Source: Escherichia coli
Lineage (GTDB): Bacteria; Pseudomonadota; Gammaproteobacteria; Enterobacterales; Enterobacteriaceae
DNA length: 64,000 bases
NCBI RefSeq assembly: GCF_045037415.1
Contig: NZ_CP173438.1
Direction: 5' to 3' (one strand)
Shown here: piece after piece, positions 1 through 64,000 of the stretch
How the letters are laid out: every line of letters begins with the position of its first letter
How positions within the stretch are numbered: the first letter of the stretch is position 1
The notes under the pieces: model-generated
Seen by the model: only the letters and a program-made list of their open reading frames with translations
Database searches by the model: none
Told to the model about the DNA's origin: nothing
Made by a program: the position numbers and the translations under genes

Positions 1-1
1 G

Positions 2-37
2 CTCACCACCAGCATTCGCGGGCTGGGGCTGGGCTGA
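2..37 (+). CDS. lfiP: 3' end of FliP-family export protein (Flag-2 LfiP), partial at window edge
   Basis: Open frame ending at TGA 35-37 immediately upstream of the FliQ-like gene; call rests on conserved fliP-fliQ-fliR order only, too short to judge by sequence. Confidence 0.3.
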   Translation, partial: LTTSIRGLGLG

Positions 38-39
38 TT

Positions 40-312
40 ATGTTGACCGTAGACGTCGCCGCCGACATTGTCGCCAGCGGCATTAAAGTAGTGATTTTGC
101 TGGTTTCGGTACTGGTGGTGCCAAGCCTGCTGGTCGGCCTGCTGGTGAGCGTGTTCCAGGCGGTGACGCAGATTAACGAACAGACCCTGAGCTTTTTGCC
201 AAGGCTGATTGTCACGCTGGTGGTGCTGGGCGTGTGCGGCAAATGGATGATTATCCAGTTGCATGATCTCTGCATTCACCTGTTTACCCAGGCCGCGTTG
301 CTGGTTCATTGA
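40..312 (+). CDS. lfiQ: FliQ-family flagellar export apparatus membrane protein (Flag-2 LfiQ)
   Basis: 90-aa hydrophobic ORF with FliQ-like core (SVFQAVTQINEQTLSFLPRLIV); precedes FliR/FlhB/FlhA homologues. Confidence 0.8.
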   Translation: MLTVDVAADIVASGIKVVILLVSVLVVPSLLVGLLVSVFQAVTQINEQTLSFLPRLIVTLVVLGVCGKWMIIQLHDLCIHLFTQAALLVH

Positions 313-313
313 G

Positions 314-1096
314 ATGCGCACAAGCGACGTTACGCAACTGATGGATCTGGCGCTGGGGCTGTGGTTTCCCTTCGTGCGCATTATGGCGTTTCTGCGCTAT
401 ATGCCGGTGCTGGATAACAGCGCCCTGACCGCGCGCGTGCGGATTATTTTGTCGCTGGCGCTGGCGATCATCATCACGCCGTTGATCCCCCATCCCATTC
501 CCCACAATCTGCTATCGCTCAACAGCCTGATCCTGACGGTGGAGCAAATTTTATGGGGCATGTTATTCGGGCTGATGTTTCAGTTTTTGTTTCTGGCGCT
601 ACAACTGGCCGGGCAAATTCTCTCGTTCAATATGGGGATGAGCATGGCGGTGATGAACGACCCGAGCAGCGGCGCATCGACCACCGTGCTGGCGGAGCTA
701 ATCAACGTCTACGCGATCCTGCTGTTTTTTGCCATGGACGGGCATCTGCTGCTGGTAAGCGTGTTGTACAAGGGCTTCACCTACTGGCCGATTGGCAACG
801 CCCTGCATCCGCAAACCCTGCGTACCATCGCGCTGGCCTTTAGCTGGGTGCTGGCGTCGGCATCGCTGCTGGCGCTGCCGACCACTTTTATCATGCTGAT
901 TGTGCAGGGCTGCTTTGGCTTGCTCAACCGTATTGCGCCGCCGCTGAACCTTTTTTCTCTTGGCTTTCCGATCAACATGCTGGCGGGGCTGGTCTGTTTT
1001 GCCACCCTGCTCTACAACCTGCCGGATCACTATCTGCATCTGGCGAATTTTGTCTTACAACAACTCGACGCGCTGAAAGGTCACTATGGCGGATAG
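314..1096 (+). CDS. lfiR: FliR-family flagellar export apparatus membrane protein (Flag-2 LfiR)
   Basis: Polytopic membrane ORF of FliR size; ATG at 314 two nt after the lfiQ stop (the ORF track starts upstream at 263); 11-nt overlap with the next gene. Confidence 0.8.
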   Translation: MRTSDVTQLMDLALGLWFPFVRIMAFLRYMPVLDNSALTARVRIILSLALAIIITPLIPHPIPHNLLSLNSLILTVEQILWGMLFGLMFQFLFLALQLAGQILSFNMGMSMAVMNDPSSGASTTVLAELINVYAILLFFAMDGHLLLVSVLYKGFTYWPIGNALHPQTLRTIALAFSWVLASASLLALPTTFIMLIVQGCFGLLNRIAPPLNLFSLGFPINMLAGLVCFATLLYNLPDHYLHLANFVLQQLDALKGHYGG

Positions 1097-2225
1097 CAGC
1101 AGCGAAGAAAAAACAGAGAAACCCTCGGCGCAAAAGCTGCGTAAAGCGCGTGAAGAGGGGCAACTGCCGCGCTCGAAGGATATGGGGCTGGCGGCGAGCC
1201 TGTTTGCGGCGTTTGTGGTGATCTCCAGCAGTTTTCCGTGGTATGCCGATTTTGTGCGCGAGAGCTTTATCAGCGTGCATCAGTATGCGCAGGAGATTAA
1301 TAACCCGCAGGTGATCGGCCAGTTTCTGCGCCATCACCTGTTAATTCTCGGCAAGTTTATCCTCACCTTGCTGCCGATGCCTGCTGCCGCGCTGCTCTCT
1401 TCGCTGGTGCCCGGCGGCTGGCTGTTTCTGCCAAAAAAAATCCTCCCGGATTTCAGCAAAATCAGTCCGTTAAAAGGCATTGGGCGGCTGTTTTCCAGTG
1501 AACATCTGGCGGAAACGGGAAAGATGACGGTGAAGTCTGTGGTGGTGCTGGTGATGCTGTGGGTAAGCCTGCGCAATAACTTTGCCGCCTTTCTCAGCCT
1601 GCAGGCGCTGCCGTTCAAACTGGCGATAAATGACGGTTTATCGCTCTACGCCAGCGTGATGCGCAACTTTGTCATTCTGTTTATCTTCTTCGCGCTTATC
1701 GACGTGCCGCTGGCGAAAGCCCTGTTCACCAAAGGGCTGAAGATGACCAAACAGGAGCTGAAAGAAGAGTACAAAAATCAGGAAGGTAAGCCGGAAGTGA
1801 AGGCGCGTGTGCGGCGACTGCAACGGCAACTGGCGATGGGGCAAATCCGCAAAGTGGTGCCGAAAGCCAACGTGGTGATCACCAACCCGACCCACTACGC
1901 CGTGGCGTTACAGTATGACCAGTCGCGCGCCGCCGCGCCGTTTGTGGTGGCAAAAGGCACCGATGAAATCGCCCTCTATATTCGCCAGGTCGCCACGGAG
2001 AATCAGGTGGAAGTGGTCGAGTTCCCGCGGCTGGCACGCTCGGTTTACTACACCACCCAGGTGAACCAGCAAATTCCGTTTCAGCTTTACCGGGCCATCG
2101 CCCACGTTCTGACCTACGTCCTGCAAATGAAACACTGGCGCGAGGGCGCACAGCCGCGCCCGGCCCTGAACAGACATATTTCCATTCCCAAAGAGGTGCT
2201 TAAACTGGATGGCGAAAACAACTAA
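1086..2225 (+). CDS. lfhB: FlhB-family export switch protein (Flag-2 LfhB)
   Basis: 379 aa; N-terminal KTEKPSAQKLRKAREEGQ and NPTH autocleavage motif (VVITNPTHYAVAL) typical of FlhB/SctU. Confidence 0.85.
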   Translation: MADSSSEEKTEKPSAQKLRKAREEGQLPRSKDMGLAASLFAAFVVISSSFPWYADFVRESFISVHQYAQEINNPQVIGQFLRHHLLILGKFILTLLPMPAAALLSSLVPGGWLFLPKKILPDFSKISPLKGIGRLFSSEHLAETGKMTVKSVVVLVMLWVSLRNNFAAFLSLQALPFKLAINDGLSLYASVMRNFVILFIFFALIDVPLAKALFTKGLKMTKQELKEEYKNQEGKPEVKARVRRLQRQLAMGQIRKVVPKANVVITNPTHYAVALQYDQSRAAAPFVVAKGTDEIALYIRQVATENQVEVVEFPRLARSVYYTTQVNQQIPFQLYRAIAHVLTYVLQMKHWREGAQPRPALNRHISIPKEVLKLDGENN

Positions 2226-4302
2226 ATCGTTCCTTGCGCTGCTGCGCGGCGGCAATCTCGGCGTGCCGCTGGTCATACTGTGTATTCTGGCGATGGTTAT
2301 TCTGCCGCTGCCGCCTGCGCTGCTGGATATTCTGTTCACCTTCAACATTGTGCTGGCGGTGATGGTACTGCTGGTGGCGGTGTCGGCGAAACGACCGCTG
2401 GAATTCAGCCTGTTCCCGACCATTTTGCTGATCACCACCTTAATGCGCCTGACGCTTAACGTCGCCTCTACGCGCGTGGTGCTGTTGCACGGGCATCTCG
2501 GCGCGGGCGCGGCGGGTAAGGTGATAGAGTCGTTTGGTCAGGTGGTGATCGGCGGCAACTTTGTCGTCGGTTTCGTGGTGTTTATCATCCTGATGATCAT
2601 CAACTTTATCGTCGTCACCAAAGGGGCCGAGCGTATTTCCGAGGTTTCTGCCCGCTTTACCCTGGACGCGATGCCCGGCAAACAGATGGCAATTGACGCC
2701 GATCTTAATGCCGGGTTGATCAACCAGGCACAGGCGCAGACCCGGCGCAAAGATGTTGCCAGCGAGGCCGATTTTTACGGCGCGATGGACGGGGCATCGA
2801 AGTTTGTGCGCGGGGATGCCATCGCCGGGATGATGATTCTGGCGATCAACCTGATCGGCGGCGTCTGTATTGGGATCTTCAAATACAACCTGAGCGCCGA
2901 TGCTGCCTTCCAGCAATATGTGTTGATGACCATCGGCGACGGCCTGGTGGCGCAGATCCCTTCCCTGCTGCTCTCCACCGCGGCGGCGATTATCGTCACC
3001 CGCGTCAGCGACAACGGCGATATCGCCCATGACGTGCGTAATCAGTTGCTGGCAAGCCCGTCGGTTCTCTACACCGCCACTGGAATTATGTTCGTGCTGG
3101 CGGTGGTGCCGGGAATGCCGCATTTCCCGTTCCTGATGTTCAGCGCCCTGCTTGGTTTTACCGGCTGGCGGATGAGCAAGCGCCCGCAAGCGGCGGAGGC
3201 GGAAGAGAAAAGCCTCGAAACGCTAACCCGTACGATGACAGAAACCAGCGAGCAACAGGTCAGTTGGGAAACTATTCCGCTGATCGAACCTATCAGTTTA
3301 AGCCTCGGCTACAAACTGGTGGCGCTGGTGGATAAAGCGCAGGGTAATCCGCTCACCCAGCGGATTCGCGGTGTACGGCAGGTGATATCCGACGGTAACG
3401 GAGTTCTGCTGCCGGAGATCCGTATTCGGGAAAACTTCCGCCTCAAGCCCAGCCAGTACGCCATTTTCATCAACGGCATTAAGGCTGATGAAGCGGATAT
3501 TCCGGCGGATAAACTGATGGCCCTGCCCTCCAGCGAAACCTACGGCGAGATTGACGGCGTACTGGGGAATGACCCGGCGTACGGGATGCCGGTCACCTGG
3601 ATTCAACCCGCGCAGAAAGCGAAGGCGCTGAATATGGGGTATCAGGTGATCGACAGCGCCAGCGTGATTGCCACCCATGTGAATAAGATTGTGCGCAGCT
3701 ATATTCCTGACCTCTTTAACTATGACGATATTACGCAGCTGCATAACCGTTTGTCGTCGATGGCACCGCGACTGGCGGAAGATTTGAGCGCGGCACTCAA
3801 TTACAGCCAGTTGCTGAAAGTGTACCGGGCGCTACTGACTGAAGGCGTTTCCCTGCGCGATATCGTCACCATCGCCACCGTGCTGGTCGCCAGTAGTGCG
3901 GTGACCAAAGATCATATTCTGCTGGCGGCAGATGTGCGCCTGGCGCTGCGGCGCAGCATTACCCATCCGTTCGTTCGCAAGCAGGAGCTGACGGTGTATA
4001 CGCTGAATAATGAGCTGGAAAATCTGCTGACCAACGTGGTGAATCAGGCGCAACAGGGCGGGAAAGTGATGCTTGATAGCGTGCCAGTGGACCCGAATAT
4101 GCTCAACCAGTTCCAGAGCACGATGCCTCAGGTGAAGGAGCAGATGAAAGCGGCGGGGAAAGATCCGGTGCTGCTGGTGCCGCCGCAACTGCGCCCCTTG
4201 CTGGCGCGCTACGCAAGGTTGTTTGCGCCGGGGCTGCATGTGCTGTCGTATAACGAAGTGCCGGATGAGCTGGAGTTGAAGATAATGGGGGCGTTGATGT
4301 AG
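2209..4302 (+). CDS. lfhA: FlhA-family export gate protein (Flag-2 LfhA), full length
   Basis: 697 aa with N-terminal TM domain and FlhA/SctV cytoplasmic domain; overlaps lfhB by 17 nt; lies beside rayT as in the described Flag-2 locus. Confidence 0.85.
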   Translation: MAKTTKSFLALLRGGNLGVPLVILCILAMVILPLPPALLDILFTFNIVLAVMVLLVAVSAKRPLEFSLFPTILLITTLMRLTLNVASTRVVLLHGHLGAGAAGKVIESFGQVVIGGNFVVGFVVFIILMIINFIVVTKGAERISEVSARFTLDAMPGKQMAIDADLNAGLINQAQAQTRRKDVASEADFYGAMDGASKFVRGDAIAGMMILAINLIGGVCIGIFKYNLSADAAFQQYVLMTIGDGLVAQIPSLLLSTAAAIIVTRVSDNGDIAHDVRNQLLASPSVLYTATGIMFVLAVVPGMPHFPFLMFSALLGFTGWRMSKRPQAAEAEEKSLETLTRTMTETSEQQVSWETIPLIEPISLSLGYKLVALVDKAQGNPLTQRIRGVRQVISDGNGVLLPEIRIRENFRLKPSQYAIFINGIKADEADIPADKLMALPSSETYGEIDGVLGNDPAYGMPVTWIQPAQKAKALNMGYQVIDSASVIATHVNKIVRSYIPDLFNYDDITQLHNRLSSMAPRLAEDLSAALNYSQLLKVYRALLTEGVSLRDIVTIATVLVASSAVTKDHILLAADVRLALRRSITHPFVRKQELTVYTLNNELENLLTNVVNQAQQGGKVMLDSVPVDPNMLNQFQSTMPQVKEQMKAAGKDPVLLVPPQLRPLLARYARLFAPGLHVLSYNEVPDELELKIMGALM

Positions 4303-4520
4303 GCATCCGGCATCGGTGCATATTGCCGGATGCGGCGTGAACGCCTTATCCGGCCTACGGGTGAGCACGGTTTTGTCGGCATGATAAGACGCGTAGCGGC
4401 GCATCTGGCACCGGTGCACAACTGCCGGATGCGGCGTGAACGCCTTATCCGGCCTACGGGTGAGCGCGGTTTTGTCGGCATGATAAGACGCATCTGCGTC
4501 GCATCAGGCATCGGCGCACA
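4303..4520. repeat. REP/BIME cluster (at least two GCCGGATGCGGCGTGAACGCCTTATCCGGCCTAC units plus inverted partners)
   Basis: Repeated palindromic REP consensus visible directly; located between the lfhA stop and the rayT 3' end. Confidence 0.85.
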
Positions 4521-4521
4521 G

Positions 4522-5019
4522 CTATAAAATGATACGCTCCCCAGCACTAAAATCCGTTACGTCCTCCGCCCAATCGATGGGATATAACCCTCGCGCGACA
4601 TCGCGATGAAACGTTGAGAATGGCCAATCACTCACTTGCTTTACCCAACCATGTTTTACTGGATTTATATAAATATAATCAACATGATGGCGATAGTCTT
4701 GGGTATTGCGAATGGCATGCTCCCAAAAACGCGGTTGCCAGATATTTTTCAATCCACAAGCATGGGTAAATTGCTTTTTAATTTCCCGCCAGCGCGAGGA
4801 AAAATCATCATCGCCTTCAGGTAATGTCCATATGCAATGCATATGCTCCGGCAAAACTACCCAAGCGTTAATTTCAAAAGGTCTGTCTCGCTTAACGTTA
4901 ATAATAGCGTTACGGAGCGTCTGAAACTGGGTGGTCAAAAGTTGGTTTCGACGATTCTGTAAATTTACCGTGAAAAACCAGGTTCCCCCCTTGATGTAAT
5001 AACGACGATATTCAGACAT
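4522..5019 (-). CDS. rayT: REP-associated tyrosine transposase (RAYT, IS200/IS605-like HUH protein)
   Basis: 165 aa with HUH-type HMH motif and conserved Tyr region (YIYINPVKHGWV); flanked on both sides by REP sequences. Confidence 0.85.
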   Translation of the reverse strand: MSEYRRYYIKGGTWFFTVNLQNRRNQLLTTQFQTLRNAIINVKRDRPFEINAWVVLPEHMHCIWTLPEGDDDFSSRWREIKKQFTHACGLKNIWQPRFWEHAIRNTQDYRHHVDYIYINPVKHGWVKQVSDWPFSTFHRDVARGLYPIDWAEDVTDFSAGERIIL

Positions 5020-5104
5020 AACGACTCCTTTTTCTCAACGGTAAGAAGAAAAGGAAAAGTCGGCAATGATGTTGTGTTAAATCGGGAAAGCGGCTCGCAA
5101 AAAA

Positions 5105-5198
5105 TGCACAGATTTATAGGCATGATAAGACGCGTAGCGTCGCATCAGGCACCGGTACACAACCGCCGGATGCGGCGTGAACGCCTTATCCGGCCTAC
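5105..5198. repeat. REP element(s) on the other flank of rayT
   Basis: GCATGATAAGACGCG...GCCGGATGCGGCGTGAACGCCTTATCCGGCCTAC; abuts and overlaps the yafL stop codon. Confidence 0.8.
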
Positions 5199-5953
5199 AA
5201 AATCGTCTCTTCCGTCAAAATCCGCCGCGCGCCCAAAAAATGATCCTGCCAGAAAGGTTCAGCTAACCGACTTACCCGAATGGTTTCCCCGGTGCGCGGT
5301 GACTCGATAAACTGACCGTCTCCAAGATATACGCCCATATGGTCGGCTATCTCACGGCTGTGGATATGGAAAAACAGCAAATCTCCCCGGCGCAGGTCGT
5401 TATTCGCCACAATCGTTGCCCGACGGTAGTGGTACATCTCATTGGCCGTGCGCGGGAGCTTAGCCTCAAGGATCTTGTTGTAGGCATAAAAAACCAACCC
5501 GCTACAGTCGAAACCTTTATCAGGCCGCGTGCCCCCCCAGACATAAGGCTTGCCAAGTTGCTGTTCCAGGCGGTGAATCGCCACTTCGGTGATGTTATGC
5601 AGGTGGTTGCTGCTGAGGAAATGATTGTTTTCCGCCAGCGCCTGCCAGCGTCTGTCGTTCGCCTTGAGCGGCGCAGGAAACCATTCTGGATGCTGTTTTA
5701 TCTGCTCCCGATTATGCTGGCGCAGCGCCCTTCTGCTTTTAGCATTGCCTTCCACAATATAGCTGGCCTGCTTTTTCAGATGGGTTTGGTACTGTTTTAA
5801 TAAACGCGCACGGTTTTGCATCCGCTGGCGGGCGGCGTAGCTAAAAGAGATATGTGATGTGGTGGCGCTGGCGAGTAAAGGGAGCAAAACGCATAACGAA
5901 AACACGCCTGGATGCAGAAATCTGCCGTGCAAGAACGAAGACATGAAGGACAT
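5195..5953 (-). CDS. yafL: NlpC/P60-family lipoprotein (peptidoglycan endopeptidase-like)
   Basis: 252-aa ORF with signal peptide and C-terminal NlpC/P60-like region (DCSGLVFYAY ... HMGVYLGDGQFIES); exact start uncertain. Confidence 0.75.
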   Translation of the reverse strand: MSFMSSFLHGRFLHPGVFSLCVLLPLLASATTSHISFSYAARQRMQNRARLLKQYQTHLKKQASYIVEGNAKSRRALRQHNREQIKQHPEWFPAPLKANDRRWQALAENNHFLSSNHLHNITEVAIHRLEQQLGKPYVWGGTRPDKGFDCSGLVFYAYNKILEAKLPRTANEMYHYRRATIVANNDLRRGDLLFFHIHSREIADHMGVYLGDGQFIESPRTGETIRVSRLAEPFWQDHFLGARRILTEETIL

Positions 5954-6255
5954 AAACCAGCTGAATGAAGGTGAGAATTTTAAAAGACCGGAGGAGTAAA
6001 CGGGATTATTAATTGCTTATTTGCATATTACTATTGCGGTTTCATAATCTTAGGAAATAAGAAATAAATCTACAATCCATGCGCTTTTCGGACTCTTGAA
6101 AACTGCACCTGTGCTAAATTTGTAAACCCTGCGCCGACAGGCTTGCGTAAAACTCTTTTGGTGATAATGTGAGCCTTCCAAATCCAGACTATTCCGATTT
6201 GGGATTCATTTTGCCGTCCTGGCGTGTGTAACCGTTTTATCAAGGAATAAGCAGT

Positions 6256-6996
6256 ATGCGTAAAATCGCATTAATTCTTGCGATGTTGTTGATCCCATGC
6301 GTTTCGTTTGCCGGTTTGCTGGGCAGCAGTAGCTCGACCACGCCAGTGAGCAAAGAGTATAAGCAGCAGTTGATGGGATCCCCTGTCTACATCCAGATCT
6401 TCAAGGAAGAACGTACGCTCGATCTCTACGTCAAAATGGGCGAGCAATATCAACTGCTCGACAGCTATAAAATCTGTAAATATTCCGGCGGCTTAGGGCC
6501 AAAACAGCGTCAGGGCGATTTCAAAAGCCCGGAAGGGTTTTATAGCGTCCAGCGTAATCAGTTAAAACCAGACAGCCGTTACTACAAAGCGATTAATATT
6601 GGATTCCCAAACGCCTATGACCGTGCGCATGGTTATGAAGGGAAATACCTGATGATTCACGGCGATTGTGTTTCCATCGGCTGCTACGCGATGACCAATC
6701 AGGGTATTGATGAGATCTTCCAGTTCGTTACTGGTGCGCTGGTGTTTGGTCAGCCGAGCGTGCAAGTGAGTATTTATCCGTTCCGCATGACCGACGCCAA
6801 TATGAAGCGCCATAAATATTCCAACTTTAAGGACTTCTGGGAGCAACTGAAGCCGGGCTACGACTACTTTGAGCAAACCCGTAAGCCACCGACCGTTTCT
6901 GTGGTCAATGGCCGTTACGTGGTCAGCAAGCCGTTAAGCCACGAAGTTGTGCAGCCACAACTGGCATCAAACTACACGCTCCCCGAGGCAAAATAA
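6256..6996 (+). CDS. yafK: L,D-transpeptidase-family periplasmic protein YafK
   Basis: 246 aa with signal peptide and YkuD-type motif ([12 protein letters not shown]); position between yafL and yafJ. Confidence 0.8.
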
Positions 6997-7734
6997 GCGC
7001 CATTCACCTGGCATAATCTTTTGCCAGGTTTCATTGCCCGTCAGCGGCTGTGTCGCAATCACCGTGACCACATCATTCGGTGTGGTCTGCGAGCTGAAGT
7101 CGATTTCCACATCCTGATCCAGCAACGTTGCCACGCCAAACGGCGCGCGGCGGGTGATCCAGTGTAAATTAGTCGAGCAATACGCCATTACATAGCGCCC
7201 GTCAGAAAGCAGCATGTTGAAAACGCCCTTCTGCCGCAGTTCATCCGCCAGTGAGGCGATATATTTAAACACTGCCGCCATGTTGCCCGGTGTGCGCGGG
7301 TAACGCTGCGTTAATTTATGCAGGAGCCAGCAAAAGGCTTTTTCGCTATCGGTTTCACCGACCGGGCGGAAGTTGCCGGTTTCCAGTGATTTGTAGCCCG
7401 TCAGTTGTCCATTATGGGCATAAGTCCAGTTACGCCCCCATAACTCGCGGGTAAACGGGTGAGTATTTTCCAGCGCCACCTCGCCCCGATTAGCCTGGCG
7501 AATATGAGCCACCACCGAACAGGATTTTATCGGGTAGTCCTGGACAAGTTTGGCGATGGGGGAATTAAAGCTGGGTTGCGGATCTTTAAATGTGCGACAG
7601 CCTTTACCTTCGTAAAAGGTAATGCCCCAGCCATCTTTATGTGGCCCGGTTCCACCACCACGCTGTACAAGTCCGGTGAAACTAAAGCAGATATCGGTAG
7701 GGACGTTGGCACTCATCCCGAGCAATTCGCACAT
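6967..7734 (-). CDS. yafJ: Class II glutamine amidotransferase-like protein YafJ
   Basis: ORF starts MCELLG (N-terminal Cys nucleophile after Met); ATG at 7732-7734 with GGAGG upstream; 255 aa. Confidence 0.8.
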
Positions 7735-7797
7735 GGGTAACCTCCACAACAGCGGGAGCGCATGGCCCCCGGCGAAGATTGATTTAAGAATTTTCAG

Positions 7798-7932
<135 letters not shown>

Positions 7933-7938
7933 CCAGAC

Positions 7939-8517
7939 TTACTTAACCATCTCTTTTTCAATTAACTGGATCAGGATATGGATCACTTTAATGTGGATCT
8001 CCTGAATGCGGTCGGCATAACCAAAGTGCGGTACGCGAATTTCGATATCCGCCGTGCCAGCCATTTTGCCGCCGTCTTTACCGGTCAGGGTGATCACTTT
8101 CATCCCCTTCTCACGCGCCGCCGCGATCGCTTTGATCACGTTTGCAGAGTTACCGGAGGTGGAGATCCCCAGCAGTACATCGCCTTCGCGACCTACCGCT
8201 TCAACGTAACGGGAGAAAATATCATTGAAACCAAAATCGTTACCGACGCAGGAAATATGACTAACGTCAGAAATGGCAATCGCCGGGTAGCCCGGACGGT
8301 TTTCACGGTAGCGACCGGTCAACTCTTCGGCAAAGTGCATGGCGTCGCAATGGGAGCCGCCGTTGCCACAGGAAAGCACTTTGCCACCGGCTTTAAAGCT
8401 GTCTGCTAACAGGACCGCCGCGCGCTGAATGGCGTGAATATTGGCGTCATCTTTTAAAAAGTTAGCCAGCGTTTCCGCCGCTTCGTTCAGTTCATTACGA
8501 ATAAGATCCTGGTACAT
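7939..8517 (-). CDS. gmhA: Phosphoheptose isomerase (sedoheptulose-7-phosphate isomerase)
   Basis: 192 aa starting [20 protein letters not shown]; SIS domain; the ORF track extends to 8679 but the conserved start is the ATG at 8515-8517. Confidence 0.9.
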
Positions 8518-8716
8518 GAGGATATCCTTCAGCATAAATGTAATAGACAAAATGCAGTGTACCGGATACCGCCAAAAGCGAGAAGTACGGGCAGGTGCTA
8601 TGACCAGGACTTTTTGACCTGAAGTGCGGATAAAAACAGCAACAATGTGAGCTTTGTTGTAATTATATTGTAAACGCATTGCTAAATGTTTTTACATCCA
8701 CTACAACCATATCATC

Positions 8717-8735
8717 ACAAGTGGTCAGACCTCCT
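8717..8735 (+). promoter_or_regulatory. Putative FadR operator upstream of fadE
   Basis: ACAAGTGGTCAGACCTCCT contains the TGGTC-N-GACC core of the FadR consensus, about 20 bp before the fadE start. Confidence 0.45.
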
Positions 8736-8756
8736 ACAAGTAAGGGGCTTTTCGTT

Positions 8757-11201
8757 ATGATGATTTTGAGTATTCTCGCTACGGTTGTCCTGCTCGGCGC
8801 GTTGTTCTATCACCGCGTGAGCTTATTTATCAGCAGTCTGATTTTGCTCGCCTGGACAGCCGCCCTCGGCGTTGCGGGTCTGTGGTCGGCGTGGGTACTA
8901 GTGCCTCTGGCCATTATCCTCGTGCCATTTAACTTTGCGCCTATGCGTAAGTCGATGATTTCCGCACCGGTATTTCGCGGTTTCCGTAAGGTGATGCCGC
9001 CGATGTCGCGCACTGAGAAAGAAGCGATTGATGCGGGCACCACCTGGTGGGAGGGCGACTTGTTCCAGGGCAAGCCGGACTGGAAAAAGCTGCATAACTA
9101 TCCGCAGCCGCGCCTGACCGCTGAAGAGCAAGCGTTTCTCGACGGTCCGGTAGAAGAAGCCTGCCGGATGGCGAATGATTTCCAGATTACTCATGAGCTG
9201 GCGGACCTGCCGCCGGAGTTGTGGGCGTACCTTAAAGAGCATCGTTTCTTCGCGATGATCATCAAAAAAGAGTACGGCGGGCTGGAGTTCTCGGCTTATG
9301 CCCAGTCTCGTGTGCTGCAAAAACTCTCCGGCGTGAGCGGGATCCTGGCAATTACCGTCGGCGTGCCGAACTCATTAGGCCCGGGCGAGCTGCTGCAACA
9401 TTACGGCACTGACGAGCAGAAAAATCACTATCTGCCGCGTCTGGCGCGTGGTCAGGAGATCCCTTGCTTTGCACTGACCAGCCCCGAAGCGGGTTCCGAT
9501 GCGGGCGCGATTCCGGATACCGGGATTGTCTGCATGGGCGAATGGCAGGGCCAGCAGGTGCTGGGGATGCGTCTGACCTGGAACAAACGCTACATTACGC
9601 TGGCACCGATTGCGACCGTGCTGGGTCTGGCGTTTAAACTCTCCGACCCGGAGAAATTACTCGGCGGTGCAGAAGATTTAGGTATTACCTGTGCGCTGAT
9701 CCCGACCACCACGCCGGGCGTGGAAATTGGTCGTCGCCACTTCCCGCTGAACGTACCGTTCCAGAACGGACCGACGCGCGGTAAAGATGTGTTCGTGCCG
9801 ATCGATTACATCATCGGCGGGCCGAAAATGGCCGGGCAAGGCTGGCGGATGCTGGTGGAGTGCCTCTCGGTAGGCCGCGGCATCACCCTGCCTTCCAACT
9901 CAACCGGCGGCGTGAAATCGGTAGCGCTGGCAACGGGTGCGTATGCGCACATTCGCCGTCAGTTCAAAATTTCTATTGGTAAGATGGAAGGGATTGAAGA
10001 GCCGCTGGCGCGTATTGCCGGGAACGCCTACGTGATGGATGCTGCGGCATCGCTGATTACCTACGGCATTATGCTCGGTGAAAAACCCGCCGTGCTGTCG
10101 GCTATCGTTAAGTATCACTGTACCCACCGCGGGCAGCAATCGATTATCGACGCAATGGATATCACCGGGGGTAAAGGCATTATGCTCGGGCAGAGCAACT
10201 TCCTGGCCCGTGCTTACCAGGGGGCACCGATTGCCATCACCGTTGAAGGGGCAAATATTCTGACCCGTAGCATGATGATCTTCGGTCAGGGGGCGATTCG
10301 TTGCCATCCGTACGTGCTGGAAGAGATGGAAGCGGCGAAGAACAATGACGTAAACGCGTTCGATAAACTGCTGTTCAAACATATCGGTCACGTCGGTAGC
10401 AACAAAGTTCGCAGCTTCTGGCTGGGCCTGACGCGCGGTTTAACCAGCAGCACGCCAACCGGCGATGCCACTAAACGCTACTATCAGCACCTGAACCGCC
10501 TGAGCGCCAACCTCGCCCTGCTTTCTGATGTCTCGATGGCGGTGCTGGGCGGCAGCCTGAAACGTCGTGAGCGCATCTCAGCCCGTCTGGGGGATATTTT
10601 AAGCCAGCTTTACCTCGCCTCTGCCGTTCTGAAGCGTTATGACGACGAAGGCCGTAATGAAGCCGACCTGCCGCTGGTGCACTGGGGCGTACAGGATGCG
10701 CTGTATCAGGCAGAACAGGCGATGGACGATTTACTGCAAAACTTCCCGAACCGCGTGGTTGCCGGGCTGCTGAATGTGGTGATCTTCCCGACCGGACGTC
10801 ATTATCTGGCACCGTCTGACAAGCTGGATCATAAGGTGGCGAAGATTTTACAAGTGCCGAATGCCACCCGTTCACGTATTGGTCGCGGTCAGTACCTGAC
10901 TCCAAGCGAGCATAACCCGGTTGGTTTACTGGAAGAGGCGTTGGTGGATGTGATTGCCGCCGACCCGATTCATCAGCGGATCTGTAAAGAGCTGGGTAAA
11001 AATCTGCCATTTACCCGTCTGGATGAACTGGCGCACAACGCGCTGACGAAGGGGCTGATTGATAAAGATGAAGCCGCTATTCTGGTGAAAGCTGAAGAAA
11101 GCCGTCTGCGTAGTATTAACGTTGATGACTTTGATCCAGAAGAGCTGGCGACGAAGCCGGTAAAGTTGCCGGAGAAAGTGCGGAAAGTTGAAGCCGCGTA
11201 A
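8757..11201 (+). CDS. fadE: Acyl-CoA dehydrogenase FadE
   Basis: 814 aa from [14 protein letters not shown]; acyl-CoA dehydrogenase domains; ATG at 8757. Confidence 0.9.
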
Positions 11202-11207
11202 TTGAAT

Positions 11208-11234
11208 AACGGAGCCGAAAGGCTCCGTTTTTTT
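11208..11234. terminator. Bidirectional rho-independent terminator between fadE and ivy
   Basis: AACGGAGCC-GAAA-GGCTCCGTT hairpin followed by T7; A-rich on the opposite side. Confidence 0.6.
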
Positions 11235-11243
11235 ATCGGCTAA

Positions 11244-11717
11244 TTATTTAAAATTAAAGCCATCCGGATGGTTTTCCAGGCTGCCGGTCAACGCCGCGAA
11301 CAGCACCGTTTTGCCATCAATCGAAAGCGCATCATTCACATTCAGCCAGGTGAGTTTCTCTTGCGACGTTTTCTCATCAATAGTCGAGAACAGCCCCGTC
11401 ATCTGATTAGATTTCTCGGACCACATCACAGCGATACGTTGCGAGCCACAGTCATGAGGTTTGCACGCGCTCATCACCTGATACGTCTCATCTCCCAATG
11501 TCACGGTTTGTGCGGGAGTATAAGTACCGCCTTTCATCACCCAGGCAGGCAGCTTATGCCCTTGCACCATCTGATTAAACGCCGCTTTGGTGGTTTCGCC
11601 CTTTGCAAGACTGCTAATGGTTAAATCATCCTGCGCCATTGCACTGGTGGCGATGACCAGAGCGGCGACTGTCGTTATTGCCTTAAACATCATTCCTCCC
11701 GGGCTTATCCTGCCCAT
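11244..11717 (-). CDS. ivy: Inhibitor of vertebrate lysozyme (periplasmic)
   Basis: 157 aa with signal peptide and CKPHDCG loop motif characteristic of Ivy. Confidence 0.9.
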   Translation of the reverse strand: MGRISPGGMMFKAITTVAALVIATSAMAQDDLTISSLAKGETTKAAFNQMVQGHKLPAWVMKGGTYTPAQTVTLGDETYQVMSACKPHDCGSQRIAVMWSEKSNQMTGLFSTIDEKTSQEKLTWLNVNDALSIDGKTVLFAALTGSLENHPDGFNFK

Positions 11718-11870
11718 GTGATTAACTCCCTAAAGCCTGGCGATAACACGATAATTTGCAAATCAGATATTTCCAATATCAGCATTTGTTATCAATTTAT
11801 TCTGCGCTAAGGCAACTGCCTGATAAGGTGTTAGAGTTATAAAACCCTTCGCATAAAGGAGTTGTACACC

Positions 11871-12641
11871 GTGCCTGGTTTGAAGATTACGCTTTTGCAG
11901 CAACCACTGGTGTGGATGGATGGTCCTGCCAACCTGCGCCATTTTGATCGTCAACTGGAAGGTATTACCGGGCGCGATGTGATCGTTCTACCGGAGATGT
12001 TTACCAGCGGCTTTGCCATGGAAGCGGCAGCTTCGTCGCTAGCACAAGATGACGTAGTGAACTGGATGACCGCTAAAGCGCAGCAGTGCAATGCGCTGAT
12101 TGCAGGCAGTGTTGCATTACAAACGGAGTCTGATTCGGTTAACCGCTTTTTGCTGGTTGAGCCGGGCGGCACGGTACATTTTTATGATAAGCGTCATCTG
12201 TTCCGCATGGCAGATGAGCATCTGCATTATAAAGCAGGCAATGAGCGAGTGATTGTGGAATGGCGCGGCTGGCGTATTTTACCGCTGGTGTGCTACGACT
12301 TACGTTTTCCGGTGTGGTCGCGCAATCTCAACGATTATGACCTCGCCATCTACGTTGCCAACTGGCCTGCACCGCGCTCTCTGCACTGGCAGGCATTACT
12401 GACAGCCCGCGCGATTGAGAATCAGGCGTATGTAGCGGGATGTAATCGCGTCGGCAGCGATGGCAACGGCTGCCATTATCGCGGTGACAGCCGGGTGATT
12501 AATCCACAAGGCGAGATTATCGCTACTGCCGACGCGCATCAGGCAACGCGCATTGATGCGGAGCTATCGATGATGGCATTGCGGGAATATAGAGAAAAGT
12601 TTCCGGCATGGCAGGATGCGGATGAGTTCACATTTCGTTAG
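11871..12641 (+). CDS. yafV: Nitrilase-superfamily omega-amidase / C-N hydrolase YafV
   Basis: 256 aa from a GTG start (MPGLKITLLQQ) with AAAGGA RBS; CN-hydrolase motifs (LPEMF, CYDLRFP). Confidence 0.85.
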   Translation: MPGLKITLLQQPLVWMDGPANLRHFDRQLEGITGRDVIVLPEMFTSGFAMEAAASSLAQDDVVNWMTAKAQQCNALIAGSVALQTESDSVNRFLLVEPGGTVHFYDKRHLFRMADEHLHYKAGNERVIVEWRGWRILPLVCYDLRFPVWSRNLNDYDLAIYVANWPAPRSLHWQALLTARAIENQAYVAGCNRVGSDGNGCHYRGDSRVINPQGEIIATADAHQATRIDAELSMMALREYREKFPAWQDADEFTFR

Positions 12642-12705
12642 AGGGTGAATATGGCTACGAGATAAGTTTCGTGGCTATTTTTCTCTGGAACTTAAACGAC
12701 GAAAT

Positions 12706-12727
12706 CCCGAATCAGTAATGATTCGGG
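12706..12727. terminator. Hairpin between yafV and tRNA-Asp (possible bidirectional terminator)
   Basis: CCCGAATC-AGTAAT-GATTCGGG perfect 8-bp stem with weak T tracts on both sides. Confidence 0.4.
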
Positions 12728-12739
12728 CTTTCTGAATAT

Positions 12740-12816
12740 TGGCGGAACGGACGGGACTCGAACCCGCGCCCCCCTGCGTGACAGGCAGGTATTCTAACCG
12801 ACTGAACTACCGCTCC
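12740..12816 (-). tRNA. aspV: tRNA-Asp (GUC), aspV-type copy with one variable-loop substitution
   Basis: 77-nt match to tRNA-Asp including CCA; differs from the copy at 20965-21041 only at 12769. Confidence 0.9.
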
Positions 12817-12948
12817 GCGTTGTGTTCCGTTGGGAACGAGGCGAATATTACGGATTGCCTCACCCTTCGTCAACGGTTTTTCTCATCTTTTGAATCGTTT
12901 GCTGCAAAAATCGCCCAAGTCGCTATTTTTAGCGCCTTTTACAGGTAT

Positions 12949-13680
12949 TTATGCCCGCCAGAGGCAGGTTCCGCCCTTCTTCTGCACCAGATCAAGACGG
13001 GCTTCATGTGCTGCAAGCTCTTCATCTGTCGCAAAAACAACGCGTAACTTACTTGCCTGACGCACAATGCGCTGAATTGTTGTTTCACCTTGTTGCTGTT
13101 GTGTCTCTCCTTCCATCGCAAAAGCCATCGACGTTTGACCACCGGTCATCGCCAGATAAACTTCCGCAAGGATCTGGGCATCGAGTAATGCCCCATGCAG
13201 CGTTCGTTTACTGTTATCTATTTCGTAGCGGGCACATAACGCATCGAGGCTGTTGCGTTTACCGGGAAACATTTTCCTCGCCACCGCAAGGCTATCGGTG
13301 ACCTTACAGAAGGTATTGGTCTTCGGAATATCGCGCTTAAGCAACGAAAACTCGTAGTCCATAAAGCCGATATCAAACGCTGCGTTATGGATCACCAACT
13401 CCGCGCCGCGGATATAGTCCATGAACTCATCGGCTACCTCGGCAAACGTGGGCTTATCGAGCAAAAATTCATCGGCAATACCATGTACGCCAAAGGCTTC
13501 CGGATCCACCAGCCGATCGGGTTTGAGATAAACATGGAAGTTATTGCCCGTCAGGCGACGGTTCACCACTTCAACGGCACCAATCTCAATGATCTTGTGG
13601 CCTTCATAGTGCGCACCAATCTGGTTCATACCGGTGGTTTCAGTATCGAGAACGATCTGGCGTGTAATTGCAGTGCTCAT
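12949..13680 (-). CDS. dnaQ: DNA polymerase III epsilon subunit (3'-5' proofreading exonuclease)
   Basis: 243 aa from [18 protein letters not shown]; DEDDh exonuclease motifs; divergent from rnhA. Confidence 0.92.
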
Positions 13681-13744
13681 AGCGGTCATTTATGTCAGAC
13701 TTGTCGTTTTACAGTTCGATTCAATTACAGGAAGTCTACCAGAG

Positions 13745-14212
13745 ATGCTTAAACAGGTAGAAATTTTCACCGATGGTTCGTGTCTGGGTAATCCTGGACC
13801 TGGGGGTTACGGCGCTATTTTACGCTATCGCGGACGCGAGAAAACCTTTAGCGCTGGCTACACCCGCACCACCAACAACCGTATGGAGTTGATGGCCGCT
13901 ATTGTCGCGCTGGAGGCGTTAAAAGAACATTGCAAAGTCATTTTGAGTACCGACAGCCAGTATGTCCGCCAGGGTATCACCCAGTGGATCCATAACTGGA
14001 AAAAACGTGGCTGGAAAACAGCAGACAAAAAACCAGTAAAAAATGTCGATCTCTGGCAACGTCTTGATGCTGCTCTGGGGCAGCATCAAATCAAATGGGA
14101 ATGGGTTAAAGGCCATGCCGGACACCCGGAAAACGAACGCTGTGATGAACTGGCTCGTGCTGCGGCAATGAATCCCACACTGGAAGATACAGGCTATCAA
14201 GTCGAAGTTTAA
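13745..14212 (+). CDS. rnhA: Ribonuclease HI
   Basis: 155 aa from [23 protein letters not shown]; classic RNase H fold motifs. Confidence 0.92.
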
Positions 14213-14931
14213 GCCTGTGGTTTACGACATTGCCGGGTGGCACCAACCGCCTGGCGAATTCGCGGTTTATTCTTGCTCTGTTTCATCGGATTTAGCGTTA
14301 AAGGAATAGTCCGTTTCCGGGCAACAATAAGTTGTAAGCAACCAAGCGCAGGAATATGCGCATTCAATAGTTTTCCTCCGTGTTTGTTCCACGGGAGAAC
14401 GTGGAAACGGCTGGCGTGTAGCACTTCAAAATTCAACAAAGAGAGCCAGTCCAGCTGCCGCATCAGAGTAAACATCCGGCTGTTATAGGGCGATGTTTTG
14501 CGCAATACCGGCACAAGTTTGCGTAATCCCATTAAACTGATGGGATTGAAGCCACTAATCACCAGCCAACCATCATCAATCAGTACCCGATCGGCTTCAC
14601 GCAATAAACGATGCGGATCAGTGCACCACGGCAATGTATGTGCCAGTAGACAAACATCAACGGATTTATCGGCAAAAGGAAGATGAAGTGGGTCCGCCTG
14701 CACCTGGACGGGCATTCCTTGCGCAGAAACATTCACTTGATGAGAAACCGCGCACGCTTCGCAATTGATTTCTGCGCTTAAATTGCCAATCTTAAGCAGA
14801 TGAAAACCATACATTTTAGTGAACCACGGGTTGAGCTGACGCTCCAGCGCCTTGCGATAAAGCTCTCCCCAGGGCAAATCGCCCCAGCAATCAGGAGCCA
14901 CGACAGTTTGAGGGACTCTTGCCGGTTTCAT
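14209..14931 (-). CDS. yafS: SAM-dependent methyltransferase-like protein YafS
   Basis: 240 aa from [10 protein letters not shown]; ATG at 14929-14931; stop overlaps the rnhA stop (convergent). Confidence 0.8.
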
Positions 14932-14961
14932 CACAACCTTCCGTTTCACACTGAGAGGTAA

Positions 14962-15720
<759 letters not shown>

Positions 15721-15791
15721 TAAAACTTTCTTGTCATCGGCTCCGTTCGCCGTTATGATCGGTCGTCTTTTAAGCAACTATTGACACACAC

Positions 15792-17150
15792 ATGAAGGCA
15801 AAAGCGATATTACTCGCCTCTGTCCTGCTCGTGGGTTGCCAGAGCACCGGCAACGTTCAACAGCACGCACAGAGCCTTTCTGCAGCTGGTCAAGGGGAAG
15901 CAGCAAAGTTTACAAGTCAGGCACGATGGATGGACGATGGGACGTCTATCGCGCCAGATGGTGACTTGTGGGCTTTCATTGGCGACGAGCTAAAGATGGG
16001 AATTCCGGAAAACGACCGGATTCGCGAACAGAAACAGAAATATTTACGCAATAAGAGCTATCTCCACGATGTAACTTTACGGGCAGAGCCGTATATGTAC
16101 TGGATAGCCGGGCAAGTTAAAAAACGTAACATGCCTATGGAACTGGTACTACTACCCATAGTGGAGAGCGCTTTTGATCCTCACGCAACGTCTGGCGCCA
16201 ATGCCGCGGGCATCTGGCAGATCATTCCGAGCACGGGGCGCAATTATGGTTTGAAACAGACCCGCAATTATGACGCGCGTCGCGATGTTGTTGCTTCAAC
16301 AACTGCCGCGCTGAACATGATGCAGCGTCTGAACAAGATGTTTGACGGCGACTGGCTTCTGACCGTAGCGGCTTATAACAGCGGCGAAGGTCGGGTCATG
16401 AAGGCAATTAAAACGAACAAAGCGCGTGGGAAATCCACGGACTTCTGGTCGTTACCGTTGCCGCAGGAAACGAAGCAGTACGTGCCTAAAATGCTGGCAT
16501 TGAGTGATATTCTCAAAAACAGCAAGCGTTATGGCGTACGTCTGCCAACGACCGATGAAAGCCGTGCTCTGGCACGTGTGCACCTGAGCAGCCCGGTTGA
16601 AATGGCGAAGGTTGCAGATATGGCGGGGATTTCCGTCAGCAAGCTGAAGACATTCAACGCAGGCGTGAAAGGCTCCACGCTGGGCGCAAGTGGTCCGCAG
16701 TACGTGATGGTGCCAAAGAAGCATGCAGATCAACTGCGTGAATCTCTGGCTTCAGGCGAAATTGCTGCTGTACAGTCGACGCTGGTTGCCGACAATACGC
16801 CACTTAACAGCCGTGTTTACACCGTACGCTCTGGCGACACGCTTTCAAGTATCGCTTCACGTCTCGGCGTAAGCACCAAAGATTTGCAGCAGTGGAACAA
16901 ACTGCGCGGATCTAAGCTGAAGCCAGGCCAAAGTTTGACGATTGGTGCAGGCAGTAGCGCACAGCGACTGGCAAACAACAGCGATAGCATTACGTATCGT
17001 GTGCGCAAAGGCGATTCGCTTTCAAGCATTGCTAAACGCCACGGCGTGAACATCAAAGATGTAATGCGCTGGAACAGCGACACTGCGAATCTGCAACCAG
17101 GCGATAAGCTGACGTTGTTTGTGAAAAACAACAACATGCCAGATTCCTGA
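15792..17150 (+). CDS. mltD: Membrane-bound lytic murein transglycosylase D
   Basis: 452 aa lipoprotein (LLVGC lipobox), SLT domain and C-terminal LysM repeats (YTVRSGDTLSSIA, YRVRKGDSLSSIA). Confidence 0.9.
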   Translation: MKAKAILLASVLLVGCQSTGNVQQHAQSLSAAGQGEAAKFTSQARWMDDGTSIAPDGDLWAFIGDELKMGIPENDRIREQKQKYLRNKSYLHDVTLRAEPYMYWIAGQVKKRNMPMELVLLPIVESAFDPHATSGANAAGIWQIIPSTGRNYGLKQTRNYDARRDVVASTTAALNMMQRLNKMFDGDWLLTVAAYNSGEGRVMKAIKTNKARGKSTDFWSLPLPQETKQYVPKMLALSDILKNSKRYGVRLPTTDESRALARVHLSSPVEMAKVADMAGISVSKLKTFNAGVKGSTLGASGPQYVMVPKKHADQLRESLASGEIAAVQSTLVADNTPLNSRVYTVRSGDTLSSIASRLGVSTKDLQQWNKLRGSKLKPGQSLTIGAGSSAQRLANNSDSITYRVRKGDSLSSIAKRHGVNIKDVMRWNSDTANLQPGDKLTLFVKNNNMPDS

Positions 17151-17169
17151 CAAACCAGATAATAAAAAA

Positions 17170-17196
17170 GGCACCGATTCCCCCGGTGCCTTTTTT
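17170..17196. terminator. Bidirectional rho-independent terminator between mltD and yafE
   Basis: GGCACCG...CGGTGCC stem flanked by A6 and T6 runs. Confidence 0.6.
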
Positions 17197-17198
17197 AT

Positions 17199-17969
17199 TT
17201 ATGCCGCTTTATGTGCTTCTAGCATGATGATATCACTGGTGAAAGAGCCATCATTCTGCAAGGCAAAATACGTTTTCACCTCTGTCGATGCGCTCTGTTG
17301 GTAAATGCGAATAGCGTCTACTAACGCTTCTGGCGTACGCATTCTCGCTACCCATGAAGAAAATTCCAGCGGTAACTTATCTGTAATTAAATTATCAACT
17401 ATCAGATTGGCTTCACTGATTAACGTCAACCACTCACCGCTGGCGTGGTTCCGTATGTGAGATGTATCGCGTAATGCTTCTACCGTCTGTAACCAGATGT
17501 CGCGCACTGGGTGACCCGGAGACATTACGTCCATCACAATCAGCAGACCACCGGGTTTCAATACCCGGTTCACTTCACGCAATGCTGCACCAACATCATG
17601 CCAATGATGGGCAGAATAACGGCTGATAACAATATCAAATGCGTTATCGGCAAATGGCAGGCTTTCGACATAACCCTGGCGGGTGGTGATATTTTTCAGT
17701 TGCCGGGCTTCGGCAGCTTGTGCCACGACATCCAGCATATGGGCAGATAAGTCATACGCCACCACCGTGCTCACGTTTTGCGCAGCGACAAAGCTGGCAT
17801 GCCCTGCTCCGCAGCCCATATCAAGTACACTTGCATCAGGATAATCAGCCAGACGCACCGCCAGACGCTGTAAATCTTGTCCGGATGCATGTACGGTACT
17901 GGTCAGATATTCGCTGGCTTGAGAGCTAAACTGCTTTTCTACGTGGTCATGGTGGGATTGTGTTGTCAT
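17199..17969 (-). CDS. yafE: Class I SAM-dependent methyltransferase YafE
   Basis: 256-aa ORF with SAM-binding motif I (VLDMGCGAGH); the true start may be internal. Confidence 0.75.
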   Translation of the reverse strand: MTTQSHHDHVEKQFSSQASEYLTSTVHASGQDLQRLAVRLADYPDASVLDMGCGAGHASFVAAQNVSTVVAYDLSAHMLDVVAQAAEARQLKNITTRQGYVESLPFADNAFDIVISRYSAHHWHDVGAALREVNRVLKPGGLLIVMDVMSPGHPVRDIWLQTVEALRDTSHIRNHASGEWLTLISEANLIVDNLITDKLPLEFSSWVARMRTPEALVDAIRIYQQSASTEVKTYFALQNDGSFTSDIIMLEAHKAA

Positions 17970-18046
17970 TGCGCTGTCCTTTTGTTATTTGAGTATAAAA
18001 GGGCAGCGCCAAACGTTGGTCTGCCCTGTGGCAGACCTGACATACC

Positions 18047-18898
<852 letters not shown>

Positions 18899-19087
18899 CT
18901 ACTGTTATAGGGATTTTAGCTCACTCTTTCAACGAGCAATTGTATATTGTTATGTAAGCAAGTGCTTACACCGGTCAGGATTTTGCTCATTATTGAGAAC
19001 ATTAAATCGGATGGCATATCTCGCATCCTGATGGTTTAATGACAAATAAATTCAAAATATCTCTTCTATTTTGCAACAGGAGCAAAA

Positions 19088-20002
19088 ATGAAAGCCACGT
19101 CGGAAGAACTCGCCATTTTTGTTTCAGTCGTCGAAAGCGGCAGCTTTAGCCGGGCAGCGGAACAATTAGGGCAAGCAAACTCAGCGGTAAGCCGGGCGGT
19201 GAAAAAGCTGGAGATGAAACTTGGCGTTAGCCTGCTTAATCGGACCACGCGGCAACTTAGCCTGACGGAAGAAGGCGAGCGTTATTTTCGTCGCGTACAG
19301 TCAATTTTGCAGGAGATGGCAGCGGCAGAATCAGAAATTATGGAGACGCGTAATACACCGCGTGGACTGTTACGGATCGATGCCGCAACTCCAGTGGTGC
19401 TGCACTTTCTGATGCCGTTGATTAAGCCTTTTCGTGAACGCTATCCGGAAGTCACTTTATCGCTAGTCTCCTCCGAAACGATTATTAATTTGATCGAAAG
19501 AAAAGTGGATGTCGCGATACGCGCCGGTACGTTAACGGATTCCAGCTTACGTGCCAGGCCGCTATTTAACAGTTATCGAAAAATTATCGCCTCCCCCGAT
19601 TATATTTCCCGCTACGGGAAGCCAGAAACGATCGACGATTTAAAGCAACATATTTGCCTGGGATTCACTGAACCCGCTTCCCTCAATACCTGGCCGATAG
19701 CCTGTAGCGATGGACAATTACATGAGGTTAAGTACGGTTTGTCATCCAATAGTGGGGAAACACTGAAACAGCTTTGCCTGAGTGGCAACGGGATTGCGTG
19801 TTTGTCCGACTACATGATCGACAAAGAAATCGCTCGCGGAGAATTGGTGGAGTTAATAGCAGATAAAGTGTTGCCAGTAGAAATGCCATTCAGTGCAGTC
19901 TATTACAGCGACCGTGCGGTAAGTACGCGCATCCGGGCTTTTATCGATTTCCTTAGCGAGCATGTAAAAACAGCTCCCGGAGGAGCTGTCAGAGAGGCTT
20001 AA
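19088..20002 (+). CDS. yafC: LysR-family transcriptional regulator YafC
   Basis: 304 aa; N-terminal HTH ([23 protein letters not shown]) and LysR substrate-binding domain. Confidence 0.8.
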
Positions 20003-20802
20003 TCCCATTCAGGAGCCAGACCTTCCGGGCTAACCAGGCGGTCGTTGCAATCCAGTGCGGCGATCGCTTTTTTATCTTCGGCATCAAGCTGTAAATTTTG
20101 TGCCTTAAGATTACTCTCCAGGTTTTCACGTTTAGTAGAAGAAGGAATTACTGAGTAACCTTCCCCCATAGCCCACGCCAGAATCACTTGAGCCGGAGTC
20201 GCATTGTGTTTAGCTGCAATACGAGCAATAACCTCATCTTTCAGTGCCTTGCCATACGCCAGCGTCATATAGGAAGTAATATGGATACTGTGCTGTTTAG
20301 CCCAAGCGACCACTTTACGGTTTTGCAGATAAGGAGAGAGTTCAATCTGGTTAGTAGCGATGTTTTCAGCGCCAACAGCAGCAATCGCTTTTTCCATCAA
20401 TGGGATCGTAAAGTTGGAAATACCGATCTCACGCGTCAGCCCTTGTTTTTTGGCTTCCAGCAGCGCCTGCATAAACTCTTCAACAGAGACTTCATCGTTT
20501 GGTGACGGCCAGTGGATTAGCGTCAGATCAACATAATCGGTACGCAATTTTTGCAGGCTCTCTTTCAGACTCGGGATCAATTTGTCTTTGCTGAGATTTT
20601 CAATCCAGATTTTAGTGGTGATGTGGAGTTCATGACGTGGCACGCCACTTTCTGCAATCGCCTGACCTACTGCGGCTTCGTTATCATAGATTTGTGCGTT
20701 ATCAATTGCGCGATAATCAAGTTCAAGCGCCGTTTTCACAGATGAAATAACAACGTCGTCTTTCAGACGGAAAGTGCCTAAACCAAATGCAGGGATAGCC
20801 AT
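19999..20802 (-). CDS. dkgB: 2,5-diketo-D-gluconate reductase B (aldo-keto reductase)
   Basis: 267 aa from [13 protein letters not shown]; AKR family motifs; convergent 4-nt stop overlap with yafC. Confidence 0.85.
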
Positions 20803-20923
20803 AATATGCCTCTTTTAATGCTATTTTCGTTAACTGAGGTGATTATGGGCTTCAGACTGTTGCGGAAAAATGGCGTAAAACGCAGAGGATTTTTGCGATT
20901 TTGGCAATAATAGAAATACAAAC

Positions 20924-20952
20924 GAAAAAAAACCTCGAGCGTTAACTCGAGG
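20924..20952 (-). terminator. Rho-independent terminator at the distal end of the rRNA operon (after tRNA-Asp)
   Basis: On the minus strand CCTCGAG-TTAACG-CTCGAGG hairpin followed by T8. Confidence 0.6.
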
Positions 20953-20964
20953 CTTCTTAGTAAG

Positions 20965-21041
20965 TGGCGGAACGGACGGGACTCGAACCCGCGACCCCCT
21001 GCGTGACAGGCAGGTATTCTAACCGACTGAACTACCGCTCC
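20965..21041 (-). tRNA. aspU: tRNA-Asp (GUC), distal gene of the rrnH-type operon
   Basis: Exact 77-nt match to remembered E. coli tRNA-Asp including CCA. Confidence 0.95.
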
Positions 21042-21093
21042 ACCGAATTCTTTTACAACCACCGGTTTTATGACCGGCTTACTGCTTAATTTG

Positions 21094-21213
21094 ATACCTG
21101 GCAGTTCCCTACTCTCGCATGGGGAGACCCCACACTACCATCGGCGCTACGGCGTTTCACTTCTGAGTTCGGCATGGGGTCAGGTGGGACCACCGCGCTA
21201 AGGCCGCCAGGCA
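21094..21213 (-). rRNA. rrfH: 5S ribosomal RNA
   Basis: 120-nt match to E. coli 5S rRNA with about three substitutions relative to the commonest copy. Confidence 0.92.
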
Positions 21214-21313
21214 AATTCTGTTTTATCAACACGTCCCGTTATGACCTGTCGATTTAATCTGCTATCAAGCTTACTTATCGATGTCTCTTCCGCCAAAACA
21301 TCTTCGGCGTTGT

Positions 21314-24217
<2,904 letters not shown>

Positions 24218-24400
24218 TCACAACCCGAAGATGTTTCTTGCGATTCATCATCGTGTTGCGAAAATTTGAGAGACTCACGAACAACTCTCGTTGTTCAGTG
24301 TTTCAATTTTCAGCTTGATCCAGATTTTTAAAGAGCAAAACTTCGCAGTGAACCTTTGCAGGTACACTCTGAAGTATTTTTTATTTAATCACTACAGAGA

Positions 24401-24476
24401 TGGTGGAGCTATGCGGGATCGAACCGCAGACCTCCTGCGTGCAAAGCAGGCGCTCTCCCAGCTGAGCTATAGCCCC
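24401..24476 (-). tRNA. alaV: tRNA-Ala (UGC), 16S-23S spacer
   Basis: Exact 76-nt match to tRNA-Ala(UGC) with CCA. Confidence 0.95.
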
Positions 24477-24518
24477 ATAACATGTAGTTAAAACCTCTTC
24501 AAATTTGCGGTGCAAATT

Positions 24519-24595
<77 letters not shown>

Positions 24596-24663
24596 GTAGA
24601 GGTTTTACTGCTCATTTTCATCAGACAATCTGTGTGAGCACTTCAAAGTACGCTTCTTTAAGG

Positions 24664-26205
<1,542 letters not shown>

Positions 26206-26336
26206 AAAAGTTTGATGCTCGTGAATTAAACTTCGTAATGAATTACGTGTTCACTCAGAGACTTGAGTATTCATTTTTCGTCTTGCGACGTCAAGAATCC
26301 GTATCTTCGAGTGCCCACACAGATTGTCTGATAAAT

Positions 26337-26349
26337 TGTTAAAGAGCAG
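26337..26349 (-). promoter_or_regulatory. rrn leader boxA antitermination element
   Basis: Minus strand reads TGCTCTTTAACAA, the conserved rrn boxA. Confidence 0.6.
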
Positions 26350-26388
26350 TTGCGACGCGGCTTTCAGCTCACTGTCGCGAGGTGGCGT

Positions 26389-26416
26389 ATATTACGCTTT
26401 CCTCTTTCAGAGTCAA
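26389..26416 (-). promoter_or_regulatory. rrn P2 promoter (-35 TTGACT, 16-bp spacer, -10 TAATAT)
   Basis: Minus strand TTGACTCTGAAAGAGGAAAGCGTAATAT read directly; position consistent with rrn P2. Confidence 0.6.
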
Positions 26417-26498
26417 CCCTGAATTTCAGGATTTTTCTCTTCAACCGAACCGGCTGTTTGTGTGAAGTGATTCACATCCGCCGTGTCGATGGAGGCGC

Positions 26499-26550
26499 AT
26501 TATAGGGAGTCGTCTCAGGAAGACAAGCGGAAAAATGCATTTTTATTTCA
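26499..26550 (-). promoter_or_regulatory. rrn P1 promoter (-35 TTGTCT, -10 TATAAT) with A/T-rich UP element
   Basis: Minus strand ...AAAAATGCATTTTTCCGCTTGTCTTCCTGAGACGACTCCCTATAATGCGCC; matches the rrn P1 core ACTCCCTATAATGCGCC. Confidence 0.65.
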
Positions 26551-26569
26551 ACCGCTCATCTTTTAATCA

Positions 26570-27142
26570 TTACGCCGGTTTTTGCTGCTTTTTTATCGCT
26601 TGCGGCAGGTCTGCCAGGCTATTTAACACCCAATCCGCCGCGTTTTCTGCTTCAGGCGTAATAGGTTTACCCGTACGCACCAGCACTTTTGTTCCCACGC
26701 TCGCCGCAGCCGCTGCCTGCATATCTTCTAATTTATCGCCCACCATATAAGAAGCGGCCATATCAATATGCAAATAATCGCGTGCTGACAAAAACATCCC
26801 CGGATGTGGTTTGCGGCAGTCGCAGACCTGGCGAAACTCTTCAACACTACCCTGCGGATGATGCGGGCAATAATAGATACCATCCAGATCGACATCGCGG
26901 TCCGCCAGCGACCAGTCCATCCACTCGGTCAGCGTTTCAAACTGTGCTTCAGTAAATTTACCGCGAGCAATGCCAGACTGGTTGGTTACTACCACCAGCG
27001 CAAAGCCCATTTTTTTTAGCTCGCGCATGGCGTCAATAACACCGTCGATAAATTCAAAGTTGTCGATCTCATGGACATAACCGTGATCGACATTAATGGT
27101 GCCATCACGGTCAAGAAAAATTGCGGGTACGCTCTTCGCCAC
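26570..27142 (-). CDS. gmhB: D-glycero-D-manno-heptose 1,7-bisphosphate phosphatase
   Basis: 190 aa; HAD-like DxDGT motif (FLDRDGTIN); immediately upstream of rrn P1. Confidence 0.9.
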
Positions 27143-27231
27143 CTTTTATAGCTCCTTAATAAGGCATGTGACGCTAGTATCGCATGTTTCGACCTGCAAG
27201 AAAGTGCTCTTCGCATAAACCTGATTGATTT

Positions 27232-27255
27232 AGACGTCTGGATGCCTTAACATCC
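27232..27255 (+). promoter_or_regulatory. Putative MetJ operator (tandem met boxes) upstream of metN
   Basis: Perfect AGACGTCT box at 27232-27239 followed by degenerate 8-bp repeats (GGATGCCT, TAACATCC). Confidence 0.4.
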
Positions 27256-27329
27256 ATTTCATTGACGGCGTTGCCCGTTCCAGGCATTCGAAATGCCACG
27301 ACTAACTTAATGACGATAATAAATAATCA

Positions 27330-28361
27330 ATGATAAAACTTTCGAATATCACCAAAGTGTTCCACCAGGGCACCCGCACCATCCAGGCGTTGAACAACGT
27401 CAGCCTGCATGTGCCAGCTGGACAAATTTATGGCGTTATCGGTGCCTCAGGCGCGGGTAAGAGTACGCTTATACGTTGTGTAAACCTGCTGGAGCGCCCA
27501 ACCGAGGGTAGCGTGCTGGTCGATGGCCAGGAACTGACCACGCTGTCAGAATCCGAGTTGACCAAAGCTCGTCGCCAGATTGGTATGATTTTCCAGCATT
27601 TTAACCTGCTCTCTTCGCGTACTGTTTTTGGCAACGTGGCTCTGCCGCTGGAGCTGGACAACACACCGAAAGACGAGATCAAACGTCGCGTGACGGAATT
27701 GCTGTCATTGGTTGGTCTTGGCGATAAGCATGATAGCTACCCGTCGAATCTTTCCGGTGGGCAGAAACAACGTGTGGCGATTGCCCGTGCATTAGCCAGC
27801 AATCCCAAAGTATTGCTGTGTGATGAAGCCACCAGCGCGCTGGACCCGGCAACGACACGTTCTATTCTCGAACTGCTGAAAGACATCAACCGCCGTCTGG
27901 GTTTGACGATTCTGTTGATCACTCACGAAATGGACGTTGTGAAGCGCATTTGTGATTGCGTGGCGGTCATCAGCAATGGCGAACTGATCGAGCAGGACAC
28001 GGTAAGTGAAGTGTTCTCGCATCCGAAAACGCCGCTGGCGCAGAAGTTTATTCAGTCGACCCTGCATCTGGATATCCCGGAAGATTACCAGGAACGTCTG
28101 CAAGCGGAGCCATTTACTGACTGCGTGCCGATGCTGCGTCTGGAGTTTACCGGTCAATCGGTCGATGCCCCACTGCTTTCTGAAACCGCGCGTCGTTTCA
28201 ACGTCAACAACAACATTATTAGCGCGCAGATGGATTACGCCGGTGGCGTTAAGTTCGGCATTATGCTGACTGAAATGCACGGCACACAACAAGATACGCA
28301 AGCCGCCATTGCCTGGCTGCAGGAACACCATGTAAAAGTAGAGGTACTGGGTTATGTCTGA
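27330..28361 (+). CDS. metN: D-methionine ABC transporter ATP-binding protein
   Basis: 343 aa; Walker [13 protein letters not shown] signature LSGGQKQR, C-terminal NIL domain. Confidence 0.92.
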
Positions 28362-29007
28362 GCCGATGATGTGGCTGCTGGTTCGTGGCGTATGGGAAAC
28401 GCTGGCAATGACCTTCGTATCCGGTTTTTTTGGCTTTGTGATTGGTCTGCCGGTTGGCGTTCTGCTTTATGTCACGCGTCCGGGGCAAATTATTGCTAAC
28501 GCGAAGTTGTATCGTACCATTTCTGCGATTGTGAACATTTTCCGTTCCATCCCGTTCATTATCTTGCTGGTATGGATGATTCCGTTTACCCGCGTTATTG
28601 TCGGTACATCGATTGGATTGCAGGCAGCGATTGTTCCGTTAACCGTTGGTGCAGCACCGTTTATTGCCCGTATGGTCGAGAACGCTCTTCTGGAGATCCC
28701 AACCGGGTTAATTGAAGCCTCCCGCGCAATGGGTGCCACGCCAATGCAGATCGTCCGTAAAGTGCTGTTACCGGAAGCGTTGCCGGGTCTGGTGAATGCG
28801 GCAACTATTACCCTGATTACCCTGGTCGGTTATTCCGCGATGGGTGGTGCAGTCGGTGCCGGTGGTTTAGGTCAGATTGGCTATCAGTATGGCTACATCG
28901 GCTACAACGCGACGGTGATGAATACGGTACTGGTATTGCTGGTCATTCTGGTTTATTTAATTCAGTTCGCAGGCGACCGCATCGTCCGGGCTGTCACTCG
29001 CAAGTAA
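28354..29007 (+). CDS. metI: D-methionine ABC transporter permease
   Basis: 217-aa polytopic membrane protein overlapping the metN stop by 8 nt. Confidence 0.92.
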
Positions 29008-29046
29008 CGTTCAACACAACATAAATAATTGAAGAAGGAATAAGGT

Positions 29047-29862
29047 ATGGCGTTCAAATTCAAAACCTTTGCGGCAGTGGGAGCCCTGATTGGATCACTG
29101 GCACTGGTAGGCTGCGGTCAGGATGAAAAAGATCCAAACCACATTAAAGTCGGCGTGATTGTTGGTGCCGAACAGCAGGTTGCAGAAGTCGCGCAGAAAG
29201 TTGCGAAAGACAAATATGGCCTGGACGTTGAGCTGGTAACCTTCAACGACTATGTTCTGCCAAACGAAGCATTGAGCAAAGGCGATATCGACGCCAACGC
29301 CTTCCAGCATAAACCGTACCTTGATCAGCAACTGAAAGATCGTGGCTACAAACTGGTCGCAGTAGGCAACACATTTGTTTATCCGATTGCTGGTTACTCC
29401 AAGAAAATCAAATCACTGGATGAACTGCAGGATGGTTCGCAGGTTGCCGTGCCAAACGACCCAACTAACCTTGGTCGTTCACTGCTGCTGCTGCAAAAAG
29501 TGGGCTTGATCAAACTGAAAGATGGCGTTGGCCTGCTGCCGACCGTTCTTGATGTTGTTGAGAACCCAAAAAATCTGAAAATTGTTGAACTGGAAGCACC
29601 GCAGCTGCCGCGCTCTCTGGACGACGCGCAAATCGCTCTGGCAGTTATCAATACCACCTATGCCAGCCAGATTGGCCTGACTCCAGCGAAAGACGGTATC
29701 TTTGTCGAAGATAAAGAGTCCCCGTACGTAAACCTGATCGTAACGCGTGAAGACAACAAAGACGCCGAAAACGTGAAGAAATTCGTTCAGGCTTATCAGT
29801 CTGACGAAGTTTACGAAGCAGCAAACAAAGTGTTTAACGGCGGCGCTGTTAAAGGCTGGTAA
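29047..29862 (+). CDS. metQ: D-methionine ABC transporter substrate-binding lipoprotein
   Basis: 271 aa with lipobox (LALVGC) and NlpA-family binding-protein sequence. Confidence 0.92.
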   Translation: MAFKFKTFAAVGALIGSLALVGCGQDEKDPNHIKVGVIVGAEQQVAEVAQKVAKDKYGLDVELVTFNDYVLPNEALSKGDIDANAFQHKPYLDQQLKDRGYKLVAVGNTFVYPIAGYSKKIKSLDELQDGSQVAVPNDPTNLGRSLLLLQKVGLIKLKDGVGLLPTVLDVVENPKNLKIVELEAPQLPRSLDDAQIALAVINTTYASQIGLTPAKDGIFVEDKESPYVNLIVTREDNKDAENVKKFVQAYQSDEVYEAANKVFNGGAVKGW

Positions 29863-29899
29863 TATTTAGGCTGTTTCCACAATTTGTAATATCATTCAG

Positions 29900-29928
29900 G
29901 ACGGGCGCTTGCCCGTCTTGTCATTTTT
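29900..29928 (+). terminator. Probable rho-independent terminator after metQ
   Basis: GACGGGC-GCTT-GCCCGTC hairpin followed by a T-rich tail (TTGTCATTTTT). Confidence 0.5.
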
Positions 29929-29979
29929 ACAAGCGCCTGATTCAATATTGACGTTTTGATCATACATTGAGGAAATACT

Positions 29980-30384
29980 ATGCGTGCTTTACCGATCTGT
30001 TTAGTAGCACTCATGCTAAGCGGCTGTTCCATGTTAAGCAGATCCCCTGTCGAACCCGTTCAAAGCACTGCACCCCAGCCGAAAGCGGAGCCTGCAAAAC
30101 CGAAAGCGCCGCGCGCCACGCCGGTCCGAATTTATACCAATGCAGAAGAATTAGTCGGCAAACCGTTCCGCGATCTCGGTGAAGTCAGTGGCGACTCTTG
30201 CCAGGCCTCTAATCAGGACTCTCCGCCGAGCATTCCAACCGCACGTAAGCGGATGCAAATCAACGCCTCGAAAATGAAAGCCAATGCGGTATTACTGCAT
30301 AGCTGCGAAGTCACCAGCGGTACGCCAGGTTGCTATCGTCAGGCTGTATGTATCGGTTCTGCGCTTAACATCACGGCGAAATGA
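29980..30384 (+). CDS. rcsF: Outer-membrane lipoprotein RcsF (Rcs envelope stress sensor)
   Basis: 134 aa; lipobox LSGCS, Pro/Ala-rich linker, four conserved Cys in the C-terminal domain. Confidence 0.9.
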   Translation: MRALPICLVALMLSGCSMLSRSPVEPVQSTAPQPKAEPAKPKAPRATPVRIYTNAEELVGKPFRDLGEVSGDSCQASNQDSPPSIPTARKRMQINASKMKANAVLLHSCEVTSGTPGCYRQAVCIGSALNITAK

Positions 30385-31088
30385 GCAGTTTCCAGTTCGA
30401 GCAAATAGGCGTTATTCGCTCGCCCTATAAAGAAAAATTCGCCGTTCCGCGCCAGCCAGGTCTGGTAAAAAGCGCCAACGGCGAACTACATCTCATTGCT
30501 CCCTACAACCAGGCCGACGCCGTTCGCGGCCTGGAAGCATTCAGCCATTTATGGATCCTTTTCGTCTTTCATCAAACGATGGAAGGCGGCTGGCGTCCGA
30601 CTGTGCGTCCGCCTCGTCTCGGCGGTAATGCCAGAATGGGTGTTTTCGCTACGCGCTCCACTTTTCGCCCCAACCCGATTGGTATGTCGCTGGTAGAGCT
30701 GAAAGAGGTTGTTTGCCATAAAGACAGCGTGATTCTGAAGCTCGGCAGTCTGGATCTGGTCGATGGTACGCCGGTAGTGGATATCAAACCGTATCTCCCC
30801 TTTGCTGAATCGCTTCCCGATGCCAGTGCCAGCTATGCGCAAAGTGCGCCAGCGGCAGAAATGGCGGTTTGTTTTACCGCAGAGGTCGAAAAGCAGCTTT
30901 TGACGCTGGAGAAGCGTTATCCGCAGTTAACGCTGTTTATCCGCGAAGTACTGGCGCAGGACCCGCGCCCGGCCTATCGTAAAGGTGAGGAAACGGGCAA
31001 AACCTATGCCGTCTGGTTGCATGATTTTAACGTTCGCTGGCGCGTCACCGACGCAGGTTTTGAAGTCTTTGCGCTGGAACCGCGTTAA
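30381..31088 (+). CDS. tsaA: tRNA (Thr-GGU) A37 N-methylase TsaA (YaeB)
   Basis: 235 aa; TsaA/YaeB family; 4-nt overlap with rcsF. Confidence 0.9.
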   Translation: MSSFQFEQIGVIRSPYKEKFAVPRQPGLVKSANGELHLIAPYNQADAVRGLEAFSHLWILFVFHQTMEGGWRPTVRPPRLGGNARMGVFATRSTFRPNPIGMSLVELKEVVCHKDSVILKLGSLDLVDGTPVVDIKPYLPFAESLPDASASYAQSAPAAEMAVCFTAEVEKQLLTLEKRYPQLTLFIREVLAQDPRPAYRKGEETGKTYAVWLHDFNVRWRVTDAGFEVFALEPR

Positions 31089-31198
31089 ATTCACGCCCTT
31101 CTCTTTTGACATTTCTTTTGCACTGGTAAACTAAATCACTTTTTTTGTCCCAGGCTCGCCTTGAGCCTGTTCTACCTTCCAACTGGAACCGTAACAAC

Positions 31199-32917
31199 AT
31201 GCGTACTAGCCAATACCTGCTCTCCACTCTCAAGGAGACACCTGCCGACGCCGAGGTGATCAGCCATCAGCTGATGCTGCGCGCCGGGATGATCCGCAAG
31301 CTGGCCTCCGGGTTATATACCTGGCTGCCGACCGGCGTGCGCGTTCTGAAAAAAGTCGAAAACATCGTGCGTGAAGAGATGAACAACGCCGGTGCGATCG
31401 AGGTGTTAATGCCGGTGGTTCAGCCAGCCGATTTGTGGCAAGAGAGTGGTCGTTGGGAACAGTACGGTCCGGAACTGCTGCGTTTTGTTGACCGTGGCGA
31501 GCGTCCGTTCGTACTCGGCCCAACTCATGAAGAAGTTATCACTGACCTGATTCGTAACGAGCTGAGCTCTTACAAACAACTGCCGCTGAACTTCTATCAG
31601 ATCCAGACCAAGTTCCGCGACGAAGTGCGTCCGCGTTTTGGCGTCATGCGTTCCCGCGAATTCCTGATGAAAGATGCTTACTCTTTCCATACTTCTCAGG
31701 AATCCCTGCAGGAAACCTACGATGCAATGTATGCGGCCTACAGCAAAATCTTCAGCCGCATGGGGCTGGATTTCCGCGCCGTACAGGCCGATACCGGTTC
31801 TATCGGCGGTAGCGCCTCTCACGAATTTCAGGTGCTGGCGCAGAGCGGTGAAGACGATGTGGTCTTCTCCGATACTTCTGACTACGCAGCGAACATTGAA
31901 CTGGCAGAAGCTATCGCGCCGAAAGAACCGCGCGCTGCTGCTACCCAGGAAATGACGCTGGTTGATACGCCGAACGCGAAAACCATCGCGGAACTGGTTG
32001 AACAGTTCAATCTGCCGATTGAGAAAACGGTTAAGACTCTGCTGGTTAAAGCCGTTGAAGGCAGTAGCTTCCCGCTGGTTGCGCTGCTGGTGCGCGGTGA
32101 CCACGAGCTGAACGAAGTTAAAGCAGAAAAACTGCCGCAGGTTGCCAGCCCGCTGACTTTTGCGACCGAAGAAGAAATTCGTGCCGTGGTTAAAGCCGGT
32201 CCGGGTTCACTGGGTCCGGTAAACATGCCGATTCCGGTGGTGATTGACCGTACCGTTGCGGCGATGAGTGATTTCGCTGCTGGTGCTAACATCGATGGTA
32301 AACACTACTTCGGTATCAACTGGGATCGCGATGTCGCTACCCCGGAAATTGCTGATATCCGCAACGTGGTGGCTGGCGATCCAAGCCCGGATGGTCAGGG
32401 TACGCTGCTGATCAAACGTGGTATCGAAGTCGGTCACATCTTCCAGCTGGGTACCAAGTACTCCGAAGCACTGAAAGCCTCCGTACAGGGTGAAGATGGC
32501 CGTAACCAAATCCTGACGATGGGTTGCTACGGTATCGGCGTAACGCGTGTGGTAGCAGCGGCGATTGAGCAGAACTACGACGAACGCGGCATCGTATGGC
32601 CTGACGCTATCGCGCCGTTCCAGGTGGCGATTCTGCCAATGAACATGCACAAATCCTTCCGCGTACAGGAACTTGCTGAGAAACTGTACAGCGAACTGCG
32701 CGCACAAGGTATCGAAGTGCTGCTGGATGACCGCAAAGAGCGTCCGGGCGTGATGTTTGCTGATATGGAACTGATCGGTATTCCGCACACTATTGTGCTG
32801 GGCGACCGTAACCTCGACAACGATGATATCGAATATAAATATCGTCGTAACGGCGAGAAACAGTTAATTAAGACTGGTGACATCGTCGATTATCTGGTGA
32901 AACAGATTAAAGGCTGA
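31199..32917 (+). CDS. proS: Prolyl-tRNA synthetase
   Basis: 572 aa from [20 protein letters not shown]; class II aaRS motifs; ATG at 31199. Confidence 0.95.
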
Positions 32918-32924
32918 TGCCAGA

Positions 32925-32955
32925 AAGGGTCCTGAATTTCGGGGCCCTTTTTTAC
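32925..32955 (+). terminator. Probable terminator after proS
   Basis: AGGGTCC...GGGGCCCT stem (one G-U pair) followed by T6. Confidence 0.45.
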
Positions 32956-32960
32956 ATGGA

Positions 32961-33794
32961 TTGTATAAAATGGATAAACCAAAGGCGTACTGCCGCCTGC
33001 TTCTCCCCTGCTTTCTTTTACTTTCGGCCTGTACCGTTGATATCAGCCAGCCAGACTCATCAGCCACAGCGGTAAATGCCGAGGCGAAAACATGGGCTGT
33101 TAAATTCCAGCATCAAAGCTCTTTCACCGAACAATCAATAAAAGAAATAACGGAACCAGATCTCAAACCCGGCGATTTGCTTTTCTCCTCAAGCCTTGGG
33201 GTAACCTCATTTGGTATCCGCGTATTCAGCACTTCCTCTGTGAGTCACGTTGCAATCTATTTGGGAAATAATAACGTTGCCGAAGCGACAGGCGCTGGCG
33301 TCCAGATTGTTTCCCTTAAAAAAGCCATGAAGCACAGTGATAAGCTTTTCGTCTTACGAGTCCCGGACCTTACCCCGCAACAAGCCACAGAAATCACCGC
33401 GTTCGCCAATAAAATTAAAGATAGCGGTTATAACTATCGCGGCATTGTCGAATTTATTCCATTTATGGTGACTCGCCAGATGTGCTCACTGAATCCGTTC
33501 TCCGAGGATTTTCGCCAACAGTGCGTCAGCGGCCTGGCGAAAGCGCAGTTAAGTAACGTTGGCGAAGGAGACAAAAAGTCGTGGTTTTGTTCGGAATTTG
33601 TCACGGATGCATTTGCCAAAGCCGGGCATCCGCTTACGCTGGCGCAATCAGGCTGGATTAGCCCTGCCGATCTGATGCATATGCGTAGTGGTGATGTCTC
33701 TGCATTTAAACCAGAAACGCAGTTACAGTATATTGGGCACCTGAAGCCAGGGATTTATATTAAAGCAAGTCGCTTTGTTGGACTGACTCAGTGA
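32961..33794 (+). CDS. yaeF: NlpC/P60-like lipoprotein YaeF
   Basis: 277-aa ORF with signal/lipobox (LLSACT) and a conserved Cys (WFCSEFV); exact start uncertain. Confidence 0.8.
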   Translation: MYKMDKPKAYCRLLLPCFLLLSACTVDISQPDSSATAVNAEAKTWAVKFQHQSSFTEQSIKEITEPDLKPGDLLFSSSLGVTSFGIRVFSTSSVSHVAIYLGNNNVAEATGAGVQIVSLKKAMKHSDKLFVLRVPDLTPQQATEITAFANKIKDSGYNYRGIVEFIPFMVTRQMCSLNPFSEDFRQQCVSGLAKAQLSNVGEGDKKSWFCSEFVTDAFAKAGHPLTLAQSGWISPADLMHMRSGDVSAFKPETQLQYIGHLKPGIYIKASRFVGLTQ

Positions 33795-33817
33795 TAAAAG
33801 CCAGCCTCGTGCGCAAA

Positions 33818-33853
33818 ATGCCGGATGCGGCGTGAACGCCTTATCCGGCCTAC
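33818..33853. repeat. REP element between yaeF and nlpE
   Basis: GCCGGATGCGGCGTGAACGCCTTATCCGGCCTAC consensus unit. Confidence 0.75.
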
Positions 33854-33949
33854 AAAATCGTGCTAATTCAAAATATTGCATTGTATGCTTTAGGCCTGAT
33901 AAGCGCAGCGCATGAGGCAATATTTCATTTGTTTCTGCCTCAAGACGGG

Positions 33950-34660
33950 TTACTGCCCCAAACTACTGCAATCCTGGTTCGGGTAAAATTTACCTGCCGT
34001 ATCGGGCGCTAATACTTTGGTCGGCGCACCGGTATCCGGATTAGCCTCAAGCGTAAAGTGACCTTCTACTGACAGTAACACCGGTTTTTCGCCGTTGCCG
34101 CGCGCAGCCAGGTAGCCACGCTCCAGCTCTGCGTTATTCGCCACCATAAAACGTTTTCCAGTCGCGCAATCAGTAAAGGTCGCCGCATCAGCCATATAGA
34201 AATACATGCCACGCAGGGTCATCGGCGTCATTGGCATGCTCGATTTTGCCGGTTCCAGCGTGTAGTTGAACTGCGATTCAATGGGATTACCTTCACGATC
34301 GAGCATCTCCAGTGCATCCCCTTTCGCTCGATAATATGACTTTTCACCTTTGCTGTCGGTTAATACCAGCTTGTCGGCAGTTCGCGCCCATGTACCGTAG
34401 GAAGCGAAAGAGGAAGGCTCTTCACGTGCCCCCAGATAACGTTCATTCATCACCCAGGTTCCATCTTTTTCGAGGAACAGAGAGGTTTCGATTCCTTCGC
34501 AATCAGCACACGGCAGCACGCCGCGCCAACTTTGCGGCATCGGTTTCAGTTCGGCAGCCTGCGCCGGGGAAAGCGTATCGACTTCGGCCCGATTATTACA
34601 TCCCATCAGAGTAAAAAGGCTGATTACAGCCATCGCTGTCACTATCGCTTTTTTCACCAT
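33950..34660 (-). CDS. nlpE: Outer-membrane lipoprotein NlpE (CutF), Cpx surface-sensing
   Basis: 236 aa; lipobox LMGCN, CXXC motif (LPCADCEG). Confidence 0.9.
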   Translation of the reverse strand: MVKKAIVTAMAVISLFTLMGCNNRAEVDTLSPAQAAELKPMPQSWRGVLPCADCEGIETSLFLEKDGTWVMNERYLGAREEPSSFASYGTWARTADKLVLTDSKGEKSYYRAKGDALEMLDREGNPIESQFNYTLEPAKSSMPMTPMTLRGMYFYMADAATFTDCATGKRFMVANNAELERGYLAARGNGEKPVLLSVEGHFTLEANPDTGAPTKVLAPDTAGKFYPNQDCSSLGQ

Positions 34661-34673
34661 CCATTCCTTCTTT

Positions 34674-35096
34674 TTACTCCCGACCGCTGCGCACTTTGCC
34701 GCGCATCGCCTTCACGCTTGATTTTTGTGCTTTCGATGCCAGCCTGCGCTCTTTCGATGCACGGGTGGGCCGCGTAGGTCTTCGGGCTTTTTGTTCTGTT
34801 GTTAAATCTTTAATCACTGCCACCAGCCGGGCCAGCGCCGCTTCGCGGTTCAGTTCCTGACTGCGGTATTCCTGTGCCTTAATGACAATCACTCCGTCAC
34901 TGCTGATCAAATGATGGCTGGCGGCGAGCAGACGCTCTTTGTAATACTCTGGCAGGCTGGACGCCCGAATGTCAAAACGCAGATGAATAGCCGTTGAGGT
35001 CTTATTAACATGCTGCCCGCCCGCGCCCTGCGCACGAATGGCGGTGATCTCAAACTCGCCATCAGGGATAGCAACATGTCGGGAAATCACAATCAT
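34674..35096 (-). CDS. arfB: Alternative ribosome-rescue factor ArfB (peptidyl-tRNA hydrolase, YaeJ)
   Basis: 140 aa with GGQ motif ([10 protein letters not shown]) and basic C-terminal tail. Confidence 0.9.
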
Positions 35097-35638
35097 GAAG
35101 GTTGTTGCCAGACGGTTAAGTTCACTTCCAGATTATTCTTATCATCCGATAACCAGATAACACCATCCTGAATCGTTGCCTGCAGCGTCATGGTACGATC
35201 GGCAAAGGCGCTCACTTTCGCCAGCTGCTCGTCGTCCAGATACCAGACGGAAAGATTGGCAAACTGCGCACATTTGCTCTGATTTTGCTGCCACCAGATT
35301 TGCGCCGCCCGACTATTATAGGCAAACAGCGCCACTTCTGCGGCCTGGGTGCAGGCTTTCTTAATCCGTCGCTCATCCGGCAGCCCCAGCTCAATCCACA
35401 AATCAATACCCAAATGATCGTTACGCAGCCACGCTTCCGGCTCATCATCGGCACACAAACCACGGGTAAATTGCAGACGTTCATCGGCATATTTTAGCCA
35501 CGCCAGCAGGCGCAGCATCATACGCTCCTGGGTTTCTGAAGGATGGCGCGCCAACGTCAGAGAGGCATCGAGAAACTGGTTGCGGTCGAGATCGGCCACA
35601 TTAACCGTCGCTTTATAAATTGTCGCTTTAAGCGCCAT
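35093..35638 (-). CDS. yaeQ: YaeQ-family protein
   Basis: 181 aa starting [10 protein letters not shown]; 4-nt overlap with arfB. Confidence 0.85.
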
Positions 35639-35803
35639 AAGAAAACTCCTTTCGAATCAGGAGGCCATTGTAACGGAATACGTGCAGTTGCGGCGCTGAT
35701 ATTGCAGAAATGAGTGTGGTATAGTCACCTTGCGAAACAGAGTTTATCTTCGTAGGCTTAGACTTGCATCCACGGTTAAGTCAGAGTGCTGACAGGAGGG
35801 CAT

Positions 35804-36004
35804 GTGGAAAAATATTGTGAGTTAATACGCAAGCGGTACGCGGAAATCGCCAGCGGAGACTTAGGATACGTTCCGGACGCGCTGGGCTGCGTTTTGAAAG
35901 TGCTGAATGAAATGGCTGCCGACGACGCCCTTTCTGAGGCTGTCAGGGAAAAAGCAGCATACGCTGCGGCAAACTTACTGGTGAGCGATTATGTCAATGA
36001 ATGA
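35804..36004 (+). CDS. yaeP: Small UPF0253-family protein YaeP
   Basis: About 66 aa from a GTG start after AGGAGG ([18 protein letters not shown]...). Confidence 0.7.
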
Positions 36005-36251
36005 TACGTATCAACCAATCAATTGTGATGATTACGATAATCTTGAGCTCGCCTGCCAGCATCATTTAATGCTGACACTTGAGCTGAAAGATGGCGAAAA
36101 ATTGCAGGCGAAGGCCAGCGATTTAGTCTCCCGCAAAAATGTGGAGTATCTGGTCGTCGAGGCCGCTGGTGCAACCCGCGAGCTGCGTCTGGATAAAATT
36201 ACCAGCTTTAGCCACCCGGAAATCGGTACGGTGGTGGTGAGCGAGTCCTGA
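35991..36251 (+). CDS. rof: Rho-binding antiterminator Rof (YaeO)
   Basis: 84-86 aa ([24 protein letters not shown]...); start may be the second ATG at 35997. Confidence 0.85.
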
Positions 36252-36260
36252 TTGACTTTC

Positions 36261-36295
36261 GCCGGATGCGACGTTTGATGCGTCTTATCCGGCTT
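36261..36295. repeat. Degenerate REP-like palindrome between rof and tilS
   Basis: GCCGGATGCGACGTTTGATGCGTCTTATCCGGC; overlaps the tilS stop. Confidence 0.6.
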
Positions 36296-37597
36296 TCACT
36301 TGACTAAGCGTTTTCTGCCAGACAAAACTGACGCCATTCTCACCTACAGCCACACCTTCTTGCGTCACAAATACCCCTGCCGCCGCAATCAGCGTTTCGC
36401 CATAAAACAGCAGTGGCGTGGTGTCACGTAGCCACGGCGGAACGCCTAACTCTTGCCAGATTTTCTTCAGCTTACGTCCACCGTTGCGCCCGACAATATG
36501 CAGCAGTCCTGGCGCTTTGAAACGCACGCTGACCGCTTCGTCTGCACGCGGAGGGCGAATATCGCCTCCCGCAGTAAGCTGTACACTTCCCAGCCCCGCC
36601 GGTAATTCCAGCGGTTGTAGCCACGTCTGCCACGGCACAATGGTTTCGCTTTGCCCGGCAACGGATTTAATCCACCACAGTTGCGACTGATAGCGGCGGA
36701 TTTCAAACGCGCCCAAACGTAAACAGGGGGAAGCATCTTCCCGCGCCAGCGCCACTTCCTGCCAGATCCGCACCAGCGCCTCGCGGGAAGGCATAGGTGC
36801 ATTCTGCCCTGCCAGCCAGCGGCGGATAATCGCCGCGCGACGGGCATCGCTCATTGCCAGCATTGGCGCAATCTTTAACGTTCCCTGTTGCGTTTGGCAG
36901 TGCGCTAAATCATCCGCCAGCAGTTCATCCAGCAGGCTCTCTTGTTCGGCGCAAAGTGCGGCGCTGCGGGCCGTCGCTTCGGCAAAATGCGGCCAACGCT
37001 GCTGCAATAACGGCACTACGCGCAGGCGCAAGAAGTTACGATCGTAGGAATCGTCTTGATTACTTTCGTCTTCAATCCAGCGTAAATCATACTGACGCGC
37101 CCACTGCTCCAGTTCCCCCGCGTGCGGGCAAGCAACGGGCGGATAAGCCGTGTTCCGGCAAACTCCGAAACTTCCGCCATAGCCGAAAGCCCGGCAGGGC
37201 CGCTACCGCGTTTTAGCGCCAGCAGAAAGGTTTCACATTGATCGTCGAGATGTTGCGCTGTAACCAGCACTTCACCGGGCAACAAGGTACGGGCAAATGC
37301 CTGATAACGTGCCTGCCGCGCCTGGGCCTCAATACCTAGCCCCTCTTGCGCAAGCTGCACACGTTCGACCACCAGCGGCACCTGCCACTGTTGGCAGATG
37401 TTTTCACAATGTTTCACCCAGGCATCAGCATTGGCGCTTAAACCGTGATGCACATGGATAGCGCGCAGAGTGACGCCCGGATTTTCCGTCCGCCACTGCA
37501 CCAGTTGATGCAGTAAGACAGTAGAATCAAGGCCGCCGCTAAAGGCCACCAGAATCTGGCGTGAGGAGAGAAGTTGTCTATTGAGCGTGAGTGTCAT
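36285..37597 (-). pseudogene. tilS: tRNA(Ile)-lysidine synthetase with apparent -1 frameshift in a C5/G5 run (split into 193-aa and 248-aa ORFs)
   Basis: N-terminal ORF 37016-37597 carries the PP-loop SGGLDS motif and leaves frame after ...LLARTRG; the overlapping frame is open from the G-run and continues [16 protein letters not shown]...LRLRVVPLL to the normal C-terminus. Confidence 0.8.
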
Positions 37598-37661
37598 GAT
37601 GGTGCGATTTTACAGTAGCAATGCCCGGCACGTTACCGGGCAAATGCGGCGATGACAAGCC

Positions 37662-38051
37662 TTACTGCTCATACAGTTCCAACGGCAGCCCGTCCGGATC
37701 GTTAAAGAACGTGAAGCGTTTTTGCGTGTATGGATCGACACGGATGGCTTCACACTTCACGTTATGGCTTTCAAGGTGCGCCACTGCCGCATCGATATCA
37801 TCAACGCTAAAAGCCAGATGACGCAGGCCGCAAGCTTCCGGTCGGCTGGGGCGCTCCGGCGGGAACGGAAATGAGAAAAGCTCAATCACATATTGCCCAT
37901 TAAGCGCCAAATCCCCTTTCCACGAGTCGCGCGCTTCGCGATAGACTTCGCTTTGCAGCGTGAAACCAAGAATATCGCAGTAGAAAGCTTTGCTCATCGC
38001 ATAATCCGTCGCAATAATCGCAATATGGTGAACCTGTTTTAAACCCAGCAT
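37662..38051 (-). CDS. yaeR: VOC/glyoxalase-family protein YaeR
   Basis: 129 aa from MLGLKQVHHIAIIATDY; ATG at 38049-38051. Confidence 0.85.
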   Translation of the reverse strand: MLGLKQVHHIAIIATDYAMSKAFYCDILGFTLQSEVYREARDSWKGDLALNGQYVIELFSFPFPPERPSRPEACGLRHLAFSVDDIDAAVAHLESHNVKCEAIRVDPYTQKRFTFFNDPDGLPLELYEQ

Positions 38052-38107
38052 AACGTCTCCTTTATTTGTTAACAGCACGTTACTCGCCCGGAAGCCGCTC
38101 TGGCAAG

Positions 38108-40249
38108 TTATCCCGCCATTTTTAGGACTCGTACGCGGTAAACGCCGTCTTCGTCCTGTTTCGCGCCGTGAATATCCGTTTCAAAACCGGGGTAATGTTG
38201 CCCTACGGAACAAAGCATCAGTAGAAAATCGAGTACCGTGCGGCTCTCTTCGGTAAGCATTTCTCCCGGCATCAGCAGCGGTACGCCGGGTGGATAAGGC
38301 AGGATCATATTTGCCGATACTCTACCGACCAGTTGTTCCAGCGCAATGGTTTCTACTTCGCCTTTAATCTGTCTCTGCCATGCCTGATGTGGCGTCATGA
38401 TCATCTCCGGCAAGGTATCAAATGCCCGCAACATCAAACCGGGAAGATCGTGTTTACGAATCAGCTTATGGATCCCTTGCGCCAGATCCTGAATACGCAT
38501 ATTGCGGTAGAAATCGGGATCTTCTGCATAGAGATCGGGCAGCATATTTTTGATCCGCAGGTTGAGATCGTAAGAGCGCTTAAATTCCGTCAACCCACGC
38601 AATAATCCCATTGCTTTGGTTTTATCGATGCCAATACTAAAGAGAAACAGCAGGTTATAAGGGCCGGTTTTCTCTACTACGATCCCACGTTCGTCGAGGA
38701 ATTTTGCCACCAGCGCCGCCGGGATCCCCTCCTCGCTCATATTGCCCTGCTCGTCCATTCCCGGTGTCAAAATAGTGACTTTAACCGGATCGAGAAACAT
38801 GTGATTGGCATCCGCATCGCTAAAGCCGTGCCACTGTTCGCCAGGCGCAACGTGCCAGCATTCGGCTTCATCCACCTGCGGCGGTTGCCAGATATCGAAA
38901 AACCAGCTGTCAGACTCTTCCCGCAGCCGCTGGACCTCTTTGCGAAAATGCAGCGCTCGTTCTACTGAACGGTTAATCAGCCGTTTGCCCGGATTACCAC
39001 GCAGCATCGCCGCCGCCGTCTCAACCGAAGCAACAATGGGATAACTGGGCGAGGTGGTGGTATGCATCATAAAGGCTTCGTTAAACGCCTCTTCGTCATA
39101 CTCGCCTTTAATGTGGATCAGCGACGCCTGGGACAACGCCGCCAGCATTTTGTGGGTCGACTGCGTTTCGAAGATCACTTTTCCCGCAACACGCTCACCG
39201 CTCATACCACTTTTACCCTGGTAGATCGGATGAAAATGGGTGTACGGCACCCAGGCAGAATCGAAGTGAATCGACGGGACATCCAGCGTCTGTTTGATCC
39301 AGTCGGTGTTGTAGAGCAAGCCATCATAGGTGGAGTTGGTGATCACCGCATGAACCGGCCATTGTGCCTGCGTGGTGGCAGCGACTTTCTCTTCGATGCT
39401 GTCGCGAGTAAATTCACCGCGCGGGATCCCACCCAGAATCCCCAACGCATTACGCGTCGGTTTCAGCCAGACTGGCACTACATCGTTCATCATCAACAGA
39501 TGCGCCAGCGATTTATGACAATTGCGGTCGATCAACAGCGTACTGCCGGATGGCGCGGCGTACATACCCACAATTTTGTTCGACGTCGATGTTCCATTAG
39601 TAACGATATAACTCTGTTCCGCGCCAAACGTCCGCGCGATGTACTCTTCCGCTTCCAGGTGTGGCCCGGTGTGGTCGAGCAACGAACCAAGCTCGGTGAC
39701 CGAAATAGAGACGTCCGCCTTGAGGGTATTCCCGCCGAAAAAATCATAAAACAGACAGCCAACCGGGCTTTTTTGATATGCGGTACCGCCCATATGCCCC
39801 GGCGTACAAAAGGTGTACTTCCGCTCTTTGACGTAGGTAAACAAGGCTTTCGTAAACGGCGGCGTAATGTTATCAAGATATTCGTTGGTGTACTGACGCA
39901 TACGAATGGCGATATCTTCCGCCTGCCCCAGCGCATATTCAAAAAACCAGAGCGCCATCCGCATATCCTGCACGCTGACATCCATCGTCGAGTGGGTGTT
40001 GATGAAGGCATAAAGCGGGAGATATTCATTAAGTTGATTGATATCGCTACATAAATCGAGACTGTACTCATCCCAGTCAAAAATCACGCCGCAAATTCGT
40101 GGGTTATGTTCGATAAACTTCAGCAAATCAACGCTGTTTTGTGGCCAGATAATCTGAAAGCCTTGCGCCACCAGCGCCGACTCCAGTTCTTTGATGGGCT
40201 CATCTTTATAAAAGACGCCATGCGGTCCCATAATGGCAATGATGTTCAT
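38108..40249 (-). CDS. ldcC: Constitutive lysine decarboxylase
   Basis: 713 aa; fold-type I PLP decarboxylase with wing domain (MNIIAIMGPHGVFYKDEPIKELE...). Confidence 0.92.
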   Translation of the reverse strand: MNIIAIMGPHGVFYKDEPIKELESALVAQGFQIIWPQNSVDLLKFIEHNPRICGVIFDWDEYSLDLCSDINQLNEYLPLYAFINTHSTMDVSVQDMRMALWFFEYALGQAEDIAIRMRQYTNEYLDNITPPFTKALFTYVKERKYTFCTPGHMGGTAYQKSPVGCLFYDFFGGNTLKADVSISVTELGSLLDHTGPHLEAEEYIARTFGAEQSYIVTNGTSTSNKIVGMYAAPSGSTLLIDRNCHKSLAHLLMMNDVVPVWLKPTRNALGILGGIPRGEFTRDSIEEKVAATTQAQWPVHAVITNSTYDGLLYNTDWIKQTLDVPSIHFDSAWVPYTHFHPIYQGKSGMSGERVAGKVIFETQSTHKMLAALSQASLIHIKGEYDEEAFNEAFMMHTTTSPSYPIVASVETAAAMLRGNPGKRLINRSVERALHFRKEVQRLREESDSWFFDIWQPPQVDEAECWHVAPGEQWHGFSDADANHMFLDPVKVTILTPGMDEQGNMSEEGIPAALVAKFLDERGIVVEKTGPYNLLFLFSIGIDKTKAMGLLRGLTEFKRSYDLNLRIKNMLPDLYAEDPDFYRNMRIQDLAQGIHKLIRKHDLPGLMLRAFDTLPEMIMTPHQAWQRQIKGEVETIALEQLVGRVSANMILPYPPGVPLLMPGEMLTEESRTVLDFLLMLCSVGQHYPGFETDIHGAKQDEDGVYRVRVLKMAG

Positions 40250-40346
40250 GTGTTCCTCCTGGAAAATCCTTCCTTAATCATAGCCTGCTCAAACCGTGGC
40301 GATAAAAAAGGGCCACCGAAGTGACCCTTTTCAGAACATTTGCCGA

Positions 40347-41306
40347 TTACGCGTAGCCGTAGCTCATCAGGCGCTGATAACGACGATTTTTTAAATCTTC
40401 AGTGCTTAACACGTCGAGATCGGCCAGATCCGCCAGCAGCTGCGCTTTCAGAGACGCCGCCATCGCTTCCGGGTTACGGTGAGCACCGCCCAGCGGTTCC
40501 GGGATGATGGAGTCGATCAGTTTCAGCTCTTTCAGACGCGGAGCGATGATACCCATCGCTTCAGCCGCCAGCGGCGCTTTGTCAGCGCTCTTCCACAGAA
40601 TGGACGCACAACCTTCCGGCGAGATAACGGAATAGGTGCTGTATTGCAGCATATTCACTTTATCGCCCACGCCAATCGCCAGCGCACCACCAGAACCACC
40701 TTCACCGATAACCGTACAAACTACCGGTACGCCGAGGCGAGACATTTCACGCAGGTTGCGTGCAATGGCTTCCGACTGACCACGTTCTTCTGCGCCCACG
40801 CCCGGATATGCCCCCGGGGTGTCGATAAAGGTGATGATAGGCATCTTAAAACGTTCAGCCATTTGCATCAGACGCAGTGCTTTGCGGTAACCTTCTGGCG
40901 CTGGCATACCAAAGTTACGGCGAATTTTTTCTTTGGTTTCACGACCTTTTTGATGACCAATGATCATCACCGGACGACCATCGAGACGGGCGATACCACC
41001 GACGATAGCTTTATCGTCTGCATACGCGCGGTCGCCAGCCAGTTCGTCAAATTCATCAAATGCCAGGCGAACGTAATCCAGGGTATAAGGACGCTGTGGA
41101 TGGCGTGCCAGTTGCGCAATCTGCCATGCACCGAGATCGGCGAAGATTTTACGCGTCAGTTCTACGCTTTTTTCACGCAGACGATGCACTTCTTCATCGA
41201 TGTTAATATCCAGTTTCTCATCCTGACGGCTAACCGCAGTCAGAGAATCGATTTTCGCTTCCAGCTCTGCAATCGGCTGTTCAAAATCAAGGAAATTCAG
41301 ACTCAT
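40347..41306 (-). CDS. accA: Acetyl-CoA carboxylase carboxyltransferase alpha subunit
   Basis: 319 aa from [22 protein letters not shown]. Confidence 0.95.
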
Positions 41307-41318
41307 AGTATTCCTGTA

Positions 41319-44300
41319 TTAGTCAAACTCCAGTTCCACCTGCTCCGAACCAATGAGGCCACGGAGATCGTTTAATAAACGATCGCTCGGAGAGACACGC
41401 CACGTCGCGCCAAAACGCAATCGCGCGCGTGCATCCGCCCTCTGATAGTAGAGATGTACTGGAATTGTCCCAGAGCGGTGGGGTTCCAGAGACTGACGGA
41501 GTCGGTTTAAAAGCTGGTCATCAATTTGCCTGTCCGTCAGCGAGATAGCAAGCCCGCGAGCATATTTTTCCCGGGCTTCGTCAATATCCATCACTTCGCG
41601 AGCAGTCATTTTAAGCCCACCGCTGAAGTCATCAAAGCTGACCTGTCCGCTGACGATAAGTATGCGGTCTTTTTCCAGCAATTGCTGGTATTTATCCAGG
41701 GCGTCAGTAAACAACATCACTTCCAGCCGCCCGGAACGGTCATCCAGCGTGCAGATACCGATACGATTGCCGCGCTTGGTGACCATAACCCGCGCGGCAA
41801 CAACGAGCCCCGCAGCCGTGATGACTTTACCACGTTCTGTCGGGTGCATGTCTTTCAGCCTTACGCCTCCGACATAACGCTCAATCTCTTTTAAATACTG
41901 GTTGATAGGGTGTCCCGTGAGGTACAGACCTAACGTTTCACGTTCCCCATCTAACACCACCTGCTCCGGCCACGGTTGGCAGCTGGCGTAGGATTGTTCA
42001 ATTTGTTCCGGCTCTTCGGCCAGCACGCCGAACATATCGGCCTGACCGATAGCTTCCGCTTTCGCGTGTTGATCTGCCGCTTTTAACGCATCGCCCAGCG
42101 AGTTCATCAGCGCCGCGCGGTGTGGCCCAAGACGGTCAAACGCCCCGGACATGATCAGTTTTTCCAGCACCCGCCGGTTTAACTTTTTGGTGTCGGTACG
42201 GGCGCAGAGATCAAACAGTTCGCGGAAGTAGCCGCCTTTATTACGGGCTTCGATGATGGCCTCAATCGGGCCTTCACCTACCCCTTTGATCGCGCCAATA
42301 CCATACACGATTTCGCCGTCGTCGTTGACGTGGAAATGGTAAAGACCGGAGTTTATATCTGGTGGCAGGATTTTCAGCCCCATCCGCCAGCACTCATCCA
42401 CCAGGCCCACCACCTTCTCGGTGTTGTCCATATCGGCGGTCATTACCGCCGCCATAAACTCTGCCGGATAATGTGCCTTCAGCCATAACGTTTGATATGA
42501 CACCAAAGCATAGGCCGCCGAGTGCGATTTGTTAAATCCGTAACCCGCGAATTTCTCCACCAGGTCGAAGATTTTCATCGCCAGTTCGGCGTTGATTCCG
42601 TTCTTTTCTGCACCTTCAGCAAATACAGAACGCTGCTTAGCCATCTCTTCCGGCTTTTTCTTACCCATCGCACGACGCAGCATATCCGCGCCACCGAGGG
42701 TATAACCAGAAAGCACCTGGGCAATCTGCATGACCTGTTCCTGATACAGGATGATGCCGTAGGTTGGCTCCAGTACCGGTTTCAGGCTTTCATGCTGCCA
42801 CTGCACGTCCGGATAGGAGATCTCTTCGCGACCATGTTTACGGTCGATAAAGTTATCCACCATCCCTGATTGCAACGGGCCGGGGCGGAACAGTGCCACC
42901 AGTGCGATCATATCTTCGAAGCAGTCAGGTTGCAGACGCTTGATCAGGTCTTTCATGCCGCGCGATTCAAGCTGGAATACCGCCGTGGTTTCCGAGCGTT
43001 GCAGCATGTCGAAGCTTTTCTTGTCATCCAGCGGGATCGCGGCGATATCCAGCGGGGGCTCGCCATTCTTCGCCCGCCGCTTGTTGATCATCTCCAGCGC
43101 CCAGTTGATGATGGTGAGCGTACGCAAACCGAGGAAGTCGAACTTCACCAGCCCGGCGTATTCAACGTCGCTTTTATCAAACTGGGTGACCGGATGTTTG
43201 CCCTCTTCATCGCAATAAAGCGGCGCAAAATCAGTAATTTTGGTCGGCGCGATAACCACCCCACCGGCGTGCTTACCGGCGTTACGGGTGACCCCTTCCA
43301 GTTTGCGCGCCATGTCGATCAGCGCCTTAACTTCTTCATCCGCTTCGTAGATTTCCGGCAGCTGCGGCTCGGCTTCAAACGCTTTCGCCAGCGTCATACC
43401 CGGATCGGGCGGGATCAGTTTCGAGATACGATCGACAAATCCGTACGGATGCCCCAATACACGGCCTACGTCGCGGATCACCGCTTTCGCCGCCATCGTA
43501 CCGAAGGTGATAATCTGCGATACCGCATCGCGACCGTACATGTCCGCCACATGTTCGATAACCTGGTCACGTTTCTCCATACAGAAGTCAACGTCGAAGT
43601 CAGGCATGGAGACACGTTCCGGGTTAAGGAAACGTTCGAACAGCAGGTCAAATTCCAGCGGATCGAGATCGGTGATTTTTAACGCGTAGGCCACCAGTGA
43701 CCCTGCACCAGAACCACGGCCTGGCCCTACCGGTACACCGTTATCTTTCGACCACTGGATAAATTCCATAACGATGAGGAAGTAACCCGGGAAGCCCATC
43801 TGGTTGATAACCTGAAGTTCAGTATCCAGACGTTCGTCATACTCCGGACGACGCTTAAGACGTTCTTCCTCGTCAGGGAATAAAAATGCCAGACGCTCTT
43901 CCAGGCCTTCTTTTGCACGCTTGACCAGATAATCTTCGGTACTCATGTCCCCGGTCGGGAATTGCGGCAAGAAGTATTCACCCAGACGCACAGTTACGTT
44001 ACAACGTTTGGCTATCTCAACGGTGTTGGCAAGGGCTTCGGGAATGTCGGCAAAAAGCTCGCACATCTCCTCTTCGCTACGCATATATTGCTGCGGCGAA
44101 TAGTTACGCGGGCGTTTAGGATCGTCGAGGGTAAAGCCGTCGTGGATCGCGACGCGGATTTCGTGTGCGTCAAAGTCGCTGCTGTCGATAAAGCGCACGT
44201 CGTTGGTCGCCACAACGGGCAAACCGCGTGATTCCGCCAGTTCCACCGCAGCGTGCAGATAGCTTTCTTCGTCCGGCCTGCCGGTGCGGATCAGCTCGAG

Positions 44301-44801
44301 AAAATAGCGATCCGGGAAGTGTTCTTCATAAAACGCGACACACTCATCTACCAGCGCGCTGTTACCACGCAAAAGACTGCGTCCAACGTCGCCCATGCGC
44401 CCGCCGGAAAGAAGGATCAACCCTTCGTTTAATTCGATAAGCCAGTCGCGATCGATGATCGGCCCGGCGGCACCGTACCCGCGCTGATACGCTTTTGAGA
44501 TCAGCAACGTCAGATTCTGATAGCCGGTATTGTTCGCCGCCAGCACCGTCAGGTGAGTTAACTCATCACCCAGCAGGTCGCACTGGACGTTAAAATCCGC
44601 CCCGACGATGGGCTTAATCCCTGCGCCATGTCCCGCTCCGTAGAACTTCACCAGACCGCAAAGGTTGGTGAAATCGGTGATCGCCAGTGCTGGCATACCC
44701 AACGCTGCCGCCTTTTTTACCAGCGGTGCGGTTTTGGCCAGGCCATCGATCATCGAGTAGTCACTGTGCACCCGCAGGTGTACGAAACGTGGTTCAGACA
44801 T
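41319..44801 (-). CDS. dnaE: DNA polymerase III alpha subunit
   Basis: 1160 aa; PHP domain N-terminus ([20 protein letters not shown]), polymerase core and OB fold. Confidence 0.97.
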
Positions 44802-44837
44802 CTTCAGATTCCGGTTTACTTAATCTCGACACAAGAA

Positions 44838-45434
44838 TCAGGACGCAAGTCCCAGTGCGCGTTTGACAGGCCCAAAGCTGCGCCGATGGTGTTCGGTCGC
44901 GCCGTGTTCAGCCAGTTTTTCCAGATGAAAAGCGGTTGGATACCCTTTGTGTTGGGCAAAACCATATTGCGGGAAAACAATATCCAGCGCCGCCATTTCG
45001 GCGTCACGCGTCACTTTCGCCAGGATAGACGCGGCACTGATTTCCGGTACGCGGCTATCGCCTTTCACCACAGCCATCGAAGGCATCGGTAATTTCGGGC
45101 AGCGGTTACCATCAATCAACACATATTCCGGCGCAATATGCAGTCCAGCGACGGCACGCTGCATCGCCAGCATGGTCGCATGTAAAATATTCAGTTCGTC
45201 GATTTCGTGAGGTTCCGCGCGGCCCAGACTCCAGCTCAACGCTTTCTCTTTGATCTCTTCACAGAGCGCCAGACGGCGTTTTTCGCTCAGCTTTTTGGAA
45301 TCATTCAGCCCGGCAATCGGGCGCGCCGGGTCAAGGATCACCGCAGCGGTGACGACCGCGCCAACTAACGGCCCGCGTCCGACTTCATCCACACCCGCAA
45401 CCAGCTGCGTGTGCGGATAGACAAATTCGATCAT
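44838..45434 (-). CDS. rnhB: Ribonuclease HII
   Basis: 198 aa ([28 protein letters not shown]...). Confidence 0.95.
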
Positions 45435-46579
45435 TGTGCTAACTCCAGAACGGCTTGTGCCGCCTGCTCATCGGCATTGCAGCGGATCTGCTGATGCAGC
45501 TCGCGGAAGGTGTCGTGCATCGCATGGCTGGTTTTCCCGTTCGCCAACAGCGGTAACAGCGCCGCAGCCAATTTTTGCGGCTCACACTCTTCCTGCAATA
45601 ACTCTTTGACTAACTCTCTGCCCGCCAGCAGATTTGGCAGCGAGACATAATCAGTTTTCACCAGTCGCTTCGCCAGCCAGAAGGTGAAAGGCTTCATGCG
45701 ATATCCCACTACCATCGGGCATTTAGCCAGCATACACTCCAGTGCTGCCGTACCCGACGCCAGTAGCGCCGCATCACTGGCGACCATCGCCTCACGGCCC
45801 ATTCCATCCAGCAAATGAACCGACAGGTCTGGCGCGACTGCAGCTTTGATGCGTTCAAACTGCTCACGGCGTTTGGCATTCACCAGCGGCACCACGATTT
45901 CGAGATCCGGATATGTCTGGCGCAAAAGCTGGGCCGTTTTCAGGAAATCGGCACTAAGCATTTCGACTTCTGCACCACGGCTGCCCGGCAACAATGCCAG
46001 ACAGTGGGCATCGTAAGGGATCCCCAGCACATCACGGGCACCATTTTTATCTGGATCTAATGGCATGGCATCAGCCATGGTATGACCGATAAAGCGGCAC
46101 GGTACGTTGTATTTGTCATAAAACGCTTTTTCGAAAGGCAGAAATGCGAGCACCAGATCGGTGGCTATGCCTATTTTGAAAACGCGTTTCTGTCGCCACG
46201 CCCAGACGGACGGACTGACGTAATGAATGGTTTTGATACCCTGCTTTTTGAGGTTACCTTCAAGAGTAATATTGAAGTCAGGCGCATCAATACCAACAAA
46301 AACATCTGGCTTCAGTTCGCCAAAACGCTTTGTCAGATCGGCACGAATATGTAGTAAGCGACGCAGACGACCGAGCACTTCAACAATGCCCATCACTGCC
46401 AGTTCTTCCATTTCGTACCAGGCTTCGCAGCCTTCAGCCTGCATTCGTGGCCCGGCAACACCAACAAAGCGGGCGTTGGGCACACGTTCTTTCAGAGCGC
46501 GGATTAAACCGGCCCCCAGGATATCGCCGGAGGTTTCTCCGGCGACCAGGGCAATCGTTAATGGACGCTGTTCAGTCAT
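45431..46579 (-). CDS. lpxB: Lipid-A-disaccharide synthase
   Basis: 382 aa; 4-nt overlap with rnhB, 1-nt overlap with lpxA. Confidence 0.95.
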
Positions 46580-47367
46580 TAACGAATCAGACCGCGCGTT
46601 GAGCGTGCAAAGAAATCGGTAAAGGCTTTCACTTCCGGATATGTTTCCGCCAGTTCAGCAATTTCCGGTTTCACTTCATCGAGCGTCTTACCGCTACGAT
46701 AAATCAGCTTATACGCATTGCGGATAGCGGTAATCGCCTCACGGCTGAATCCGCGGCGCTTCAGCCCTTCGATATTGACACCGAACGGCGTTGCGTGGTT
46801 ACCCTGCGCAATGACATAAGGAGGGACGTCCTGCGCCACACCGGAGCAGCCGCCAACCATCACATGCGCACCAATGATGCAGAACTGATGGACTGCGGTC
46901 ATGCCGCCGATGATCGCGAAGTCGTCAACCGATACGTGACCCGCCAGCGTTGCGTTGTTGGCGAGGATGCAGCGGTTACCTACCGTACAATCGTGCGCAA
47001 TGTGCGCGTTGATCATCAGTAAGTTGTCGCTGCCCACCTTCGTCAATCCACCGCCCTGGACTGTGCCACGATGAATGGTGACGCTTTCGCGAATGCGGTT
47101 ACGATCGCCGATTTCCACGCGGGTCGGTTCGCCAGCATATTTCAGATCCTGGTTAACTTCGCCGATGGAGGCGAACTGATAAATCTCATTATCGCGGCCA
47201 ATTTTAGTATGACCATTCACGACAACGTGAGATTTCAGTACGGTACCCTCACCAATTTCGACATGGGGTCCAACGATACAAAAAGGACCAATGTGAGCGT
47301 TCGCGCCAATCGACGCGCCCTCTTCCACAATGGCGGTTGGATGCACAAAGGCGGATTTATCAATCAC
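46579..47367 (-). CDS. lpxA: UDP-N-acetylglucosamine O-acyltransferase
   Basis: 262 aa; left-handed beta-helix hexapeptide repeats. Confidence 0.95.
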
Positions 47368-47370
47368 GTA

Positions 47371-47826
47371 TCAGGCCTCCCGGCTACGAGCACACATCAT
47401 CGTTGCTTCGCAAACTACTTTACCGTCGACCAGAGCAACCCCTTTAAAACGGGTCAGGCCGCGGCGCGTTTTTTCGAAAGTGACTTCCATGATCATTTGA
47501 TCGCCAGGCACGACCGGGCGCTTAAAGCGCGCTTCGTCAATACCGGCGAAGTAGTACAGCTCACCCGGTTCCAGTTTTCCTACGCTTTTAAACGCCAGAA
47601 TACCTGTTGCCTGTGCCATTGCTTCCAGAATCAGCACACCCGGGAAAATCGGTTTTCCAGGGAAATGGCCCTGGAAGAATGGCTCATTGACAGAGACATT
47701 TTTTACTGCGCGCAGAAAACGACCTTCTTCAAAATCCAGCACGCGATCCACCAGTAAGAACGGGAAACGGTGCGGCAGAAGTTCTAAAATCTCTTCAATC
47801 TGCAGAGTATGAGTGTTAGTAGTCAA
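47371..47826 (-). CDS. fabZ: 3-hydroxyacyl-ACP dehydratase FabZ
   Basis: 151 aa from a TTG start ([28 protein letters not shown]); hot-dog fold. Confidence 0.9.
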
Positions 47827-47930
47827 GATACTCTTCCTGTCAAAATATAAGAAACGACAATAATAACACGGCCTGCCGCAATCGTAAGAATGAGACAGGC
47901 CGTAAAGTTTGGCGAACAAAAGATGGAACG

Positions 47931-48956
47931 TTAGTCTTGTTGATTAACCTTGCGCTCAAGCGATTTCAGACGCTTGCTCATGTCATCAATGTTCATCACC
48001 AGTGCAGCGGTTTTGCGCCAGACTTTGTTGGGTTGCAGCGGAATGCCTGAGGAATAGACGCCTGGTTCAGTGATGGGACGCATCACCATACCCATGCCCG
48101 TAACCGTCACTTTGTCGCATATTTCCATATGCCCGTTGATTACGCTGGCTCCGCCGATCATGCAGTAACGACCAATTTTCAGGCTGCCCGCCATAATGAC
48201 GCCACCGGCAACTGCCGTATTGTCGCCAATCACGACGTTATGTGCAATCTGGCACTGGTTATCAATGATCACACCATTGCCAATAACAGTGTCATCCAGC
48301 GCGCCACGATCAATAGTAGTGCAGGCACCGATCTCCACGCGATCGCCAATAATTACCCGACCAATCTGTGGGATCTTCACCCAGTTACCACGATCGTTGG
48401 CATAACCAAAGCCGTCTGCGCCTACCACTGTTCCGGACTGGATCAGGCAATTCTGACCGATCTGGATCTCATGGTAAATGGTTACGTTCGCCCAGAGACG
48501 CGAACCTGCACCGATTTTGCTGTTTTTACCTACGAAGCAACCGGCACCGATAATCACGTTATCGCCCAGTTCAACGCCGGACTCAATCACCGCGTTAGCG
48601 CCAATCGATACGTTGTTACCCAGCTTCGCCGTCGCGTCAATCACCGCACTGGGTGCAATGTTCTGCGCGGGCTGCGGCGTGGTATCTAAAATTTGCGCCA
48701 TGCGCGCGTAAGTCAGGTAGGGATTCTTCACTACCAGCGCGGCACTTTTCGCGAAAGGAAGATCGTCCTGGGTCATGACAACCGCGGACGCCTGGCACAA
48801 GCCTAAATGCTCACGGTATTTTGGGTTAACCATGAACGTAATGTGACCTGTTTGTGCAGATTGCATGGACGCAACGCCGGTGATGACGATATCGCCATCA
48901 CCGTGTAGTTCTGCATCCAACTGCTGCGCTAAATCAGCCAGTCGAATTGAAGGCAT
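47931..48956 (-). CDS. lpxD: UDP-3-O-(3-hydroxymyristoyl)glucosamine N-acyltransferase
   Basis: 341 aa; hexapeptide-repeat acyltransferase. Confidence 0.95.
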
Positions 48957-48959
48957 TAC

Positions 48960-64000: not shown

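Follow-up and report, generated by a model that had tools for sequence, protein, structure and literature searches.

Export-gate genes of a Flag-2 lateral-type flagellar locus in an Escherichia coli chromosome of ST131-like background

Flag-2 is a secondary, lateral-type flagellar gene cluster of Escherichia coli, located between dinB and rayT. It was reportedly first described by Ren and co-workers in 2005 (J Bacteriol 187:1430), in the enteroaggregative strain 042. In the chromosome of that strain (NC_017626.1) the cluster spans positions 284,682–323,159. At the same site, and with the same rayT/yafL flank, E. coli K-12 retains only pseudogenes of lfhA (fhiA) and lafU (mbhA). The distribution of Flag-2 across the Enterobacterales was surveyed in 2020; the cluster was found in 24 of 100 E. 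coli strains (PMC6993521), which agrees with the genome counts given below. [quoted passage not shown] Clade C of ST131 carries Flag-2 (PMC4637896).

The stretch of DNA analysed here (the window; 64,000 nucleotides of an E. coli chromosome) carries Flag-2 export-gate genes at positions 1–4302. They contain no frameshifts and are tightly packed or overlapping on the + strand. This segment very probably comes from an intact Flag-2 locus in an ST131-type strain, in which it forms the distal part of lfiMNPQR-lfhBA. The features of the locus and its flank are as follows.

1–37, + strand: 3′ end of lfiP (FliP homologue), the last 11 codons and the stop codon
40–312, + strand: lfiQ (FliQ homologue, 90 aa), an open reading frame matching TIGR01402 and 042
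314–1096, + strand: lfiR (FliR homologue, 260 aa), an open reading frame matching TIGR01400 and 042
1086–2225, + strand: lfhB (FlhB homologue, 379 aa), with an NPTH autocleavage motif at residues 267–270
2209–4302, + strand: lfhA (FlhA homologue, 697 aa, full length), an open reading frame matching TIGR01398 and 042
2590–2601, no strand: Flag-2 deletion junction of K-12 and most other E. coli, inside lfhA (codon ~128–131)
4298–4520, no strand: REP/BIME array that closes the Flag-2 locus and parts lfhA from rayT
4522–5019, − strand: rayT, REP-associated tyrosine transposase (NF047646, 179 bits)
5195–5953, − strand: yafL, neighbour of rayT

The preliminary description of this DNA had listed a FliP-like 3′ end followed by full-length ORFs of the FliQ, FliR, FlhB and FlhA families, the third with an NPTH site; all five are in place, and the motif is found in LfhB. 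The ORFs had also been called overlapping. This holds for two of the three junctions between full-length genes (lfiR/lfhB by 11 nt, lfhB/lfhA by 17 nt), while lfiQ and lfiR are separated by 1 nt; the spacer between lfiP and lfiQ is 2 nt. The start of lfiR was set at ATG 314, following the RefSeq annotation of the identical sequence. The longest ORF would begin at 263, a start set aside because it implies a 50-nt overlap with lfiQ and because RefSeq prefers the ATG equivalent to 314. The lfiP fragment ends in LTTSIRGLGLG before the stop, the same C-terminus as in the 250-residue LfiP of 042 and of the near-identical genome NZ_OZ040963.1, and unlike that of K-12 FliP (...SLAQSFYS). The contiguous order lfiP′-lfiQ-lfiR-lfhB-lfhA on one strand is that of Flag-2 cluster 1, lfhAB-lfiRQP(NM), of which lfiN and lfiM fall past the edge of the window.

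Beyond lfhA, the direct-repeat families D1–D3 of the REP/BIME array contain GCCGGATGCGGCGTGAACGCCTTATCCGGCCTAC units, and a second repeat array lies on the other flank of rayT (5106–5198). The locus had been put forward as the main accessory content of the window. This stands for positions 1–55927, which are otherwise collinear with the K-12 core and were the part covered by the K-12 comparison; for 55928–64000, the counterpart in NZ_OZ040963.1 contains named housekeeping genes only.

The location beside rayT and yafL, where K-12 had been said to keep only lfhA and lafU remnants, is confirmed; these neighbours are common to K-12, 042 and EC958. A blastn comparison of the K-12 lfhA/lafU region with the intact locus gave two segments sharing 12 nt, and this overlap defines the junction at 2590–2601. 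The microhomology at this junction is imperfect (CTGTTGACAATC versus CTGATGATCATC). Approximately 38.1 kb are deleted in K-12, from lfhA codons 1 to ~130 through lafU codon ~52, and window positions 1 to ~2598 are absent from that strain. The K-12 lfhA remnant is the homologue of window ~2599–4302, with 94.4% identity, whereas the gene in the window is full-length. In other genomes, matches to the lfhA remnant begin at window position 2590 or 2599, and about three-quarters of E. coli have the locus deleted at one identical junction. Among 5,426 complete E. coli genomes, window 1–4600 is present (at least 80% of the query held) in 1,289.

The closest described relative at the protein level is the Flag-2 locus of 042, which resembles the window in its site beside rayT/yafL and in the order lfhA-lfhB-lfiR-lfiQ-lfiP. 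The four proteins have the same lengths as their 042 counterparts and are 100% (LfiQ), 98.5% (LfiR), 97.1% (LfhB) and 98.7% (LfhA) identical to them. The system had been introduced as a described rather than a new one, and it is indeed the Flag-2 already known from 042. Nucleotide identity is only 93.8–97.8%, which places the window in a different allele lineage. Further differences from 042 lie outside the window, in the near-identical ST131-type genomes: lfgC, frameshifted in 042, is intact; these genomes have no RelE/ParE-HTH pair between lafW and lafZ; and an additional ~3 kb of hypothetical ORFs separates the cytidylyltransferase gene from the glycosyltransferase gene. Between ST131-type and 042-type alleles, dN/dS is 0–0.09 at dS values of 0.07–0.26 for the four genes; all four have been under long-term purifying selection. 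Residues of functional interest are conserved as well. The LfhB NPTH motif aligns with that of K-12 FlhB at residue 268, and LfhA R142, R149, D153, K198, D203 and D244 align with K-12 FlhA R147, R154, D158, K203, D208 and D249, all of them conserved. The importance of charged residues in FlhA is known from work on the Salmonella protein.

Scans of window 1–6300 for sigma-70-like and terminator-like sites gave numbers not above those in shuffled sequences. In a related genome, a search with the sigma-54 consensus located perfect matches ahead of the lfgB and lafB operons, beside an intact lafK; upstream of lfiM in that genome the same search found none, and a relaxed scan there gave nothing convincing either. 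The lfiM-lfhA run is probably co-transcribed, from a putative promoter that would lie ahead of lfiM and thus beyond the window. The preliminary description had left expression as unknown, and this can now be updated from published work: in EC958, whose LfhA is identical to that of the window and whose lfgC is intact, LafA was not detected and no Flag-2-dependent motility was seen at 28 or 37 °C, in broth or in soft agar, and a fliC mutant was non-motile (PMC4637896). In view of these negative laboratory tests, the intact Flag-2 of the ST131 type is apparently silent, or induced only by some signal.

A locus that is intact in sequence could also be a silent relic, unused by the cell and in the course of being lost, whose frames are open because of recent acquisition or recombination and not because selection now maintains them. 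The EC958 results would fit, as would the deletion shared by most E. coli, the frameshift in 042 lfgC and the lack of a recognisable promoter upstream of lfiM. Against this stand the low dN/dS values over appreciable synonymous divergence, the retention of every key residue, the open state of 39 out of 39 genes in the closest genomes, and the perfect sigma-54 sites before the lfgB and lafB operons with intact lafK adjoining; moreover, the literature tested few growth conditions. The relic reading is considered less likely than not, with an appreciable probability. An intact and selectively maintained gate may switch on only under other conditions (for instance in a highly viscous medium, in contact with a surface or in a niche of the host), where it would build lateral flagella or secrete protein. 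It would thereby help ST131 clade C to succeed, a clade statistically associated with Flag-2; this is a speculative proposal, and improbable as it stands.

By nucleotide identity, the strain appears to have an ST131-like background. Window 1–33437 is 99.96% identical to EC958, and NZ_OZ040963.1 is 99.97% identical to the window over 54.4 kb. The ISEc23 insertion in yaeF of EC958 is missing from the window, so the strain is a sister isolate and not EC958 itself. LfhB, LfiR and LfiQ of the window are 100% identical to those of NZ_OZ040963.1, and the RefSeq protein accessions of EC958 LfhB, LfiR, LfiQ and LfiP are the same as in that genome. Both genomes contain a complete 39-gene Flag-2 upstream, running from lafU to lfhA, in which no gene is flagged as a pseudogene (annotated in NZ_OZ040963.1 as 14 + 14 + 11 genes). 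The strain had been credited with at least the export-gate end of Flag-2, which is supported, and the rest had been presumed to lie past position 1. The whole locus is indeed found in these genomes, 99.96–99.97% identical over 33–54 kb, and the remainder of the cluster would be expected beyond position 1 here too, as the window starts inside lfiP.

It is nevertheless conceivable that only the export-gate end survives, as orphan remnants of a cluster cut by an insertion sequence, a prophage or a partial deletion shortly past position 1. The window does stop inside lfiP, and De Maayer et al. (PMC6993521) found that 22% of flag-2-bearing Enterobacterales are missing one or more of the conserved genes, transposition being a frequent cause. 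An IS1397 insertion is present inside the matched stretch of the near-identical genome DP033, and the half of the locus from lafU to the glycosyltransferase gene is held, at 80% or more of the query, in only 1,118 of the 5,426 genomes. Part of this shortfall may stem from variability of the cargo region and not from loss. A truncation immediately beyond lfiP had been named as a point to check; the 9.2 kb directly upstream are present (at least 80% of the query) in 1,271 of the 5,426 genomes, compared with 1,289 for the window segment, an agreement of ~99% if the sets are nested. Together with the intact locus in the two closest relatives examined, this makes a truncated cluster very unlikely, and the preferred reading remains that of an intact Flag-2.

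The genes belong to the flagellar rather than the injectisome branch. For each protein the best model is the NCBIfam flagellar FliQ, FliR, FlhB or FlhA equivalog, with E-values from 1e-22 to 3.5e-233, well outside what chance would give. LfiR scores 176.9 bits with TIGR01400 fliR (cut-off 168.6) and LfhA 775.8 bits with TIGR01398 FlhA (cut-off 772.1). LfiQ (TIGR01402 fliQ, 79.6 bits, curated cut-off 88.9) and LfhB (TIGR00328 flhB, 345 bits, cut-off 349.25) fall slightly under the equivalog cut-offs, as expected for a divergent paralogous system, although this keeps the two from being clear-cut matches. The Sct models scored 45.1 (SctS, LfiQ), 97.9, 273.4 (SctU, LfhB) and 581.5 bits (SctV, LfhA; cut-off 692), in every case under their own cut-off and under the flagellar model. 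Identity to the K-12 primary proteins is 34.8% (LfiQ/FliQ), 32.7% (LfiR/FliR), 37.9% (LfhB/FlhB) and 44.9% (LfhA/FlhA), and the primary genes of K-12 map elsewhere (flhBA at 1.96 Mb, fliPQR at 2.02 Mb). LfhA aligns with the lateral FlhA of Vibrio parahaemolyticus (PDB 7AMY) at 889.8 bits, compared with 577.7 bits for primary-type FlhA and 365 bits for the best injectisome protein, Yersinia SctV (7ALW). In this comparison, which was made for FlhA, LfhA is clearly nearer to the lateral than to the primary type. Kinship to Flag-2 or lateral systems had been named as a further check, and the 97.1–100% identity to 042 versus 33–45% to the K-12 primary proteins answers it in favour of Flag-2. An origin from the primary flagellum (Flag-1) or a virulence injectisome such as ETT2, which might be entertained since type III export-gate proteins are all homologous and the SctS/T/U/V models also match, is refuted by the identities, the model scores and the 7ALW comparison, and by the separate chromosomal sites of the primary genes, and has next to no chance of being correct.

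By homology to Salmonella and Vibrio proteins, the products of this Flag-2 segment may be assigned roles in a type III export gate. LfiP, LfiQ and LfiR would form its helical core. LfhB would attach to this core and, through autocleavage between N267 and P268 of the NPTH motif, would switch the substrate specificity of export. The ion-driven export engine and the cytoplasmic docking platform for chaperone–substrate complexes would both be provided by a ring of LfhA.

Flag-2 export genes of this kind are already known, and the finding is correct but ordinary. Its value is one of annotation: the strain, with its ST131-like background, is among the ~24% of E. coli that retain an ancestral second flagellar locus. 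The puzzle it adds to is that a 40-kb, 39-gene machine stays under purifying selection, yet is not known to have been seen expressed in E. coli.

Two other systems provide the framework for comparison. Flag-2 has been described as resembling the lateral systems of Vibrio and Aeromonas (PMC4637896, PMC6993521), and LfhA is 60.1% identical to the V. parahaemolyticus lateral FlhA over 681 aligned residues. The Vibrio and Aeromonas lateral system is expressed on surfaces and drives swarming, whereas for E. coli Flag-2 neither filaments nor motility have been demonstrated (PMC4637896). The Flag-1 gate of E. coli and Salmonella, FliPQR-FlhB-FlhA, has the same protein families and lengths, the same NPTH motif and the same FlhA charged cluster, and presumably works by the same mechanism. 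In the related genomes fliO is not annotated between lfiN and lfiP. Flag-1 and Flag-2 are nevertheless paralogous and occupy different loci, and the genes of Flag-2 are all gathered in a single cluster.

At its start, the window carries the end of lfiP and four open reading frames, followed by rayT and yafL:

2-37, + strand: 3′ end of lfiP, translated as LTTSIRGLGLG and then a stop
40-312, + strand: lfiQ, open reading frame of 90 aa (six-frame list)
263/314-1096, + strand: lfiR, open reading frame of 277 or 260 aa, depending on the start (six-frame list)
1086-2225, + strand: lfhB, open reading frame of 379 aa, with NPTH at residues 267-270
2209-4302, + strand: lfhA, open reading frame of 697 aa (six-frame list)
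4298-4520: REP/BIME array between lfhA and rayT
4522-5019, − strand: rayT, downstream of the REP/BIME array
5106-5198: second REP array, on the other side of rayT
5195-5953, − strand: yafL, after the second REP array

The preliminary description had placed a FliP end, FliQ, FliR, FlhB and FlhA open reading frames and an NPTH motif in 1-4302, and the list of open reading frames and the NCBIfam models agree with it in every particular. The terminal peptide LTTSIRGLGLG exactly matches the C-terminus of the Flag-2 FliP homologue (250 aa) in E. coli 042, the strain in which Flag-2 was first described, and in the related genome NZ_OZ040963.1; K-12 FliP differs. The genes are tightly packed, with gaps of 2 nt (lfiP/lfiQ) and 1 nt (lfiQ/lfiR, annotated start) and overlaps of 11 nt (lfiR/lfhB) and 17 nt (lfhB/lfhA); this packing suggests that they may be co-transcribed and translationally coupled with upstream lfiMNP. 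The REP/BIME arrays on both flanks of rayT contain copies that are 91-99% alike, a typical RayT 'REPtron' layout. DP033 (NZ_CP096110.2), 100% identical over the rayT/REP stretch, has an IS1397-family insertion somewhere in the matched stretch.

The NCBIfam flagellar equivalogs score 79.6 (FliQ), 176.9 (FliR), 345 (FlhB) and 775.8 bits (FlhA), and the injectisome models are much weaker (SctS 45.1, SctT 97.9, SctU 273.4, SctV 581.5 bits). FliQ and FlhB score slightly under the curated thresholds of their flagellar models, as is expected of a divergent paralogous set. Identity to the 042 Flag-2 proteins is 100% for LfiQ, 98.5% for LfiR, 97.1% for LfhB and 98.7% for LfhA; identity to the K-12 primary proteins is only 34.8% (FliQ), 32.7% (FliR), 37.9% (FlhB) and 44.9% (FlhA). 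Lateral and primary homologues were compared for FlhA alone of the four proteins. Among solved structures, the top match of LfhA is the lateral FlhA of Vibrio parahaemolyticus (PDB 7AMY; 889.8 bits, 60.1% identity over 681 residues), versus 577.7 bits for a primary-type FlhA structure and 365 bits for Yersinia SctV. Since the best matches are neither primary flagellar nor virulence type III secretion proteins, window 1-4302 is, on sequence grounds, assigned to Flag-2 or lateral-type export-gate genes, and the earlier Flag-2 reading holds. Every defining feature of Flag-2 that can be tested within the window was found.

Judged by homology and by what is established for export in Salmonella and Vibrio, LfiP, LfiQ and LfiR would form the helical core channel of the export gate, with LfhB wrapping the cytoplasmic face of this core. 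Autocleavage of LfhB at Asn-Pro of NPTH would play a part in the rod/hook-to-filament substrate switch, and a nonameric LfhA ring would serve as ion-driven engine and docking platform. Support for this mechanism comes from the NPTH motif, from LfhA, which keeps all residues matching R147, R154, D158, K203, D208 and D249 of primary FlhA, and from low dN/dS. The four genes differ from their 042 alleles at 2.2-6.2% of nucleotides (dS 0.07-0.26, dN/dS 0-0.09); because these differences are nearly all synonymous, the comparison indicates long-term purifying selection.

The window itself begins inside lfiP; its source genome very probably carries a complete Flag-2 locus. The window is 99.97% identical to NZ_OZ040963.1 over 54.4 kb and 99.96% identical to the ST131 strain EC958 over 33.4 kb, with identical LfhA. 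In NZ_OZ040963.1, the entire locus is annotated with zero pseudogene flags, in the order lafU, lafT, lafS, lafF, lafE, lafD, lafC, lafB, lafA, lafZ, lafW, lfgL-lfgA, lfgM, lfgN, a variable glycosyltransferase region, lfiJ-lfiE, lafK, lfiM, lfiN, lfiP, lfiQ, lfiR, lfhB, lfhA, with dinB at the far end. Among 5,426 complete E. coli genomes, with presence defined as at least 80% of the query segment, window 1-4600 is found in 1,289 (23.8%), the 9.2 kb directly upstream in 1,271 and the lafU-to-glycosyltransferase half in 1,118. The first figure agrees with De Maayer et al. (PMC6993521), who reported the locus in 24 of 100 E. coli strains.

A promoter scan of window 1-6300 gave nothing above chance, and a search for the sigma-54 consensus upstream of lfiM in NZ_OZ040963.1 found no site; that intergenic region holds a REP-like palindrome instead. 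On the − strand, perfect sigma-54 consensus sequences (TGGCAC-N5-TTGC) directly precede the lafB (fliD-like) and lfgB operons in NZ_OZ040963.1 (12427-12441 and 25366-25380 of L001, its stretch with the intact locus). In EC958, western blots detected no LafA, either in broth or in soft agar and at either 28 or 37 °C, and a fliC mutant was non-motile (PMC4637896); the system is therefore intact and conserved, and silent under the conditions tried.

In K-12, this site holds two pseudogenes, lfhA and lafU, flanked by rayT and dinB. The alignment of K-12 with the intact locus gives two collinear blocks with a 12-nt overlap, joining lafU codon ~52 to lfhA codon ~128-131 (window 2590-2601) at an imperfect microhomology (CTGTTGACAATC versus CTGATGATCATC); the deletion is ~38.1 kb. 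Because the junction falls there, K-12 is without window 1-~2598, and 2599-4302 is the counterpart of its lfhA remnant. Among the matches listed, all 22 of 22 remnant-only genomes share an identical breakpoint (query 2590 or 2599), in agreement with the published view of one ancestral Flag-2 deletion (PMC6993521).

With the exception of 1-2598, window 1-55927 matches the K-12 core collinearly at ~97-98% identity; the last 8 kb, outside the K-12 stretches compared, correspond in NZ_OZ040963.1 to the run from ispC to dapD, all of them named housekeeping genes. Flag-2 is thus the main accessory content, as had been proposed from the sequence alone.

Identity to K-12 and to 042 alike is only 92-94% in window 2599-5872 (lfhA 3′ part, rayT, yafL), with neighbouring dpaA and yafJ at ~98% and fadE at 97%. 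By this measure the stretch is a hyper-divergent block at the Flag-2 edge, consistent with published descriptions of the flag-2 region as a hotspot of recombination in ST131 (PMC4637896). The dinJ-yafQ toxin-antitoxin pair, between yafL and dpaA (yafK) in K-12, is absent at 5873-6115, leaving ~300 bp of intergenic sequence, and likewise from 042, EC958 and NZ_OZ040963.1. The tRNA-Asp (aspV) site beside yafV (~12629-12816) is empty, with no island; in K-12 the interval from aspV to yafV is occupied by yafT-ykfM-yafU-yafF, and in 042 yafV is flanked by a type VI secretion island with ISAs1 and group II intron remnants. A short segment without K-12 match (17807-18002) lies at the start of the yafE-like methyltransferase gene, which is annotated at 771 nt in the near-identical genome versus 624 nt for K-12 yafE. 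Outside the window, NZ_OZ040963.1 lacks the yafN-yafO pair that K-12 carries between dinB and yafP (L001 4701-6205); 042 yafO has an internal stop.

The Flag-2 locus here is already known, not new: a member of the Flag-2 family with an allele typical of ST131. Flag-2 has been reported among the variable regions of EC958 (PMC3203889), and an association of the locus with clade C of ST131 has also been reported (PMC6479005). The EC958 and 042 loci share about 94% nucleotide identity, and lfgC is intact in EC958 and frameshifted in 042 (PMC4637896); the 042 frameshift was confirmed in this analysis. In 042, the glycosyltransferase and cytidylyltransferase genes are adjacent, whereas ~3 kb separate them in the ST131 type (L001 30493-33400, NZ_OZ040963.1), comprising three short hypothetical open reading frames and an unannotated gap of ~1 kb. 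The RelE/ParE-HTH pair between lafW and lafZ in 042 is missing from the ST131 type. In EC958, an ISEc23 (IS66-family) insertion truncates yaeF (window ~33438); the gene is intact, without ISEc23, in the window and intact in NZ_OZ040963.1, and the window therefore comes from a sister isolate rather than EC958 itself.

Follow-up and report, generated by a model that had tools for sequence, protein, structure and literature searches.

Short overlaps between the export-gate genes lfiR, lfhB and lfhA in the Flag-2 (lateral flagellar) locus of Escherichia coli

Introduction

The described Flag-2 locus of E. coli has the same genes, gene order and chromosomal site as the DNA studied here, and nothing substantive differs between them; the gene nomenclature used here agrees with PMC6993521. 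In the Flag-2 literature accessible to us the junction overlaps are not discussed, and the word "overlap" occurs 0 times in PMC6993521. The Flag-1 system of E. coli K-12 is arranged in the operons flhBAE and fliLMNOPQR. There, flhB and flhA overlap on the same strand by 8 nt, compared with 17 nt in Flag-2 here, and overlaps of 4 and 1 nt are found at fliM/fliN and fliO/fliP, respectively. The gaps fliP/fliQ and fliQ/fliR are 9 and 7 nt wide in Flag-1 and 2 and 1 nt in the present locus, and in Flag-1 fliR and flhB belong to separate operons about 57 kb apart, whereas they are overlapping neighbours in Flag-2. Over 1,695 prokaryotic species the median distance is +3 nt for FliR-FlhB and +13.5 nt for FlhB-FlhA (PMC10666635, Table S4).

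Gene pairs translated by termination-reinitiation (Huber et al. 2019, 2023; PMC12548453) are, like the genes studied here, co-directional, placed on one transcript and coding for parts of a single complex; likewise, a few nt separate the downstream start from the upstream stop and the initiation region lies inside the upstream coding sequence. Reinitiation requires overlaps or very short gaps, pairs of this kind are enriched for complex subunits, and native E. coli gene pairs at such distances were strongly coupled in experiments (PMC10666635). The range treated as predictive for reinitiation by Huber et al. is -8 to +10 nt, and flhB-flhA is listed there as a -8 nt pair encoding complex subunits (PMC10666635). 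Overlaps in E. coli rank -4 > -1 > -8, while the remark on longer overlaps being rare concerns H. volcanii (PMC10666635). Canonical reinitiation pairs have distances of -4 (ATGA) and -1 (TGATG), then -8; the -11 and -17 nt of the present locus are outside the characterised -8 to +10 nt, and coupling is here judged from geometry. The core of the export gate consists of FliP5Q4R1 and one FlhB, and natural FliR-FlhB fusions (Clostridium; NF009411) as well as an engineered Salmonella fusion hold the same two proteins adjacent at 1:1 (PMC7064499).

Results

Locus and gene content

The DNA analysed, called the window below, is a stretch of 64,000 nt. Positions 1-4302 were found to be the 3' end of the Flag-2 operon, encoding the type III export-gate proteins FliQ, FliR, FlhB and FlhA. 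The following features were recorded, where SD stands for Shine-Dalgarno sequence.

1-37, plus strand: 3' end of lfiP (lfiP', FliP homologue), stop codon TGA at 35-37; sequence read, PGAP fliP ends at window position 37
40-312, plus strand: lfiQ (FliQ, 90 aa); open reading frame list, PGAP, Pfam PF01313 with E=5.7e-24
314-1096, plus strand: lfiR (FliR, 260 aa); PGAP start at 314, TIGR01400 score 176.9 against a cut-off of 168.6
1076-1080, plus strand: weak SD-like AAAGG within the final lfiR codons, separated from the lfhB ATG by 5 nt; dG -3.4 kcal/mol (background mean -2.9)
1086-2225, plus strand: lfhB (FlhB, 379 aa), NPTH autocleavage motif intact; PF01312 over the full length, E=1.8e-108
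1086-1096, plus strand: lfiR/lfhB overlap, 11 nt, ATGGCGGATAG; sequence read, PGAP
2191-2198, plus strand: strong embedded SD AAGAGGTG for lfhA, formed by the LfhB K-E-V codons; dG -7.1 kcal/mol
2209-4302, plus strand: lfhA (FlhA, 697 aa), final gene of the operon; TIGR01398 score 775.8 against a cut-off of 772.1, PF00771 E=3.4e-243
2209-2225, plus strand: lfhB/lfhA overlap, 17 nt, ATGGCGAAAACAACTAA; sequence read, PGAP
4324-4491, strand not given: two 69-nt REP-type repeat units, 3' of lfhA and adjoining rayT

The lfiMNPQR-lfhBA operon of an intact ST131-type Flag-2 locus is represented here by its distal half. Window 1-2589 was 100% identical to ST131 genomes, and genome NZ_OZ040963.1 matched the window with 100% identity over 1-4400 and 99.97% over 4001-54000. 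Its PGAP gene limits equal those of the window (fliP to 37, fliQ 40-312, fliR 314-1096, flhB 1086-2225, flhA 2209-4302), and two E. coli genomes with about 95% identical alleles gave equal limits in their own locus coordinates. The genes fliP-fliQ-fliR-flhB-flhA share a strand and occupy the end of the Flag-2 locus that adjoins rayT and yafL; PGAP annotation of the near-identical genome places rayT at the equivalent of window 4522-5019, and lafU and dinB are found there at the opposite end of the locus. The REP-type units at 4324-4491, which are separate from the overlaps, show where the operon ends.

All four proteins were placed in their expected export-gate families. LfiR contains a full-length Bac_export_1 domain (PF01311, E=6.3e-58; FliR/SctT) and LfiQ a full-length Bac_export_3 domain (PF01313; FliQ/SctS), the latter scoring 79.6 with the FliQ model TIGR01402, under its cut-off of 88.9. 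Residues 7-345 of LfhB correspond to Bac_export_2 (PF01312; FlhB/SctU export switch), with a score of 345.0 in the NCBIfam equivalog TIGR00328, slightly under the cut-off of 349.25, and residues 26-688 of LfhA correspond to FHIPEP (PF00771; FlhA/SctV). M1 and N267-P268-T269-H270 of LfhB were invariant in the alignment. An lfhB allele with an in-frame deletion removing the NPTH site (P0053) occurs in some E. coli. Both LfiR and LfhB match the fusion model NF009411, and compared with the FliR-FlhB fusions they are here two separate open reading frames in different frames, each with its own stop and start. The LfiQ protein, WP_000958542.1, was unchanged among E. coli alleles differing by about 5% in DNA.

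Overlaps and start codons

The lfhB ATG at 1086-1088 precedes the lfiR stop TAG at 1094-1096, and the lfhA ATG at 2209-2211 precedes the lfhB stop TAA at 2223-2225, so that overlaps of 11 and 17 nt arise; sequence reading and the list of open reading frames gave the same limits. The lfiQ ATG (40-42) follows the lfiP stop after 2 nt. These three distances had been reported by the first-pass annotation and were borne out by sequence reading and PGAP; the lfiQ/lfiR junction, TGA-g-ATG with a 1-nt gap, was absent from it. The overlaps are genuine, with the downstream ATGs sitting within the last codons of the upstream gene, and they are an ordinary, already annotated and already known feature of tightly packed operons.

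The first-pass annotation had named one way in which the overlaps could be dismissed, namely as artefacts of choosing upstream in-frame starts. The true starts would then lie downstream, at ATG 1182 (M33) for lfhB and at GTG 2263 (V19) or ATG 2293 (M29) for lfhA. Public cluster P0011 (340 E. coli sequences, 347 aa) does start lfhB at M33, GTG 2263 is preceded by an SD-like match of -5.0, and the SD-like match before ATG 1182 is the better one (-5.5), but with 0-nt spacing. Against such reassignment, the 32 residues before M33 hold the most conserved N-terminal motif of FlhB, with K9, E11, K12, K17, K20, R22 and G25 of LfhB invariant and a second-codon-position diversity of 0.005. A start of lfhA at V19 or M29 would lose the N-terminal tail of 15-20 residues ahead of TM1, or part of TM1 itself, which are present across intact loci. 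PGAP picks 1086 and 2209, and in lineages whose dS is saturated a start codon is still kept at the homologous position or close to it. We therefore regard downstream starts as extremely unlikely.

The comparison behind these statements comprised 80 loci, one per species, spanning Enterobacterales, Pseudomonas and Betaproteobacteria. Wherever the locus was intact, the start codon stood no more than a few codons away from its homologous place, and it was ATG at both junctions except for one GTG per junction. For LfhA the start codon was kept in 79/79 loci (ATG in 78, GTG in 1), and with two exceptions it was no further than two codons from where it was predicted. The N-terminal peptide MA[DE]..K[ST]EK of LfhB was kept in relatives down to 43% identity. 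Diversity at codon positions 1/2/3 was 0.06/0.005/0.30 in lfhB 1097-1181 and 0.135/0.06/0.26 in lfhA 2226-2292, which fits coding in both cases. ATG 263, from which lfiR would overlap lfiQ by 50 nt, was rejected as the lfiR start: the pattern of variation in 263-309 matches the reading frame of lfiQ, not that of lfiR.

Conservation of the junctions among relatives

Abutting or overlapping junctions are kept from Enterobacterales to Betaproteobacteria. Overlaps were found at fliR-flhB in 75 of the 80 loci and at flhB-flhA in 72 of 79. The fliR-flhB overlap was 11 nt in 20/80 loci and 8 nt (ATGGCTGA) in 21/80, the two lengths differing by a single change, GCT to GCG, which is synonymous in lfhB; among clades this junction took lengths of 26/11/8/4/1/0/+2 nt. 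At flhB-flhA overlaps of 17 nt (18 loci), 14 nt (26), 11 nt (7), 8 nt (4) and 4 nt (17) were counted, together with gaps of +2 nt in six loci and +11 nt in one. Overlap length shifts by one-codon steps or single point changes, and in both proteins the overlaps coincide with the termini, where conservation is lowest. In lineages whose dS is saturated, intact junctions ranged from -26 to +2 nt at fliR-flhB and from -17 to +11 nt at flhB-flhA. The flhB-flhA pair of Pseudomonas is separated by 2-nt gaps and does not overlap, so overlap as such is dispensable. Overlap length is not fixed; conservation concerns the abutment and the presence of a ribosome-binding site inside the upstream gene. Within Flag-2, 10 of 39 same-strand junctions overlap. 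The first-pass annotation had called tight packing typical of export-gate components, and this holds in part: the 8-nt flhB/flhA overlap of Flag-1 agrees with it, the prokaryote-wide medians and the fliP/fliQ and fliQ/fliR gaps of Flag-1 do not.

Ribosome-binding sites and RNA signals

The three starts differ in their SD sequences. There is essentially no SD at lfiR (duplex energy -2.2 kcal/mol), a weak one at lfhB, where purine-rich AAGG/GAGG stands upstream of the start in most related loci listed, and a strong one at lfhA. The Glu codon of the LfhB K-E-V, part of the lfhA SD, was GAG in 56/56 distinct Enterobacterales sequences, compared with a GAG share of 41% among the other Glu codons of lfhB. 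From this GAG to the chosen lfhA ATG the distance was 13 nt in 50 of the 56 sequences and 16 nt in the other six. The non-overlapping Pseudomonas loci have GAA at this codon, and in Betaproteobacteria GAGGT occurs at a similar distance from the flhA ATG, at a different protein position. The spacing of SD and ATG at lfhA is 10-12 nt, which is more than the usual E. coli optimum. Synonymous diversity was lowest at both ends of lfhB (rank 8/368 and 14/368, 12-codon windows). Median SD strength was weakest at fliR in 4/4 groups and strongest at flhA in 2/3 enterobacterial groups; other clades have strong SDs ahead of flhB, and the non-enterobacterial group had a weak median at flhA. The idea that SD strength everywhere mirrors subunit stoichiometry holds only partly, flhB SDs being strong in several clades.

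Several other signals were considered. Segments of 90 nt at the junctions folded like shuffled sequences (z -0.06 at R/B, +1.02 at B/A, +0.44 at Q/R and -0.81 at P/Q), which does not agree with coupling through unfolding of a stable RNA structure that hides the ribosome-binding site. On the question of a single LafK/sigma-54-dependent transcript from lfiM to lfhA, no internal promoters or terminators above chance were found in window 1-4700, and the sigma-54 consensus TGGCAC-N5-TTGC had no match in the lafK-lfiM spacer of an E. coli locus (L001) and was overall below chance there. A programmed frameshift yielding an LfiR-LfhB fusion was rejected, no slippery sequence being present on reading the 11-nt overlap; the LfiR-LfhB "fusions" in databases are an internal deletion (P0007, the sole one from E. 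coli) and a truncated MAG contig (L021).

Selection and decay

The comparison of dN/dS with orthologues, proposed in the first-pass annotation, gave values for the four genes of 0.00-0.09 against other Escherichia alleles, over dS of 0.07-0.35, and of 0.04-0.23 against Citrobacter, Phytobacter, Enterobacter and Pseudescherichia. By codon position (1/2/3), nucleotide diversity was about 0.1/0.03/0.35. The four genes have clearly evolved under strong long-term purifying selection.

The locus is kept in 1289-1291 of 5426 complete E. coli genomes (1289 being those that share at least 80% of window 1-4400) and deleted in about 76%, with the same Flag-2 deletion present on at least three allele backgrounds; at species level Flag-2 is lost en bloc. 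In strain H1 an IS1-associated deletion took most of Flag-2 together with the 5' end of lfiM, and lfiN to lfhA are still intact there with the 11- and 17-nt overlaps unchanged. The lfhA remnants of K-12 type, annotated as pseudogenes, matched intact alleles at 100% identity along 1704 nt and gave dN/dS of 0.03-0.05, like intact alleles; being identical to these, they were uninformative as a relaxed-selection control. No pseudogene flag stands anywhere in the 40-kb Flag-2 locus of the near-identical genome. The ST131 strain EC958 did not express Flag-2 under the tested conditions, showing neither LafA protein nor motility, and relative to strain 042 it is without maf-5, motY and lafWZ (PMC4637896).

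Discussion

We consider it likely that the overlaps, real as they are in the distal half of lfiMNPQR-lfhBA, belong to junctions which couple translation along a single mRNA, and that the genes have been held by purifying selection, which is no proof of present function. The case for coupling is one of geometry. The junctions are co-directional and their stops and starts overlap or lie at most about 10 nt apart (-11, -17, +1 and +2 nt), though -11 and -17 exceed the -8 limit of Huber et al. Translation of both lfiR and lfhB would fall mainly to ribosomes that have terminated on the upstream gene and then reinitiate locally, because lfiR is without an SD 1 nt past the lfiQ stop, and lfhB has a weak SD and an ATG 8 nt before the lfiR stop. 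For lfhA, additional de novo recruitment of ribosomes is predicted because of the strong, strictly conserved GAGGU SD within the LfhB K-E-V codons in an unstructured region. Such an SD would fit a need for more copies of FlhA, of which the export gate holds nine, than of FliR or FlhB. The order P-Q-R-B-A together with coupled translation may favour co-assembly of the FliP5Q4R1-FlhB1 core.

The overlaps could also have arisen neutrally, through compaction of the genome and drift of stop codons; each gene would then initiate independently from a ribosome-binding site belonging to it, and functional coupling would be absent. The free variation of overlap length between clades agrees with this, as do the single substitution, synonymous in lfhB, that separates 8 from 11 nt, the 2-nt flhB-flhA gaps of Pseudomonas and the positive median spacings of both pairs across prokaryotes; lfhA is preceded by its own strong SD, and with 10 of 39 Flag-2 junctions overlapping the trait is generic. 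Yet intact junctions never widen to a typical intergenic spacer across saturated-dS lineages, synonymous variation is unusually low at both ends of lfhB, and in this clade lfiR is without an SD and that of lfhB is weak, in addition to the strong coupling measured for native E. coli pairs at such distances (PMC10666635). On this evidence we find purely neutral overlaps rather unlikely and prefer coupled translation.

A different question is whether the genes are a cryptic relic in this strain, with selection gone and an intact appearance owed to recent inactivation or disuse. The silence of EC958, a member of the clone that carries this allele, points that way (PMC4637896), as do the absence of the locus from about 76% of complete E. 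coli genomes, the recurrence of the deletion on at least three allele backgrounds, the NPTH-less lfhB allele and the demonstrably dead remnants that retain intact reading frames, overlaps and low dN/dS. Against it, expression in EC958 was assayed under few conditions only (PMC4637896), no Flag-2 gene of the near-identical genome carries a pseudogene flag, the 2.6-kb segment of window 1-2589 was full-length and aligned as a single piece in 58 genomes out of 60 taken at even spacing from the 1291, and dN/dS of 0.00-0.09 holds at dS of 0.07-0.35 within Escherichia. A relic seems quite unlikely to us. The first-pass annotation had argued from tight packing to purifying selection rather than decay; long-term purifying selection was found, but packing does not discriminate, as dead remnants keep it. 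Since overlaps, intact reading frames and low pairwise dN/dS persist in dead remnants, they do not suffice to call a Flag-2 locus functional. Strong purifying selection on these genes is shown, but neither it nor the packing proves that the system is at present expressed, or works, in this strain.

For the coupled junctions a further, more tentative step concerns the C-terminal P-K-E-V of lateral-flagellar FlhB. It is possible, though doubtful, that this motif is kept mainly as an RNA signal, the embedded GAGGU tracking the flhA start, at a constant distance in most Enterobacterales and from another protein position in Betaproteobacteria; the design of the junctions (no SD at fliR, a weak one at flhB, a strong one at flhA) would then set an unequal output of export-gate subunits, FliR and FlhB being needed as single copies and FlhA in many.

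The overlaps themselves matter little beyond housekeeping. The RefSeq starts of lfhB and lfhA are confirmed, and older annotations with lfhB from M33 are wrong. Short overlaps, intact reading frames and low pairwise dN/dS call for caution in method, being no proof of Flag-2 function. The codon-locked embedded SD of lfhA would be a tidy example of dual coding and could serve to tune FlhA expression, and the abutting or overlapping fliR-flhB-flhA junctions are now documented as an ancient trait of this flagellar lineage.

Gene content and identity of the segment

The stretch 1-4302 belongs to the E. coli Flag-2 (lateral flagellar) locus, where it forms the distal part of cluster 1, and contains the genes listed below.

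Features of the segment (window coordinates)
35-37, + strand, stop TGA closing the lfiP 3' end; sequence reading
40-312, + strand, lfiQ; ORF with FliQ match
314-1096, + strand, lfiR; ORF with FliR match
1086-2225, + strand, lfhB; ORF with FlhB match
2209-4302, + strand, lfhA; ORF with FlhA match

The four products gave full-length Pfam matches to FliQ, FliR, FlhB and FlhA. All of them also matched flagellar equivalogs in NCBIfam, where the curated cut-offs were passed by FliR and FlhA and narrowly missed by FlhB (345 vs 349) and FliQ (80 vs 89). The near-identical genome NZ_OZ040963.1 shared 100% identity with the window over 1-4400 and 99.97% over 4001-54000, and ST131 genomes were 100% identical to it over 1-2589. 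Downstream of lfhA follow REP elements and then rayT, yafL, dpaA, yafJ, and lpcA. The interval from lfhA to rayT, a REP-associated transposase gene, (4303-4491) contains two REP-type units of 69 nt (4324-4392 and 4423-4491; 99% identical, 99 nt apart) and an 18-nt inverted repeat. In the same region of H1 (strain DP033) the matched record span exceeded the query by ~1.4 kb, with an IS1397 transposase beneath the match, and in strain EC1 lfhA is followed by an ISEc31 remnant and a group II intron. The toxin-antitoxin pair dinJ-yafQ sits between yafL and dpaA (yafK) in strain 52F4, at the equivalent of window ~5953-6256; it is missing from this spacer in the window and in NZ_OZ040963.1.

Junctions and start codons

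The lfhB ATG (1086-1088) lies 8 nt ahead of the lfiR TAG (1094-1096), giving an 11-nt overlap, and the lfhA ATG (2209-2211) lies 14 nt ahead of the lfhB TAA (2223-2225), giving a 17-nt overlap. Gaps of 2 nt and 1 nt separate lfiP from lfiQ and lfiQ from lfiR, respectively. The overlap coordinates in the first-pass annotation were exact to the base and are the same in the PGAP annotation of NZ_OZ040963.1; two ~95% identical alleles were annotated with equal gene limits in their own locus coordinates.

Overlaps of this kind could be artefacts of wrongly chosen upstream starts, but on checking, the lfhB and lfhA starts held. LfhB M1 was invariant across 13 aligned orthologues with identity down to 54%, and so was conserved the motif behind it (K9, E11, K12, K17, K20, R22, G25). 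The N-terminus MA[DE]..K[ST]EK.. was present in the intact loci of a survey of 80 loci, one per species, with identity down to 43%. Over the part of lfhB that follows the lfiR stop and precedes the alternative ATG at 1182, diversity by codon position was 0.06/0.005/0.30, thus this part is plainly coding. The start at M33 in P0011, a public cluster of 340 sequences, was rejected as a mis-start, since the residues ahead of it are conserved and coding. The lfhA start codon was found in 79 of 79 loci (78 ATG, one GTG), with two exceptions no more than two codons from the predicted position; a 15-20-residue tail comes next, and then the conserved TM1 sequence, which in this clade reads ...PLVILCILAMVILPLPP. 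A longer lfiR ORF from ATG 263 was ruled out, as variation over 263-309 fits the lfiQ frame (0.09/0.04/0.33 by codon position) rather than that of lfiR.

Conservation of the junctions

The survey covered Enterobacterales, Pseudomonas, and Betaproteobacteria, and the order fliR-flhB-flhA was kept in all 80 loci.

Distances between neighbouring genes in the survey (nt, negative values are overlaps)
fliR/flhB: -26, 1 locus; -11, 20; -8, 21; -4, 3; -1, 30; 0, 1; +2, 1; disrupted, 3
flhB/flhA: -17, 18 loci; -14, 26; -11, 7; -8, 4; -4, 17; +2, 6; +11, 1

From this spread, the abutment or overlap of the three genes is ancient, while the exact overlap length is not. The 11-nt fliR/flhB form differs from the widespread 8-nt form, ATGGCTGA, by one GCT to GCG change, which is synonymous in lfhB and turns the lfiR TGA into GGA, so that lfiR terminates at the following TAG. 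In the flhB/flhA series of 17, 14, 11, and 8 nt the steps are entire codons, located at the variable ends of the two proteins. Only in Candidatus Fukatsuia symbiotica and Serratia sp. M24T3 was the flhB N-terminus disrupted together with the fliR/flhB junction; the apparent gaps there measured +91 and +171 nt. One of the two lives as an insect endosymbiont, and such bacteria are expected to have decaying genomes.

For comparison, K-12 Flag-1 has an flhB/flhA overlap of 8 nt and gaps of 9 nt (fliP/Q) and 7 nt (fliQ/R), and among 1,695 species the median spacing is +3 nt for FliR-FlhB (q1 -3.1) and +13.5 nt for FlhB-FlhA (q1 -3.35) (PMC10666635 Table S4). The Flag-2 junctions are therefore tighter than average, yet of the same kind. 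Ten of 39 same-strand junctions in the Flag-2 locus overlap, five by at least 8 nt. Elsewhere in the window, non-flagellar genes also overlap by more than 4 nt: yaeP/rof by 14 nt on the same strand (~35990-36003, from the annotation of a comparison locus, L091) and metN/metI by 8 nt.

Translation signals

The candidate Shine-Dalgarno (SD) sequence of lfhA, AAGAGGTG at 2191-2198, has a duplex energy of -7.1 kcal/mol with the 16S rRNA tail, against a background mean of -2.9 kcal/mol with 12% of positions at or below -6. That of lfhB is AAAGG only (-3.4 kcal/mol), and lfiR essentially lacks one (-2.2 kcal/mol). This pattern of SD strength was only partly conserved across groups. The lfhA candidate is encoded by the K-E-V codons of LfhB, whose Glu codon was GAG in 56 of 56 distinct enterobacterial sequences, whereas GAG accounts for just 41% of Glu codons elsewhere in these genes. 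The GAG lies 13 nt ahead of the chosen ATG in 50 of the 56 and 16 nt ahead in six; five of these six have another in-frame ATG, at 13 nt. Pseudomonas loci have no overlap at this junction, another SD, and GAA at the corresponding codon; in Betaproteobacteria a GAGGT is spaced similarly from the ATG but falls elsewhere in the protein alignment (..LSEV..). Synonymous diversity in lfhB was minimal at both ends (12-codon windows ranking 8 and 14 of 368). RNA structure at the junctions showed no excess over shuffled sequence (z = -0.06, +1.0, +0.4, -0.8), and no internal promoter- or terminator-like sites were found above chance.

Selection and decay

Pairwise dN/dS of the four genes was 0.00-0.09 against other Escherichia alleles (dS 0.07-0.35) and 0.04-0.23 against Citrobacter, Phytobacter, Enterobacter, and Pseudescherichia, with codon-position diversity of about 0.1/0.03/0.35. 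The annotation of NZ_OZ040963.1 has no pseudogene flags over the whole Flag-2 locus, and a 2.6-kb segment was full-length in a single aligned piece in 58 of 60 genomes sampled evenly from 1291 positives. These values speak for long-term purifying selection. However, annotated pseudogenes, the K-12-type lfhA remnants, gave dN/dS of 0.03-0.05, the same as intact alleles, and were 100% identical to intact alleles over 1704 nt (AVS0093 to the window allele, YPE3 and O157:H16 to the 52F4 allele). In strain H1 an IS1-associated (IS1A) deletion took most of Flag-2 including the lfiM 5' end; the start-proximal region is gone, while lfiN-lfiP-lfiQ-lfiR-lfhB-lfhA stay as intact ORFs, overlaps included. 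Since dead remnants keep ORFs, overlaps, and low dN/dS, purifying selection does not follow from tight packing, as had been argued at first pass, and evidence for such selection fails to tell living genes apart from those that died recently. The claim of selection over decay is thus right for the past of these genes and unproven for the present strain. In the ST131 strain EC958, neither LafA nor Flag-2 motility was observed under tested conditions (PMC4637896).

The Flag-2 locus is absent from about 76% of complete E. coli genomes (see also PMC6993521). The K-12-type deletion begins at 2590/2599, keeping the lfhA 3' part (2590-4302; four loci, L087-L090). It occurs on at least three lfhA allele backgrounds, two remnants matching intact alleles with 100% identity and the third being distinct, which points to a recurrent or very recent event at one site and not to a single ancient one. 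At the H1 deletion junction, prfH/rtcB remnants are joined to the truncated lfiM. Outside the window, a 300-aa LfhB of some E. coli (P0053 and similar sequences) has lost 79 codons (residues ~211-289) in frame, and with them the NPTH autocleavage site; P0053 is recorded on 65 contigs, one of 5.2 Mb, and presumably represents a non-functional allele that circulates in some lineages. In P0007 (570 aa, one E. coli sequence), an internal deletion fused LfiR to ~residue 226 in frame with LfhB from ~35, an accidental FliR-FlhB fusion that recalls the natural clostridial one.

Possible allele exchange around Flag-2

The Flag-2 segment of Pseudocitrobacter (P. vendiensis, P. faecalis, and a further locus, L005, L006, and L004) was 93-95% identical to E. 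coli in DNA, with dS of 0.16-0.30, in the range found between E. coli alleles; the neighbouring yafL region was 88-89% identical. This pattern suggests recent exchange of Flag-2 between the genera, or a taxonomic mislabel. The E. coli Flag-2 alleles L002 and L003 differed from window 40-4302 by dS of 0.07-0.28, and typical E. coli core-gene divergence is far below this. Such values are consistent with the published recombination hotspot at Flag-2 in ST131 (PMC4637896). In the lafK-lfiM spacer, outside the window, an ~85-nt element is present once in the E. coli locus L001 (811-894) and in five tandem copies upstream of lfiM in P. faecalis. Escherichia sp. MOD1-EC7003 has several copies of a different segment, the REP region downstream of lfhA (L001 7303-7520).

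Probable translational coupling at lfiR-lfhB-lfhA

The lfiR-lfhB-lfhA overlaps are real, were described correctly at first pass, and are ordinary. The first account of Flag-2 came from strain 042 (Ren et al. 2005, as cited in PMC4637896), a survey across Enterobacterales followed in 2020 (PMC6993521), and flhB/flhA is already listed as a -8 nt pair encoding subunits of a complex (PMC10666635). Genes, coordinates, and overlaps are in RefSeq, and nothing departs from known biology; what is added, the codon-locked SD within LfhB and the toggling overlap length, amounts to small refinements.

Termination-reinitiation in native E. coli gene pairs requires overlaps or very short gaps, and overlapping or closely spaced pairs are 4.5-fold enriched for subunits of complexes (PMC10666635; review PMC12548453); the range tested for reinitiation was -8 to +10 nt, outside of which the -11 and -17 nt junctions fall (PMC10666635). 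We consider translational coupling the most likely reading of the arrangement. Most likely, lfiR and lfhB would be translated largely by ribosomes fresh from upstream termination, and such reinitiation at lfiR/lfhB would fit the single copies of FliR and FlhB in the FliP5Q4R1-FlhB1 core (PMC7064499). Ribosomes would most likely reach lfhA both by reinitiation and by SD-driven initiation at an open site, and co-translational assembly would be favoured by the P-Q-R-B-A gene order.

What the first reader, a model, noticed from the sequence alone, without database searches (positions are those of the whole stretch)
4303..5200. REP-associated transposase flanked by inverted REP/BIME arrays
A HUH-type transposase (rayT, 4522-5019) is bracketed by REP clusters on both flanks (4303-4520 and 5105-5198). 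This is the canonical REP-RAYT arrangement. The left array directly abuts the lfhA stop and the right array overlaps the yafL stop, so REP structures form the 3' ends of both neighbouring transcripts. The same REP family recurs at 7798-7932, 33818-33853 and 36261-36295, consistent with RAYT-driven dispersal.
Basis: partly seen in the sequence, partly recalled or inferred. Interest (0 to 1): 0.3.

Follow-up and report, generated by a model that had tools for sequence, protein, structure and literature searches.

The report
Known E. coli rayT REPtron locus
This is the well-described single-copy E. coli gene for the REP-associated tyrosine transposase RayT (YafM/TnpA-REP), sitting between clusters of the short REP hairpin repeats it acts on; it is real but ordinary and already published.

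Summary
ORF 4522-5019 (-) is RayT/TnpA_REP. It scores 179 bits on NCBIfam NF047646 (cutoff 80) and matches crystal structure 4ER8 at E=1.5e-112. It differs from the K-12 protein at 9 of 165 residues and keeps H59-M60-H61, Y115, N119, H123 and E161.

REP units of the E. coli y and z2 types flank it at 4299-4521 and 5116-5198, organised as BIME-2. Identical or near-identical y units recur at 7897-7931 and 33819-33853; chance expectation is 0. The locus is 100% identical to many RefSeq E. coli chromosomes, where the gene is annotated rayT. It is the "REPtron" between yafL and lfhA/fhiA described by Ton-Hoang et al. 2012: one BIME 5' of the gene and a variable number 3'.

- The two flanking arrays are direct repeats of each other (93 nt, 91% identical), not inverted. 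The inversion is only within each BIME.
- The sequence abutting the lfhA stop is a z2 REP with a 23-nt internal deletion.
- The unit at 36261-36295 is an atypical REP-like hairpin without GTAG.
- The y unit at 33819 has a degenerate z1 partner at 33890-33920 that was missed.
- All three z2 units beside rayT have a mutated GTAG.

Dispersal by RayT and REPs acting as transcript 3' ends are literature-based inferences, not tested here. Novelty: already known. Interest is low.

The parts
2209..4302 (+). lfhA (Flag-2 FlhA-like export gate), intact here; the convergent neighbour whose stop TAG (4300-4302) lies in the GTAG of a REP remnant
   Evidence: Pfam FHIPEP 809 bits, TIGR01398 775.8 bits. RefSeq annotation flhA. 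K-12 has only a pseudogene.
4299..4323 (+). Remnant of a z2 REP with a 23-nt internal deletion (GTAGGCAT^CCGGCA), followed by an 11-nt linker-like stretch
   Evidence: Aligns with the intact first z2 unit of the rayT-less strain 23AR1217; the only large gap is 23 nt. Family D3.
4324..4358 (-). y REP (GTAG-bearing strand is the - strand); bulged hairpin
   Evidence: Exact consensus match. DNA fold -12.2 kcal/mol, z -3.6.
4375..4410 (+). z2 REP, degenerate (GTCG instead of GTAG; poor hairpin)
   Evidence: blastn/nhmmer hits. Fold z +0.59.
4423..4457 (-). y REP, identical to 4324-4358
   Evidence: With 4375-4410 it matches Rfam naRNA4 at 60.5 bits, cutoff 59.5.
4474..4510 (+). z2 REP (GTCG instead of GTAG). 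On the - strand its hairpin starts about 12 nt after the rayT stop
   Evidence: (z -2.98).
4522..5019 (-). rayT (yafM, tnpA_REP): 165-aa REP-associated HUH/Y1 tyrosine transposase; HUH at 59-61, Y115
   Evidence: NF047646 179.2 bits, cutoff 80. 4ER8_A E=1.5e-112. Residue check and 9 differences from K-12. RefSeq annotation.
5020..5115 (-). rayT upstream region with Shine-Dalgarno AAGGAG (5030-5025) 5 nt before the ATG; no sigma-70 consensus found
   Evidence: Sequence. Promoter scan found 0 sites.
5116..5151 (+). z2 REP (ATAG instead of GTAG) of the single 5' BIME
   Evidence: (z -2.92).
5164..5198 (-). y REP of the 5' BIME. Its GTAG contains the yafL stop codon (5195-5197), and the hairpin stem starts immediately after the stop
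   Evidence: BIME 5119-5195 matches Rfam naRNA4 at 69.1 bits.
5195..5944 (-). yafL (NlpC/P60 C40 peptidase), upstream and co-directional with rayT
   Evidence: Pfam NLPC_P60 114.6 bits. RefSeq annotation.
7800..7931 (.). Dispersed BIME-2 cluster: degenerate y (7800-7831), z2 with intact GTAG (7848-7884) and y (7897-7931), 7 nt after the lpcA/gmhA stop
   Evidence: (naRNA4 80.6 bits).
33819..33920 (.). Dispersed y REP (33819-33853, identical to those at rayT), a 36-nt A/T-rich linker and a degenerate z1-like REP (33890-33920). BIME-1-like, between convergent yaeF and nlpE
   Evidence: (nhmmer E 2e-5 for the z1-like unit).
36261..36295 (.). Atypical REP-like hairpin (y-type foot, z-type upper stem, no GTAG) between convergent rof and tilS; overlaps the tilS stop (36285-36287)
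   Evidence: (z -4.0).

Best explanation
**Identity.** This is the E. coli REPtron: the single chromosomal copy of rayT (yafM/tnpA_REP) embedded in a tandem BIME-2 array of alternating y and z2 REPs. It lies between yafL and the Flag-2 gene lfhA.

**Enzyme.** RayT is a domesticated, monomeric HUH/Y1 single-strand DNA endonuclease related to IS200/IS605 transposases. The following is shown for the K-12 orthologue, not for this allele. The enzyme binds a folded single-stranded REP hairpin, and binding needs the 5' GTAG and the stem bulge. It cleaves at CT dinucleotides through a 5'-phosphotyrosine on Y115, and it can rejoin strands.

**Inferred action.** RayT does not move itself. It is inferred to act in trans on REP/BIME units, slowly generating, amplifying and dispersing them. 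The dispersed y units at 7897 and 33819 are such family members.

**REPs as RNA.** Independently of RayT, the REPs are transcribed at gene 3' ends, where they form stable hairpins. Published work links such hairpins to mRNA 3'-end protection, transcription attenuation and, when within about 15 nt of a stop codon, reduced translation. Here the yafL, rayT and lpcA stops fall within that distance. This last step is inferred for these genes.
For: **Protein identity.**
- NF047646 equivalog 179 bits against a cutoff of 80.
- 4ER8 match at E=1.5e-112.
- H59/M60/H61/Y115/N119/H123/E161 are all retained and match the residues named in PMC3479197.

**Locus identity.**
- 100% identical to RefSeq chromosomes annotated rayT-yafL-flhA.
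- 94% identical to K-12 MG1655 and colinear with it, with the same architecture.
- Published description: a unique position between yafL and fhiA, with a single BIME on the 5' side and a variable number on the 3' side (PMC3333891). The window shows exactly this: one BIME at 5116-5198, and two BIMEs plus a remnant at 4299-4510.

**Copy number and distribution.**
- rayT is present in 3574 of 5426 complete genomes, with a median of 1 and a maximum of 2 places per genome.
- REP matches occur in 5425 of 5426 genomes.

**Repeats.**
- Same family at the flanks and at the dispersed sites, far above chance.
- Bulged hairpins.
- The arrays fold strongly as RNA: z -5.0 and -4.4.

**Activity.** In-vitro binding, cleavage and strand transfer were shown on this very REPtron BIME of K-12 (PMC3333891).
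Against: - No experiment was done on this allele. It carries 9 substitutions relative to the crystallised protein.
- All three z2 units beside rayT have lost GTAG (GTCG, GTCG, ATAG). By the published binding rule, only the y units on the - strand would be competent substrates here.
- In-vivo mobilisation of REPs by RayT has not been demonstrated. About a third of E. coli genomes lack rayT yet keep their REPs. Ton-Hoang et al. saw only minor copy-number differences, while Park et al. report fewer REPINs without RAYT.
- No promoter or terminator consensus was found at 4200-5400. How rayT is transcribed, and whether the REPs really mark RNA 3' ends here, is unknown.
Confidence: 0.95

Rival explanations
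1. The rayT-plus-REP unit is an active, autonomous IS200/IS605-type insertion sequence that transposes as a whole. The flanking hairpins would serve as its left and right ends.
For: - RayT is related to IS200-like Y1 transposases: Pfam Y1_Tnp gives a weak hit of 17.2 bits over the HUH region.
- Hairpins lie on both sides of the gene.
- The published comparison to IS200/IS605 structure.
Against: - One copy per genome, always at the same yafL-lfhA locus, in 3574 genomes.
- The Pfam hit is below the gathering score of 23.
- Plasmid occurrences are F-prime plasmids or mislabelled chromosomes.
- The literature states that REPtrons do not transpose as a unit.
Confidence: 0.02
2. RayT is dispensable or a relic, and it is not what maintains the REPs. 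On this reading the REP/BIME clusters here are host regulatory and structural elements whose spread is due to host recombination and replication slippage. Their roles would include mRNA 3' stabilisers or attenuators, translation dampers near stop codons, and gyrase, IHF or HU binding sites.
For: - 1852 of 5426 genomes lack rayT while 5425 of 5426 carry REP matches.
- A rayT-less strain keeps a seamless three-unit BIME-2 array at this very locus.
- Every REP unit in the window sits at a gene 3' end, several within 15 nt of a stop.
- The tandem arrays are direct repeats prone to slippage.
- Ton-Hoang et al. found only minor REP-number differences with and without tnpA_REP.
Against: - The gene is intact, with all catalytic residues and a strong Shine-Dalgarno sequence.
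- It is conserved as a full-length ORF in two thirds of genomes at 90-100% identity.
- The enzyme specifically recognises and cleaves these REPs in vitro.
- Genomes with RAYT hold more REPINs (PMC8049555).
- The host roles are not exclusive of RayT-driven spread.
Confidence: 0.2
3. The BIME units flanking rayT are genes for nucleoid-associated non-coding RNAs of the naRNA4 type, which act with HU in chromosome condensation.
For: The Rfam naRNA4 model passes its gathering score (59.5) on 5119-5195 (69.1 bits), 4378-4454 (60.5 bits) and 7851-7928 (80.6 bits). All three matches are on the - strand.
Against: - naRNA4 derives from the REP325 BIME cluster, so the model is in effect a y-linker-z2 BIME-2 model. 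Any BIME-2 will match it.
- No evidence for expression or HU binding can be obtained here.
Confidence: 0.1

Closest known systems
E. coli K-12 MG1655 REPtron: rayT/yafM (b0228, TnpA_REP; PDB 4ER8) with flanking BIME-2 (Ton-Hoang et al. 2012, PMC3333891; Messing et al. 2012, PMC3479197)
   Same: - Same locus, between yafL and lfhA/fhiA.
- Same gene length (165 aa) and the same catalytic residues.
- Same architecture: a single y/z2 BIME 5' of the gene, two BIMEs plus a remnant 3' of it.
- 94% DNA identity, colinear.
   Different: - 9 amino-acid substitutions: R21Q, S25N, Y32F, M34T, H37N, K41N, K107Q, G152E and S165L (K-12 residue first).
- All three z2 units here have a mutated GTAG/CTAC, which is intact in K-12.
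- The 5' y REP is consensus here but has a stem change in K-12.
- lfhA is intact here and a pseudogene in K-12.
IS200/IS605-family Y1 transposases (TnpA of IS608, ISDra2)
   Same: - HUH motif plus a single catalytic tyrosine.
- Recognition of imperfect single-stranded DNA hairpins.
- Cleavage at a distance from the hairpin, with a 5'-phosphotyrosine intermediate (literature).
   Different: - RayT is a monomer, is auto-inhibited by a C-terminal tail (E161) and prefers Mn2+.
- It is single-copy and does not mobilise itself.
- Its Pfam Y1_Tnp score is below threshold.
REPIN-RAYT systems of Pseudomonas fluorescens and other bacteria (Nunvar 2010; Bertels & Rainey 2011, PMC3116915)
   Same: - A single-copy, vertically inherited RAYT flanked by its cognate REPs.
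- REP doublets in inverted orientation that fold into a long hairpin.
   Different: - The E. coli doublets are asymmetric (y versus z2).
- They are arranged as tandem BIME-2 arrays.
- The two flanks of rayT are direct repeats of each other.

Membership tests
RAYT / TnpA_REP (REP-associated tyrosine transposase) | Match to the curated family model above its cutoff | tested here: met
   NF047646 equivalog, 179.2 bits against a cutoff of 80, E 4e-53.
RAYT / TnpA_REP (REP-associated tyrosine transposase) | HUH motif and catalytic tyrosine, plus the extra metal ligands on helix alpha-D and the C-terminal tail | tested here: met
   H59-M60-H61, Y115, N119, H123 and E161 are all present. They are the residues named for 4ER8 in PMC3479197. 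Alignment to 4ER8_A covers 1-164.
RAYT / TnpA_REP (REP-associated tyrosine transposase) | Single copy per genome at a fixed locus (domesticated, does not copy itself) | tested here: met
   3574 genomes have a match, with a median of 1 and a maximum of 2 places per genome. The gene lies between yafL and flhA/lfhA in every rayT-bearing row where the match reaches both neighbours.
RAYT / TnpA_REP (REP-associated tyrosine transposase) | Flanked on both sides by the REP family that is dispersed in the genome | tested here: met
   y units at 4324, 4423 and 5164 share the same 34-nt core as the dispersed 33819 unit and differ by 1 nt from the 7897 unit.
RAYT / TnpA_REP (REP-associated tyrosine transposase) | Binds and cleaves single-stranded cognate REP (GTAG- and bulge-dependent, CT cleavage site) | not testable with these tools
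   Shown in vitro for the K-12 protein, which shares 156 of 165 residues (PMC3333891). Not shown for this allele.
IS200/IS605 insertion sequence | Pfam Y1_Tnp (PF01797) match above gathering; multi-copy, self-mobilising element | tested here: not met
   17.2 bits against a gathering score of 23. Single copy at a fixed locus.
E. coli REP (y, z1, z2 types) | 30-40 nt imperfect palindrome with an internal mismatch or bulge | tested here: met
   Nine of 11 units folded give the bulged hairpin with z about -3 to -4. Units 4375-4410 and 7800-7831 are degenerate. The z1-like unit at 33890-33920 was not folded.
E. coli REP (y, z1, z2 types) | Conserved GTAG tetranucleotide 5' of the hairpin foot | tested here: inconclusive
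   Met by all six y units and by the z2 at 7848. Not met by the three z2 units next to rayT (GTCG, GTCG, ATAG), the z1-like unit (TTAG) or the 36261-36295 hairpin (none).
BIME-2 | [quoted passage not shown] | tested here: met
   The order is z2(remnant)-y-z2-y-z2-[rayT]-z2-y, with linkers of 11-12 nt and 16 nt. The tandem period is 99 nt (family D2). Rfam naRNA4, a BIME-2-derived model, passes gathering on three units.
naRNA4 (Rfam RF02564) | Covariance-model score at or above gathering; a discrete HU-associated RNA | tested here: inconclusive
   The score criterion is met: 69.1, 60.5 and 80.6 bits against 59.5. Expression and HU binding are not testable here. The model matches BIME-2 units generically.

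The most novel reading that the evidence does not exclude
Two small points that I did not find stated in the papers I read.

(i) The sequences bracketing rayT are direct repeats: z2 plus linker at 4474-4521 and at 5116-5163. A rayT-less strain carries a seamless BIME-2 tandem that is colinear with this locus once 4522-5163 is removed. The published "precise excision" of tnpA_REP may therefore be ordinary recombination or slippage between direct repeats rather than a transposase event. Equivalently, the rayT cassette occupies the slot of one y REP in a tandem array.

(ii) rayT's own stop codon lies about 12 nt from a REP hairpin. RayT synthesis could therefore be throttled by REP-dependent ribosome stalling, which would be feedback from the RNA form of its own substrate.
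Probability: 0.3. Interest if true: 0.25.

Novelty: already known. Interest (0 to 1): 0.06.

Why it matters
It matters little beyond correct annotation. The locus is the textbook example of a domesticated HUH transposase with its REP/BIME repeats, with a crystal structure and in-vitro biochemistry already published for the K-12 orthologue.

The open questions in the field are whether and how RayT moves REPs in vivo, and why a third of E. coli strains can lose it. This window does not make either question newly testable.

The corrections made here are useful only as detail for anyone cataloguing REPtron alleles. The main ones are the direct rather than inverted flanks, the GTAG-mutated z2 units, the internally deleted z2 at the lfhA stop, and the seamless BIME array in a rayT-less strain.

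Tried and rejected
- **Fuzzy-regex REP scan in Python.** It timed out. I replaced it with blastn-short and an nhmmer profile built from the 12 units. Neither found a further REP unit in the 64-kb window above noise.
- **Promoter and terminator consensus scan of 4200-5400.** It found nothing on either strand. I therefore cannot say from sequence how rayT is transcribed or that the arrays terminate transcription.
- **Pfam at the default threshold.** No family was returned for RayT. A relaxed run gave only a sub-threshold Y1_Tnp hit. I rejected classing the element as an IS200/IS605 element.
- **B2 empty site in CFT073.** I guessed coordinates and missed the locus. I found rayT-less loci through searches with the flanks instead.
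- **Hit H109.** It looked like a deletion junction but still carries rayT.
- **rayT on plasmids.** I checked this because the literature says RAYTs are not found on plasmids. Most of the hits are F-prime plasmids from laboratory K-12 cultures or megabase records labelled as plasmids; the smaller records, including two divergent ones, were not examined. Rejected as natural plasmid carriage.
- **Liang, Rudd & Deutscher 2015.** A literature search for the primary paper on REPs near stop codons did not retrieve it. That mechanism is cited from my own knowledge and from its summary in bioRxiv 10.1101/2024.07.17.603846.
Full report
**What is in the sequence**

The window is E. coli chromosome. Bases 4200-5300 are 100% identical to many complete RefSeq genomes, for example strain SK1144 (NZ_AP018784.2). 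There the three genes under the match are annotated flhA, rayT and yafL.

- **ORF.** ORF 4522-5019 on the minus strand encodes 165 aa.
- **Convergent neighbour.** lfhA at 2209-4302 (+) is a FHIPEP/FlhA protein of the Flag-2 cluster. It is intact here and a pseudogene in K-12.
- **Upstream neighbour.** yafL, an NlpC/P60 peptidase, lies upstream on the same strand at 5195-5944.

**The protein**

- **Family models.** It scores 179.2 bits on NCBIfam NF047646, "REP-associated tyrosine transposase" (equivalog, cutoff 80). It aligns end to end with PDB 4ER8 chain A, "TnpArep", at E=1.5e-112.
- **Comparison with K-12.** It differs from K-12 RayT at 9 of 165 positions.
- **Catalytic residues.** It keeps H59-M60-H61, Y115, N119, H123 and E161. 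These are the active-site residues listed for the crystal structure by Messing et al. (PMC3479197).
- **Pfam.** Y1_Tnp is hit only below threshold: 17.2 bits against 23. This fits RAYTs being a divergent clade of Y1 transposases.
- **Translation signal.** A strong Shine-Dalgarno sequence (AAGGAG) sits 5 nt before the ATG.

**The repeats**

The 34-nt y-REP consensus occurs exactly at 4325-4358, 4424-4457, 5165-5198 and 33820-33853, and with one mismatch at 7898-7931. No match is expected by chance.

z2-type units in the opposite orientation lie at 4375-4410, 4474-4510, 5116-5151 and 7848-7884. Read along the + strand, the locus is:

[z2 remnant 4299-4312] - y - z2 - y - z2 - rayT - z2 - y

Linkers alternate between 11-12 nt and 16 nt, and the tandem period is 99 nt. 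This is a BIME-2 array.

As single-stranded DNA, the y units and most z2 units fold into the characteristic hairpin with a two-base bulge (-8.7 to -12.2 kcal/mol, z about -3 to -4). The units at 4375-4410 and 7800-7831 are degenerate. As RNA the arrays fold far better than shuffles: z -5.0 for 4295-4525 (+) and z -4.4 for 5100-5205 (-).

Rfam's naRNA4 model, which derives from a BIME-2 cluster, passes its gathering score (59.5 bits) on three of the y-linker-z2 units.

An nhmmer profile built from the 12 units found no further REPs in the 64 kb. Half of the window's REP units are therefore at the rayT locus.

1. The two flanks are not inverted with respect to each other. All three y units share one orientation and all three z2 units the other. 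Segments 4365-4457 and 5106-5198 are a 93-nt direct repeat at 91% identity. Inversion exists only inside each BIME.
2. What abuts the lfhA stop is not an intact REP. GTAGGCATCCGGCA (4299-4312) is a z2 unit with a 23-nt internal deletion, as shown by alignment to the intact unit of strain 23AR1217. The first intact REP starts 22 nt after the stop.
3. The lfhA stop (TAG) lies within a REP GTAG tetranucleotide on its coding strand, and so does the yafL stop (TAG) on its own coding strand.
4. 36261-36295 is a good hairpin with a y-type foot and a z-type upper stem, but it has no GTAG. It is an atypical relative.
5. The y unit at 33819 has a degenerate z1-like partner at 33890-33920, beyond a 36-nt A/T-rich linker. 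This makes a BIME-1-like pair between yaeF and nlpE.
6. All three z2 units beside rayT carry GTCG, GTCG or ATAG instead of GTAG. K-12's equivalents and the dispersed z2 at 7848 are intact.

**Comparison with what is known**

Ton-Hoang et al. 2012 (PMC3333891) described this structure as the "REPtron". They reported:

- invariably one BIME on the 5' side and a variable number on the 3' side;
- loss in some lineages, either by replacement with hicAB or by precise deletion that leaves the BIMEs.

The window matches point for point and aligns colinearly with K-12 at 94% identity.

On 5426 complete genomes I find the same picture:

- rayT is present in 3574 genomes (66%), with a median of one place per genome.
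- REP matches are present in 5425 genomes.
- Alternative states at the locus include hicAB, a bare BIME array and a REP-free 97-nt spacer.
- Most plasmid hits are F-prime plasmids or mislabelled chromosomes.

**Mechanism**

Shown for the K-12 orthologue:

- The enzyme binds only single-stranded REP.
- Binding needs the GTAG and the stem bulge.
- It cleaves at CT dinucleotides and carries out strand transfer.
- It is a monomer, is auto-inhibited by its C-terminal tail and prefers Mn2+.

Inferred:

- It acts in trans to diversify, amplify and disperse BIMEs.
- The evidence on whether REP numbers depend on it is mixed. Ton-Hoang et al. saw minor differences. Park et al. saw fewer REPINs in RAYT-less genomes (PMC8049555).

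Inferred for this window:

- By the published binding rule, only the y units would be competent substrates. Their GTAG strand is the minus strand, which is also the rayT sense strand.

It is also consistent with every REP unit in the window lying at a gene 3' end. It was not tested, and no intrinsic terminator or sigma-70 consensus is present.

REP hairpins begin 0 nt after the yafL stop, about 12 nt after the rayT stop and 11 nt after the lpcA stop. A REP-like hairpin begins 10 nt after the rof stop. That is within the roughly 15-nt distance reported to cause ribosome stalling and reduced translation. I cite that effect from Liang et al. 2015 from my own knowledge, and from its summary in bioRxiv 10.1101/2024.07.17.603846.

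**A small addition**

Removing 4522-5163 in silico yields a sequence colinear with the rayT-less locus of strain 23AR1217. Identity is 92.7% over 301 aligned positions, and the only large gap is the 23-nt z2 deletion.

That empty site is a seamless three-unit BIME-2 tandem. rayT is bracketed by direct z2-plus-linker repeats at 4474-4521 and 5116-5163. Loss of the gene is therefore explained most simply by recombination or slippage between direct repeats.

Put another way, the rayT cassette occupies the slot of one y REP in a tandem array. The paper speaks of "precise deletion" and does not mention homologous recombination or direct repeats (term search).

**Verdict**

The feature is already known in detail, including gene name, structure, biochemistry and population distribution. 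Interest is low.

Noticed in passing
window 5119-5195, 4378-4454, 7851-7928 (all - strand): Rfam naRNA4 (RF02564, nucleoid-associated ncRNA) passes its gathering score on three BIME-2 units: 69.1, 60.5 and 80.6 bits against 59.5. The model probably behaves as a generic y-linker-z2 BIME-2 detector rather than marking real naRNA genes.
   Followed up: partly
L007 595-880 (E. coli 23AR1217, NZ_CP195371.1): In this rayT-less strain the lfhA-yafL spacer is a seamless tandem of three BIME-2 units. It is colinear (92.7% identity) with the window once 4522-5163 is removed. This fits loss of rayT by recombination between the direct repeats that bracket it.
   Followed up: yes
L004 803-900 (E. coli DFL.5, NZ_CP104843.1): A further locus state: a 97-nt lfhA-yafL spacer with no REP, no rayT and no hicAB. 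It contains a different G+C-rich palindrome (CCCTCGCCCCTTTGGGGCGAGGG). The yafL stop still sits in GTAGGACGGCAATA, which looks like a REP with its hairpin core missing. This genome also gave fewer REP-containing matches (15 places against a typical ~26).
   Followed up: partly
H28, E. coli DP033 NZ_CP096110.2 3982991-3986627: An IS3-family IS1397 transposase gene is annotated under the match to the REPtron region, whose span is about 1.4 kb longer than the query. IS1397 is known to target BIME palindromic units.
   Followed up: no
window 4474-4524; 5195-5198; 7927-7941; 36249-36295: REP hairpins start within 15 nt of several stop codons: yafL (0 nt), rayT itself (about 12 nt), lpcA/gmhA (11 nt) and rof (10 nt). 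The tilS stop lies inside the REP-like hairpin. RayT's own translation might therefore be subject to REP-dependent ribosome stalling.
   Followed up: partly
window 4375-4378, 4474-4477, 5116-5119: All three z2 units next to rayT have a mutated GTAG (GTCG, GTCG, ATAG). K-12 keeps CTAC/GTAG at the same positions, and the dispersed z2 at 7848 is intact. This is an allele-specific decay of the motif required for RayT binding.
   Followed up: partly
window 4522-5019 versus E. coli genomes: rayT identities are bimodal: 565 records at 99% or more, 340 at 95-99% and 2676 at 90-95%. This window carries the minority allele, about 6% diverged in DNA from the K-12 type.
   Followed up: no
plasmid records H52-H65: rayT occurs on 14 PLSDB "plasmids". 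Several are ~214-242-kb plasmids from laboratory K-12 cultures, interpreted here as F-primes, and two are 0.8-Mb and 4.9-Mb records that look like chromosomes. Two chicken-meat records (CP044307.1, CP044308.1) carry divergent copies at 81-83% identity that were not examined.
   Followed up: partly
window 1086-4302: The Flag-2 (lateral flagella) genes lfhB and lfhA are intact, whereas K-12 retains only an lfhA pseudogene fragment.
   Followed up: partly
window 20968-26205 and 59816-59902: Rfam finds an rRNA operon on the minus strand: 16S at 24664-26205, two tRNAs at 24404-24595, StyR-44 at 24225-24333, 23S at 21314-24217, 5S at 21096-21211 and a tRNA at 20968-21041. It also finds another tRNA at 12743-12816 and t44 RNA at 59816-59902.
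   Followed up: no
window between 5300 and 33794: Gene ends projected from SK1144 coordinates are 1 nt lower than those from the window's ORF list. The window therefore differs from that record by a 1-nt indel somewhere in this interval.
   Followed up: no

Follow-up and report, generated by a model that had tools for sequence, protein, structure and literature searches.

A yafL-dpaA locus of Escherichia coli without dinJ-yafQ, probably the ancestral allele

Introduction

Chromosomal toxin-antitoxin (TA) systems are reportedly distributed unevenly among the phylogroups of E. coli, and they are said to be subject to horizontal gene transfer. The type II system ccdO157 is one chromosomal example of a presence/absence polymorphism in this species. 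According to one review, no TA system is common to the strains MG1655, W, EDL933 and UTI89, and the same review cites work on the uneven distribution of TA systems and on the horizontal transfer of those encoded in chromosomes.

The locus described here raises the question of how one such difference between strains came about. In K-12, the pair dinJ-yafQ is found between yafL and dpaA, the current name of yafK; the order given in a first-pass annotation of the present DNA agrees with the K-12 record, which reads dpaA(yafK)-yafQ-dinJ-yafL. In the DNA analysed here the same two neighbours are separated by a short intergenic region, and the pair may have been excised from this position, replaced by an empty allele from another lineage, moved elsewhere or never acquired.

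The locus and its genes

The window, that is, the whole 64-kb stretch of DNA that was analysed, comes from E. coli and is oriented in reverse relative to the K-12 map. Beyond dpaA it continues with yafJ, gmhA and fadE. The features around the intergenic region are the following.

2209-4302, plus strand: lfhA, full length, 697 aa
4522-5019, minus strand: rayT, REP-associated transposase gene
5195-5953, minus strand: yafL, an NlpC/P60 (C40) peptidase, from its ORF and a Pfam NLPC_P60 match at 2.6e-33
5873-5953, minus strand: yafL signal-peptide codons MSFMSSFLHGRFLHPGVFSLCVLLPLL, placed by protein alignment, inside the variable segment and of the window/outgroup type
5873-6115, no strand: 243-bp segment in place of an 838-bp segment of K-12, delimited by blastn breakpoints, probably ancestral-type sequence
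5954-6255, no strand: yafL-dpaA intergenic region, presumably with the promoters of both divergent genes, free of TA genes and LexA boxes
6115-6116, no strand: site matching the dpaA-side junction of the K-12-type dinJ-yafQ cassette; K-12 homology restarts at 6116
6116-6255, plus strand: block upstream of dpaA, probably with its promoter, 5' leader and ribosome-binding site, from 98.7% identity to K-12 and conservation across species
6256-6996, plus strand: dpaA (yafK), a YkuD-fold peptidoglycan meso-DAP protein amidase, from its ORF, a Pfam YkuD match at 2.9e-08 and the RefSeq annotation

The genes yafL and dpaA are divergent, and the gap between them (5954-6255) measures 302 bp with a G+C content of 0.394, in agreement with its first description as an A/T-rich interval of that length. 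The start of yafL is ambiguous: an ATG at 5953 gives a protein of 252 aa and an ATG at 5944 one of 249 aa. In strain SK1144, which is 100% identical to the window and in which yafL is annotated, PGAP picks the second ATG (5944), which gives a gap of 311 bp. This start corresponds to a signal peptide of 25 aa, equal in length to that of K-12, and E. albertii, Escherichia sp. E1V33 and the E. coli-labelled locus L002 have a Met only at this second position. The ambiguity is minor and has no effect on the finding that the TA pair is absent.

The neighbourhood on the yafL side has features of its own. The Flag-2 (lateral flagella) genes are intact in window 1-4302, and the annotation of SK1144 upstream of lfhA lists fliP/fliQ/fliR/flhB/flhA, while in K-12 the Flag-2 position is reduced to pseudogenes of lfhA and lafU. 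A REP/BIME element at 5119-5195 lies between rayT and yafL, beside the REP-associated transposase gene, and corresponds to the Rfam family naRNA4 (RF02564) on both strands, with 69.1 and 53.9 bits. Further REP-like repeats are found around 4330-4530.

Absence of dinJ-yafQ

A dinJ-yafQ module is expected to comprise a RelB/DinJ antitoxin of about 86 aa, a RelE-fold toxin of the YafQ_toxin family of about 92 aa, encoded immediately downstream of the antitoxin, and a LexA box or palindromic operator; none of these three features was found in the gap. The longest mechanically called ORFs that touch it encode 57, 46, 43, 37 and 30 aa, which agrees with the earlier reading that no ORF of TA size is present. 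These five ORFs of at least 30 aa gave no match at E≤10 to the Pfam families RelB and YafQ_toxin, in a search that recovered K-12 DinJ at 1.3e-34 and K-12 YafQ at 1.6e-31 as positive controls. Remnants were sought across the 64-kb window by tblastn, with word size 2 and E values up to 1000, and the best matches, at E 0.39 for K-12 DinJ and 0.18 for K-12 YafQ, are at the level of noise. In blastn with word size 7, the 838-bp segment of K-12 that carries the pair matched the window only in chance words of 12-17 bases.

The regulatory signature of the operon is missing too. The motif CTGT-N8-ACAG, for which the gap had been read by eye in the first-pass annotation, is absent from the entire 64-kb window, and the shorter CTG-N10-CAG is absent from 5700-6500. 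The best 20-mer of the gap differs from the LexA consensus at 8 positions, compared with 5 mismatches for the dinJ box of K-12. The claim that the module is missing between yafL and yafK is borne out at each of these levels, with no homologue, no ORF of TA size and no LexA box, and the sensitive search of 5954-6255 brought no dinJ-yafQ homologue to light.

Replacement of a segment rather than a clean insertion or deletion

Alignment by blastn places window 6116-6500 on K-12 245945-245561 with 98.7% identity and window 5700-5872 on K-12 246956-246784 with 95.4%. The homology breaks at 5872/5873 and 6115/6116, and between these endpoints 243 bp of the window stand opposite 838 bp of K-12. Between the two alleles one segment has been exchanged for another, and the gap has not simply gained or lost sequence. 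The K-12 segment comprises yafQ, dinJ, the promoter with the LexA box, the yafL promoter and 24 codons of the YafL signal peptide. Its dpaA-side junction lies 15 bp past the yafQ stop codon in K-12, and the second one falls within the yafL gene, at the first codon of the mature protein (…A, then SATTSHISF…). The 243-bp segment accordingly reaches 81 bp into the 252-aa ORF of yafL and covers its signal-peptide codons. In protein alignment, the YafL signal peptides of the window (MSFMSSFLHGRFLHPGVFSLCVLLPLLA) and of K-12 (MSLPSIPSFVLSGLLLICLPFSSFA) differ, and the K-12-type sequence MSLPSIPSFVLSGLLLICLPFSSF is unlike the window type.

Overall, the dinJ-yafQ locus of K-12 (b0225-b0226) and the window share rayT-yafL on one side and dpaA-yafJ-gmhA-fadE on the other, with flanks that are 95-99% identical, whereas the LexA box CTGTATATTTATTCAG and the other yafL promoter and signal peptide are found in K-12 only, and the 243 bp that the window has in place of the 838 bp are unrelated or very diverged. 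The best reading of the K-12 segment divides it into a cassette of about 640 bp with yafQ, dinJ and the LexA-box promoter, and a very diverged block with the yafL promoter and signal peptide. The part near yafL can still be recognised as homologous to regions upstream of yafL: its best match among the 80 species loci described below is the one in C. amalonaticus (67% over 133 bp, E=1e-10). No donor of the K-12-type yafL 5' end was found among these loci.

This geometry bears on one account of the empty site, an in-situ deletion that excised dinJ-yafQ from a K-12-like allele and left the 302-bp gap as its scar. The shorter interval is the one observation in favour of this account, which is barely credible, since a deletion cannot create 243 bp that K-12 lacks and that are collinear with E. 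albertii, E1V33 and Citrobacter. Moreover, no TA remnants were seen by blastn, tblastn or Pfam search, and the signal peptide of YafL is of the outgroup type. A deletion scar would consist of cassette fragments or of flanks joined without extra sequence; the window has neither, and this candidate was rejected.

Which state is ancestral

The loci of other species were collected by a scan for DpaA with one genome per species, from which the best 80 of 145 loci were compared, in a set that does not include E. fergusonii. In 14 of these best 80 loci yafL adjoins dpaA in divergent orientation, namely in E. albertii, three other non-K-12 Escherichia, about nine Citrobacter species and Phytobacter massiliensis. 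The gap measures about 300-350 bp and is free of TA genes in 13 of the 14, the sole TA carrier being Escherichia sp. MOD1-EC7003. Over their full length, the 243 bp of the window can be aligned with E. albertii (191/243, 79%), with Escherichia sp. E1V33 (200/243, 82%) and with the E. coli-labelled L002 (193/243, 79%), and the alignment of the gap with Citrobacter is partial. At the protein level, the N-termini of YafL in Citrobacter (MSFVSAPRRFLPGLLSLCVVLS…), E. albertii and E1V33 are similar to that of the window, and the K-12 type resembles none of them.

The first-pass annotation had left it open whether the module is missing from this position or had never been gained. The second option is favoured because 5873-6115 is collinear with the TA-less gaps of E. 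albertii, two other non-K-12 Escherichia and Citrobacter, as is expected of an ancestral allele, and because a deletion from a K-12-like allele cannot yield sequence that is absent from K-12 yet common to the outgroups. We infer the direction of change from outgroup parsimony, together with a published mapping of the pair onto phylogroups (PMC6896753); both favour the empty site as the ancestral arrangement and the TA-bearing allele as derived.

The window very probably represents an ancestral, TA-less yafL-dpaA allele from a lineage into which dinJ-yafQ was never inserted. On this account, the gap would hold the promoter and signal-peptide region of yafL beside a conserved block with the promoter and leader of dpaA. 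The K-12-type allele would have arisen by insertion of the cassette of about 640 bp, with yafQ, dinJ and their DinJ/LexA-controlled promoter, at the upstream edge of the dpaA block, where it would read toward dpaA and be linked to the very diverged yafL promoter and signal peptide. From there, homologous recombination in the flanking sequence would carry the K-12-type haplotype from one lineage to another. The presence of the TA pair in MOD1-EC7003 speaks against the ancestral reading, as the pair could formally be part of an old polymorphism and have been lost later from some of the lineages.

Distribution of the two alleles in E. coli

The contiguous window-type allele, called where at least 80% of window 5800-6400 was covered in a single place, is carried by 2,082 of 5,426 complete E. 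coli genomes (about 38%), among them CFT073 (99.7%) and four strains at 100%. Over 5800-6400, the TA-less allele of CFT073 and 2,081 others is 99.7-100% identical to the window, with yafL and then dpaA annotated, and there is no difference of substance between this allele class and the window. Minor sub-alleles exist within this class, set apart by a few SNPs and the loss of 11 bp at 6067-6077. The pair dinJ-yafQ was detected in 3,340 genomes of this set, so that both classes add up to 5,422, and the flanks were matched as two separate places in about 3,342 genomes, a number equal to the TA-bearing count. Since the counts are almost fully complementary, the two alleles are mutually exclusive, and genomes with the empty site have no near-identical copy of the pair elsewhere.

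These counts also bear on the idea that the module is present after all, in diverged, relocated or overlooked form, as a RelB/YafQ pair elsewhere in the genome or in an assembly gap. It draws some support from the fact that only 64 kb of the genome were read and from the abundance of YafQ/RelE-family toxins, to which 1,185 plasmid records have a match. The idea is nevertheless highly improbable, as nothing was found in the window, the same contiguous allele recurs in 2,082 complete genomes, and the agreement between TA-bearing and split-flank genomes leaves no room for relocated near-identical copies. For the part of the source genome outside the window, the population counts are the best available proxy for the absence of the pair.

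In the published mapping, every genome of the E/B1/A lineage has yafQ-dinJ, and within the F/G/B2 lineage only phylogroup F does, a pattern that was read as acquisition (PMC6896753). The TA-less allele of the window fits this absence outside the E/B1/A lineage and phylogroup F. The presence or absence of dinJ-yafQ is an unremarkable polymorphism of accessory genes and has been described before; the precise junctions may be new, as may the observation that the TA haplotype comes with another promoter and signal peptide of yafL. The locus resembles other chromosomal TA polymorphisms in that a small cassette occupies a fixed intergenic site which is empty in some lineages, and it is unlike them in that the dinJ-yafQ allele also replaces the 5' end of the neighbouring yafL.

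Exchange and decay of the TA haplotype

Between K-12 and MOD1-EC7003, the 838-bp TA segment (L005:4023-4860) is 96.9% identical, and beside it the mature part of yafL is 89.0% and dpaA plus yafJ 95.6% identical. As the TA segment is more alike than the adjacent yafL, these identities suggest that the haplotype has been exchanged between lineages by recombination. YafQ-family toxins that are 78-81% identical to K-12 YafQ occur on small and on about 40-kb enterobacterial plasmids, and these relatives are consistent with a possible mobile origin of the cassette.

If haplotypes move in this way, the empty allele could have been imported as well. Under such an allelic replacement, a TA-bearing ancestor of the window would have received the empty allele from another Escherichia lineage, a secondary loss that would leave exactly the observed sequence. 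Besides the exchange just described, the unusual divergence of the yafL side between the window and K-12 (90-96% identity, against 97-100% on the dpaA side) can be cited for it. However, the mature-part DNA of yafL is only 86-93% identical among the Escherichia lineages compared (5195-5872 against L001-L005), with 92-98% for dpaA plus yafJ, and between the window and K-12 the values are 92.8% for yafL and 98.1% for dpaA plus yafJ; the gene evolves much faster than its neighbours, and divergence alone is no sign of import. The replacement also needs an extra event, and the published mapping places the pair as a gain in E/B1/A and F (PMC6896753). We regard it as unlikely and retain the reading of the window as an allele that never received the cassette.

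Two TA-bearing loci illustrate decay of the pair. Strain P276M, considered as a carrier of a third allele, was rejected in this role: its locus (L085:1518-2985) is of the K-12 type, with dinJ, yafQ and yafL frameshifted or stop-containing and the TA genes decayed to pseudogenes, in a genome with many frameshifts. In E. coli strain 167 (H41), an IS1 is inserted in the dinJ-yafQ region.

The intergenic region

The 140 bp next to dpaA (6116-6255) are strongly conserved, position by position, in an alignment across 80 Enterobacteriaceae species. Conserved motifs upstream of dpaA include TGTAAAC, CTTGCGAAAAA, GGTGCTAATGTGAGCG, CAGA-N-TCTGATTT and TTTGCCGTCCTGGC, several of them near-invariant, and TTTATCAAGGAA forms a conserved ribosome-binding region in front of the gene. 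The K-12-type cassette is joined precisely to the upstream edge of the block, which is therefore intact in both alleles. Within 5954-6115, an AT-rich core at about 6000-6062 is conserved in Escherichia and presumably represents the yafL promoter. The gap would function here only as a bidirectional promoter region.

Searches for further elements gave little. A consensus scan for promoters and terminators over 5800-6400 returned 2 promoter-like sites, with 1.1 expected from shuffles, and an Rfam scan of 5000-7200 found no RNA family in the gap, the naRNA4 element at 5119-5195 being the only match. A candidate conserved hairpin around the TTGCGA motif upstream of dpaA was rejected as a supported structure. 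RNAalifold gave only 4 pairs over 81 sequences, and the inverted repeat flanking TTGCGA folds strongly in Escherichia, Citrobacter and Phytobacter but has no family-wide support (mean z -0.43 against arm-shuffled controls, 70 unique sequences).

Implications

The junctions, together with the yafL 5' end that changes along with the cassette, provide a clean marker of the two haplotypes, although the practical value of the finding is small. A modest hypothesis that follows from the layout is that the haplotype has linked effects on the expression of yafL and dpaA. A bolder version, which we put forward tentatively and consider rather unlikely, is that the dinJ-yafQ haplotype was imported as a block of about 0.84 kb, which exchanges the promoter and the whole signal peptide of YafL and sets an operon that reads toward dpaA, under DinJ/LexA control, 155 bp upstream of that gene. 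If so, the regulation or export of YafL and DpaA would not be the same in TA-positive and TA-negative E. coli, and the polymorphism may owe its selective value to this difference and not to the toxin. YafL is a peptidoglycan hydrolase, and with DpaA two cell-wall enzymes would be affected if this were true.

For the biology of E. coli, the gene order of K-12 at this locus is not the default of the species: dinJ-yafQ belongs to the accessory genes and is missing from about 38% of complete genomes. The phenotypes attributed to YafQ in K-12, such as biofilm tolerance and persistence, should not be assumed for such strains.

What the first reader, a model, noticed from the sequence alone, without database searches (positions are those of the whole stretch)
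12642..12739. No island between aspV and yafV
Only about 100 bp, containing one hairpin, separate the 3' end of tRNA-Asp from the yafV stop. In K-12 this interval holds several strain-specific genes (yafT, ykfM, yafU, yafF). The site is therefore unoccupied here, which is useful for reconstructing the attachment site and fits the single-base difference noted in aspV.
Basis: partly seen in the sequence, partly recalled or inferred. Interest (0 to 1): 0.3.

Follow-up and report, generated by a model that had tools for sequence, protein, structure and literature searches.

The report
Empty ancestral aspV–yafV island site
In this E. coli (ST131-like) window the well-known tRNA-Asp (aspV) island hotspot is empty, holding only the original 98-bp spacer of two back-to-back terminator hairpins; this is real and ancestral, but ordinary.

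Summary
Exactly 98 bp (12642-12739) separate the yafV stop codon from the 3' end of tRNA-Asp aspV, with no gene in between.

The spacer holds two hairpins, not one. One is a terminator-like hairpin for yafV. The other is a 14-bp stem-loop just after aspV, conserved with compensatory changes in at least 10 enterobacterial genera that share the same compact yafV-aspV layout. The empty state is therefore ancestral. It occurs in 756 of 5426 complete E. coli genomes, including ST131 and E2348/69.

Two parts of the interpretation fail.

- **K-12 is not "this site plus an insertion."** About 2.4 kb replaces 104 bp, including the last 13 nt of yafV and both hairpins. All islands examined share a yafV-side junction against an ISAs1 remnant (also in E. 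albertii) and differ on the aspV side. No tRNA-derived direct repeats exist, so no classical att site can be rebuilt.
- **The aspV single-base change (12769, variable loop) is unrelated to occupancy.** Only 3 empty-site genomes carry it, and it also occurs in a strain with a type VI secretion (T6SS) remnant.

The finding is already known in kind and of low interest.

The parts
11871..12641 (+). yafV (2-oxoglutaramate amidase), 256 aa, ending in TFR*
   Evidence: The ORF is. RefSeq annotates it in the 100%-identical Esc30 genome as WP_001118016.1, and E2348/69 carries the same protein accession. It is collinear with K-12 YafV except for the last 3 residues, which are RLW* in K-12.
12629..12693 (+). 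Segment missing from every occupied genome examined: the last 13 nt of yafV plus the yafV terminator
   Evidence: Homology to K-12, CFT073, LF82, HH194M and E. albertii ends at 12628. In those genomes an ISAs1-family transposase remnant abuts yafV.
12651..12688 (+). Terminator-like hairpin for yafV: 12-pair stem, 4-nt loop, then TTTTCTCTGG
   Evidence: Found by the terminator scan. It folds at -21.3 kcal/mol, z = -4.0, and 0 of 200 shuffles fold as well. The divergent Escherichia locus L003 has it too; the two spacers share 85 of 99 positions.
12694..12732 (-). Conserved hairpin downstream of aspV (14-bp stem with arms 12719-12732 and 12701-12714, then UUUCGUCGUUU): the likely aspV terminator or 3'-processing hairpin
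   Evidence: Searches show the hairpin. It is conserved in 17 sequences from at least 10 genera, with 3 covarying pairs. It is retained next to aspV in genomes whose T6SS island has tssA nearest aspV; in those the island starts at 12693|12694.
12733..12739 (-). 7-nt linker after the CCA end (ATATTCA here, CTATTCA in outgroups and K-12). The K-12-type and CFT073-type islands diverge from the window after 7 and 6 nt of it.
12740..12816 (-). aspV, tRNA-Asp(GUC)
   Evidence: ARAGORN and Rfam RF00005 at 67.7 bits.
12769..12769 (-). Single-base variant in aspV. It is G in the tRNA where aspU, K-12 and all outgroups have T. It sits at linear position 48 in the variable loop, which is U47 in conventional numbering by my own count.
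   Evidence: The variant is in 59 of 5428 records. Only 3 of those combine it with the empty spacer. It is also present in CFSAN064036, which has a T6SS remnant.
12845..12873 (-). Promoter-like site upstream of aspV (TTGACG, 17-nt spacer, TAATAT)
   Evidence: Consensus scan only. Function is not shown.
12949..13689 (-). dnaQ, the conserved flank on the aspV side

Best explanation
The 98-bp interval is the native, never-occupied intergenic spacer between two convergent genes, yafV (+) and aspV (-).

It consists of two back-to-back transcription-end hairpins and nothing else. One is the yafV terminator (12651-12688, + strand). The other is a stem-loop that starts 7 nt after the aspV CCA end (12694-12732, - strand).

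This compact yafV-hairpin-aspV layout is the ancestral state of Enterobacteriaceae. In about 86% of complete E. coli genomes it has been overwritten by horizontally acquired DNA:
- T6SS/Rhs clusters;
- the CFT073 PAI-aspV;
- decayed remnants such as K-12's yafT-ykfM-yafU-yafF.

Every occupied genome examined shares one yafV-side scar: the last 13 nt of yafV and its terminator are replaced by sequence that abuts an ISAs1/H-repeat remnant. The aspV-side end comes in at least three versions.

Shown: the anatomy, the conservation, the junction coordinates, the frequencies and the absence of tRNA-derived repeats. Inferred: that the hairpins terminate transcription, and that the yafV-side scar arose once through an IS/Rhs-associated event rather than through integrase-mediated tRNA integration.
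For: Coordinates and hairpins.

Ancestral layout:
- tRNA-Asp lies 75-125 bp after yafV in Leclercia, Kluyvera, Pseudescherichia, Pseudocitrobacter, Siccibacter, Entomohabitans, Enterobacter sp. and others.
- The aspV-side hairpin aligns across 17 sequences with 14 pairs, 3 of them covarying.
- A divergent Escherichia locus (L003, flanks 91-94.5% identical) has an orthologous 99-bp spacer, 85 of 99 positions identical over its full length.

Frequency:
- 756 of 5426 complete E. coli genomes carry this spacer, always once and always at yafV. They include EC958, JJ1886 and SE15.
- E2348/69 also has a 98-bp interval and the same YafV protein accession.

Junctions:
- K-12.
- A shared yafV-side junction with an ISAs1 remnant occurs in K-12, CFT073, LF82, HH194M and E. 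albertii.
- Three aspV-side types.
- K-12 yafT corresponds to the first gene of the LF82 T6SS island, at 82% nt identity over 1.2 kb.

Literature: T6SS islands at aspV are described for LF82, UTI89, 536 and others, with none in E2348/69 (PMC2941450). They are also described for EDL933 (PMC5363993) and next to yafT and an rhs element (PMC5422975 and PMC4232414).
Against: - The aspV-side hairpin's U-tract (UUUCGUCGUUU) is weak and failed the simple terminator scan on the minus strand. Termination there is inferred from position and conservation only.
- The yafV-proximal half of the spacer is not alignable outside Escherichia, because each genus has its own hairpin there. Its ancestry is shown only within Escherichia.
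- Close B2 relatives such as LF82 have 99-99.8% identical flanks yet are occupied. The lineage of this window could therefore have regained the empty allele by recombination rather than retained it vertically.
- Genome counts come from a clinically biased collection in which ST131 is over-represented.
Confidence: 0.85

Rival explanations
1. The empty state is secondary in this lineage. An ancestor of ST131 and E2348/69 was occupied, like most of phylogroup B2, and regained the empty allele by homologous recombination across yafV and dnaQ with an empty-site donor. The spacer sequence would still be ancestral, but its presence here would not be vertical retention.
For: - B2 strains LF82 and CFT073 are occupied, and LF82's flanks are 99.0-99.8% identical to the window right up to the breakpoints.
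- The occupied yafV-side junction is old, being shared with E. albertii.
- Empty-site genomes whose flanks are only 97.4-97.8% identical still carry a spacer about 99% identical.
Against: No recombination breakpoint or discordant divergence in the flanks was detected with the few genomes compared. The same data fit gain of the island by recombination in LF82-like lineages. The direction cannot be resolved without a genome-wide phylogeny.
Confidence: 0.25
2. The interval is a deletion scar: an island was once here and was excised or deleted, leaving about 100 bp of island-derived sequence.
For: The 104 bp at 12629-12732 have no match in K-12. At first sight that resembles a scar of foreign DNA.
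Against: - The aspV-side half is orthologous to the same hairpin in at least 10 other genera.
- The whole spacer is orthologous in the divergent Escherichia locus L003.
- No piece of it occurs inside the full CFT073, LF82, K-12 or HH194M islands.
- In E. coli genomes it occurs only at this locus.
Confidence: 0.03
3. The interval encodes an unrecognised functional element, such as a small RNA or regulatory site, beyond the two terminators.
For: Conservation of the aspV-side hairpin is strong, and its loop is flipped between alleles.
Against: - No Rfam family matches other than the tRNA, even at E <= 1.
- No ORF lies wholly inside the interval.
- Only 46 nt are conserved, placed exactly where a tRNA terminator is expected.
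- Island-bearing strains replace it with unrelated hairpin plus T-run sequences directly after aspV. This points to a generic terminator role.
Confidence: 0.05

Closest known systems
aspV-associated genomic islands of E. coli: T6SS PAI I of LF82/UTI89/536/APEC O1, the 37-kb T6SS region of EDL933, and PAI-CFT073-aspV. Salmonella SPI-6 at aspV is my recollection; its paper appeared but I did not read it.
   Same: It is the same chromosomal locus, between dnaQ-aspV and yafV-ivy-fadE. The window shows the unoccupied version of this published hotspot.
   Different: No island DNA at all is present here. The islands examined are not bounded by aspV-derived direct repeats and have no integrase next to the tRNA. 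They do not behave like classical tRNA-integrating elements.
E. coli K-12 aspV-yafV interval (yafT, ykfM, yafU', yafF')
   Same: The flanking genes and their order are the same.
   Different: K-12 carries 2417 bp in place of 104 bp. It has lost both ancestral hairpins and the last 3 codons of yafV. yafT matches the first gene of the LF82 T6SS island, and yafF is an ISAs1 remnant.
Empty aspV site of other B2 strains (ST131 EC958, JJ1886, SE15; EPEC E2348/69)
   Same: They have the same 98-bp spacer. It is identical in the ST131 strains over the region compared and differs by at least one base in E2348/69. The YafV protein is identical.
   Different: The window differs from the ST131 references only by the aspV variable-loop T-to-G change. 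That change is shared with just Esc30, Esc31 and BLSE177-2012.
Convergent-gene intergenic regions with back-to-back intrinsic terminators
   Same: There are two hairpins on opposite strands. Each lies directly after the 3' end of its gene and is followed by a T/U-rich run.
   Different: The aspV-side U-tract is interrupted (UUUCGUCGUUU). Termination has not been measured.

Membership tests
Unoccupied tRNA-gene island insertion site | Intact tRNA gene directly adjacent to the conserved core gene, with no intervening genes | tested here: met
   There are 98 bp between aspV and yafV, with no ORF or RNA family inside.
Unoccupied tRNA-gene island insertion site | The same compact arrangement and orthologous spacer in outgroup taxa (ancestral state) | tested here: met
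   At least 10 genera have aspV 75-125 bp after yafV with the conserved hairpin. The divergent Escherichia locus L003 has a spacer 85 of 99 identical.
Classical integrase-mediated tRNA attachment site (attB, with attL/attR in occupied genomes) | Occupied genomes carry a direct repeat of the tRNA 3' end at the distal island boundary | tested here: not met
   No second copy of the aspV 3' end was found. The blastn-short search used word size 10 over the whole CFT073, LF82, K-12 and HH194M islands.
Classical integrase-mediated tRNA attachment site (attB, with attL/attR in occupied genomes) | Occupied allele equals empty allele plus an insertion, with the flanking spacer preserved | tested here: not met
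   In occupied genomes 65-104 bp of the empty allele are missing, including 13 nt of yafV.
Classical integrase-mediated tRNA attachment site (attB, with attL/attR in occupied genomes) | Integrase gene adjacent to the tRNA in occupied genomes | tested here: not met
   By annotation, the first gene after aspV is yafT in K-12 and its 82%-identical counterpart (annotated hypothetical) in LF82, tssA in AR_0077, GmM077 and HH194M, and a DUF4942 gene in CFT073. CFT073 has only a short internal 'site-specific integrase'.
Intrinsic (Rho-independent) terminator | G+C-containing stem-loop followed by a T/U run, directly after a gene's 3' end | tested here: met
   This row concerns the yafV-side hairpin at 12651-12688. 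It passes the scan and folds with z = -4.0.
Intrinsic (Rho-independent) terminator | The same criteria, applied to the aspV-side hairpin | tested here: inconclusive
   The 14-bp stem is conserved and covarying, but the U-tract is interrupted and the scan made no call on the minus strand. Termination activity cannot be tested with these tools.
tRNA-Asp(GUC) | Cloverleaf with a GUC anticodon that scores above the Rfam tRNA gathering threshold | tested here: met
   ARAGORN and RF00005 at 67.7 bits against a threshold of 29. The variable-loop variant does not abolish detection.

The most novel reading that the evidence does not exclude
The empty and occupied alleles at aspV-yafV may be an old polymorphism shared across species. 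The occupied allele's yafV/ISAs1 junction is shared by E. coli phylogroups A and B2 and by E. albertii. The empty allele is shared by several E. coli lineages and by a divergent Escherichia lineage. If so, both have been kept in the genus by recombination, possibly with selection on T6SS carriage, since before E. coli and E. albertii split.
Probability: 0.3. Interest if true: 0.3.

Novelty: already known. Interest (0 to 1): 0.12.

Why it matters
The main value is as a reference point. The window provides the ancestral sequence of a much-studied E. coli island hotspot. With it, island ends can be placed to the base: 12628|12629 on the yafV side, and 12693|12694 or 1-7 nt after the tRNA on the aspV side.

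The comparison shows three further things:
- The aspV "islands" are replacements with an IS/Rhs-type scar, not att-bounded integrations.
- K-12's yafT-yafF genes are the decayed ends of a T6SS island.
- YafV's last three residues in K-12 and most E. coli are encoded by sequence that replaced the ancestral 3' end.

None of this changes current understanding.

Tried and rejected
- **Spacer in K-12 or inside islands.** I looked for the 104-bp spacer in K-12 and within complete islands. Nothing was found beyond the palindromic hairpin matching itself on both strands.
- **tRNA 3'-end repeats.** I searched with 16-25-nt probes allowing mismatches and with blastn-short. Only the tRNA genes themselves matched.
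- **The partial spacer matches.** I first assumed the roughly 89 genomes with a partial match were a second empty allele. Those I fetched have T6SS clusters or remnants that keep only the aspV hairpin.
- **The L003-type spacer.** It has no megablast match in the complete E. coli genomes.
- **The extra 82 'contiguous' genomes.** I sampled one, strain A30. It holds IS1A plus a hypothetical gene, about 1 kb in all, so it is not empty. The other 81 were not inspected.
- **Rfam at a permissive threshold.** Only the tRNA matched.
- **Pfam on K-12 YafT and YkfM.** No family matched.
- **Literature search for 'aspV' with 'yafV'.** No paper was found.
- **Whether the aspV T-to-G change could mark the empty site.** Rejected.

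Full report
**What is there**

The window is E. coli. The 1828 bp spanning yafV, aspV and dnaQ are 100% identical to strains Esc30, Esc31 and BLSE177-2012, and 99.9% identical to many ST131 genomes.

The local order is as follows:
- fadE, 8679-11201 (+)
- ivy (-)
- yafV, 11871-12641 (+)
- a 98-bp spacer, 12642-12739
- tRNA-Asp(GUC) aspV, 12740-12816 (-)
- dnaQ, 12949-13689 (-)
- rnhA (+)

Rfam finds nothing in 12300-13100 except the tRNA.

**The spacer is two hairpins**

On the minus strand, 7 nt after the CCA end of aspV, lies a 14-bp stem with arms 12719-12732 and 12701-12714, followed by UUUCGUCGUUU. The interval folds at -22.3 kcal/mol, z = -3.3.

On the plus strand, 10 nt after the yafV stop, lies a 12-pair stem at 12651-12678, followed by TTTTCTCT. 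It is the only terminator-like site the scan reports, and it folds with z = -4.0.

The interval is thus filled by the transcription-end structures of two convergent genes.

**K-12 comparison**

BLAST of the window against K-12 shows that homology ends 7 nt beyond the tRNA (window 12733). It resumes 13 nt inside the 3' end of yafV (window 12628). In other words, 2417 bp in K-12 replace 104 bp here. YafV ends in TFR* in the window and RLW* in K-12. K-12 is therefore not "this site plus an insertion".

**Is the empty state ancestral?**

I fetched yafV loci from one genome per species and scanned them for tRNAs. tRNA-Asp lies 75-125 bp after yafV in:
- Leclercia
- Kluyvera
- Pseudescherichia
- Pseudocitrobacter
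- Siccibacter
- Entomohabitans
- several Enterobacter or unnamed Enterobacteriaceae
- a divergent Escherichia genome (L003)

The 46 nt next to aspV align across all of them. RNAalifold gives 14 pairs, three with compensatory changes: A-U to G-C in 7 sequences, U-A to C-G in 3 and G-C to A-U in 2. The window itself carries one of these, CCUGA/UCAGG to CCCGA/UCGGG.

The yafV-proximal half differs between genera, each having its own hairpin. Within Escherichia, however, the whole spacer is orthologous. The window and L003 share 85 of 99 positions, while their flanks are 91-94.5% identical. The empty arrangement is therefore the ancestral one, not a deletion scar.

**Frequency**

The 104-bp spacer occurs in 756 of 5426 complete E. 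coli genomes, once each and always at yafV. These include EC958, JJ1886 and SE15. EPEC E2348/69 has a 98-bp interval and the same YafV protein accession.

A further 82 genomes count as "contiguous" under the tool's joining rule but lack this spacer. The one I sampled (A30) holds about 1 kb with IS1A.

Some empty-site genomes have flanks only about 97.5% identical to the window, so the allele is not confined to one clone. The collection is clinically biased, and these percentages are not population frequencies.

**Island boundaries**

On the yafV side, every occupied genome I read diverges from the window at 12628|12629. These are K-12, CFT073, LF82, HH194M and also E. albertii NBRC 107761. All share homologous sequence there that runs into an ISAs1-family (H-repeat) transposase remnant.

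The aspV side has at least three versions:

| Type | Divergence point | Next to aspV |
|---|---|---|
| K-12 / LF82 / O157 | 1-7 nt after CCA | yafT or its homologue; 2859 genomes |
| CFT073 | 6 nt after CCA | DUF4942/CbtA-type island end |
| AR_0077, GmM077, HH194M, CFSAN064036 | 12693|12694 (ancestral aspV hairpin kept) | T6SS cluster or remnant with tssA nearest aspV |

The K-12-type and CFT073-type flanks, which replace the ancestral hairpin, each supply an unrelated hairpin plus T-run just after aspV. This supports a terminator role for the ancestral hairpin, although that remains an inference.

**K-12's genes are island remnants**

K-12's yafT region matches the aspV-proximal end of the LF82 T6SS island, at 82% over 1.2 kb. 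yafF matches ISAs1 copies at the LF82 island's distal end. K-12's strain-specific genes are thus the decayed ends of a T6SS/Rhs island.

This agrees with published descriptions of the T6SS cluster at aspV, next to yafT and an rhs element (PMC2941450, PMC5363993, PMC5422975, PMC4232414).

**Direct repeats**

I assembled the complete CFT073 (about 100 kb) and LF82 (about 35 kb) islands from fetched pieces. I then searched them, along with K-12 and HH194M, for the tRNA and spacer using short-word BLAST and mismatch-tolerant patterns.

Only the resident tRNA and the yafV end matched. No aspV-derived repeat and no distal copy of the spacer exists. By annotation, no integrase gene sits next to aspV.

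**The aspV single-base difference**

The window has G at window position 12769, where aspU, K-12 aspV and all 14 outgroup aspV genes have T. This is tRNA linear position 48, in the variable loop; by my own count it is U47 in conventional numbering.

A 91-nt probe is 100% identical in only 59 of 5428 records. A 202-nt probe joining the spacer and the tRNA is 100% identical in only three: Esc30, Esc31 and BLSE177-2012. All other ST131 genomes listed show a single mismatch.

The G also occurs in CFSAN064036, whose aspV carries a T6SS/Rhs remnant. The similarly occupied HH194M has T. The variant is a rare polymorphism in at least two backgrounds, unrelated to whether the site is occupied. I cannot exclude a base-calling artefact in a G-run, nor can I tell whether the variant affects the tRNA.

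**What remains open**

LF82 (B2, occupied) has flanks 99.0-99.8% identical to the window right up to the breakpoints. Within B2 the two alleles therefore sit on nearly the same background.

Whether the ST131 and E2348/69 lineages kept the empty allele vertically or regained it by recombination cannot be decided from the few genomes compared. The shared yafV/ISAs1 junction in E. albertii suggests that the occupied allele is old or has moved between species.

**Verdict**

This is the expected unoccupied state of a well-documented hotspot, found in about one in seven complete genomes.

The useful corrections are:
- The spacer has two terminator hairpins, not one.
- The islands are replacements, not insertions.
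- There are no att repeats.
- The aspV SNP is irrelevant to occupancy.

Noticed in passing
window 12715-12718 and closing pairs (12713-12720): The loop of the aspV-side hairpin is flipped between alleles. Read in the tRNA's orientation, it is CATTACTG in the window, L003 and AR_0077. It is CAGTAATG, CAGCAATG or CAGAAATG in HH194M, GmM077 and all other genera. The two forms are reverse complements, which suggests a hairpin-loop inversion by template switching.
   Followed up: partly
window 12629-12641 (yafV 3' end): YafV's last three residues depend on the allele. They are TFR* in empty-site E. coli, KLH* in L003 and RLW* in K-12; the DNA of CFT073, HH194M and E. albertii indicates RLL*, RL* and RLL*. 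In most E. coli the yafV C-terminus and stop codon are therefore encoded by sequence that replaced the ancestral 3' end.
   Followed up: partly
L004 6730-6900 (E. albertii NBRC 107761): E. albertii shares the K-12-type yafV/ISAs1-remnant junction. Downstream lies a 1424-aa ORF, and there is no tRNA-Asp within 6 kb. The occupied allele thus crosses the species boundary.
   Followed up: partly
L007 6770-7400 and L010 (Citrobacter youngae, Citrobacter sp. Cu233): About 590 bp are inserted exactly between yafV and the conserved aspV hairpin. They encode a 136-aa protein with a signal-peptide-like N-terminus, of the LTXXQ (Spy/CpxP-like) family, PF07813, E = 1.3e-6. A second genus has therefore used the same gap between the two terminators.
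   Followed up: partly
window 12769; L089 4018-4041 (CFSAN064036): The aspV variable-loop T-to-G variant is found in 59 of 5428 records and in at least two unrelated contexts: the empty site in Esc30, Esc31 and BLSE177-2012, and the T6SS remnant in CFSAN064036. Recurrent mutation, recombination or a systematic base-calling error in the G-run were not distinguished.
   Followed up: partly
L001 1509-1580 (K-12) and L087 5632-5700 (CFT073): Both of these island types, which replaced the ancestral aspV hairpin, supply an unrelated strong hairpin plus T-run within about 60 nt of the tRNA end. K-12 has GCCGCAAGATTTTTAATTTTGCGGTTTTTTT and CFT073 has GGCCATGCTGTTGATTAGCATGGCCTTTT.
   Followed up: no
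window 20965-21041 and 24401-24595: A second tRNA-Asp with the canonical sequence, plus tRNA-Ala and tRNA-Ile, mark the rrnH operon and aspU. This matches the K-12 gene order for the region.
   Followed up: no

What the first reader, a model, noticed from the sequence alone, without database searches (positions are those of the whole stretch)
27224..27260. Met-box operator upstream of metNIQ
A perfect AGACGTCT octamer at 27232-27239 followed by two degenerate 8-bp repeats sits about 90 bp upstream of metN, consistent with tandem MetJ boxes that control methionine import. The sequence supports retention of methionine-responsive control of this transporter in this strain.
Basis: partly seen in the sequence, partly recalled or inferred. 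Interest (0 to 1): 0.15.

Follow-up and report, generated by a model that had tools for sequence, protein, structure and literature searches.

The report
Known MetJ operator at metNIQ promoter
This is the already published binding site for the methionine repressor MetJ, lying on top of the promoter of the E. coli methionine importer genes metNIQ; it is unchanged from the laboratory strain K-12 and is ordinary.

Summary
AGACGTCT lies at 27232-27239, followed in phase by GGATGCCT and TAACATCC, and ends 74 bp before the metN ATG (27330). The window is E. coli gmhB<->metNIQ. The 24-bp site is identical to K-12 and is the exact site listed for b0199/metN by Augustus & Spicer 2011 (3 boxes, 20.45 bits). 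With their matrix I get 20.43 bits. This is the best three-box score in the 64 kb (next 11.74), and 0 of 500 dinucleotide shuffles reach it. In 115 Enterobacterales genomes chosen without reference to the operator, columns 27224-27256 are about 95-98% conserved against about 52-61% in the flanks. The published TSS (NC_000913.3 222714, reverse) maps to window 27261. The boxes therefore span -29 to -6, covering the spacer and the -10 (TAACAT) of a TTGATT-17-TAACAT promoter, so MetJ-SAM should block RNA polymerase. Published data for the same sequence show about 20-fold MetJ-dependent repression. Two corrections apply: the true site is 27232-27255, and the octamers either side of it are not boxes. 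Box 3 coincides with the -10 and is sub-threshold in 35 of 115 species, so it may be conserved mainly as promoter. Verdict: already known, low interest.

The parts
27225..27230 (+). -35 hexamer TTGATT of the metNIQ promoter (-36..-31)
   Evidence: It lies 17 bp upstream of TAACAT. TTGATT or TTGACT is present in 111 of 115 Enterobacterales, and column identity is 0.965. The position is consistent with the mapped TSS. The pair matches only 8 of 12 consensus positions, below the promoter scanner's threshold.
27232..27239 (.). Met box 1, AGACGTCT, perfect consensus (-29..-22)
   Evidence: 12.58 bits, which is the matrix maximum. Column identity is 0.978 across 115 species. It is part of the published K-12 site.
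27240..27247 (.). Met box 2, GGATGCCT (-21..-14)
   Evidence: 4.22 bits against a cut-off of 3.145. Column identity is 0.949 although it sits in the promoter spacer. It is part of the published K-12 site.
27248..27255 (.). Met box 3, TAACATCC (-13..-6); its first six bases are the -10 hexamer
   Evidence: 3.63 bits, just above the cut-off. It falls below the cut-off in 35 of 115 species (TACCATCC, TAGCATCC), which still keep the TAnnnT pattern. It is part of the published K-12 site.
27248..27253 (+). -10 hexamer TAACAT of the metNIQ promoter (-13..-8)
   Evidence: Seven bases separate it from the mapped TSS at 27261. It is conserved.
27261..27261 (+). Transcription start site of metNIQ (A)
   Evidence: Yan et al. 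2018, SMRT-Cappable-seq Supplementary Data 2: operon b0199|b0198|b0197, TSS 222714 reverse, on NC_000913.3. I mapped it base for base through locus L124. The TSS was measured in K-12, not in this strain.
27261..27329 (+). 69-nt metN leader (5' UTR)
   Evidence: It runs from the TSS to the ATG. It has no Rfam match at E<=1, and its folding energy is ordinary, with z = 0.30. The window's two differences from K-12 (27280 C for T, 27292 A for G) lie here.
27330..28361 (+). metN, ATPase of the methionine ABC importer
   Evidence: TIGR02314 equivalog, 701.8 bits, cut-off 499.7. RefSeq annotation in E. coli.
28354..29007 (+). metI, permease
   Evidence: NF008049, 452.5 bits.
29047..29862 (+). metQ, substrate-binding lipoprotein
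   Evidence: NF008285, 569.7 bits.

Best explanation
Window 27232-27255 is the MetJ operator of the E. coli metNIQ (metD) operon. It consists of three contiguous 8-bp met boxes: one perfect and two degenerate. The boxes lie at -29 to -6 relative to the metNIQ start site and cover the spacer and the -10 hexamer of a sigma-70 promoter, TTGATT-17-TAACAT. When methionine is plentiful, S-adenosylmethionine accumulates. MetJ dimers loaded with it bind cooperatively, one dimer per box, and keep RNA polymerase off the promoter, which shuts down synthesis of the high-affinity methionine importer. When methionine is scarce the repressor leaves and the operon is transcribed with a 69-nt leader.

Shown here: the sequence, its score, its identity to K-12, its conservation, and its position relative to the published TSS. 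Taken from papers: MetJ-dependent repression in vivo. Inferred from established knowledge of MetJ: one dimer per box, SAM as corepressor, and promoter occlusion as the mechanism.
For: The site is identical to K-12. It is exactly the site listed for b0199 metN in Augustus & Spicer 2011 Table S1 (agacgtctggatgccttaacatcc, 3 boxes, 20.45 bits, gap 74).

Recomputed with their Table 3 matrix, it scores 20.43 bits and ranks first in 64 kb, with the next at 11.74. None of 500 shuffles reaches it.

The loci for the footprint were picked by a MetN N-terminus pattern, not by the operator. All 115 orthologous loci have a homologous site 72-85 bp from the ATG. Columns 27224-27256 are 0.95-0.98 identical against 0.52-0.61 in the flanks. 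Boxes 1 and 2 fill the promoter spacer, which a promoter alone would not constrain.

The TSS at 222714(-) maps to window 27261.

A lacZ fusion to the 400 bp upstream of K-12 metN gave wild-type/delta-metJ expression of 0.05. metNQI are up-regulated in delta-metJ E. coli by RNA-seq. metNIQ belongs to the core MetJ regulon in an independent comparative study.
Against: Boxes 2 and 3 are weak, at 4.22 and 3.63 bits against a cut-off of 3.145. Box 3 is below the cut-off in 35 of 115 species and coincides with the -10, so its conservation may owe more to the promoter than to MetJ.

Direct MetJ binding to this fragment was not tested here. I could not confirm from the held text that metN was in the published gel shift, and the primary metD papers and Marincs 2006 are not held.

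The TSS and the reporter data come from K-12, not this strain. The metJ gene is outside the window.
Confidence: 0.95

Rival explanations
1. The block is conserved only because it is the metNIQ promoter (-35, spacer, -10), and its resemblance to met boxes is incidental.
For: The conserved block begins exactly at the -35 hexamer and ends just after the -10. Box 3 varies only at the least important -10 position and then loses its met-box score.
Against: Promoter spacers are not normally constrained in sequence, yet boxes 1 and 2 fill the spacer and are 0.95-0.98 conserved, with a perfect or near-perfect consensus box 1 in all 115 species. The array score is not reached in 500 shuffles. The same 400-bp region confers 20-fold MetJ-dependent repression.
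Confidence: 0.03
2. It is a chance match: an 8-mer palindrome with weak neighbours that means nothing.
For: One AGACGTCT per 64 kb is unremarkable: 41 of 100 shuffles have at least one.
Against: The three-box score is first in the window by 8.7 bits, and 0 of 500 shuffles reach it. It is conserved at a fixed distance from metN across Enterobacterales. It is a published site.
Confidence: 0.01
3. The inverted repeat TGGATGCCTTAACATCCA followed by TTTCATT (27239-27256) acts as an RNA hairpin, either a terminator or an attenuator, or methionine is sensed by a leader RNA as in the S-box systems of Firmicutes.
For: The terminator scanner flags it, with 6 pairs and a 6-nt loop.
Against: It lies upstream of the mapped TSS at 27261, so it is not in the metNIQ transcript. 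The only upstream gene, gmhB, is divergent. The symmetry is what two adjacent palindromic met boxes produce. There is no Rfam match in 27100-27450 at E<=1, and the leader folds no better than shuffles, with z = 0.30.
Confidence: 0.01
4. The same boxes also regulate the divergent gmhB gene. This would be in addition to, not instead of, control of metNIQ.
For: The two genes share a 187-bp intergenic region. The gmhB TSS maps to window 27170 on the - strand, 62-85 bp from the boxes.
Against: The boxes lie upstream of the gmhB -35 region, so they would not occlude that promoter. gmhB (b0200) is not among the K-12 entries of Table S1. The same paper reports that exbB, which shares an intergenic region with metC, binds MetJ but is not regulated in vivo. 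gmhB is not named among the genes up-regulated in delta-metJ.
Confidence: 0.04

Closest known systems
MetJ operator of E. coli K-12 metNIQ (metD; b0199-b0197), as listed by Augustus & Spicer 2011 (BMC Genomics 12:558, Table S1)
   Same: The 24-bp sequence, the number of boxes, the score and the 74-bp gap to the ATG are all identical. The flanking -35, -10 and TSS base are also identical.
   Different: Nothing differs in the operator or the promoter. The window differs from K-12 at two leader positions, 27280 (C for T) and 27292 (A for G).
Other E. coli MetJ operators (metA, metBL/metJ, metC, metE/metR, metF, metK, mmuP, ybdH/mtnE)
   Same: All are tandem in-phase 8-bp repeats of the AGACGTCT type lying within about 150 bp of a methionine-regulon gene, and all are repressed by MetJ.
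   Different: The metN site is mid-strength: 20.45 bits in 3 boxes, compared with 14.97 for metK and 31.2 for metB/metJ. Almost all of its score comes from one perfect box, and neither box junction has the CT|AG step of the idealised repeat.
Orthologous metN operators in Serratia, Hafnia and Rahnella
   Same: Same position (72-83 bp from the ATG) and the same box 1.
   Different: Box 2 there is AGACGCCT (7.84 bits), and in some Serratia and Hafnia relatives box 3 is TAACATCT (5.86 bits), giving up to 26.28 bits. The E. coli version is a weaker variant.

Membership tests
MetJ operator (met-box array) | Two or more contiguous, in-phase 8-bp repeats resembling AGACGTCT | tested here: met
   Three in-phase boxes score 12.58, 4.22 and 3.63 bits. 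All are at or above the published per-box cut-off of 3.145, and the total of 20.43 is at or above the site cut-off of 12.58.
MetJ operator (met-box array) | Score clearly above sequence background | tested here: met
   It ranks first of about 64,000 positions, with the next at 11.74. None of 500 dinucleotide shuffles reaches it. A Gumbel extrapolation gives P of about 0.007 per 64 kb.
MetJ operator (met-box array) | Lies in the promoter of a methionine-regulon gene, positioned to interfere with RNA polymerase | tested here: met
   The boxes span -29 to -6 relative to the published metNIQ TSS and overlap the spacer and the -10. The TSS was measured in K-12, whose sequence is identical from -36 to +19.
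MetJ operator (met-box array) | Conserved at the orthologous position in related genomes | tested here: met
   115 of 115 orthologous Enterobacterales loci carry a homologous site. Block identity is 0.95-0.98 against 0.52-0.61 in the flanks. An exact 32-mer is found in 5352 of 5426 E. coli genomes.
MetJ operator (met-box array) | Direct, SAM-stimulated binding of MetJ to this DNA | not testable with these tools
   This needs a gel shift, a footprint or ChIP. Augustus & Spicer report gel shifts (their Figure S1), but the figure is not held as text, so I could not confirm that metN was included.
MetJ operator (met-box array) | MetJ-dependent repression of the downstream gene in vivo | not testable with these tools
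   Published for the identical K-12 sequence: lacZ fusion wild-type/delta-metJ = 0.05, and metNQI up in delta-metJ RNA-seq. It was not measured in this strain.
MetJ operator (met-box array) | A metJ gene in the same genome | not testable with these tools
   In K-12, metJ lies far from this locus, by my own knowledge, and is not in the 64-kb window.
SAM (S-box) riboswitch control of metNIQ | Match to a SAM riboswitch covariance model in the leader | tested here: not met
   No Rfam match at E<=1 in 27100-27450 on either strand. The leader's folding z-score is 0.30.
Intrinsic terminator | A transcribed GC-rich hairpin plus a U-run at the end of a co-oriented gene | tested here: not met
   The hairpin-like repeat at 27239-27256 lies upstream of the TSS at 27261 and has no co-oriented gene upstream.

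The most novel reading that the evidence does not exclude
The third 'box' (TAACATCC) may be conserved mainly as the -10 hexamer and not as a MetJ contact. In that case the E. coli metN operator would work as one perfect box plus one weak box, with a third dimer held only by protein-protein cooperativity. Across Enterobacterales the operator would alternate between two-box and three-box forms without losing control. Box 3 falls below threshold in 35 of 115 species while keeping TAnnnT, which fits this reading.
Probability: 0.3. Interest if true: 0.12.

Novelty: already known. Interest (0 to 1): 0.05.

Why it matters
It matters little beyond correct annotation. It confirms that this strain keeps the standard cis-element for methionine-responsive repression of its high-affinity methionine importer, unchanged from K-12. 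The small addition is that combining the published site with a published single-molecule TSS places the boxes at -29 to -6. That makes promoter occlusion the obvious mechanism, and it shows box 3 doubling as the -10.

Tried and rejected
I tried to read the primary papers, and none is held: Merlin 2002 (PMC135343), Gal 2002 (PMC135292) and Marincs 2006 (PMC1462706).

I searched the Cappable-seq 2016 supplements for a metN TSS and found nothing in the stored text. The SMRT-Cappable-seq supplement had it.

The consensus promoter scanner did not report TTGATT-17-TAACAT, because it matches 8 of 12 positions and the threshold is 9. It reported ATGCCA-16-GATAAT at 27293-27320 instead. No TSS was found there: a search for positions beginning 22264 or 22265 found nothing. 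I therefore treat that hit as part of the conserved translation-initiation region and not as the main promoter.

I rejected the terminator-like hairpin at 27239-27256 (upstream of the TSS), the riboswitch idea and a structured leader.

I rejected the only other site passing the published rule, 40849-40864 at 12.89 bits, as chance. It barely passes and lies inside a 319-aa ORF.

I did not use the large protein searches or structure tools, because the question did not need them.

Full report
**What is in the sequence.** The + strand reads ...CCTGATTGATTT AGACGTCT GGATGCCT TAACATCC ATTTCATTGACGG.... The next two in-phase octamers are GGATGCCT (27240-27247) and TAACATCC (27248-27255). The ATG at 27330 opens a 343-aa ORF that is metN (TIGR02314 equivalog, 701.8 bits). 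It is followed by metI (28354-29007) and metQ (29047-29862). The divergent upstream gene at 26570-27142 on the - strand is gmhB. The 301 bp around the site occur in 5424 of 5426 complete E. coli genomes at 95% identity or more, annotated gmhB | metN. The window is therefore an E. coli chromosome.

**Is it more than chance?** The octamer alone is not: 0.49 are expected per 64 kb, and 41 of 100 shuffles contain one. The array is. I used the MetJ information matrix published by Augustus & Spicer 2011 (their Table 3). The three boxes score 12.58, 4.22 and 3.63 bits, 20.43 in total. This is the highest three-box sum in the window, and the runner-up scores 11.74. None of 500 dinucleotide-preserving shuffles of the whole window reaches 20.43 (mean maximum 10.43, highest 19.71). 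Three adjacent above-threshold boxes occur 0.054 times per shuffle. The octamers on either side score -9.93 (27224-27231) and -19.42 (27256-27263).

**Comparison with K-12.** The 187-bp intergenic region differs from K-12 at two positions only, 27280 and 27292, both downstream of the operator (reference sequence). The 24-mer is exactly the entry for K-12 b0199 metN in Table S1 of Augustus & Spicer: agacgtctggatgccttaacatcc, 3 boxes, 20.45 bits, gap 74. The gap in the window is also 74 (27256-27329). An exact 32-mer spanning the operator is found in 5352 of 5426 E. coli genomes. In two divergent strains I aligned, all changes fall outside the operator.

**Phylogenetic footprint.**
- To avoid selecting on the operator, I scanned the species-representative genome collection with a degenerate pattern for the MetN N-terminus, MIKLxNITKVF.
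- Of 120 hits, 115 are MetN orthologues with at least 200 bp of upstream DNA. They come from Citrobacter, Salmonella, Klebsiella, Enterobacter, Serratia, Pantoea, Erwinia, Rahnella, Hafnia and others.
- All 115 carry a homologous 24-bp site of 14.2-26.3 bits, 72-85 bp from the ATG.
- In an alignment of the 115 distinct sequences, identity to the window is 0.978 for box 1, 0.949 for box 2, 0.953 for box 3 and 0.965 for TTGATT just upstream. The flanking segments are 0.52-0.61.

**Position relative to the promoter.**
- Yan et al. 2018 (SMRT-Cappable-seq, Supplementary Data 2; reads mapped to NC_000913.3) list the operon b0199|b0198|b0197 with a TSS at 222714 on the reverse strand.
- I fetched NC_000913.3 222600-222900 and mapped this base for base to the A at window 27261.
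- TAACAT (27248-27253) is then at -13 to -8, TTGATT (27225-27230) is at -36 to -31, and the spacer is 17 bp.
- The three boxes span -29 to -6, covering the whole spacer and the -10.
- The consensus scanner missed this promoter because it matches only 8 of 12 positions. A weak core promoter is not surprising for a repressible transporter operon.

**How it most likely works.** Established knowledge of MetJ says the following, by my own knowledge and as summarised. MetJ is a ribbon-helix-helix dimer. One dimer binds per 8-bp box, neighbouring dimers bind cooperatively, S-adenosylmethionine is the corepressor, and at least two adjacent boxes are needed. Placed at -29 to -6, the bound array would exclude RNA polymerase. 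This step is inferred from the geometry. The in vivo outcome is published for the identical sequence. The 400 bp upstream of K-12 metN, driving lacZ, gave a wild-type/delta-metJ expression ratio of 0.05. metNQI are among the genes up-regulated in delta-metJ E. coli by RNA-seq. An independent comparative study places metNIQ in the core MetJ regulon.

**A caveat on box 3.** Box 3 coincides with the -10. Across species it varies only at its third base (TAACAT, TACCAT, TAGCAT). That keeps the T1, A2 and T6 bases a -10 element needs, but drops the met-box score below the cut-off in 35 of 115 species. Box 2 is sub-threshold in only 4. Part of box 3's conservation is therefore probably due to the promoter, and how much it contributes to MetJ binding in E. 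coli is open. Boxes 1 and 2 lie in the spacer, where a promoter alone imposes no sequence constraint, so their conservation is best explained by the repressor.

**Rivals.**
- Chance is excluded.
- The 'promoter only' reading fails on the spacer conservation and the MetJ-dependent reporter result.
- The terminator-like palindrome flagged at 27239-27256 is the symmetry expected from two adjacent palindromic boxes. It lies upstream of the TSS and has no co-oriented gene before it.
- An RNA sensor is unsupported. There is no Rfam match at E<=1, and the leader's folding energy is ordinary, z = 0.30.
- Co-regulation of gmhB is not excluded but is unlikely. Its TSS maps to 27170 on the - strand, which puts the boxes 62-85 bp upstream of it. 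gmhB is not listed as a target. The metC/exbB precedent shows that a shared intergenic site need not regulate both genes.

**Verdict.** Interest is low.

Noticed in passing
window 27170-27184 (- strand): The gmhB promoter can be placed. The published TSS 222805 (forward in K-12) maps to window 27170 on the - strand. Five bases upstream is GATACT (reverse complement of 27176-27181), preceded by TGC, which makes an extended -10 of the form TGnGATACT. The block 27176-27191 is almost invariant across 115 Enterobacterales.
   Followed up: partly
window 27293-27325: Two conserved blocks lie in the metN leader just before the ATG: ATGCCACGAC (27293-27302) and GACGATAATAAATAA (27311-27325). There is no obvious Shine-Dalgarno sequence. 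The promoter scanner reads ATGCCA-16-GATAAT here, but no TSS was found at the matching K-12 positions. The blocks may be an A/U-rich translation-initiation region.
   Followed up: partly
window 27280 and 27292: The window's only two differences from K-12 in the 187-bp intergenic region are C for T at 27280 and A for G at 27292. Both are in the 5' UTR, and the second is in the loop of a small predicted hairpin, GGCAUUCGAAAUGCC. The A at 27292 is shared with other E. coli strains (SX48, N96).
   Followed up: partly
window 40849-40864: This is the only other site in the window that passes the published met-box rule (AAACGTTC AGCCATTT, 12.89 bits, barely above the 12.58 cut-off). It lies inside a 319-aa ORF on the - strand (40347-41306), so it is most likely a chance match.
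   Followed up: partly
K-12 NC_000913.3 221008 and 221367 (reverse); about window 28967 and 28608 by the same mapping: The SMRT-Cappable-seq table also lists two internal start sites giving metQ-only (b0197) transcripts from within metI, and a metNIQ transcript that reads on into b0196 (rcsF). These suggest MetJ-independent expression of metQ.
   Followed up: no
window about 24500-26500: The ORF list left of gmhB shows only short, odd ORFs. K-12 has the 16S rRNA gene of rrnH next to gmhB, so this part of the window is probably a ribosomal RNA operon on the - strand.
   Followed up: no
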